Shown: one piece after another, positions 1-64,000 of the stretch
Position numbering within the stretch: the stretch's first letter is position 1
How the letters are laid out: each line of letters begins with the position of its first letter
Origin: Eledone cirrhosa
Taxonomy: Eukaryota
Length of the DNA stretch: 64,000 nucleotides
Reading direction: 5' to 3'
Assembly: GCA_964016885.1 (NCBI GenBank)
Contig: OZ024749.1
Coordinates: forward strand, 43,834,001 to 43,898,000
Translations under genes and position numbers: made by a program
Notes under the pieces: generated by a model
Told to the model about the DNA's origin: nothing
Databases searched by the model: none
The model's input: the letters and a program-made list of their open reading frames with translations, nothing else

Positions 1-435
1 TCTCAAGCTCGATTGTACCAACGGTTTAATGTGCATGAATTAGCTATATGTTAGGAAGTTGAAGTCTATCTCAAGCTCGATTGTACCAACGGTTTAATGT
101 GCATGAATTAGCTATATGTTAGGAAGTTGAAGTCTATCTCAAGCTCGATTGTACCAACGGTTTAATGTGCATGAATTAGCTATATGTTAGGAAGTTGAAG
201 TCTATCTCAAGCTCGATTGTACCAACGGTTTAATGTGCATGAATTAGCTATATGTTAGGAAGTTGAAGTCTATCTCAAGCTCGATTGTACCAACGGTTTA
301 ATGTGCATGAATTAGCTATATGTTAGGAAGTTGAAGTCTATCTCAAGCTCGATTGTACCAACGGTTTAATGTGCATGAATTAGCTATATGTTAGGAAGTT
401 GAAGTCTATCTCAAGCTCGATTGTACCAACGGTTT
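1..435. repeat. 68-bp tandem repeat, at least 6.4 identical copies, truncated by window edge
   Basis: Unit tctcaagctcgattgtacc...gttgaagtcta recurs at 1, 69, 137, 205, 273, 341, 409. Confidence 0.95.
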
Positions 436-843
436 TATTAGCTAAATGTATTGAAGTAACGTGAAATGAAGTGTTTTGCTCAAGAAAACAACACGCCGCC
501 TGGTCCAGGAATCGAACTCTCGACACTACGATCCTAACTTCAACACCGTAACAATTAGGCTATACGTATGATATTTACAGAATTAAATTATGAATTATAC
601 TCTTCACATTGAACTCAAATCTTCAGTATAGATATACACACTATTCCATTCACAGCTATTTCTCAATCTGGACAACAAGAATTCTGCTTGTATATATATA
701 TATTGTCACAAGTGCAGTGTTTGTACCAGAGTTTTCAAGTCGCTGGCTGGACTAAAAAGTCAAACTCGTTCAGCGCATCGGTAAGCGTTCTCCTACATGG
801 ATATAAAGTAGTGGCCGTACTCGAAAACGAGTTGGCAGCCACC

Positions 844-992
<149 letters not shown>

Positions 993-1078
993 GTTCTTCG
1001 ATATTAAAACATTTATACTCTGCTATGTATTGAGTACCTTACTTACTGTGGTTACCTCCGATTCAACCCGGAATAACT

Positions 1079-1143
<65 letters not shown>

Positions 1144-1394
1144 AACTGTGGATGTGTGTGTGTGTGTGTGTGGATGTGCGTATGTATGTGTGTACGCCCA
1201 ATTGAAACATATCGATCCCCAGTGCTTATTTAAGTACTTGTTTTATAAAAAGACATAAACAAAGCAAATAGGGACAGGTGGAAGGAAAGATGAGGGAGAG
1301 ATGGGAAGGACAAGGGAGGGGAGTTGATGGAAGAGAGAGAGAGGAAGCGATGACTGGCTTCATTCATAAAAGCATTGGTCAACCCGAGCCTATA

Positions 1395-1544
1395 CAGGTA
1401 AAATTCCGTTATAACGAATTTTTCAGTATAATGAAATTTTTTCAATCCCGGCCACACGCTCGACGTGTTACGTCGATCTCGTTATAAAGAATTTTTCGAA
1501 TTTTTTTTAGATCCCGTGAATTTCGTTATAACGGAAATTCACTG
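1395..1544. mobile_element. Tc1/mariner-superfamily (pogo/Tigger-like) MITE
   Basis: TA|CAGGTAAAATTCCGTTATAACGAA ... TTCGTTATAACGGAAATTCACTG|TA. Confidence 0.75.
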
Positions 1545-2227
1545 TAGTTCAAAACACTTGCACAAAGTACGTCGCAGTGGGACTGGACACGAAACCACGA
1601 GATTTCAAAACGAACTCCTTAACCACTCAGCTATACCTCGCCTAACGTATTATTTATTTTATATGTTTATAACTACAGTGTATATATATATATATATATA
1701 TATTGATATATTGGCTCCTCGTGATACCTTTATTTTTACATTAATAATTGCAACTTTTGCATTTCAGACAATTTCCCATCAAATGATTTACTGTTAGTAA
1801 GAAATACAATATCAAATATTTAAGTATTGTACGGTAATACAAGGTGACTTACTTGATTCTATAAAAAAAATATAAAAATAACACATAGATGTACCTATAA
1901 GTATTCAAGGGAAACAACCCTATTAAAATATTTGCTAAGGGAAATAACTCTATCTGATCAAGATTTTTATTTGTTTTACATTTTTAATGCGTTTTTCTTT
2001 TCTTTACATTATATTTATATGTATGTATACTGGGACAATGAATTGGCAATGTCGTTAGAACGTCGGATAGAATGCTTTCCGGTATTCGTTCCGGTTCTCT
2101 GCACGCTGAGTTCACAACCCGTCGAGGTCACTTTTGCCTTTCAAGGTCGATCAAAAAAATACCAGTTCAATACTATGTCATTTCTTCCTCTATATCTCTT
2201 TCTCACTTCTTTTTATGACTCTCTCCA

Positions 2228-2267
<40 letters not shown>

Positions 2268-2271
<4 letters not shown>

Positions 2272-2483
2272 GTATAATAAACAATACAATATAATTACCT
2301 CATTACCAGAGGTTTCCCGAATAAGACGAATACGAAAGAAACGTCCTCATTCGTTCGTCGGACAAGGCAATATATTGATATTGCCTTGTCCGACGAACGA
2401 ATGAGGACGTTTCTTTCGTATTCGTCTTGTTCGGGAAACCTCTGGTAATGAGGTAATTATATTGTATTGTTTATTATACATTA
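2268..2483. repeat. Near-perfect palindrome (106-bp arms, 4-nt loop) with hammerhead-like fold in each arm
   Basis: Arms 2268-2373 and 2378-2483 are reverse complements with one mismatch. Confidence 0.92.
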
Positions 2484-2554
2484 AATTTTGCTCTGGTACT
2501 TACATAGAGCACTCTTCACTCCTATGACTTTTTCAATTTTCAACGGAAACTTCA

Positions 2555-2606
<52 letters not shown>

Positions 2607-2609
<3 letters not shown>

Positions 2610-2996
2610 CTTGACCGACCAGTCTGTCGGGCGTCCATTCGGCGCCGCTGATCACAGCACGTGCTGTTTTAGCTATACGATGACGCCATCCCACTGGCTG
2701 GGCGGGCAGGCCGTAAGTCTAAAGTCTGTCTTAAGCCAGAAGGCTCACTTAAACCGGTGCTTATCCCGGTTTCATGGCGTGAAGCGACTGAGAGTACAAG
2801 ACTCCCCCCTGGACAGGACGCCAGTCCATCGCAGGGGTAAACCTCCAGCTATTGCTGGTTCTCATTTTCAGCTGAGTAAACTGGAGCAACGTGAAATAAA
2901 GTGTCTTGCTCAAGGAAACAACACATCACCCGGTCCGAGAATTGAACTCACAACCTTTCGATTGCAAGCCTATTGCTCTAACCACTAAGCCATGCG
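2607..2996 (-). mobile_element. tRNA-derived SINE, family A (CORE-like ccttgagcaagacacttt block)
   Basis: A/B-box-like head on minus strand; related copies near 445-560, 5697-6015, 16295-16440, 24190-24280, 31690-31860, 34165-34270, 36555-36830, 39870-40080. Confidence 0.8.
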
Positions 2997-4496
2997 TGAA
3001 GAAATTTACTATGTTCAAACTTGTAAAGGCCATGGGCTCCACCAGGATTTTAAAATGCTTAAAAAACGTTGTATGGCACCACAGCACCCCTACAACTCCA
3101 CCAGGGGTTATGAGTTCATTCATACATACACTCACACACCTCGATGGAATTTGAACTCAGAATGTAAAGAACCAGAGAGATGAAGATGAGAGAGAGGAAT
3201 GGGTGAGAGGGGAGAACGAGAGTACGTGTGCGTGCGTGTATCTTTGTACACCTGTGCGTATGTGGTGTGTGTGTCTGTGTGCGCGTATGGCACTCTCAAT
3301 AAAGTATAAAATTATCTTATTGCCTCTAAAATACACACATATAATACAATTCTAATTGTAATTCCATTCACATACTGGATGAGTTATATGAATATTAAAT
3401 CTATATCCCTCAATTCATAGCTGGTAATATATTTTATCGACCCCCGGAGAGATGAAATATAAATTTACCTTCGGCAAGATTTCATCTTGTTTGTACGAAC
3501 GTCTTCGCTCGTTGACAGACAACACAATGCCTGTGAAACTATATAAAAACTTCGTCATCTTTCGAGATGGAATATTTCATATTATTCCTGACGAAGCTCA
3601 AATACAAAAACAAGAAATTTACTAAATGACTTTTAATAAAAAAAATAAAAAAAATGTTTAAATTGCGCTCAAATTGAAATTAAGTAAATACGGAAAATAC
3701 CGAATGAAAAGATTCATGAAAAAATGAATAATTCCGTAATAAATTAATAAATTTAAATATTAAATAATTAATATACATTTAACATTTATTTGTAAACCAA
3801 TTTTTTATTTGAATTTAACATTTAATAAAAAAAATAAAAAAATTTCTTAGATATTATTTTTTTCGTTTTGTTGTTTGTTTGTTTTTAGGAAAAGAAAACT
3901 TGTTGACATTGAAATATATATTTTTCAGATAATCCGGTAGGCTTGTTGTAATGTTTGAGTAAAAATACCAGAACTTTTGATTTATTTGATATATAACAAA
4001 CATTGAGATTCTTGAAAGACCGTAAAACATTGTTGATTTTTTAATTATTGTTATTATTATTATTATTATTTTCCGTCGTAAATCAAGTAAATACATAATA
4101 CTAACATATAACCTAATGTTTGTTGAGTGAGATGGTTACCAGTCAGAGTTTAGCTTTAAGCTATCTTTGTTATTGTATTAAATATTTATGTATATATATA
4201 TATATTATTTTCGGTTTTTGTTGATGTTTGAAGTGTCGTCTGCTTCGAAATATTTCTGTAAATCAGAAAAAATTCTTTCCAATTTCTCAGGACGATTGCT
4301 TTGTTTATTCAATGTCGCGATAATGTTTCAAAGGGAAATGCTAAACTTTGTTAAGTTAGTACGAATAATCTAGTCAAACGAAATAAGATATATGATGTTG
4401 TTTATTATTGATGTTATAAATTTTATGATTTCCCCATAACCAAATTATGTTTGCATCTATATCTTTATATCTTTGATCTGTCACTTTCACTCTCTG

Positions 4497-4534
<38 letters not shown>

Positions 4535-4712
4535 CTGTGTGTGTGTATGTGTGAGTGTGTGTGTGCATAGATGGTTATGCATGTTTACACATAAGTATGT
4601 ATGTGTATGTGTGTGCTTATATGTGTGTGTGTGTGTGTACATACATATATATATATAAATATGTGTGTGGTTTATATTTATATATATGTGTGTGTATGTA
4701 TGTATGTATGTA

Positions 4713-4779
4713 CAGGGTGTCCCCCAAAAATATATACATTCTAATAAATATATGTATATATTTTTGGGGGGACACCCTG
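4713..4779. mobile_element. Tiny Tc1/mariner-type MITE
   Basis: TA|CAGGGTGTCCCCCAAAAATATATACAT ... ATGTATATATTTTTGGGGGGACACCCTG|TA. Confidence 0.75.
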
Positions 4780-5696
4780 TATATTAAGCGTGTGTGTGTA
4801 TGCAAGTATATCTGCATAAGTGTGTGTATGTATACAAGTGTAAATGTACATGTGTGTGTGTATGTGTCAGAAGGACTCAGACAACAGATAATGTATCACC
4901 AATTAGTACACATCATGCTGATCTGTGTTCTGTGTTATCTCCATGTGTATATATATATGTGTATATATGTCTATATATGTGTATATATATGTATATATAT
5001 ATATGCATATATATGTGTATATATGTATATATATATATATGTGTGTGTATATATATGCGTGTATATATATATATATATATGTGTGTATATATATGTGTAT
5101 AAATATATGTGTATATATATATGTGTACATATATATATATATGTGTATAGATATATATATAGATATATATATGTGTGTAAACAGCACACAACCAAGAAAT
5201 TGTATGAGACAGCATTATGAGAGGAAAATTTATATATAGCTATGTGTATATATGTATATATAGATATGTGTATATATGTATGTATGGGTGTATGCATGGA
5301 TGGATGTATATGTATGGATTATGTATATATGTATGTATGGATGGATATGTATGTATGTATGGATAGGTATGTGTATATATGTATGGATATGAGTATATTT
5401 ATATATAGATATGTGTATATATATATGTATGTATGGGTATGTGTATATATATATATATGTATGGGTATGTGTATGGATGGATATATATATAACAGTCTGT
5501 TATTTGTCTATATATTGTCTCATGTTCTACCAAGTGCACAGGAGAGGTTGTCATGTCTTTGACACAACTGAAGGGTCTTCTCAACCCTTTGTTTGGCTTA
5601 TATTTTATATAATAAATCACATGTGTGTGTGTGCCACCTTTTACCATCTACAGGGATATTTTACCCAGTTTTCTAAGCTATTATTTATAGCCGTGA

Positions 5697-6015
5697 AGAT
5701 GCATGACTTAGTGGTTAGAGTGTTGATCTTACAATTGTAAGGTTGTGAGTTTGATTCTAAGACCGGGCTTTGCGTTGTGTCCTTGAGCAAGACACTTTAT
5801 TTCACGTTGCTCCAGCTGTAGAAATGAGTTGTGCTGTTACTGGTGCTAAGTTGTATCAGCCTTTGCCTTTCCCTTGGAAAATATTAGTGGTGTGGAGAGG
5901 GGAGACCTTTATATATGGGTGACTGCTGGTCTTCCACGTAAACACCTTGTCTGGACTTGTGTTTCGGAGGGGAACTTTCTAGGGCATTCACAACCGAAGA
6001 GGGTCTTTACCCTAT
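5697..6015 (+). mobile_element. tRNA-derived SINE, family A
   Basis: tagtggttagagtg head, gtccttgagcaagacactttatttcacgttgctccag core. Confidence 0.8.
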
Positions 6016-6337
6016 TTATAGCAACCGACTGTTACAGTAATATTCTGCATTTGGGATACCCATATTTTCAAATTTTATATCACCCTTCACTTTGATAATT
6101 ACTAAATATATATGTAGAGAGAGGAAGGAAGGAGATTGTGTGTGGGGGGGAGAGAGAGAGAGAAACACAGACATATTAGAAATCTTCAGCTTAACTACGA
6201 AGATATGACCAATCGTTATTTCCATAATAAATGTGTTATTTACAATACAATTGTTCATTAATACAAGTTTGTTTCTTTTTTATAGTTGTTGATTTTCTCT
6301 CTTTCAGGTTAATGACCCTTTGGCTACACAGGACATT

Positions 6338-6380
6338 ATGTTGTCTGTTAACATTAAATCTATAACAGGACAGCTACAAG
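6338..6380 (+). CDS. TEX11: TEX11 coding exon 1 ([14 protein letters not shown]); acceptor at 6307 implies an upstream exon
   Basis: tttcag at 6302-6307, ATG 6338, donor G|gtaata; phase 1 matches exon 2. Confidence 0.7.
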
Positions 6381-6990
6381 GTAATATATATATATAATAG
6401 ATTTATATAAAACAGTATATACAAACAGCAGCATATGTACTGTAGTGTATATATATATATATATATATATAAAATAGTCGTTTTGGAAGCCTCAACAATG
6501 CAGATGGGTAAATCTCTGGGTAACAAAACCAGGTGGTATTGAGAGAGGAGAAGTCAGAGGAAGCATAGAAAGAGACGTAGAGAGCATAAAAGAATGTAAG
6601 AAAGGTGTAAAATATAACAAGAGATAGAGTTACCTTGGAAGCGATTTAATAGTCCCTATCCTTCTCCAACACAACTCTTTCTCCTCAGAAAATCCCCCTG
6701 TTGATGGATGTGAAATCCAAAATATAGGGACAATTAAATCGCTTCCAAGTTAACTCTATCTCTTGCTATTATTTACCCCTTTCTTGTGTTCTTTTATGCT
6801 CTCTACATCTCTTTCTTTGCTTCCTCTGACTTTACCCTCTCTCAATACCACCTGGTTTTGTTACCCAGAGATTTACCCATCTGCTTCGTTGAGGCTTCAA
6901 AATCTCTATTTTTTTATATTCCACAATGCTTCAAGCAAACTTTAACACTCTCATGTACATATATATATATATACACATATATATATTATA

Positions 6991-7072
<82 letters not shown>

Positions 7073-7133
7073 TATATATATATATATACACATACATACA
7101 TATATATATACATACTATAATGATATATATATA

Positions 7134-7179
<46 letters not shown>

Positions 7180-7198
7180 TATATATATATATATACAT

Positions 7199-7231
<33 letters not shown>

Positions 7232-7234
7232 CAT

Positions 7235-7291
<57 letters not shown>

Positions 7292-7306
7292 TATATATAC
7301 ACACAT

Positions 7307-7360
<54 letters not shown>

Positions 7361-7960
7361 TAATTATAGGGTAATTATTGTAAGATGTATGCTGACATGA
7401 AATATTTTTATCTCTTCTAACTAATTGTAACATTCAGATAAGTCATAGATTCCAATTAGAGTTGATAAAGAATCAAACTCTATCAACACACACATACTCA
7501 CATACCCACACACACATAGACATACACACACACACAGATATATATAGATACACATGCACATAGATACACATGTACATAGGTATACATATAGACACACACA
7601 CACATACTCACATACACACACACACAGATATATATATATAGACACACATGCACAGAGATACACATGTACATAGGTATACATGTAGACACACACACATACT
7701 CACATACACACACACACAGATATATATATAGATACACATGCACATAGATACACATGTACATAGGTATACATGTATACATACACACATACTCACATAGATA
7801 TACACATGCACACAAATACGTATAGGCACACACACACACACATTCACATATACACACATGTACACAGATATACATATAGACATTCATATGTATATAATGG
7901 CAACCAAACAGTGAAAGCTTATAATACACACACATCTATTTATATATATATATATGCATG

Positions 7961-8017
<57 letters not shown>

Positions 8018-11000
8018 ATGTATATATTTATCTATTTATTTTGTCTAAAGCTCTGACTGGTGAAATTTGTCGTCTACCTGAAACTAATGTGGAATGGCAT
8101 AACTACATAGAGAAGGCTTTAGAGTTGTGTGACTGTATTCAGGGGTCAGATCTCAGTAAACAAGACAAAACACACGTAAGAATAATTACTGAATTATTTC
8201 CTATTTATCTGTAGAAAGTTGTAAATGTATTCTTTCATAGGAAAAAGTAGCCACTCCTCAATGTTTCCTTTGGTCTTGCCATTGCTGATACTATCTGTTG
8301 GTCACAAATTCTGGCTAAAGGAATCAATAATGAGATCAAACAAAGTAAAACATGTTTCCATTGGTCCTTCTATTGCTGGTACTATCTGTTGGTCACAAAT
8401 TCTGGCAGAAGAAAGGGGCTAATCGTGAGATCGGATGAAATAAAACATGTTTCCATTGGTCTTTCAATTGCTAGTACTATTTGCTGGACACAGCTTCTTT
8501 CTATGCATCAATGTTAGTGTCTGCATGTTTGTATCATCATCATCATTTTATATTATATATAAACAAAGTATTCAATATTTAATATTTATATCTCTAGTTG
8601 GAGTCATCAGCAGTCTCATTGTGGAACCATGCTGTATCATCTAAATTTGGAGGCCAGCTCTCAACACTAGCTAATGCAAAATGTGAGTTTGGGTTTAACT
8701 TTTACTCTGATAAATAATTCTAAGTGTCTGTGATGGTTTTTGCTAATTTACTTCCCCAGGCTGGGGTTGCAAACCCTTTTTTGCATTTTTCAAAAAAAAA
8801 AAAAAATGTATTAAAAATAAAAGGCATATTTTAATCAACTTTGTCTTGTTAACTTTATCTTGAACTGTGCTTTACAACCTGAGCTAAAAGGTACCAATTC
8901 GTCTTTAGCATACAAAGACTTAGATTTAAAAGTTCCCATGTCTTGAGACACATGAGCCAAAGTACTCTAATGATCATGATCAGTTACATCTATCAATACA
9001 TTACTCCAACTTTTGTTGGCAGGTTTCAGGTCCCTGTCGGTTGTCTGCTGCCAGTGAGTTAAAAGATGTACCAGTATGTTTTTGGTGCATGTTGAGTAAA
9101 TGGCACTAAGCCAAACCTCAGTGTAAAAAATAAGCCAACATCTTAAAATTTTGGCACCAAGAAAGGCATCCAGCTGTAAAATATTGCCTCAAAAAGACCC
9201 TCATGATATGTATGAAGCTTGTCATGGGGCCTGCACAGCTAACCCCTATTTTATCAGGGAAATTGGCCTTAAAACACTGGTAGTAGTAATTCACATATGT
9301 TTCTTAAATAAAATTATCAATGTATAATGATATTTCTGATATTCCTTTATTGAGTTTGTCTTTTATAGTGAGGAATCTATCCTTTAAGATGGTACATTTT
9401 TGCAACAATGGCACATCTGATGAAGTCACACTGAGAAAATTAAGCATGGTTTGTAAAATTTCAGTTTTAATCAATTCATTTGTTACTTTTTACTGGAATT
9501 AGTGTATGGGTATATATATATAGTAAAATAACAGATTAAAGTTTAAGCAAAGAATCGCTGCTTTAACGGGACTTTCTGAAACCTATATAAAGAGATACTA
9601 TGGGCATGTGGTTAGAATGTCTCAAGAAAGAACCACTTAACAGATTTTACAGACAAAACCAACCAGCAGGAGACTCGGGGGTAGACCCCAAGCAAGATGG
9701 TTGGATAACATTCATGAACTCAGCTGGTCTCACTTGGGGATCCAGCCAGATCAATTGGAGATGGTTGCTTTTGACAGGACCTATGACCCTCTCAGGAATA
9801 AGTGGTCGAAGAAGAGGATATATAAATATCGGTAGAGGGTCGGACGCCATGCTTTGACGCATAGAGTTACGGCCCTTGCCATTCTGAGTTCAAATCCCGC
9901 CGAGGTTAACTTTGCCTTTCATCCTACGGGGTCGATAAAATAAAGTACCAGTAACACACTGGGTAATTGCTGGCCTTCTGCCAAAAGTAGAAACCATTAT
10001 TATTTGGTTCATTCATGGTTTTTCTTTTTTTGTGTGTGTAATAAGATGTAGATTCATAATAACAAATTTGTTCATGTTAAACCACAAATACTAGTTAACT
10101 AAATTCCATACAAAGAAACAGTTAGTCTTGTAAAATAAATTTGAGATAAAGGTAAAATTGAAAGTTCAATCTTTCATTTAGTTTTAACCTGAAATTTCTT
10201 ATCATGTTAAGGCTAAATATATTTTGATATATGAAATATATCTTCTGTTGTTGACAATCAGTAATTAGTAATTATTGCCAATACATAATTAGTCATTGTC
10301 TAATATTTCAGATGGGACTGAAAACTATACGATCTTGGCTTGGTAAGTTGAAATAAAAGGCTTTTGTTTTCATAAAGAGGATTATTTTTCTATGAGAATT
10401 AGTAAATGATAAATAATGTTATATGCCATCTAGGGAAAATGAATGTTGCAGAAGAATTATAACTTTGTTCATGTCAGTATGTGTAAGGTATAAAATATGA
10501 GATATTTACCATTTATCATTTACTATTATATTTTCACAATAATATTGAATCTATGAGATTTTGATATCATTTATTTTGAGAATGATACCTTAACATCGGT
10601 ATGAGTGGCTGGTTACAGCCAGTTTAAACAGAAAGAGATGAGAGAATTCTGGCCAGATATGGCCGGTTTAAATGCTCTATGCTTGTATTAGGGATGTACT
10701 AATAAGCCAACTGGATTAAGTTATATAATTTAAGATAAGAACTGTAATAACTACCAGAAACATATATAACAATTATTTCATATAATTTATTATATAATTT
10801 CAGATTGTAATTATTCTGACAGGGCTGAGTCAATTTTAAAAGTGACAATGGAGGTATGTTAACTCTTTCGTGGCTGTATTTCTCATAAAAATACACTCTA
10901 TTTCAATTAATTAATAAATAATTTTAAGAGATTTACTAAAGTTAATTTTTCATTATCAAGATAGTAGTCGTGGTTATTGACAATTTTTTCTAGCTGAATG

Positions 11001-12984
11001 CCCTTCCTATCACCAACCACTTCCACTTTACAGTATAGCCTAGGTGCATTATTTTTACCACAAGGGCGATGGATTGGCAGTATCGGTAGAGGGTTGGATG
11101 CCATGCTTTCCAGCATAGTTACGTCCCTTTACGATCTGAGTTCAAATCCCGCCGAGGTTGACTTTGCCTTTCATCCTTACGGGGTCGATAAAATAAAGTA
11201 CCAGTAATGTACTGGGTAATTGCTGGCCTTGTGCCTAAAGTAGAAACAATTATTTTTACCACCAGCTCTAGAGAGATTGTTTTACCAGACTTACTAATCA
11301 TCTATACCGTCTATCAGTTTCTATTCAGAGTGGCTGCTCTCCTAGAAAAGTTGCCTTCCTTGCAGCTTGCGGAGCTCACATCTGCCCTGTTTTTGTAACA
11401 AATGTTTGGGGTTTTTTTAATAAATTTATGTAAAATTATGTTAGATTTTAATTTCAATAGGAACACTTTAAAATAGGTGGTTTTATTTCATAGAACCAGA
11501 ACTGGTTTTGTTCAGATTGATATCAAAAGGGTTAAAATGTGAAAACTTTTCTACGACTGTAAATGTATATATATATGTCTGTATATATATATATATATGT
11601 GTGTATGTATACCTGTGTGATCTAGTGTATATATATAAATATATATACATATATATATATATATGTGTATATATATATATATATAAAGAGAAAGATAGAG
11701 ATACTCTAACTAAACTTTAGATATGTTCAACAGATTAATTCCTGAGTGTGTGTGTATATATATATATATATATATGTGAGTGTGTGTGTACATATATATA
11801 CATATATACACACACATATACATATAAACAAATCTATTTCCATTCAATATGAGAAACAAACAAATAACTCTCTAATAACACTATTTTCTTTTATGGACTT
11901 TTACTACATTTAATATAAATTGTAACTTATTGAATTAAGAAAATACTCAAAATTCTGTATCAAATTACTTTCCTCTAAGATTATATATGTATATATATAT
12001 ATATATTTTTTTTTTTTTCAAAATTACAATTCCCTCTACATTCTAGTAAATTCTAACAGAATGTCAAAAATGTCTTTATTTACTGAACTGAAAGACTTTC
12101 AGATAGTTTTCTGTATGTTTGTTGTTGTTGTTGTAATTTGGGTTTGGTTTTGTTTGGTTTTTGTTTGTCAGATATATTAAACAAGCCTCTCAATTAGATC
12201 ATGTATCATCATCATAACCAGCACCAGCACCACTACCACCACCACTACCAGCATATACATCACATCATCATCATCATCATCATCATCAACACCATTACTA
12301 CCACCAACTCCATAGCCATCTACATCAAACAAAACACCTCTGTGAGATTTAACATTTTGTGATTAGATCTCACACTACTTCTGATCAGGTTTTTCTTAGT
12401 CTTCTTCTACCTGTAGCTTCCATCCACTGAGATCTCCTGGCACTGCTTCACCCAATAATTATCAGCCATATACATTATGTTTCCATATCAGTGAAGCTTT
12501 CTCTCTTCTACACTACGTCTGATTCCTCATCTAACCAGTTCTTTTCTCAGCTCACCCATGCTTATGTATATCATCATCATCATCATCATCATCATCACCG
12601 TTTTACGTCTGTTCTTCCACGCTAGCATGGGTTAGACGGGTTGTCCTGTTGTGGGCAGTGTCTGGTCGGCTGACCATGCCTTGCTCATACAGGAACTGAT
12701 TTGGCTTGATTTCTACAGCTGGATGCCCTTCCTAACACCAACCTCATTTACAGTGAGTGCTGGGTGCTTTTTCGTGGCGCCTACACGTCCACTTTACAGT
12801 GTGGGCTGGGTGCTTTTTTGCCGTGGCACCTCCACGACCACCTTGCGGTGGGGGGTGTGGGGGAATATTGTCTATATGCTTCAGTATGTACCCATGGGAG
12901 GTCGGGTACTCTGTATTACTGCGTGACGCCAGAGATCACGGTCGTGTGTCATCGCCTTTGAGAGGTGTAATTGGGTAAGGTCGG

Positions 12985-13039
<55 letters not shown>

Positions 13040-15783
13040 TATATATCACCATCGTCCTTATCATCATAATTTTATGACAGCTTTCCATACTGGCAGGGAT
13101 TTGTTGGGTCATCCCAGTCCAACATTAAAGGTGCTGTGGAACCACATTTTGTTTAAATGTTTCATATTTTGGCATGGTTTCTATAGCTGGATGCCCTTCC
13201 TAACATGAACCACTTTACAGAGTATACTGGAAGGAAATTTCATCTCTAATCTTCATTGTTTCAGTCTCTTCATCACCTCTATGACTGTTCTTTAACAAAA
13301 ATATTTCTCTTTTAGTCAAACAATAAACTGAAGGAAATATTTTTCACAAAGAAGGAAGATTGCCAACTTCTATCAGCTGGTGAAGATCTAGATTTGTACA
13401 AGTCAGACATAGAGAACAACTACTTCCATTTGTTCTGTAACCAAGCTGAAATTGTAAGTTCCTTATAAATCATTTCTACTCTTTCTAAAAATTAATTACA
13501 AAATATTATACTAATTAACACTAAAATAATTGTTTCTGATTTAGGTACAAGGCCAACAATTCTGGGAAAGGGGAAAGTCAATTAAATATCCCCCAGTGTA
13601 CTTTATTTTATTGACCCTGTAAGGATGAAAGGCAAAGCTAACCTCGGTAGGATTTGAACTCAGAACATAAAGGAACATAACTATATGCAGCAAAGCATGT
13701 TGTCCAACTCTCTATTGATACTGTCAATCTGCCGCCCTTGATACTAATTAATACTAAAATAATTGTTTCTACTTTTGGCACAAGGCCAGCAATTACCCAG
13801 TGCATTACTGGTACTTTATTTTATCGACCCCGTAAGGATGAAAGGCAAAGTCAACCTCGGCGGGATTTGAACTCAGATCGTAAAGGGACGTAACTATGCT
13901 AGAAAGCATGGCATCCGACCCTCCACCAATACTGCCAATTCACCGAAGGCCAGCAATTACCCCAGTGCATTACTGGTCCTTTATCTTAATGACCCCGTAA
14001 GGATGAAAGGCAAAGTTAACCTCGGCGGATTTGAACTCAGGACGTAAAGAGCTATAACTCTATGCTGCAAAGGATGCTGTCTGACGCTCTACCGATACTG
14101 TCAAACCACCGCCTTAATTAATACTAAAATAATGATTTCTACTTTGGGCACAAGGCCAGCAATTTTAGTGGGGAGGAGAAAGTCAATTAAATCAACCCCA
14201 GTGCATTACTGGTACTTTATTTTATCGACCCCATAAGGATGAAAGGCAAAGCTAACCTCAACTTATATATAGTTTCCATCTAATGGGCTTCCATATAGCT
14301 TCCATCTATCCAGTTTCACTGGTAAGGCTTGGGTCAACCCAAGGCTATGGTAAAAACACTTGCCCAACATACAACTCAGTGAGTTTAAACCTGGAACCTT
14401 ATGGTTGAGAAGTAAAACCTCTTAAACACTCTACCATGTCTACCTACAGATATTACTACTGAGTAGTAAAACCTCTTAAACACTCTACCATGTCTACCTA
14501 CAGATATCACTACTGAGAAGTAAAACCTCTTAAACACTCTACCATGTCTACCTACAGATATCACTACTGAGAAGTAAAACCTCTTAAACACTCTACCATG
14601 TCTACCTACAGATATCACTACTGAGTAGTAAAACCTCTTAAACACTCTACCATGTCTACCTACAGATATCACTACTGAGTAGTAAAACCTCTTAAACACT
14701 CTACCATGTCTACCTACAGATATCACTACTGAGTAGTAAAACCTCTTAAACACTCTACCATGTCTACCTACAGATATCACTACTGAGTAGTAAAACCTCT
14801 TAAACACTCTACCATGTCTACCTACAGATATCACTACTGAGTAGTAAAACCTCTTAAACACTCTACCATGTCTACCTACAGATATCACTACTGAGTAGTA
14901 AAACCTCTTAAACACTCCACCATGTCTACCTACAGATATCACTACTGAGAAGTAAAACCTCTTAAACACTCTACCATGTCTACCTACAGATATCACTACT
15001 GAGAAGTAAAACCTCTTAAACACTCTACCATGTCTACCTACAGATATCACTACTGAGAAGTAAAACCTCTTAAACACTCTACCATGTCTACCTACAGATA
15101 TCACTACTGAGTAGTAAAACCTCTTAAACACTCTACCATGTCTACCTACAGATATCACTACTGAGTAGTAAAACCTCTTAAACACTCCACCATGTCTACC
15201 TACAGATATCACTACTGAGAAGTAAAACCTCTTAAACACTCTACCATGTCTACCTACAGATATCACTACTGAGTAGTAAAACCTCTTAAACACTCTACCA
15301 TGTCTACCTACAGATATCACTACTGAGTAGTAAAACCTCTTAAACACTCTACCATGTCTACCTACAGATATCACTACTGAGTAGTAAAACCTCTTAAACA
15401 CTCTACCATGTCTACCTACAGATATCACTACTGAGTAGTAAAACCTCTTAAACACTCCACCATGTCTACCTACAGATATCACTACTGAGAAGTAAAACCT
15501 CTTAAACACTCTACCATGTCTACCTACAGATATCACTACTGAGAAGTAAAACCTCTTAAACACTCTACCATGTCTACCTACAGATATCACTACTGAGAAG
15601 TAAAACCTCTTAAACACTCTACCATGTCTACCTACAGATATTACTACAACCCAATGACACAAGGAAACATCTGAAGCAGAAAAATTTATGACTAATGCTA
15701 TCGTTGCTAGTTACAGGCATTGTTGTACTGTCGGTCTCTCTCTCTTTCTCTTGCTTTCTCACTATATATATATATATATCCAC

Positions 15784-15869
<86 letters not shown>

Positions 15870-18800
15870 TTCCCTCTCTCACTATATATATATGTCCCTC
15901 ACTCTTTCTCTCCTTCCATATCTTTCTTTCGTTCTCTCTCTCTCTCCTTCCATCTCTGTCTCATTCTCTCTCTCATACTCTCTCTCCCTCTCTCCCTCTC
16001 TCCCTCTCTTGTGGAAATTTATTTAATAAACATAAAAACAAAACAACCATATATAACTTTGTAACACAACATTTGCCCACAGCTTTCAATATATAGATTT
16101 CATTTTTCATTTTGTTATGGTTTACTGATCAATAACTTATAATCAGGAATATTCTGTTCTCTGTCTGACAGGCATTTGCTCAAGGCCAATACGATACAGC
16201 ATTTAGCCATATACAATCAGCTAAAGATATGTTGGTAGTGTTCCCCAAGGAGGTAAGATACTTTACTGATTTTACAGATTAAATATAAAGTGAAAGCATG
16301 TGGCCTAGTGGTTAAGGTGTTGTGCTCATTATCATAATATTGTGGGATCAATTCTCGGGGCAGATGAGAAGTTGTGTCCTAGAACATGGCACTTTGTGTC
16401 ATGTTTCTCCACTTCACTCAGCTGAAAATTAGTAGCAGTGGCAGAGAGTAGAGGATGTATTTTATTGTGGCACCAGCACCACCACTTTACAGAGTGTACT
16501 GGGTGTAATTGTGGCACCAGTACTATAACACTTTACAGGGAGTAATGGATGTATTTTATCACAGCACCAACCCTAGAGAGCTTGTTATGTCTTTGGCAAG
16601 ACTGAAGAGTCCTCTCAACTCAATATATTCTCAGTTTAATTGCCAACCACTTTACAGTATATATTGAGTACATTTAAACTAAGAGAACAAAGAGAGCTGG
16701 AATGAATGCCTCAAAACTTTCTGTCCGATGTTCTAACAATTCAGCCAATTTGTTGTCTGTTTTAAGAAACATATAAACTTTATATATTTCCATTGTTAAA
16801 GATGTAATATTTGTTATTTTTCAGAGTGGCTTTATATGTCAGTTATGTTACAATTTTGGTGTGGAGTTATATCAGAAGAAATATTATGATGAGTGTGTTA
16901 TATGGTTGGGTTTAAGTCATGATATTGGGAAAGATAAAAAGGAAATATCAGCCTCAATTCAGGTATGCTTTGTAATCTTCTAACAGTTCTTTCTTCAAAT
17001 GTTCAGGTGTTTAACCCTACTGTTACCATATTTCTCTGCCCACCATTGCGATCTTTAGGTCCTCAATAGATTCCAACCCGGTATCTTGCTTCAGGTTGTC
17101 AATGTATGTCACATGATGTCCTCCACACTTCTCTAGCCACCATTGCCATCTTCAGTTCTTTGATAGATTCCAGATTTTTCTGTCCACCACAGCCATCTTC
17201 AGTTCCTGGATAGATTCCAGACCAGTATCCTACTCCAGTTGTCATTGTATGTCACATGATGTCCACCATTGCCATCTTCAGTTCTTCGATAGATTCCAGA
17301 CCAGTATCCTGCTCCTGGTTGTTAATATATGTAACATGACATCCACCAGACTTCTCTGTCCATCATTGCTATCTTCACTTCCTTGATAGATTCCAGGCCA
17401 CTATCCTATTCTAGGTTATCATTGTATGTGGCATGACATCCACAAAACTTCTCTGTCCACCATTGCTATCATCAGTTCCTCAATAGATTCCAGGCCAGTC
17501 TCCTACTTCAGATCAGCTTTCATGCTTCTTCTAGAAGTTGAACACAATGTTTTGACATTCTATAATCTTTTCGCTGACACAATTCTACTGTAATATAATA
17601 ACGAAAGGGTTACAATTTTCACAGAGATGCTTATAAACTTCAGTTATACCTACATTAATTTTTGATAGAGGTGTATATGAGTACCTATACAATATTTTTA
17701 TGTATAATGGTTTCTGAATTAGACACCAGGCCAAAGATTTTGGAGGAGGGAAAGTCAATTAAATCAACCCCATAAGGCTGGTATATACTTTTTTCATGTA
17801 AAACATCTGCTGGAAAAGTTCATTTGCATATATGGTAACTGCTTGACTTGGTAGGGATTAAACGGCTGTAGCACTGCCAATACATTAAGTTTGTTTCAAA
17901 TATTTTGTATATTGATGAACCTTAGATATGGTTGACTTACATAAGCCTTAAATACATAGCTATCTTTATACCCTTGTTGTGTTTTCTTCAGTCCTGTACC
18001 CTCCGGTTACTAGCTACTGCTTATCTGGAGTTCAAAACTGTGGATTCCAATAAAAAGGCTCTGAATGCTATCAATCTTGCCAACAATGTGAGTAACATCA
18101 AACAATTCCTATCTTTGAATAATGCCTGACAATCTAAGACATCTATGTATGTATTCATGTCTTTGTATGTGTGAGAAAGTGAGAGAGTTTGTATGTGTGT
18201 ATGAGTGGTAATGTAAGGAGTGGTGTTCTGACTGGACTGTAGTCAGAACCCCATCCTCCAATATATAAAGAAGTCCCAAATTAATTTTTGGGACCACCAT
18301 AAATAATATGCAAGGGCCACTATGAAATTTTCAGCCAGGAGGCCCATGCAAGCTTAACCCTTTTGTGACTGTATTTCTAATAAAATATATATACATTACT
18401 TCAATTAATTAAGAATTTTGAGGGATTTAATAAATTTATTAATTATTTCATTACTAAAATAGTAACATAACATATGGATCTTATATAAAATTATTTAGGA
18501 AGAGTTTATTTTGAATGGAGACCCTTGAAAATGTGTGGTTTTATTTCATAGAACCAGGAGTGGTTTGGAGCAAGTTGGTATCCAAAGGGTTAATCCATCT
18601 CTTCTACATGAAAAAATTATTAAGATGGCTCATCATCATCATCATTTAATGGTCACTTTCCCTGCTAGCAAGGGTTGAACAGGCCTATATAGACCAAGCC
18701 AGTACTGAAGCGGGGCCATTGACCTCCAAGACAGGCTGTGGGGGTTTGAATCTCACTTACATACATCATACAGTCATACAGTCTACTGAGTGCAGAGGAG

Positions 18801-20909
18801 AAGTTGTCATCTGTCTTTTGACCTAAACTGAAAGGTCCTCCCAACCCCTTATTTAGCAAGCTTTCTATGGCTGAATGCCCTTCCTAATATCAACCACTTT
18901 GCAGTATGTTCTGGATGTTTTTATCATGGTTATGTAACTAAAACAATCTTAAACTGCCACTGATGACTATACAATTTTTAATAATTTCAGTTCCATAACC
19001 ACCATCTTGGAATCCTTCTGAAACTAAGAATATTATTAATGGATAATGAAGCTGGAGATGAATCAATTAAAAACAGTAAGAATATCACTTTACTTTAGAG
19101 AATAATTATTTCTTTATCATATGGCATATTACAGACATAAAATTATATGTATATATATATATATATATATATTATATTTACATGTGTATGTATTCCATGC
19201 CAAAAATGGAATATTTGAGCAAGACGTGGTTCTCCAACCTGTCTAGTCTCAAAGCATAACAACCCATCCAACCCATGCAAGTATGGAAAGCAGACGTTTG
19301 ATGATAATATTTTGAAGTTTTGTTTTGTTTTGTTTTGTTTTGTTTTGTTTTTGTGGAAATTTTAATTATCGTGACAAAATTTTAACAGATTTTGAAGCTA
19401 AACAATGGATTTAATAAAAACAATTTTTTATGTTTTCATCAAAAGGTTATTTTCAAAGAGAAGAGGTTAGTTAGTGGTACATAGACAACAAAGGAAAGTA
19501 GACAGACAGACGGCAGACATTTTAACTGCTTCTTTAAGATCAAAGACCAACTGAGATAGTTCGAAATTTATGATAGTTAATTTTAAACACATTGTTTGGC
19601 TTCCAAATCTATTAAACTTTTGTCACAAAGCTTCAAATTTCACCTTTAAAAAAATAAATTGTTTGAACTTTTTCAACAACTGAGATATGCTTATCTTTTG
19701 TTTTTCTCTTGCTTTGTCATGTCAAAGATTGGCAGGAATTTTCTGAAGGCAGCTACTGTCATTACTACTACCATAATATTTGAACTGTCTAAGTTAACCT
19801 TCAGGCCTTCTTAAGAGTGTTATATGTTCCATTGATATCTTTTCTTTGTAAATTATCTTTTGGTGGAAAATTCAGAAAAAAAGAAATAGAACAAAACTTT
19901 TTATTAAATGTATCTGGTTTCCAGACTTGTTCAAATATATACAGTTTCTAATAAATAAATACACTGCTACATATCTTGAATACTTTTCTTCTCTTCTTTG
20001 TACACACACATACAAAATCTGTTGGCAAATTTTCATATCTAAATTACCCATGAAATATCTAGTCCTAAGATATGTAACTATAACAATTGTGTTTTATCTT
20101 AAGCTGTTTCCTTTTAAAACTTTTATAAGCAATGTTTCTAATCTTTGATAATATTCAATTTAATTTAGTTTAATTTAAACATTTTTTTTTTTTTCAATTT
20201 TTCAGCCATTGAAAATTTATGTAACCACCTTGAATATAACATAGCTATTGGTTTACAAAGTTGTCACTTTTTGACCAATGCAAACAGGTTAATGATATTT
20301 TTGTGAATATTTATATATTATATTTTTCATAAAATTGTAGGAATCTCATATGTGAAAATAGCTGTAAAACAGTTAGCTACTAAAATGATCATAGCAAAGA
20401 GTTGTTTAACCCGACTCTTTGCTTCAAAAGGTTTTGTTTAACCTGACTCTTTGCTTCAAGAGGTTTTGTTTAACCTGACTCTTTGTTATGATCATTGTAG
20501 CAGCTGGCTGTTTTACAGCTTTTTCTGCATTGGCGATTCCTATAATTTTATGAAATATTTACACATTCAACACTCCAAATCATTTCATATCATATTATAT
20601 ATTAGAAATGTATACTGTCTGTATCTGGTTTAAAATAGGTCCAATGTGTTCCTCTGTGTTGTGAGAGGCAACTAAAAGGATTGGCACTAGGGAGGACATC
20701 ATCCAGCTGTAAAACATTGTCTCAAAAAGGACCCCATGTTGAGTACAAAGCCCATCATGGGTCCCACAAGGCTAATTTCTACTTTATCAAAGGAAATCAC
20801 CTTAAAGGCCTTGCTGTTCTTGTTGTTATATATTAGAATTTTCTTTAACCCTTTAGCATTTAAACCGGCTGTATCTGGCCAGAATTCTCTCACCTTTTTC
20901 TGTTCAAAC

Positions 20910-20942
<33 letters not shown>

Positions 20943-23687
20943 TGTCATCAGATCAGATTTGAGCATGGAACAACTAAAATACATGACAACCAGATTTTCA
21001 AATTCACCTGAATATGGTAAAATAGTTTGTACCTTACTGGAATTAAATTTGAAAACAAGAGCAATGCAAGCTGCCAAAGAATTAGTTGAGAATTTAATTA
21101 CAGGTATGATATTTTATTTTTATTTACATTTTATTAGAAGAACAGGTATATTGTATTAATATATTTATTCAGGCTGTTGACACAACAAATAAGCACCCAG
21201 TCCATAATTTTATGTAAGAACCTTTGATAAGTTATGCTCCAAACACTAGCTTAATAAAGAAAAAGTTATTTTATTAAATCCCACCAAATTCTTGATTATT
21301 TTCAAAATCATTTGCAAAACATATGCTGAGTCTTCTTTAATGGAATTTTTTTCAATTTTAGAAGAAATTATTTACTAAAATTTTTAAATCCAAATTATCC
21401 AATTTCAATAATTGTAACGGTATATTTTCAGCTCACAATACAAACGAACCACTTGATATGTCCACTAGAAAGCAGCTACATTACATCTTTTGGGAACAAG
21501 CTGCACAAGCATATGAAGTAAGGTTGAACAGTTTACGTATTGGGATGTTGTTGTTGTTGTTATTTACCTCCAGCCTTAACCAGGTTATTTGTTGGGTTTT
21601 TTGTTGTTTTTAGCAAAAAGATTACAAGGAAGCTCTGGAATGGTACAACTATTCCTACAGTCTCTTCTCATTTGGTGAATATGCTGATAAAAACTTGGCA
21701 AAAGTTAACAGAAATCGTGCTACATGTTATATACACTTAGAGAACTTTGATAAGGTAAAAAAACATTTTAATAACTGTTTCTACATTAGGCACAAAGCCA
21801 GCAATTTGAAGGGAAAGGGAAAGTCGATTAAATCGACCCGTGTTTTACTGGTACTTTATTATATCAACTCTGTAAGGATGAAAGACAAAGCTAACCTCAG
21901 CAGACTTTGAACTCAGAATATAAAGGGATGTAACTATATGCTGCAAAGCATGTTGTCCAATGCTCTACCGATACTGTCAATCTACCACCCTTAGGAAAAA
22001 AAAATTTAATAATGAATGACTATAGGTTAAGGTGCTGAATTTTTCAGCACATGGGTTTGTGTTCTAGCCCTATTATGACAGTGATGACAAACAAGATGAC
22101 ATGTACAAACATTTTAGTTTTTAATGGCTGGATTAGAGAACAGATGGTCTTGAGTTCAAACCCTACTACTATGGTGATTAAAAAGTATGACATAAATAGC
22201 TTGTAGTATTTATTTTGACTCTCAATACTCAAATCCAGCAGCGGTCAGCTTTGCCTTTCATTCTTTGTGGTGGTCGGGTGATGATGATGATGATGATAAT
22301 GAGTAAAATGAGCATGATGGGGATGATGATGATGATAGTGATGAGGAAAATGTTTATGATGATGATGATAGTGATGAGGAAAATGTTTATGATGATGATG
22401 ACATTTGCTATAATTATACATCTGTTAGTATTATACATCTGTTACACTAATAGAGATTATATACAAATACAATCTATTTTCTAGGCTAGAGATGCTCTCT
22501 CAAAAGCTGAAAACTATGATCCCACATCTCCTTACACTCAGTTTATTATTTTCAAGTTAGCTCTGACACAAAGTCAGCAAAATATTGGTGAGTATAAACT
22601 ATGTTTAAAATACCTATTTTGTTTTGTTATTTAGGCAGCGGATTGGCAAAGTTATTAGAGCAGAGGATAAGATGTTTTGTAGTATTTGTTCTAGGCTTCT
22701 GTCTTTCAAGTTCAAATCATATAGAGTTCAACTTTGCCTTTGATCTTGGGGGAAAATTCATTGTCATAGACATAACATCCATAGTGTTGTTGATCTACAT
22801 GATAAATACACTCAGTACACTCTGTAAAAGTGTTGGTGATAGGAAGAGCATCCAGCCATAGAAAATCTGCCAAATGAAATGTAGCTGGAGGCATTCGGAC
22901 TTACCTTGCGTCTGCCCCATACAAAGGGTCAGGAGAACACATCAGTTGTGTGAAAAACATGACAACCTCTGTAGTGATTGTACCACAATAAAATGCACTC
23001 GGTAGAGTGCAGGAATGCATGTAAGTGAGATGCAGAGCCCTGGTCCATCTGTGAGGTGGTGAGTAGCTCTACTTCAGTACTGACTTGTTCTGTAATGAAC
23101 CATCCAACCCTTGCTGGCAGGGAAACCAGACATTAAATGATGTTGATGTCCTTAGAAGTGAAAATATCCGGGACTACTGTTGCAGTACGTTACTGTCATT
23201 TCTTACTAAACCCTTTTTGTTGTTTTTCTCCTCATACAGCATCTGAAGCCTTACAAAAGATGTGTGAATATGCCTCACAAAACATCAGTATTGATGCTGA
23301 AAATTCAGCCTTTACTGCAGATGCATTGATACGACTGGCTGCACAAATGGCTTTTGAGGTAATTGATGACACATTTTTTTTATTTATTTATATATATATA
23401 TATTTATTTCAAGATTCATTAAGATTTCAAAATACACTGTCATGAAATAGACTATATATGTATATGTGTATATATATATAACATAAATGGAACTGTTATT
23501 TTTCTCTAAAAAATTTTGTCCGATTCCACCCTGCCCGTCCCTTTAATCTTTCTAATTTCTCATTCTTTCTTTTTATGAAGGACTAGCGTCCAAAATGTTA
23601 AGACCTTCTTCCTGCTATTTCAAGTGTTAAACTAAAATACTCCTTCCATATACTGTACCGTTTGTGTTGTTATTTCTGTTTACCTTT

Positions 23688-23737
<50 letters not shown>

Positions 23738-24713
23738 CTTTAAATATTATCACAAAATCAATTGATGACTGTTTAATATAAGTAAACTACATAACTTTTA
23801 TATATAATCTATAAACTTTGAATTAATTGCAGAAAGATGAGACAAATTTAGCTGCAACAGCTCTTGAGATATTTTTAAAAGGAAGTCATATGTCAACAGA
23901 AACGCTGACAGCATTGCGATGTCTCATTAGATTATTGTTGGGAAACAATGATGAACATGATCGGTATTGCTCTACTGTGTTATTTTATCATTCATCATCA
24001 TTTCATTTTATTTTACGTCCGCTTTTCCCTGCTTGCAAGGGTGGGACGGGAACTGATTCTGGCTTGATTTCTACAGCTGGATGCCCTTCCTAACACCAAC
24101 CTCATTTACAGTGAGTGCTGGGTGCTTTTTTTGCCGTGGCACCTCCACGACCACTTTGCAATGGAATGATAGGGACCCCAGTCCCTATCATCTCATTTCT
24201 ACAGCTGAGTAAACTGGAGCAATGTGAAATAAAGTGTCTTGCTCAAGGAAACAACACATCACCCAGTCTGAGAATTGAACATGAATTATGTTATATATAT
24301 TTTATATATGTTATATATATGTTTTATATATATATATATATATATAGCGAGTGTGGTGTTTGTCGGGTAATTTTTGGAACCATGATATTGCCTCAGATGT
24401 TCTGCTCCAGAGTGGAAGTGGTGAGGCAGCCCGCAATGATGGTAGAACTCTATCCAGGATCTTCTTACTGATAGAGCCGATGTCAGAACGAGTGGGGTTG
24501 ATAAGTCTGACTGATGGTTTGTTGAGGAAGTTTCCCTTATGGTCCTTCAGGGTAAAGTGCGGGGTCTTTACCCTTAAAGGTTCGGTTCGGTCGTGTAATT
24601 TAAGGGACTTGGCGATTTCTTTTCCGGCTCTATCAGTAAGAAGATCCTGGATAGAGTTCTACCATCATTGCGGGCTGCCTCACCACTTCCACTCTGGAGC
24701 AGAACATCTGAGG

Positions 24714-24748
<35 letters not shown>

Positions 24749-24766
24749 ATATATATATATATATAT

Positions 24767-24837
<71 letters not shown>

Positions 24838-27800
24838 TATATACATATATATTTTATATAGAATTAGAATGGTATTGATCTACTATGTTAATATATATTT
24901 TATATAGAAATTACCTCTACAGGATTAGAACTGTTTCATTCATATGAAATCATCAGGAATGTCTAAAGTATCAAGTACCTTATTTAACTGTGTTTGTTTT
25001 TTTCCCCAATCCCCTTTGGAAAACTATACTTAATTATATGTGTGTGTATTTCTAGTGTGTCTGCGTGTTTGTGTGTGTATGAGATTCGCCAACACTACAC
25101 CTGATTCCCCCCCCCCCCCCCCCCCCTCATACACACACATGTATTTCATGACTCATACACTGTTCATTTTCCTGACATTTGAACATTATTCTATGTACTA
25201 TACATGCACCTTTGATGAGTTGTAGTGCACCTGAGCACTGTACACAATAATTTCATTATTATTATATTATTATGAAACTATAACTCCTAGTGAAGTGATA
25301 AGGGTGCTGTAGTGACATACAGCATTTCTCAGGCATCTTATAACCTGGTAGAGACCATCCCTCTCCAGGTCTGAACACAGCCAATTTCTTCCAGAGAACG
25401 TGAGAACAAACAATAGCACTAAATCCTCGTATTAAACCAAGTGTTTATATTTTGATAAACTAACTCATTTAATTTCCACAAAACAACCTCCTTTCTGTCC
25501 TTTTGTCTGTCTTTCTTTCCTGTTTCTATTATACTAAATTTTCAATTCGTCTTTTAATATATTTTACCTTCGTTTATATTTCATTTCGTTTTATTTTCTC
25601 TTTTCATTCTCCAGGAAGTCTTTCTCTCGACTTCTTGAACATTTGCGGACAGGTAATATCAATTTTTAGTTCTTTAACTTTATTTCCTTCTGTGTGTTGT
25701 GGTGGTGTTGTAGTGTTGTAGTGTTGTGTGTTCTTTCTAAACTTTCAACAAATAACAACAATGCTGTTACTACTACTACTACTACAATACCATTGTTTTC
25801 TGAAACAGTAAAAGACAACTTTAACTTCGTGTTATGTCGTGTGTTTGAAATAATGATAAACACAAACGAGTAATATAAAGAAAAAGACTTCATTCAACCA
25901 ATGTCATGCTGGTTATCAAGTTAGCTTCACAGCATGGTTCCAGGGTCAGTCCCACCATACAGCACCTTAAGTAAAATGTCTTCTACTGTAGCCTTGTGTG
26001 GAATTTGGTACATGGGAACTGTGGAAAAACATGCTGTATGTCTGTGTGTGTGTATATATATATATTATTATTAGTATCTGTTGGTCTTGAAATACCATGG
26101 ATCTGAGCCTGGAGAATTTTGTTTCAGCTTCTGATAGTGACACAGTGTTTGTTGTGGCTGTACAGGCCCGCATGGGAATGACAATCTCATATACAGTGAC
26201 TGCATTTGATGATGCTCTGCTGCAGTGTTACTGTGTAGTGTCTTTCCTTTAACCCTTTATCATTTACATTACTCTATATATACTATTATATTTTCACGGT
26301 AAAGGCTTTAACCTCACTTAATATTGAATCTATGAAGTTTTGATATTATTTATTTTGAGAACAATACGTTATGAACAATACTGTATGAGTGGCTGGTTAC
26401 AGCCAGTTTGATCAGAAAGAGGTGAGAGAATTCTAGTTGGATAAGCCAATTTAAATACTAAAGGGTTAAGCGCAAGCTTCAGTTTCTCTTCCCCTCACTC
26501 CATCCCTTTGCATAATACTCATCTCCAATATGTATGTGCATGTATATATATATATGTTGGATGAAATATTTTGTTGTTTTCTTATCAGAAATTATTCTAA
26601 TTTTTCAGCGTATAAATTTTTAAGTGAGACCTCCTACCAAAATAAAACCTCACAGGACAATAAAGAAACCAACATTCAACTAGAAGCAACTTGGTTTACA
26701 AAAATTGGTAAATATGTGAGATTTTTTAGAGGGTTTGGGGCTTTTTGTTTTACATTGTACATAGATATGAAGGGTATGCAACTAGGAGAACATCTTCATC
26801 ATCATCATCATCATCATCATCCTTTTACGTCTGCTTTCTGTGTTGGCATGGATTGAACCTTTTGTCTCAGTCTGACCGAGACTAGACATGGTTGGATAAC
26901 CACGTCTTGCTCATTTATTCCATATTTAGATATGTTTTCTACAGCTGGATGGCCTTCCTAATGCCAACCAGTTTACAGAATCTACTGGGGTACATTTTAT
27001 AGTGATATCAGAACAACTACTTCACCGATTGTAGAGGGTGTATTTTATAATGACATCAGCACTACCACTTTACAGAGTGTACCAGGTATATTTTCTTGTG
27101 GTACCAGCATAACAACTTTACAGAATGTACTGGGTGTATTTTATAGTGACACCAGCGCTACCACTTTACTGAGTGTACTGGGTGCATTTTATAGTGACAC
27201 CAGCACTACCACTTTACAGAGTGTACGGGGTGCATTTTATCATGGTATCAGTGCTGCCACTTTACTGAGTGTACAGGGTGTATTTTATTTTGGCACCAGT
27301 ACTACCACTCTACAACCATTGTTATAATATTCTAACAACCATTGTTATAATATTCCAATAACCAATGTAATAATATTTCTTCCAGCTTGGAATTTGGCCA
27401 TTCAATCAGAAAAGTCACCAGATTTCTTGAGAGATTTTTTCATTATTTGCTATAAGGTAAAGTTTAAAGTTTTGATCCTGCTTAACCATTTCATTGCCAT
27501 ATTTCTAATAAAATAAACTTCATAAGTATTTCAAAGAATTTCAAAAATAATTAAAGGTTCATAGGCTGGCCAAGATACCCTCATGGAATGACCAATGAGG
27601 CTGATTTTTCAACAAAGTCCCTAGAAAGAAACAATGAAGTTATTAATAAGAAGAGTTGAAATTAATGCATGCAGGATTTTACAGCTCTAGCATCACTCCT
27701 TCATAGTCAGCCTATAAACCTTTCCACCCACTTACATATATCATAAAACATGGGATAATCTCAAGTGTGGTTGGTCTATGATGACCTGTCCAACCTTGCT

Positions 27801-30232
27801 AGCAGGGGAAAACTGGCATTAAATAATGATGTTTCTTTGTCTGTTTGTTATAGTTGACTACCCTGTGCCCTACTGATCTACATTCAATGTCACAACAGAA
27901 GACCTGCTCTTTAATAGTTGCTGCAGCTTACCTCCAGATGGCCTCAACAACTTCAGATGCAAATGAAAAAGTAGGTCCACAATTTGGTTAAGTAGTTCCA
28001 ACTATATTATCCCTAACTAATTACTAATAGTTAAGGCAACAATTTGGTTAAGTAATTCCAACTATAATCCCTAACTAATTACTAATAGTTAAGGATTTGG
28101 TTACATAACTCCCACTCTTTTACTCTTTTACCTGTTCCAGCCATCCGGCTGAGGCCATGCTGGGGCACCGCATGCATAATTCTTAAATACTTATTAAAGT
28201 AAACCAACAATTTGGTTATATAATTCTTTCTATATGATTCCTAACTCCTTACTAATCCAATAATTTCATTGAATAATTTTCACTACATAAATTTTTAACT
28301 AATTTCTATAATTAAGTCAATAATATAATATACTAACTGATCTCAATAAAGCTGTCAATATATATTTAACCTGTTTATTGCGGTATTTCTCATTAAAGAT
28401 ATTGCCAATGATTTTCCAATCATTTTGAATACACAAATTTGAAGGAATGTAGTAATACAACAAACTTTCTCGTGATTAAGAAACATAAAGGTTCTTATAT
28501 AGAATTATGATGGAAGTGTTTTCGATAAATATAAACACTTTACCCTTTACCATTTACGTTACTCTATATTTACTATTATATTTTCATGGTAAAGGCTTTA
28601 CCTCACATAATTATCTCACATAGTATCAAAGCTATGAGATTTTGATATTATTATTTTTTAGACCAATACCTTAACATCAGTATCAGTGGCAAGTTACAGC
28701 CGGTTTAACAGAAAGAGGTGAGAGATTTCTGGCTGGATATGGCCGATTTAAATGCTAAAGGGTTAAAGCTAGTATTTGAAACAAAGGTTCTTATATAGAA
28801 TTATGATGGAAGTCTTTTAGATAAATATAAACACTTTAAAGTAAACAGCTTTGTATCATAGAACCACATTTATATATTTATTATTTACAGAATACTTTAC
28901 TGACTGAAGCCCTTAATTATGTAAGCTGCTGTAGAATTGTATGCAACAAAATCCTTAGTGAAAAACTGATGACGACTGGTGAGTTGAAACATATTTTTTA
29001 TGTGATCTAGAGTTTGTACTGAAGTTGATTTCATGGACTCCCCACCCCCGGACTTCCCCACCCTTGCAAAAAATAATAATTATTGGCCTTGTGCCTAAAT
29101 CAGAAACTGTTGTTATTATTATCTAAATTTTTTTGTTCTCTCACCTCCAGATAATGAAAATAAAAAAGACACCGTTGACAAATTACTTCTCCTGTATGAG
29201 TTTGAATCGAGAGCCAAACTAAAAGACCCAGTTCTAGAATCTGTTCTTGAAAGAGCAGTTATGATGCCTTACAGTGATGCCAAAATGTTTGAAACAATAG
29301 CTGGTTAGTATCTGATACCATTTACATTTAAAGAAATAACTAATCAGTTGTTATCCAGCAACATGGCAGATATATCAGCAAGGACCATCTTGGCTTTCTG
29401 TGCTAGCATGGGTTGGATTAGGAAGGGAATGTGGGGAAGTCAGGAGTATAATGCCAATCAAGGAGCCCTGAATATATATGTGTGTATATATATATATATT
29501 TTTTTATAGTTATATATATTTTAAACCCTAAACAGTGAAAGACAGTAATTTATTACTTCCTTATTACCAGTAAGATAAATAGCTCAATATAATAACATCA
29601 GTTGTTCTACAGAGCGGTTATATAGAAATTACATGAATCAAAGACGAAACAATTGTAAGCTAATAAATGGTTTGAACAGAACTTTGATTCATGTAATTTC
29701 TCTCTATATATATAGAGAGAGAATTTAGTATATCTACCAACATATGCGTACAGATGTACGCTAATGCTAGCAAATACACAGGTTATGTCATAGTACCTAG
29801 GTGGTTCAATGCAGGAGGATGCAGAACAATAATATAAAAGACGTAAAATAAGAAAATTTTAAAAAATTAAAAAAATTAACTTACTTACTAAAATTTTCAA
29901 TCCAACTAATTAGTTTCTGCAATGGGATAAAGACAGTTACGTAATCTAACTGTCGAGAATTCATTGCGTCATCAGGGAGTCTATTCTCAGCTAAGTCTCC
30001 AGGCAATGCGCGGACACTGGGGACTCATATAAAAATTATTTTTATATGAGTCCCCAGTGTCCGCGCATTGCCTGGAGACTTAGCTGAGAATAGACTCCCT
30101 GATGACGCAATGAATTCTCGACAGTTAGATTACGTAACTGTCTTTATCCCATTGCAGAAACTAATTAGTTGGATTGAAAATTTTAGTAAGTAAGTTAATT
30201 TTTAAAATTTTTTTAAATTTTCTTATTTTACG

Positions 30233-30273
<41 letters not shown>

Positions 30274-31542
30274 GGAAATAAGAAAAAAAGTAGAAAATGC
30301 TAATGGGATTTTCTCATAGAATAACAGCAAAACATTTTTTTTAAAGTAATTTATCGTACCGGTTTCAGCCAATAAATATTTCGACTTCTTCATGCTACAG
30401 GAAATATGATATAAAGTATATAATAAAATTAAGGTGTATATTAATTAGAAGAAGGTATTAGAGAACATAGTTTACATATGTATAACACTTCACATTTTCA
30501 TTTATCTCTTTCTCCATCTTGGTGGTTTGGTGGTAGTAGCAGCTAAAATAGAAGTTGGCTTGTTCCATATATGTATATATTATTTCTTTGGTTTTTAATT
30601 CAAGCTTTAGCAGTTGACCCACCAGCTAACTATAAAAACCTCAGCATAAGAGCCTTAAAGCTGGCATTAAGGAAACATCTTCAATCAAGTCTACCTGATT
30701 TCATGGCTGTCAGGTAAGTTAATTAGAAATCTTTCATGTTAGACCAGCTTCATGTATCCTTGTTTACTTTCATTAATTGTTTAGACTGCTGTAGAGTAGT
30801 GGGTTATCAGAATCGGTAGAGCATCAGACAAAATACTTTGCAGTTTTTAGTTATGATTTTCTATGTTCTCAGTTCAAATCCTGACAAAATCAGTTTTGCC
30901 TTTCATTCTTCTGGGGTGTGGTGCTGGTTATTATGATGATGATTATAACAATGGTAATAGTACTGGTGGTGGTGGTGGTGATAATGGGGTTGGTGGTAGT
31001 GGTGTCGATAATGTAATGGTGGTGGTGGTGATAATGATGTGTGTGTGATAATGGTGGTGGTGGTGGTGGTGTCGATAATGTAATGGTGGTGGTGGTGGTG
31101 GTGATAATGATGTGTGTGTGTGATAATGGTGGTGGTTGTGGTGGCTGATAATGATGAAGTCTATAATGATGGTTGATGATGATAATGATGTATTTATTTA
31201 ATTTTCTTTACTTTATTATTATTCATCCAGCAAAAATTTCCACAGTATCATAGAACTGTGTTTTTCCCAAACTGGAGGAGACTTTCAGATTTCAGAAGCA
31301 CAAAACATTGGCACAACTCAAAGTGATCTTTTTACATATTTTGAAGAAGTTTTTGAATTTATTGAACAAAAGGCAAAGGTTGGTTAAATATATTGATTCT
31401 AATTAAATATGGTGAAGTGATAAAAAAAGATGTTGCTATGAGGTTAAGAAATTAGTTTTATAACGATGTAGTTGCAAGTCCTATCCTATATATATTCCAG
31501 TCTTAAGAATATACATTAAATTATTATATTATACGTACATAT

Positions 31543-31605
<63 letters not shown>

Positions 31606-31648
31606 CATACATATATATACATACATACATATATATATATATATATGC

Positions 31649-31688
<40 letters not shown>

Positions 31689-33777
31689 GGAAGCATGTGA
31701 CCTAGTGGTCAGGATGTTGGACTTATGATCATAATGTCATGGGTTCGATTCCTGGGCTGGGTTGTGTTCTCGAGCAAAACAGTTCATTTCACGTTGCTCC
31801 AGAATACTCAACTGAAAATAATCACCAGCAATAGCTGAGGGTTTAACCCTGCGATAGACTGACATGTGTAAGTATTCAATGTGCCAAAAAAATTTCTTAT
31901 CTTTATCATTTAAATTATATTTTATTTTATTCCTAATTATGTTCTGATAGGATAAATACCCTGAAGTGGAAATTCTTTGGTTGATGTCCAAAGCCTGGAA
32001 TTTTGGAATACGTTTCTACAGGTATTTACAGATTTTTACCTTTCACCTTTAAATTTCTCCAATCTGCTTCCATAGGTAATAATATATTGTTTAGACTTAA
32101 TAAAATGAATCTTTCTTTATTAAATAAAATAGTAATTTTTTTTTTTTTTTTTTTTTTTTTGATTTTTGATTTTTGATTTTTGATTTTTTGATTTTTTGAC
32201 AGACATTGAAGGAGCTTGGTAGTTTTGGTTGAGCGTATGTCTAGGAGAATGATCACTCTGATTTTGAAACCAGAGTAGGTGGGACTTATTAGTCACTTAG
32301 GTGACAACCTTTCATGTAGCCAACAGTTTCAGCCTTGTGATGAAGGTAGATAAGCTGTGGCTTGGTAGCCAGCTCCTGAGTAATGGTCAGACAAGGACTC
32401 AAGACTCACCAACATCACTTTTTTCCCAATGACAGCGATGGACATATAGATTCAATTTGCTTCCGTTTACTAGATTATTATTGATATCATCATAATTTAA
32501 CATGTATTTTCATGCTTGAATAAGTTAAACAGGTTACTATGTTATGAGACTAGACAGGTCAAGTGGCCACACCAGGGATGGGTTAGATAGGTTACTATGT
32601 GATGAGACTAGATAGTTCAGGTTGCCACATCGTTTTAGGCTTGGTTTTCTATGGCTGGATGCCCTTCCTAACTCCAACCACTTTACAGTCGGTACAAAAA
32701 GTATTCTGTTGTGACACCACCTTACAGGATGGACTGGATGCTTTTTGTCATGACACCACCACTACCACCTTACAGGGTGGACTGGGTGTCAATTGTTGTA
32801 GTAACAGAACAACCACATGAAATAATTAAATATATGTAATTCACTGTACTGTAAATTATCTTCACAGCTCTAATAATTTTGTGGAAGCAGAAAAATGGTG
32901 TGCCCTAGGTATGAAATTTCAGAGACATTTGTCAACTTTGAAAACTACTTATGAAAAACAGGTAAGTTATTTATTTTCCCTTCAACTGTTTAGCATGTAA
33001 TTTAGGGGTGAGTTGAACTCCTACATTCTTCTTTCTACTGGTTACAGTGATGAGGGTGTGTGGCCATGCTGGAGCACTTTCATGGAGAGTTTCCGTCAAT
33101 TATATCAACCCCAGTACTCTCTCTCTCTCTCTGTCTAGTTCACTATTTCATCACATTCTTATACAAAATACGAAGTTGATATAACAGAAGGGACAATAAC
33201 TCGATGAGTACTACCAGTATATATGTATATATATATATAAATAAACACCCACATGTAGAGCTGTTTATACTACTGTATAATGTACCTGTATGCTCTAAGT
33301 AATGGATTGGTAACATTGTTAGAGCTTTGAATACAATATGTGAGGCTTTGGTTCTTATCTCTTTACATCCAGAGCTCACCTGTGATATCACTGAAACCAA
33401 GTTATGGGCTTTTGCCTTTCCCTTGGATAATGTAGGAGACATATATAGAGAGGTGAACTTGTATTCATAGGTAGCTGCTGGTCTTTCACAAGACACCTTG
33501 CTTACACTTGTATTTCAGATAGGAACTTTTCAGGTGAACACCTATGGTCAGTCATGACCAAAACAAATTTCAGAAACAAACCAAAATTTTTTTTTTTTTT
33601 TCTTTAATTAGTATTTCTCCAATTAAAATAATCTTCTATTCTATAACTTCACAAGAGGATCTAAATTTTCAACTGACTTAAATTTCATTTTATTTTTATT
33701 TATTTTAGATCACAACTGTCTACACTGAAATTCTTTCAAAAATCAGACCTGCCCCCTGGAAAAGTTTAACTAAATAA
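6338..33777 (+). CDS. TEX11: TEX11/ZIP4-like meiotic TPR protein, complete spliced gene (29 coding exons, 2823 nt, 940 aa)
   Basis: Hand-assembled exons join in frame with GT-AG sites. Peptides such as [83 protein letters not shown] and AEKWCALG match vertebrate TEX11 as recalled, in colinear order. Confidence 0.93.
6471..6913. repeat. Diverged inverted repeat (~190-bp arms, ~65-nt spacer with degenerate hammerhead core) in TEX11 intron
   Basis: 6471-6659 is reverse complementary to 6724-6913 with scattered mismatches; spacer reads CTGTTGA-T-GGAT..ATCC-AAAA-TAT-A-GGG. Confidence 0.85.
8051..8175 (+). CDS. TEX11: TEX11 exon 2 ([42 protein letters not shown])
   Basis: aag acceptor, gtaag donor, open frame. 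Confidence 0.8.
8598..8682 (+). CDS. TEX11: TEX11 exon 3 ([28 protein letters not shown])
   Basis: ctag/gtgag; AVxLWN motif. Confidence 0.9.
9369..9448 (+). CDS. TEX11: TEX11 exon 4 ([27 protein letters not shown])
   Basis: ttttatag/gtttgt; phases 1 to 0 consistent. Confidence 0.82.
9560..9815 (+). mobile_element. RTE-like LINE 3' fragment
   Basis: Degenerate YGHVVRM...RRLGGRP..RWLDNI peptide; related segment at ~58722-58830. Confidence 0.6.
10312..10342 (+). CDS. TEX11: TEX11 exon 5 ([10 protein letters not shown])
   Basis: tttcag/gtaag; 31 nt, phase consistent. Confidence 0.85.
10804..10853 (+). CDS. TEX11: TEX11 exon 6 ([17 protein letters not shown])
   Basis: tttcag/gtatgt; phase consistent. 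Confidence 0.82.
11066..11255 (+). mobile_element. tRNA-derived SINE, family B (gagttcaaatcccgccgagg..ctttgcctttcatcc..ggggtcgataaaataaagtaccag)
   Basis: B-box GTTCAAATCC plus conserved central block; copies near 2035, 9827, 21770, 30795, 37545, 40205, 45845, 53200-53765, 57330, 62940. Confidence 0.85.
12330..12560 (-). mobile_element. Degenerate RTE-like LINE 3' fragment
   Basis: Minus-strand [28 protein letters not shown] with stops. Confidence 0.5.
12570..12830 (-). mobile_element. SINE family C (ggttggtgttaggaagggcatccagctgtag ... cccatgctagcatggaa..gacgttaaa(tga)n tail)
   Basis: Many related copies near 13045, 24000, 26795, 32490, 48285, 48495, 49600, 52610, 56400. Confidence 0.75.
13316..13453 (+). 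CDS. TEX11: TEX11 exon 7 (SNNKLKE...[16 protein letters not shown])
   Basis: ttttag/gtaagt; 46 codons. Confidence 0.88.
13525..14260 (-). mobile_element. Cluster of four tandem family B SINE copies
   Basis: gacccc.taaggatgaaaggcaaag block recurs at ~13615, 13826, 13991, 14226. Confidence 0.85.
14407..15646. repeat. 54-bp minisatellite, ~23 copies, derived from a SINE 5' head
   Basis: Unit gag(t/a)agtaaaacctcttaaacactct/ccaccatgtctacctacagatatcactact, contiguous with a SINE remnant at ~14280-14440. Confidence 0.95.
16172..16252 (+). CDS. TEX11: TEX11 exon 8 ([27 protein letters not shown])
   Basis: gacag/gtaag. Confidence 0.9.
16825..16962 (+). CDS. TEX11: TEX11 exon 9 ([36 protein letters not shown]...)
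   Basis: tttcag/gtatg; LCYNFGVE motif. Confidence 0.93.
17992..18087 (+). CDS. TEX11: TEX11 exon 10 ([32 protein letters not shown])
   Basis: cttcag/gtgagt. Confidence 0.93.
18358..18589. mobile_element. piggyBac-type MITE, family P2
   Basis: TTAA|CCCTTT ... AAAGGG|TTAA; related remnants near 11400-11535, 17015-17609, 57875-58020, 60678-61015. Confidence 0.65.
18991..19075 (+). CDS. TEX11: TEX11 exon 11 ([28 protein letters not shown])
   Basis: tttcag/gtaag. Confidence 0.88.
20206..20287 (+). CDS. TEX11: TEX11 exon 12 ([27 protein letters not shown])
   Basis: polyT-cag/gttaat; phases 1 to 2. Confidence 0.85.
20952..21103 (+). CDS. TEX11: TEX11 exon 13 ([24 protein letters not shown]...[11 protein letters not shown])
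   Basis: catcag/gtatga; phases 2 to 1. Confidence 0.87.
21432..21517 (+). CDS. TEX11: TEX11 exon 14 ([29 protein letters not shown])
   Basis: tttcag/gtaagg. Confidence 0.92.
21614..21754 (+). CDS. TEX11: TEX11 exon 15 ([14 protein letters not shown]...[16 protein letters not shown]), TPR
   Basis: ttttag/gtaaaa; TPR-like sequence. Confidence 0.93.
22485..22587 (+). CDS. TEX11: TEX11 exon 16 ([34 protein letters not shown])
   Basis: ttctag/gtgagt. Confidence 0.92.
23240..23358 (+). CDS. TEX11: TEX11 exon 17 ([10 protein letters not shown]...[11 protein letters not shown])
   Basis: atacag/gtaatt. Confidence 0.9.
23833..23963 (+). CDS. TEX11: TEX11 exon 18 ([17 protein letters not shown]...[20 protein letters not shown])
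   Basis: ttgcag/gtattg. Confidence 0.88.
24347..24719 (-). mobile_element. Penelope-like retroelement RT-region fragment with perfect 95-bp inverted duplication
   Basis: 24622-24347 translates without stops to [12 protein letters not shown]...[37 protein letters not shown]...[21 protein letters not shown]; arms 24385-24479 and 24625-24719; (TA)n on both sides. Confidence 0.8.
25615..25652 (+). CDS. TEX11: TEX11 exon 19 ([13 protein letters not shown])
   Basis: long polypyrimidine tract-ccag/gtaata; 38 nt bridges phase 2 to phase 1. Confidence 0.82.
26253..26465. mobile_element. piggyBac-type MITE, family P1
   Basis: TTAA|CCCTTTA.CATTTA ... TAAAT.CTAAAGGG|TTAA. Confidence 0.8.
26609..26707 (+). 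CDS. TEX11: TEX11 exon 20 (AYKFLSE...LEATWFTKI)
   Basis: tttcag/gtaaat. Confidence 0.9.
27386..27456 (+). CDS. TEX11: TEX11 exon 21 ([24 protein letters not shown])
   Basis: ttccag/gtaaag; AWNLA motif. Confidence 0.93.
27854..27970 (+). CDS. TEX11: TEX11 exon 22 ([39 protein letters not shown])
   Basis: ttatag/gtaggt. Confidence 0.9.
28543..28762. mobile_element. piggyBac-type MITE, family P1
   Basis: CCCTTTACCATTTA ... TAAATGCTAAAGGG|TTAA; left site reads TTTA. Confidence 0.78.
28891..28978 (+). CDS. TEX11: TEX11 exon 23 ([29 protein letters not shown])
   Basis: ttacag/gtgagt. Confidence 0.88.
29151..29303 (+). CDS. TEX11: TEX11 exon 24 ([27 protein letters not shown]...KMFETIA)
   Basis: ctccag/gttagt; LLLLYEFE motif. 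Confidence 0.93.
29832..30242. repeat. 411-bp near-perfect palindrome (205-bp arms, single central base) with hammerhead-like motif in each arm
   Basis: Symmetry centre at 30037; three mismatches seen, all in an A/T run. Confidence 0.95.
30096..30173 (+). ncRNA. Type I hammerhead-ribozyme-like motif (mirror copy on minus at 29901-29978)
   Basis: TCC-CTGATGA(30099)-C-GCAATG..GACAGTTA/TAACTGTC..CATTGC-A-GAAA(30157)-palindromic ACTAATTAGT-T-GGA. Confidence 0.55.
30605..30713 (+). CDS. TEX11: TEX11 exon 25 ([36 protein letters not shown])
   Basis: ttcaag/gtaagt; an alternative in-frame tag acceptor lies 6 nt downstream. Confidence 0.88.
31231..31378 (+). CDS. TEX11: TEX11 exon 26 ([12 protein letters not shown]...[15 protein letters not shown])
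   Basis: atccag/gttggt. Confidence 0.88.
31951..32021 (+). CDS. TEX11: TEX11 exon 27 ([23 protein letters not shown])
   Basis: tgatag/gtattt; YPExEILWLMxKxWN motif. Confidence 0.93.
32868..32961 (+). CDS. TEX11: TEX11 exon 28 ([32 protein letters not shown])
   Basis: tcacag/gtaagt; AEKWC motif. Confidence 0.93.
33709..33777 (+). CDS. TEX11: TEX11 last coding exon ([22 protein letters not shown])
   Basis: ttttag acceptor, TAA at 33775-33777. Confidence 0.85.
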   Translation: MTTVYTEILSKIRPAPWKSLTK

Positions 33778-33880
33778 TATCATACATATATATACACTGA
33801 TATATATATATATATATACACATACATATATATATACATACATAAGAGCGTGAAACTAATATATATAAGAGCGTGAAACT

Positions 33881-33983
33881 AATAAACCTTTGTTTGTACT
33901 GTCTCTCTGTTTTGTTCCCGTTCCATTTTTCACTATATATATATATATACATATATATATAACCATTTGTATACTGGAATAAA
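33881..33983 (+). terminator. Candidate TEX11 polyadenylation signals (AATAAA at 33881 and 33978)
   Basis: AATAAA hexamers ~100-200 nt after the stop, each followed by GT/T-rich sequence. Confidence 0.5.
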
Positions 33984-35427
33984 ACAGCATTCATTTGTGT
34001 TATTTTTAATATTTAAAGATTCATACATTTCTTGTTATACGTTCCACTGCAATGTTTGTTATTTTTAATAAAATATAATAATTACAACATACAAAGGTTG
34101 TCTTCTTTTTTTCTGTGTTCTCTTTCTCTTTGCTTTTTTTTTTTTTTTTTTCATGATATATATAGGCATGTGTCTGAGTGGTTAGAGGATTGGATTTACA
34201 ATCGTGAGGTTGTAATTTTGATTCCCAGACTGGGCAATGCGTCCTTGAGCAAGACACTTTATCTCACATTGCTTCTTCTGCCTGGAGTTGTGACCGACAG
34301 ATAGTATTAGCAATTGGAAAGGCCAATGGAAACATTGTTTCCTCGGTCCAATTTGACTAACTCCACTCCACTCATTAAGTGAATGAGGTCTGGGATCTTG
34401 TTGATAAACTATCGATATATATTTTATTCACAGTTGTATAAATAACATTACAAATATATTTTAAAAACATACAAGCAGTTAATACAGACATCTTGGACCA
34501 CAAACAACAAAAGGCAAGCGAGAGAGATGGACAAATGAACAGCTGCCAAACTAGAAGATAACAGTATCGCAAGGAGCACTACTTTTGTAGAGTTTATTTA
34601 TAAAACTGGATAAATGTTTATCCATTAGAAAGTCAACTAAAAACATTCATTTAACTGCAAACGTCACTAATGCTGAGTTCCTCAAGACGTTTGGTGGACT
34701 TGGGCTGCTGACAGCAAAGTCCTAGTCATCACTGGTGGCTCACCTCACTGAGGTGTCAGGTGATGACCGTGAGGGTGCCTGGTTACCTCAGTGCCTTAGC
34801 CTCACCATCCCCCGTTGTAATGCTGCGAGAATGTTGGTTTTCCTCAAAGTGTATAGTTAACCCCTAAGGGTGAGGTGCATCCAATTGTCGCACTTGGTGA
34901 ATTCCCCACGACCCTCTTTTTTCTTTCCTTTATCATTACTGTTCAATGAATTATAATATATATAGGCATAAAGAAATATATCTATAAAAAAAAAAAAAGA
35001 AATATATATTATATACATATATATATTTTTTTCTCTTTCCCCCGAAAGGGGGAAAAAATGTCTTAACTCTACTTACATATGAAATATAAGATAAGACTGT
35101 AAACGTTTTTGTTCGACTCTTTTATTTTTGGCTGCAAAGACAAAAATAAAAGGAGTAAAGTTAAACAAAAACGTTTACAGAGTTTTCCACTTTCGGAGAA
35201 AAAAAAGCAAATGGAGTATAGCAGCGATGGTGGTGGCGAATTAGACTCTCCTTACTTACTTCCCTTGAATTACAAGAGTTGCCTCCCTTGGAAATTTTTT
35301 GTTATTTATGTTATTATAGATATATTATTGCCAATATTTGATGTTTTTACATCGGAAAAATGAAATAAAATATATTTTGCTATTTTTTTTTATTTATTTA
35401 TTTATTTATTGTGCTTTTTAAATATTG

Positions 35428-35965
35428 GTACATATGTGGCTGTGTGGTTAAGGAATTCACTTCACAACATAACAATAGTACAGATATGGTTGTGTGGTTA
35501 AGTTCACTTCACAATATAACCATATCTGTACTATGGTTGTGTGGTTAAGGAGTTCACTTCACAACATAACCATGGTATAGATATGGCTGTGTGGTTAAGG
35601 AGTTCACTTCACAACATAACCGTGGTATAGATATGGCTGTGTGGTTAAGGAGTTCACTTCACAACATAACCATGGTATAGATATGGCTGTGTGGTTAAGG
35701 AGTTCACTTCACAACATAACCGTGGTATAGATATGGCTGTGTGGTTAAGGAGTTCACTTCACAACATAACCATGGTATAGATATGGCTGTGTGGTTAAGG
35801 AGTTCACTTCACAACATAACCGTGGTATAGATATGGCTGTGTGGTTAAGGAGTTCACTTCACAACATAACCATAGTACAGATATGGCTGTGTGGTTAAGG
35901 AGTTCACTTCACAACATAGCCATAGTACAGATATGGCTGTGTGGTTAAGGAGTTCACTTCACAAC
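35428..35965. repeat. 50-bp minisatellite, ~10.5 copies, SINE-head-like unit
   Basis: Unit atatggctgtgtggttaaggagttcacttcacaacataacc(a/g)tggtatag. Confidence 0.93.
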
Positions 35966-36841
35966 CATTTTTCAACATGAAAGATCAGGTCTCAGCTCTG
36001 GCCAGGTGATACCTTCCCCCACCCCTCATCCTCCTACCAGTGGAAAGGACCAGAGAAGAGGTACTCCTACCTTTCCCACTCTGGTTAAAAACAGCAACAA
36101 TGAATTTTTTAAGACATTGACATTTCTAAACAACAAACAACAAATAAACAAAGAAACTCATAAAAATAAAACAAAACACACACAAGTTATGTAATATGTC
36201 ATTGTTTACTCTTTATTTCAAAGTTATCTCCACCAGTATTTTTTTTTTTTTCATTGAAATTATTTATTTATTTATTTACTTTTCATTTTTATTTCATTTC
36301 AAACCAGCAGAAAAAAAACAGGAAAAAAACATTTTATTTAAAAAGATGGCACAGATATTTGTTCATGAATCTAATAATTTTTTTGTTAAAAACTATGAAA
36401 CTAAATTTAATTTTTTTTATAATTTATTTTTTTTTTGTAATTTTTAAGTGACTGTATAAGAAGAAATAGGTTATTTTTGTTTTGTTTATTGTGTGTGATT
36501 ATCGTTGCTATAGTAGGTTTTAAAAAAAAAAAAAATTAAAATTTGTTTCAAGCCCAGAAGCTCATTCTGGAGTTAACCCCGCTTTCATTGGCATTAAGTG
36601 ACTGAAAATACAAGACTCTCCCTCTGGAGAGGACAGTTGCCAGTCCATTGCAGGGATTAACACCCCAGTTACTGCTGCTACTCATTTTCAGTTGAGTGGA
36701 CTGGATGGACCAACATGGAGTGAAGTGTTTTGCTCAAGAACACAACATGCCGCCCAGTCCAGGAATCGAACTCACGGCATTATGAACATGAGCCCAACAC
36801 CCTAGCCTCTAGGCTGCTTGCCTTCACTTCTTACTTTATTA

Positions 36842-37176
36842 CAGGCACCAATCCATATATCTGGGTTCCAGAAATTTTATAAAATTCAGGAAACTGGCTA
36901 ATTATTGTTCTTTACTTTTCCTTGTTAAATTTTCATCCTATATTATGATAAGTAGCACAGGTATTCTATACAGGTATTTTAAGAATTTTAATGGGTTAGC
37001 AAAAAGCAAACAGATTCTACTTTAGAAGGAGTATGAATTTGTTATTAATTGTTAAATACAGCTTCATTCTTTAGTATTTTAAGTATATATATTTAGACTG
37101 GATCCAGAAACCCAGTAAATTGGGATATCTAACTACCTCCAGTCTCAAGATGGCTGGATAAATGGTTCGGTACCTG
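36842..37176. mobile_element. Tigger/pogo-like MITE
   Basis: TA|CAGGCACCAATCCATATATCTGG ... CTGGATAAATGGTTCGGTACCTG|TA. Confidence 0.6.
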
Positions 37177-38126
37177 TATTATTATTACTAGTAGTAGTAG
37201 TAATAGTATAATGATATCGGTGAAAGTGAAGGTGAAAAAAATTGTTTTAAAATTTGTCATTTTCTACAATAGATAAGAAATATTTATTTAAAAACTCTAG
37301 AAAAAAATAGTTGGAGAGAGAGAAAGAAAGAAGAAAAAAGAACAGGAGGGAATTCATTATTATAATTTGAAAAAGAAAAAGGAAAGCACAAAAGCAAGTT
37401 ATATTGTGATATGTGATTGTTAGTGTGAGTATGAGTGAGAGAGAGAAAGGGGGGAGATGTTGAATATTTGATTCAAGTGGTCTCGTAGAAAAACATGGGG
37501 ACATGAGTTATTAAAGACAATAGATCTATTGATCTCCTTTGAAGAGAATCGTTTCTAATTTAGGAACAAGGCCAGCAATTTGTTGGGTTGTGTGGGGGTT
37601 ATGTTGACCCTCAATACGTGACTAATACTTTATCAACCCCGGAAGGATGAAAGGCAAGGCTGACTTCAGCAGGATTTGAACTCAGAATGTAAAGTCATAA
37701 CTAAACGACACTAAATATTTTGTCTAGTGCTCTACTGATTCTGATAATCCATTGCCCTCCTTTCAAGATAATGAAAATATCTCATTTGATTCACCAGATT
37801 CATTGAGTATATACAATTAAGGGTTAGGATTAAGGTTAGGGTTCCAGCTAGAATGAAGGTTATCACATGTAAACACCAGAACTACCAAGGAGAAAAATCT
37901 CAGGTAGATTTAGAGTTAGGGTTAAAATTAGGCTTTGCTAGACTTGGGGTTAGGCTTGACTGGTTCAGGATTAGAGTTAGAGCTCACAAACCCTTTCCCA
38001 CCTACTAAGAAAAACAATTAGTTAAGATTAGGGTTAGAGTTCTCTAAACAGCTTGTGTGTGTATGTACGTATATATACATATAATATATATGAGAGAGAG
38101 AGAGGGCTAGAAGATGCTGTGTGTAT

Positions 38127-38160
<34 letters not shown>

Positions 38161-38261
38161 AAATATAAATATTAATAAAATAATGTTCTTTTGATCAATT
38201 ACATTTTATTATACATATTTCGGATGTACAACATACTCATTGAATATTGTTTAACACTTTA

Positions 38262-38322
<61 letters not shown>

Positions 38323-38672
38323 GCAAAATGAATGCAGTGAATTGAACAAGATGTTTTCATTTGTTGTTTTTTGAGGGGAAAGGGGCTCTTTTTCAAAGGA
38401 GCTAGATCTATTGTCAATGATACCCCCAAAATACTTCAAGAGGAGGCTTGAAGTATACAAAGCTTTTAGGTGTTTTTTTTATTTTTCACAAAGCATATAT
38501 ATATGTATGTATGGTAGGATTCTCACAAAAAAAAATTTTTTTTAATTTAGCAGAACTCATACTTGTAATGATCACACATGAAGGAAATGGTGTTGTGGTG
38601 TGTGTGAAATACAAAAATGCTTTGTTTTGTGATATCTGAGTTAAGTGATTGTTAAGAAATGAGCAAAGGGTG

Positions 38673-38710
<38 letters not shown>

Positions 38711-39534
38711 GGGTTAAAAAAATTGGAGAGAAAATTGTTTGGTCGATGATGAAGGTGCAACCAAATTTTAGAATCATTAAACAATGGTAATGATGATGAT
38801 GGTAGTGGTGGTTGTTTTGGAGGTTGGCAGTGGTGATGGTATTGGTAATAGTTGATGGTAATACAAGCCACAGTGCTAAACCATCATCAACATTATCATC
38901 ATAACCATTATCATCAAATATTAGCAATGACGATGATGGTGATATAAATTACCACCACCACCACCACAACCAAAACTTCCTCCTCTAACAGTTTTACCAC
39001 TGCCACCACCATCATGATGTTTTCAATTATCCCCACCAGCACCATTATCACCATCATCATCATCAAAATGACCAAGATCAATGTCATCACAGCAATTATT
39101 ATAATTTTTTTTTTTTTTTTTTAATATATCCATTAAGGTAATATTTAGTGTGAAAGGCAATAATGTTGATATCACAAAGATAGGTACTAACAGCTGAGAC
39201 TGGAATGTCTTACTATAATAAAACACACACATACACACACTCTAAAGAATGGCTTTACTAAGTGGCACACACACAAACACACACATATATATATATATAT
39301 AGGTTAATCATGTGTAACTTTACGTTACTATTGGTTCACCAACTTGAGTACTCAATGCATACATAGAGATATTATATATACATATATATATTTCAACCCA
39401 AAGTGTTGTCTCTCTGTACAAACACATACATACATACATACATATGAACACTCAAAATGCACACACACACAAGCACATAATCTAAAAACTGTTAAAAATG
39501 AATAAAGCTGTAGAATTGTGCATTTTTGCTTTAT

Positions 39535-39575
<41 letters not shown>

Positions 39576-40425
39576 TAATATAAATACTATATCTGTTTGT
39601 GTTGAGATGTGCTTTTAGCAAATTAGGAAAACACATACACCAGTGTCTTAATTTTTACAAACAGTCTCAAATATGTAATCGCTATGGTAGGCTTTTTTAC
39701 TATTGTATAAGCATTATTATTATTATTATTATAAAGAAAAGCTCAATATTTTGTTAGTTAGAATTGTCGTTTGACATTTGTTACTCCATGTTCTGCACGG
39801 GCTGGATAAAACCCAAATATTATATCATGGTTTCATGAGACGTTAAACAACTGTGAGTATAACAAGCCTCTGGGATGGGACCCCAGTCCATCACACAGCA
39901 AATTCCCAGCTACTGCTGCTGCTGGTACTCATTTTCAGCTGAGTGAACTGAGTGAACTGGAGCAATGTGAAATGAAGCATCTTGCCCAAAGGACACAATG
40001 TATCACCTTGTCTGGGAATCAAACATGTCTTTTTGACCATGAGACCAACACCCTAACCACATAGCCACACACCTTCACAGCATTTTATATTGTACTGAAG
40101 TGGCTGTACAGTATCATTATCATTATTATATTCATATCTTCATTTTTCTTGTGGCAGAAAGAAATTATTGATTTGAAGATTATTATCATCATCCTCATTA
40201 TTAATATTATAATAATAATGATTTCTAATTTAGGCACAAGGCCAGTGATTTGAGGAGGAGGAAAGTTGATTAAATTGACCCCAGTACATGACTGGTACTT
40301 TATTTTGTCAACCTCGACAGAATTTGAACTCAGAACGTAAAGAACTGTAACTAAATGCCACAAAGCATTATTTCACCCAACACTAACAATTCTGTCAATC
40401 TCCCATCCATGAATATTATAACAAC

Positions 40426-40456
<31 letters not shown>

Positions 40457-42539
40457 TCTCATCTCATCTTTAGAACCAACATTTCTTGAAGTCACATTTT
40501 TCACCGCCATACATATGTATGATGGAGAAGAATATATAATTATTTTTATAACCATTTCTTTATTTCTCCATTTCTGCCACATTAATATTTAGACCTTTAC
40601 TGGATCACAATTTGAGAAGTTATTAAGCAATGTTCCCTTTTTGGGGGGAAGAGATTGTTTATTATTTGGAGGCAGCATGGGCTTCTTATTTTTTGTTCAA
40701 GAGATCAGAAAACCATGTTTTAGTATTCTTAATGGTTTACACAAAGGTGTTTTTTTATCTAATTCTATTCAGTAAGTAACCATTTATGTCATCACAAATA
40801 AGGTCTGTTTTTTGTTGGTTTTTTTTTTAGAGGATACAGGGGGTCTTTTCTTTCTTTTATTTTTCATTTGAGCTTTTTCATGTCATCTTCAAGAGTATGA
40901 TATTTTATCCTAAGAGTTTCAGACATTGAAAGGAAGTTTATCTCAGAACCAACCAACCAACCAACCAACTACTGTAAAACATTGCCTAAAAGAAAAATTA
41001 TATCCTCCCTTCCTCCCCAACAGCCATGTCACGGGGTCCCCCAACATGGCTGCTGCCTGCTTTAAGCAGAGGGGAAAAAGATAGCTTTAAAACACTTGTG
41101 TTGTGTTGGGCTAGATTGTTATATGTATTAGAGATAGTAAATTTCATGTGTATGATAGTATGGTATAGGGGTCATCCTAATTTTTCAGAAACTGTAAAGC
41201 ACTGACTCAAAAAAAGGACCCACTTATCATGGTGGCCCACAAGATTAACCCCTTGCTTTAGCTGGGGGAAAGGGATAAGGGAGGAATGGCCTTAAAACGT
41301 TTGCAGTGTGTTATGGTATGGTGTGGTGTTGTGTTGTTATATGTGCTAATGCCAGTCAAACTGCTCCTTTATTCAATTCAAACTTAACAGACCCCCAAAA
41401 ACGATTTCATCCAAAAATTCTTTAAACTACAATTGTAATTCAACAACAACAATATAAGTCAGGTACAAAGCCACTTTAAGTAAAAGCCACTTCAATCAAT
41501 GAAAAAAAAAAAAAATAACACAGCAGTTCATTTTATTTGTTTGTTTGTCATTTGTCATTTATCAAGCAAGAAATAAACCAATTGTGATAAAACTTTTAAA
41601 ATCTCGTTTTACATTCATTTTTCCATTTTCTCCTCTGATTTTTCTTGTTAACTTTTTATTTTTCATACTCTGGGATGGACATGTTTATAAACAATAACAT
41701 TTTCAACAACTCATTTTTTTTTTTTTTTTTTTTGTTAGTGAGGGAAGGGATCCTCAAATATGATTGGTACTTATCTTATGGAGTTAGAGAGGGTAGGAGA
41801 GAGAGAGAGAGAGAGAGAGAGAGTGAGAGAGGAATGGAGGAAGGGTGGAAAATGCACAAAGTTAAACTGTGTGGAATAATAAAGCAACAGCAAAAAAAAA
41901 AAGAAAATTAAACAATTTATTATTAAGCTACCTTTTGATGTGTATAATAAAGCCTGTCATGGGGCCTGCAAAGTTAACGCCTGATATAGAAGAGGGAATG
42001 GCCTTAAAACACTTGGGGGGGGGGGGGAGGGGTTAAAAAAATATTTACTGAATAGAAAAAAGGAAGGGAATAGATAGCTAAGGAGAAAAATTGATAACTA
42101 GGGATATATTAATAAAAGGAAATAAACTGAAAGAAATAACAAAGCTAACACTAAATAAATGCCAAAATACTAGCTGACCTGTGCCAGCAACCATCACTCA
42201 CAATCAAGTATTGCTTGGTCGTATGTACTATGATTTTCCTTAAGGATGTTAAGTGCCCAAACAGCCTGGAGCTGACAGAGACACCCACATACACCCAATC
42301 CTCTTTCTCCTGTAATCCAGCAGAACATCCCATCCAGGATGTGACAGTTAAAAAGAGACAGAGAGAAAGGAGGGAGTGCTTTGTTTCTTGATTCTGAAAG
42401 GATGAAAGGTAAAATGGAGCTTGGCAGGATTTGAACTCAGAATGCAGAGCCACGAAACAAAGCTCTAACAGATCTAGTAAATTGACCACCATAGAAGCTT
42501 GCTGACTGACCCATTATTAGCTAAGCAGTTGGTCCAACC

Positions 42540-42788
42540 CAGGGCACCTTTTTGAATTCCATGTGTCTAACACCCATGAGCATGTCTACAAAGTCAGAAA
42601 ACAGCACAGCTTCCATGACTTTTGGAAACATTTTTTCATGCTCAGAGTTGCTGAAGCATGGAACAAACTACCTGCATCAGTTGTTAGCTGTCAGGACACT
42701 GCATCCTTTAAAATTTACATGCTTCCTAAAATTTGCCAACACTACACCTGATATTCCTCTTCTATACACACACACGTGTGTGTGTGTG

Positions 42789-42858
<70 letters not shown>

Positions 42859-42975
42859 TCATGACTCATACACTGTTCACTTTCCTGACATGTGTACGTT
42901 ATTCTATGTTCTATACAAGCACCTTTGATGAGTTGTAGTGCACCTGAGTATTATACAAAATAATTTTCATTATTA
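42540..42975 (+). mobile_element. CR1-like LINE 3' end
   Basis: Peptide KHFFMLRVAEAWNKLPASVVS..TASFK followed by a 3' UTR also present at ~25081-25262 (+) and ~51440-51580 (-). Confidence 0.8.
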
Positions 42976-43149
42976 CATGTAAAATATCCTCCATTTGGAA
43001 AAAAATAAGCATCCACAGACAAAATTCCTCTGTGCACCACCTCCTTCTCTTCATTGTTATTCTTATTATTATTATCATCATTATTATTATTAAAAATACA
43101 GAAATACACTTACCCATCCACCTAAGAATATTTTGGATCTGAATGCAAT

Positions 43150-44270
43150 GTAATGTGGTGTGGTGGGATGTTATGTGGTGTGGTGGGATGTGATGTGGTG
43201 TCGTGGGATGTTATGTGGTGTGGTGGGATGTGATGTGGTGTGGTGGGATGTAATGTAGTGTGGTGTGGTGTGGTGGGATGTAATGTGGTGTGGTGGGATG
43301 TTATGTGGTGTGGTGTGGTGGGATGTTATGTGGTGTGGTGGGATGTTATGTGGTGTGGTGGGATGTTATGTGGTGTGGTGGGATGTTATATGGTGTTGTG
43401 GGATGTGATGTGGTGTGGTGGGATGTAATGTGGTGTGGTGGGATGTTATGTGGTGTGGTGTGGTGGGATGTTATGTGGTGTGGTGGGATGTTATGTGGTG
43501 TGGTGGGATGTTATGTGGTGTGGTGGGATGTTATGTGGTGTGGTGGGATGTGATGTGGTGTTGTGGGATGTTATGTGGTGTTGTGGGATGTGATGTGGTG
43601 TGGTGGGATGTAATGTGGTGTGGTGGGATGTAGTGTGGTGTGGTGGGATGTAATGTGGTGTGGTGGGATGTAATGTGGTGTGGTGGGATGTAATGTAGTG
43701 TGGTGTGGTGTGGTGGGATGTAATGTGGTGTGGTGGGATGTTATGTGGTGTGGTGGGATGTTATGTGGTGTGGTGGGATGTTATGTGGTGTGGTGGGATG
43801 TTATGTGGTGTGGTGGGATGTTATGTGGTGTGGTGGGATGTTATGTGGTGTGGTGGGATGTTATGTGGTGTGGTGGGATGTGATGTAATGTGGTGTGGTG
43901 GGATGTTATGTGGTCTGGTGGGATGTAATGTGGTCTGGTGGGATGTAATGTGGTGTGGTGGGATGTGATGTAATGTGGTGTGGTGGGATGTGATGTGGTG
44001 TGGTGGGATGTAATGTGGTGTGGTGGGATGTAATGTGGTCTGGTGGGATGTAATGTGGTGTGGTGGGATGTTATGTGGTGTGGTGTGGTGGGGTGGGATG
44101 TGATGTAATGTGGTGTGGTGGGATGTGATGTAATGTGGTGTGGTGGGATGTAATGTGGTGTGGTGGGATGTTATGTGGTGTGGTGTGGTGGGGTGGGATG
44201 TGATGTAATGTGGTGTGGTGGGATGTGATGTAATGTGGTGTGGTGGGATGTAATGTGGTGTGGTGTGATA
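43150..44270. repeat. G-rich pentamer-based satellite (~20-bp unit gtggtgtggtgggatgt(t/a/g)at)
   Basis: Direct inspection. Confidence 0.95.
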
Positions 44271-45645
44271 CGGATGTGATGTGACATAACCTAGTATTAT
44301 TTTATCACTGGTGAGCACCAACATTATTCTGAAAATGTCTTTAAAATGTTAATCATATGTATGTATCTGTATATATGTTTATGTATGAATGTCTGTGTAC
44401 AGATATATATATATGTGTATATATGTGTATATATATATATATATGTGTGTGTATGTGTATATATATATATTTATATATATATACACATATATATTTATAT
44501 ATATATATGTGTATGTGAGTGTGTCATACTTTTTCCTATATATATATATATATACACACATACACATGAACATACACAAATAAATAAAACATAAAAATTA
44601 AAATTATGGCAGTGGTGGAAATGTTAACAAAATGAATTTTTTTTTACAATTCCATTTATCTATATGTATGGTATGTCAATGGTATATAAATGCTAAAACC
44701 CCTAAATAAGTGCGATAAGAAGCCCGAACCCTTTAGGATTTGGGGTCTAACAAAGCCTCAATTTTACATAATTTATTTCCCTGTAAAAATCAAAATAAAT
44801 TCAAAAGGATTCGTTCACTTTTAAAATATTTTTTCCTATTACAGATTCTACATTCACAAAATATGACAGATCATATTCTTGTAACATTTTACAGACACAC
44901 ACACATATTTTACAGACACACACACATATTTTACAATTTGTTGTTGGAACAGTGGGAGAGAGGGGTTGTGTCTAGGTCATCTTTAAGAATTTAATTTTAA
45001 AAATTTAACACACACACAGAGAGGAAGTTTTACAAAATTGGTTTTTTTTTTTTTTTATGCAGGGTTTGTGGTGATGAGTAGATCCATAACAATTTTAGCA
45101 GACATGGGGTAGTTTTACAAGATTTTATGAAATTTCTCATGATTTAATAAAAGTGCCACACATAGCGAGGAATTCATTTGGGAGGGATTTTTTTTTTTCG
45201 TTTATATTAATTAATTAATTATTAATTAATAAATTTACTTATTAATTTATTCATTTCTTTCTCTCTCTCTCTCTCATTTTTTTTTATATTATTTTTTTTT
45301 TTGAGTTTACCATACCCCTGTAATTAAAATTATTTAGTTGTAATTATGTTTTGTATTTTTTTAATTATAGAAGACATTCCTAACTTTGGAGTTTTCTTTT
45401 CTTCATACAAGTTTTTTTTTTCCTTATTTTAATTTTTATTCTAAATTTTGGCCACTTGAAGTCTGAACTGAAAATGGAGCACTAAATTTGAATAAAAACA
45501 CAAGTTAAGCTTCTTGTTCTTCTTCTTGTAGAAGTAGTAGTAGTAGTAATAGTTGTTGTTGTACCTTTCATTTTGTGTTTTTATTTAGTGTTGTTGTTGT
45601 TGTTGCTGTTTGTCTATATAATGATGAGGGATGTCTGTATGCCCA

Positions 45646-60088
<14,443 letters not shown>

Positions 60089-60761
60089 CTAGGAAGAAAA
60101 GAAAATTAAACAAATATAGAAATAATTCAAATGATATGAAAGGAAATTAAACTTCACAGTTCACACTTATGAAGGTTTAGCTGGCATCCTAAGAGGTTAC
60201 ATCACATAGGAAGTTTTATGTGTGTTTTAATGATAGGGGGCCCCAGTTGTTGTTACAACTTAAACCTTCAAACCTGTGTAGGTTTAGTTGGCCGTCTATG
60301 AGGCTATAATCTCATAGTAGGTTTCATCAATGTGTTAATGATGGAGGCTCCAGTCCAATTATATTGTTGTTACAGCTTAAACCTATGTAGATTTAGCTGG
60401 CCTCCTGAGGTTGCATCTCATAGGAGGTTTCACTGGTGTGTTCATGATCGGGACTCTGGTACTATCGTGTCAGAGCTCACACCTCTGTAGATTTAGCTAG
60501 CCTCATATCAGGTTGTATCTCATAAGAGAATTGTTGGATATTTTAATCATGAAAAGCAATGTGAAATGAAGAATCTTGCTTAGGAACACAATACACTGTC
60601 TGGTCCAGGAATTGAGTCCAGCATCTTCTATAAACCAAATAGATTAACAGATACAAACATAGAGTAAAATCATTTAACCCTTTTTTTACCATATTTCTAA
60701 ACTGCCAATGATTTTCAGCTAGTTTTGAAAATATTCAGGAATTTGGAGGGATTTAGTAATA

Positions 60762-60859
60762 CAGTGTGTATCAAAATGAATCACCCGATTTCAAAAGGTT
60801 ATATTTTTTAAACAAATATATTCTTTTGAAATCAGATGCTTTTTTTTTTATACACACTG
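60762..60859. mobile_element. Small Tc1/mariner-type MITE nested in a piggyBac-type remnant
   Basis: TA|CAGTGTGTAT ... ATACACACTG|TA with internal gatttcaaaag/cttttgaaatc symmetry. Confidence 0.65.
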
Positions 60860-61177
60860 TATAATTAGCTTTCTTATTATTAAACTGGCGTTGGGTGCAT
60901 TACTTACATAAAGATTCTTAGATAAACTTATAATGGGGAAGTTAAATTCAAATATAAATATTTGTTTTAATAAAAAAAATCAGGAGTGGTTTCAGGCGTG
61001 TTGACGTCAAGAGTTAATTCTTTTAAACAATATTTTTAATACTGTATTTTTAGAATGGCTCATATTAACACATAAATAAAAGCAATGATGTTGTTGTTGT
61101 TGTTTAGATCTAGGTGAATAAAGGATGTATTGGATAATGTAGTTCTAGACCAGACATGGGCACATTTTTTTCAAGCA

Positions 61178-61697
61178 GTGAGCCACATAGGACGTGGCTT
61201 ATCATAAGGTGAGCCACATAGCATGTGGCCCGTCATAAGACAGGCCACATAGGATGTGGCTCGTCATAAGACAGGCCACATAGGACGTGGCTCATCATAA
61301 GACAGGCCACATAGGATGTGGCTCATCATAAGGTGAGCCACATAGGATGTGGCCCGTCATAAGACAGGCCATATAGGACGTGGCTCATCACAAGACAGGC
61401 CACATAGGATGTGGCTCGTCATAAGACAGGCCACATAGGACGTGGCTCGTCATAAGACAGGCCACATAGGACGTGGCCCATCATAAGACAGGCCACATAG
61501 GACGTGGCTCGTCACAAGACAGGATGTGGCCCGTCATAAGACAGGCCACATATGACGTGGCTCGTCACAAGACAGGCCACATAGGACGTGGCTCGTCACA
61601 AGACAGGACGTGGCTTGTCATAAGACAGGCCACATAGGACGTGGCCCGTCATAAGACAGGCCACATAGGACGTGGTTCGTCATAAGGTGAGCCACGT
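61178..61697. repeat. 31-bp minisatellite of hairpin units, ~17 copies
   Basis: Unit gacaggccacatagga(c/t)gtggctcgtcataa. Confidence 0.93.
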
Positions 61698-62473
61698 GAG
61701 GTTATGGAACAGGGTGGTAATGTTTAGAATACTTTTGATCATAGGCCTACTCAATCAGGCGCTGACCTAGGACTAAATAACAACAACAATGCTGACTACG
61801 ACAAGAGACTGGAAGTGGAGGGTGGTGGTGGGAGGGGGGTATCTAAAGAAAGAAACAATTGGAGAAAGAATGAAAAAAGAATGAACGAAAGAGAGAAAGA
61901 AAGAAAAGAAAGAAATGAAGGAATGAAGGAAGGAATGAATGAAGACAGACTAAAGAGGAATATAAAAACAAAAAGATAAAAACAAAAGAAGTGAAGAGAA
62001 AGAAAGAGATGAAGAGAAATATATGTGGGAGCAGCAATGGAAATAGTGAGGTCTGCAACGAAGAATTTCTTCCTCCTCCTCCCACCTCCCCTTCCTCTAC
62101 CCTAAACGATACCACATGTGGTAGCAGATATAAAATAACAAGTCATGTTGGAAGAAACTTTACTGTAATGTCTGTTAATTAAGACTATATCAACTTTCAT
62201 GTAGTAGTAGTAGTGGTGGTGGTGGTGGTAATGAAAGGCCTACAATATGGGGTCTCTCAACCCTCTAGAAATAGCAACATAAGTCACCTTCCCTCTCCCT
62301 CCCTACATCTCTATCTATCTGTTTTCACTATCTCAAATCATTCTATACCATTTTTAACCTTTACCTTACAATAATTTCTAAAGAAAGACACCGTCTATGA
62401 GTTTCAACTCCTTTTCAATAATAATCAAGTATTTCAAAGGTTTTCATAAAACAACTAACTTTTTTATTATTAA

Positions 62474-62691
62474 CCCTTTAGCATTTACATTACTCTATAT
62501 TTACTATTATGTTTTCATGGTAAAGGCTTTACCTTATATAATTGTCTCACGTAATATCGAATCTATGAGATTTTGATATTTGTTTTGAGAACAATACCTT
62601 AAGACAAGTATGAGTGGCCAGTTACATCCGGTTTGAAGAGAAAGAAGTGAGAGTATTCTGGCCGGATACGGATGGTTTAAATGATAAAGGG
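62474..62691. mobile_element. piggyBac-type MITE, family P1
   Basis: TTAA|CCCTTTAGCATTTA ... TAAATGATAAAGGG|TTAA. Confidence 0.8.
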
Positions 62692-63657
62692 TTAAGTTGG
62701 TGTTTAGGAATTAGCAAAGTTTCATTACATACAATTCTGATGGAAGATTTGTAAGATAAAATATTGTTTGTATGGACCCATAACTCTTGTGGAGTCTTAG
62801 GAACACCATAGTGAAATACAGCATCTCTTGGGCAGTTTTTATACCTCACAGAGCCCATCCTCTCTCTAGGTCTGAAAACAGCTGGTTTCTTCCAGGAGAC
62901 GAAAGAGTGGGGGGGGGGGGGAATGAGAAAGAAATATAGGGGAAGAATCGACCTAGTACTGGACTGACATTTTCTTTATTGACCTCAAAAGGATGAAAAA
63001 TAAAGTTGGCCTTGGTGAGTTTTGAACTCACACTACAGAGAACTCAAATGAAAAGAATATATTTAAAAAAATGAGTTTCATGATTCAAATGTTTATGGTA
63101 TCTTTACTAGTGGACTGATTGTTGCAAACATTTGCAGTATTAGAGTAAATATTTCAATTTTTATTACGATGTAGTGAGTCATAATGCTGTTTTTTTTACT
63201 TTTCAAGAATGTCTTGTTAATATGGCTTCATGTGATACAGGATGTTAAGAGTTAGAAACAAAACAAGACAAAACTAAGGACATTCTAGTCACAGTATCAT
63301 GAGAGAGAGAGAGAGAGAGATAAGAAAAATCGGGAGAGACAAGAAAGCTCTAGAGAGAGAAGCTGGTAGCTGGATGGATCCTGATTCAACAAAGCCTGTG
63401 AGCCAATGAAGAGAGAGAGAAAGAGATGGTGTGGGTGCTGTGCTGTACTGTGTGGTGTGGTGTGGTGTGGTGTGGAGTGGAGTGGTGTGGTGTGGTGTGG
63501 TGTGGTGTGGTGTGGTGTATTGTGGTGAGCTCAGCAAGAAAGGCTTCAGCAAATTCATACAGTGTTGTTGTTTATCTGCATTGCTTATTGATTGATTAAC
63601 CAAAGAAACTGCATGAATGCAGAGAATCAATGATCTGAAATAAAGACACAAAGAGTG

Positions 63658-63766
<109 letters not shown>

Positions 63767-64000
63767 ATATATTAATTTAAAATATTAACAAAATAGATAT
63801 TCTTGTGATCAAGTATATTTTATTATACATATTTCAGAGGTACTGAGTTAACTTCAACTAAACTTCAACTAAAATTTTAGTCCAGAATTAGCTTGAGCTC
63901 AGCCGTCGGGGTCCTACTCGTTCCTATTACCCACTCTACTACCCTAAGTATTGAGTACTTTGGTGCGTTATGGTCCATCTGGTTCCTTACCACATTTCCG

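Follow-up and report, generated by a model that had tools for sequence, protein, structure and literature searches.

The palindrome in an intron of the TEX11/ZIP4-like gene of Eledone cirrhosa is very probably a pair of 5'-truncated copies of one abundant hammerhead-repeat end, lying head-to-head between TA tracts, which a Penelope-like retroelement (PLE), probably of the Hydra clade, is likely to have left in one recent insertion. All positions refer to the window, the whole stretch of 64,000 nucleotides that was analysed. The real unit extends from about 29728 to 30242 and joins a long, tailed copy to a tail-less one, with the TA tracts outside. A sequence-only reading of this DNA had placed the element at 29832..30242. 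This extent holds for the palindrome itself, but not for the whole element, since the family sequence reaches left at least to 29728.

The host intron occupies 29304-30604 on the plus strand, with GT at 29304, AG ending at 30604, and collinear exons on either side. The upstream exon (29150-29303, plus strand, start placed within 1 nt) was delimited by reads, protein identity and tblastn. A contig from run X4 matches 29150-29303 with no differences and ends at the donor site, and the exon is 96-98% identical to three octopod TEX11/ZIP4 proteins, two of them named (Argonauta hians and Octopus vulgaris). The downstream exon (30605-30713, plus strand) is 97% identical to residues 775-812 of P0001. 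According to tblastn, TEX11 exons follow in order on the plus strand from 6338 to 32964. Pfam returned SPO22 and TPR domain matches for the host gene that scored below the curated cut-offs. The collinear exons and the exon identity to octopod TEX11/ZIP4 bear out the earlier placement of the palindrome in a TEX11 intron. Another high-depth repeat edge was seen at 29090-29122, just upstream of the exon at 29150.

The two arms, at 29832-30036 (minus strand) and 30038-30242 (plus strand), are 205 nt long each and 99% complementary, confirming for the assembly the 411-bp near-perfect palindrome described before. A single nucleotide, T30037, separates them and lies within a 21-nt pure A/T centre. 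Mismatches were found at 3 of the 205 arm positions (29870/30204, 29869/30205 and 29860/30214), and each reflects a shift in run length within an A/T tract towards the outer ends. Across the inner 166 positions the arms are identical, which gives a 95% upper bound of 1.8% for arm divergence and supports the earlier suggestion that the arms are young or homogenised. Long spacerless palindromes with A/T centres are generally unstable. The left arm is a 5'-truncated, pLTR-like repeat end in antisense to TEX11, as judged by read depth and by loose ends past 30036. The right arm is the tail-less inverted copy, sense in the TEX11 pre-mRNA and fused to (TA)n. The sequence on the right is a (TA)16 tract (30238-30270), the likely right-hand target, and the likely left-hand target is a short CT/TA/AG tract (29700-29721) that is common to a neighbouring insertion.

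Reads were mapped onto 29090-30070 at 85% likeness, using 4 of 12 runs: X1 (1693 mapped records), X4 (106), X10 (7680) and X9 (9). X1 may be the assembly's own sample, X10 consists of RAD reads from a different sample labelled as the same species, and X9 is from another organism. Runs X2, X3, X5-X8 (small share), X11 and X12 were left out, and the mapping skipped 29850-29889 (a repeat that contains the three mismatches) and 29694-29727. In X1, the summed word depth was 199,500-312,500 on the bins from 29882 to 30013 and 7.6 on the unique intron and exon; summed contig depth is not a copy number, and we read these values as "very abundant", roughly of order 10^4. The RAD reads of X10 stacked on the arm and were missing from most unique bins, and the repeat family was also found in the other organism (X9).

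In all four runs, family copies ran past 30036 into other sequence, with one common start of the loose ends. Both arms are thus 5'-truncated at nearly identical family positions, because other copies of the family continue beyond the centre with different sequence. On the other side, contig pieces from X4 (29728-29848) and X9 (29729-29849) cross the arm edge at 29832, showing a tail on the left copy with no counterpart on the right one. This one-sided tail (29728-29831, minus strand) is at least 104 nt long and is covered by repeat depth in all four runs. Read joints from 29994/29995 to 30070 and the depth on 30047-30070 were set aside as proof of the centre, since family reads fit either arm.

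No convincing reading frame was found in the arm or the tail. Metagenome scans with two patterns of the family gave 0 and 0 matches. Nine short motifs from the locus and the neighbouring elements had no exact match in the supplement of PMC8557442, where line breaks can split matches. Naiad_Ovul, annotated there as "HHR_half_core", was considered as a parent and rejected, as the short motifs were not found in the supplement; by eye, the arm did not resemble the 3' end of either Naiad_Obim or Naiad_Ovul.

The sequence-only reading had described hammerheads placed back-to-back in the two arms, and this anatomy was recovered, with one motif on each strand. The motif of the right arm (30094-30175, plus strand) is of type I, with a 3-bp helix I, a two-part helix II, a 3-bp palindromic helix III and a GUU site. 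Its mirror image in the left arm (29899-29980, minus strand, core at 29975) is antisense in the TEX11 transcript. The core boxes are intact, with CUGAUGA at 30099-30105 and GAAA at 30157-60 on the plus strand, and 51 nt separate them across the helix II domain. Helix II begins with 6 bp (30107-12 with 30150-55), which a 7x7 internal loop separates from an 8-bp hairpin. Helix III lies inside a perfect 12-nt palindrome (30159-30170), and the GUU site, with U17 at 30170, is an NUH site. The non-canonical C.A reported earlier at 10.1-11.1 was a misassignment: G30107-C30155 is a canonical pair, and C30106 and A30156 are unpaired flanks of helix II.

A motif scan found four hammerhead matches in the window, of which three (both arms and 24956) have a helix III closed by C-G, and none in any of 30 shuffled windows (single-base shuffling in 200-nt blocks). 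Rfam gave no match of any kind at the gathering score in the window, and no hammerhead up to E 10 near the locus. Its 28 weak matches near the locus included no hammerhead, were mostly miRNA-precursor models fitting the hairpin, and all fell below the cut-offs. Separately, a short hammerhead family with a GUA site, whose helix II has a U at either side, is present as three solo copies, at 951 (plus), 24956 (minus) and 49263 (minus).

The family base at 29900 is C, which gives a 5-bp helix I on the sense strand; both arms in the window have only 3 bp. In X1 the depth for C was 301,088 out of 301,140, and in X10 the base was C in 19 of 20 reads; X4 and X9 showed C throughout their depth. As the private helix I change is common to both arms, both should derive from one template, and the sequence supports either such a single template or later conversion. 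The 5-bp helix I of the family supports the view that the family carries a genuine hammerhead. The ribozyme in the TEX11-intron copy is probably damaged, with two of the five family helix I pairs lost, and is likely weak anyway. In a single arm the active fold is predicted at -15.9 kcal/mol and the best fold at -18.4 kcal/mol, 2.5 apart. PLE minimal hammerheads are poor cleavers or depend on protein (PMC4209133, PMC11167929).

As read from the sequence, the flanked helix II and the GUU site are documented features of PLE hammerheads. Helix II entries flanked by unpaired bases on either side occur in File S2 of PMC8557442, and by our count over 26 rows the cleavage site has U in 10 of 25 Hydra-clade families. 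PLE hammerheads also conserve an additional base after A9 (PMC4209133). The hammerhead style and the (TA)n target would fit a Hydra-type element by comparison with File S2, yet the C/A flank of helix II is listed there for PLE-X1_cBra, and no Hydra row of that file has a helix II domain as long as 51 nt.

Two splice-like features were seen in the copies. In the long copy, the stretch from a GTAAGT donor-like site after the hammerhead through a run of pyrimidines to the first AG, at 29797 (29888-29797, minus strand), could be a pLTR intron of about 92 nt, as in Penelope. The donor-like site of the right arm (30186-30191, plus strand) has the same orientation as TEX11 and might be used in cryptic splicing.

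The full palindrome is predicted to fold into a hairpin of -338 kcal/mol in which the ribozyme helices are absent, with a predicted pairing probability of about 1e-44 for helix II. Sequestration of the ribozyme in the pre-mRNA, as proposed earlier, is thus supported as a prediction. The accompanying idea of a special arrangement that neutralises self-cleavage was not upheld: the arms are a truncated abundant repeat, the layout is that of a described PLE product, and helix I has already lost pairs. PLE hammerheads are thought to act as dimers (PMC4209133), and the two motifs cannot dimerise in cis because the TEX11 transcript contains just one of them, that of the right arm, in sense orientation.

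Action of ADAR or Dicer on the TEX11 pre-mRNA hairpin is plausible. In animals, Octopus among them, A-to-I editing falls mainly on young inverted repeats (PMC9989829), so that editing would be expected here without showing function by itself. In X4, which looks spliced and is not on record as RNA, we counted 11 A>G, 10 T>C, 12 C>T and 11 G>A differences. The counts in X1 were similar (8, 13, 14 and 13, respectively), and the contigs mix many copies rather than representing this locus.

The same PLE-like layout was found in three more units within the window, at 2241-2606, 24347-24760 and 29520-29701. The unit at 2241-2606 is a second young head-to-head palindrome, from another hammerhead-like family with the core variant CCGACGA and a GUA site. 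It has 109-bp arms (2265-2373 and 2378-2486), a 4-nt spacer, a tail of about 70 nt on the right, and TA tracts on both sides. The unit at 24347-24760, in a TEX11 intron, is a Hydra-type PLE reverse-transcriptase fragment with TA flanks, 95-bp perfect inverted arms (24385-24479 and 24625-24719) and a 38-nt one-sided tail. Relatives of the fragment 24347-24719 are proteins of about 700 aa with RWK, DKT and CxCx5C, which are marks of the Hydra clade (PMC8557442); Pfam gave these relatives no name. The neighbouring small inverted insertion (29520-29701) belongs to yet another hammerhead family, as indicated by repeat depth and by loose ends before 29646. Its 20-bp inverted arms (29624-29643 and 29682-29701) are accompanied by a tail of about 104 nt on the left. 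It carries the 3' half of a hammerhead at 29646-29657, and the missing 5' half is supplied by the loose ends.

In all three hammerhead-bearing pairs, a small hairpin with a GYUC/GARC base lies just beyond the end of the tail-less copy, at distances of 4, 6 and 8 nt. In the TEX11-intron unit this candidate cis-element lies at the start of the tail (29804-29827, minus strand), 4 nt beyond the end of the short copy. A strict scan with the hairpin motif, which was defined after viewing the data, gave three matches in the window (two in the tails, with the third tail missed) versus a mean of 0.47 in 30 shuffles. The fold z values of the tail hairpins were -0.34 (29804-29827, not significant alone), -2.33 and -1.45. 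Similar small hairpins were seen by eye in the Hydra-2_Amil, Hydra-1_Ajap and Hydra-2_Ajap consensi (PMC8557442 supplement). We regard the position of the tail hairpin near the ends of the short copies as a lead, not a result.

Other repeats were noted in passing. Older, imperfect inverted repeats (73-82%) lie at 6463-6919, 20319-20561, 48223-48747, 48961-49217 and 53427-53773; some are next to TA tracts and could be decayed units of a like kind, and others resemble pairs of dispersed repeats or MITEs. Homogeneous minisatellites occupy 14406-15647 (in a TEX11 intron), 54147-54765, 35426-35965 and 1-435, with periods of 54, 18, 50 and 68, respectively. A 123-aa open frame at 33143-33514 (minus strand) resembles, by eye, a fragment of a LINE reverse transcriptase, a likeness that Pfam does not support.

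The TEX11-intron unit combines a head-to-head 5'-truncated copy, a one-sided tail, a hammerhead in a pseudo-LTR and a (TA)n target, which are the traits of a PLE insertion. In such insertions a 5'-truncated copy in inverted orientation and a tail at one end only are frequent, and (TA)n is favoured as a target (PMC8557442). In Adineta vaga, head-to-head inverted pLTRs of Penelope are common, with palindromes at the junction that were read as self-priming (PMC3846280), and pairs of minimal hammerheads have been described on opposite strands, 100-700 bp apart (PMC4209133). With purified PLE protein, both strands are cut and extended, and synthesis begins at two sites on the RNA, which accounts for the tail; the PLE hammerhead requires protein and is dispensable for insertion in vitro (PMC11167929).

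By this route, the endonuclease of the element would cut a (TA)n tract, and reverse transcription would be primed from both target strands at two RNA sites. A start beyond the tail hairpin would yield the long copy and a start just before it the short copy. Both cDNAs would then halt in an A/T-rich stretch and be joined by microhomology or, alternatively, one strand might fold back and prime itself. The junction contains only one extra family-matching base (T30037), too little to separate the joining of two cDNAs from fold-back. In the TEX11 pre-mRNA, the antisense (left) arm would be transcribed first, and the sense arm would then pair with it into a duplex of about 200 bp. This duplex would be an ADAR substrate as a by-product, and the ribozyme would stay unfolded. 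A host function is not needed to explain the palindrome, which is probably ordinary repeat debris and not a ribozyme with a built-in safety catch.

Several findings count against a PLE origin. No RT-encoding parent was linked to the arm family by the metagenome scans or by the motif search of the PMC8557442 supplement. The tail, at 104 nt or more, exceeds the published 30-40 nt, and the 1-nt spacer is tighter than independent 5' truncation predicts. The arm hammerhead is unlike that of Hydra-1_Obim, and its helix II exceeds that of every Hydra row of File S2.

We also considered that the right arm might be an artefact of assembly or of a fold-back read, with a single copy in the genome. The near-zero spacer, the confinement of arm differences to homopolymer runs and the fact that the centre is spanned by none of the read pieces listed would fit this explanation, and tandem and inverted PLE units are known to trouble assemblies (PMC8557442). 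An artefact is nevertheless quite unlikely, because the two sides are flanked differently, the TEX11 exons continue in order, and the short copy ends as other insertions do, that is, 4 nt before the tail hairpin, with the two others stopping 6 and 8 nt before theirs. The copies end at different family positions, and a fold-back read would have continued inverted into the left flank instead of halting at (TA)n. The probability is about as low, if not slightly lower, for a non-autonomous element of another class, either a MITE-like DNA element with a palindromic structure or the monomer of a non-LTR retrozyme, copied in inverted orientation during repair. The unit is short, non-coding, very abundant and TA-flanked, and its hammerhead is of type I as in non-LTR retrozymes (PMC7229834). 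However, the family sequence crosses the left arm edge and the centre, so that the palindrome is not the family unit, and the family unit has no fixed terminal inverted repeats at the palindrome bounds as a MITE would. A retrozyme is also disfavoured by the lack of any head-to-tail repeat of the hammerhead unit within the window, and animal retrozymes have been reported as PLE-derived (bioRxiv 10.64898/2026.07.22.740005).

We attach hardly any probability to a selected regulatory device, in which the antisense arm would be retained either because it silences a harmful ribozyme in the intron or because, as a source of substrate for ADAR or Dicer, it tunes TEX11. The predicted duplex would mask the ribozyme fully, and the preferential editing of young inverted repeats (PMC9989829) would suit such a role. 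Against it, the insertion mechanism accounts for the layout without selection, and other families in the window share this layout. Moreover, helix I is damaged in both arms, the active fold of a single arm is less stable than the best fold, and the PLE hammerheads described in PMC4209133 and PMC11167929 hardly cleave unaided. A recent PLE insertion remains our preferred explanation.

The architecture of the palindrome is already published. The Hydra clade is present in Octopus (Craig et al., 2021, PMC8557442), and its EN+ PLEs share with the TEX11-intron unit a hammerhead near the 3' end, unpaired bases flanking helix II, a helix III of 3-4 bp, a frequent GUU site, (TA)n targets and, by eye, a small hairpin downstream of the hammerhead. 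Penelope-13_HM from the same source likewise has an inverted 5'-truncated copy and hammerheads on both strands. The arm sequence differs from Hydra-1_Obim, and unlike Hydra-clade PLEs the unit has a longer, two-part helix II, a tail of at least 104 nt and no linked frame. The type I fold with palindromic helix III, the G10.1-C11.1 pair, the extra base between 9 and 10.1 and the opposite-strand pairs 100-700 bp apart are as in minimal hammerheads of metazoan PLE pseudo-LTRs (Cervera and de la Pena, 2014, PMC4209133), where helix I has 4-5 bp, compared with 5 bp in the arm family. Unlike those hammerheads, the arm motif has an extra base before G12, a 51-nt helix II and a damaged helix I.

The inverted pLTR junctions of Adineta vaga (PMC3846280) are similarly head-to-head, form palindromes where the copies meet and have a one-sided tail, but mostly include a reading frame and short target duplications, whereas here a solo pair with a 1-nt spacer lies between TA tracts. 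Non-LTR retrozymes (PMC7229834) are also non-coding, high-copy and a few hundred bases long, with a type I hammerhead, but form head-to-tail repeats that yield circular RNAs, whereas the TEX11-intron element is an inverted pair. In the literature covered, which comprised few subscription papers and neither Repbase nor preprint supplements, we found no description of the arm family or of the hairpin geometry.

The single locus matters little, being a retroelement insertion into an intron, with a known architecture and undisturbed order of the host exons. More broadly, we tentatively consider, as a possibility that we think will probably not hold in full, that octopods harbour an undescribed, very abundant PLE family with a long two-part helix II, and that Hydra-type elements routinely insert as near-spacerless palindromes whose tail-less end lies 4-8 nt before a conserved hairpin, the clade's reverse transcription start signal. 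If the geometry holds genome-wide, it would provide a testable cis-signal for the start of Hydra-clade reverse transcription, and a young-to-old series of palindromes for measuring the decay rate and the strength of ADAR editing in octopods. If true, such insertions would continually supply perfect intronic dsRNA in the animal lineage in which A-to-I editing is heaviest.
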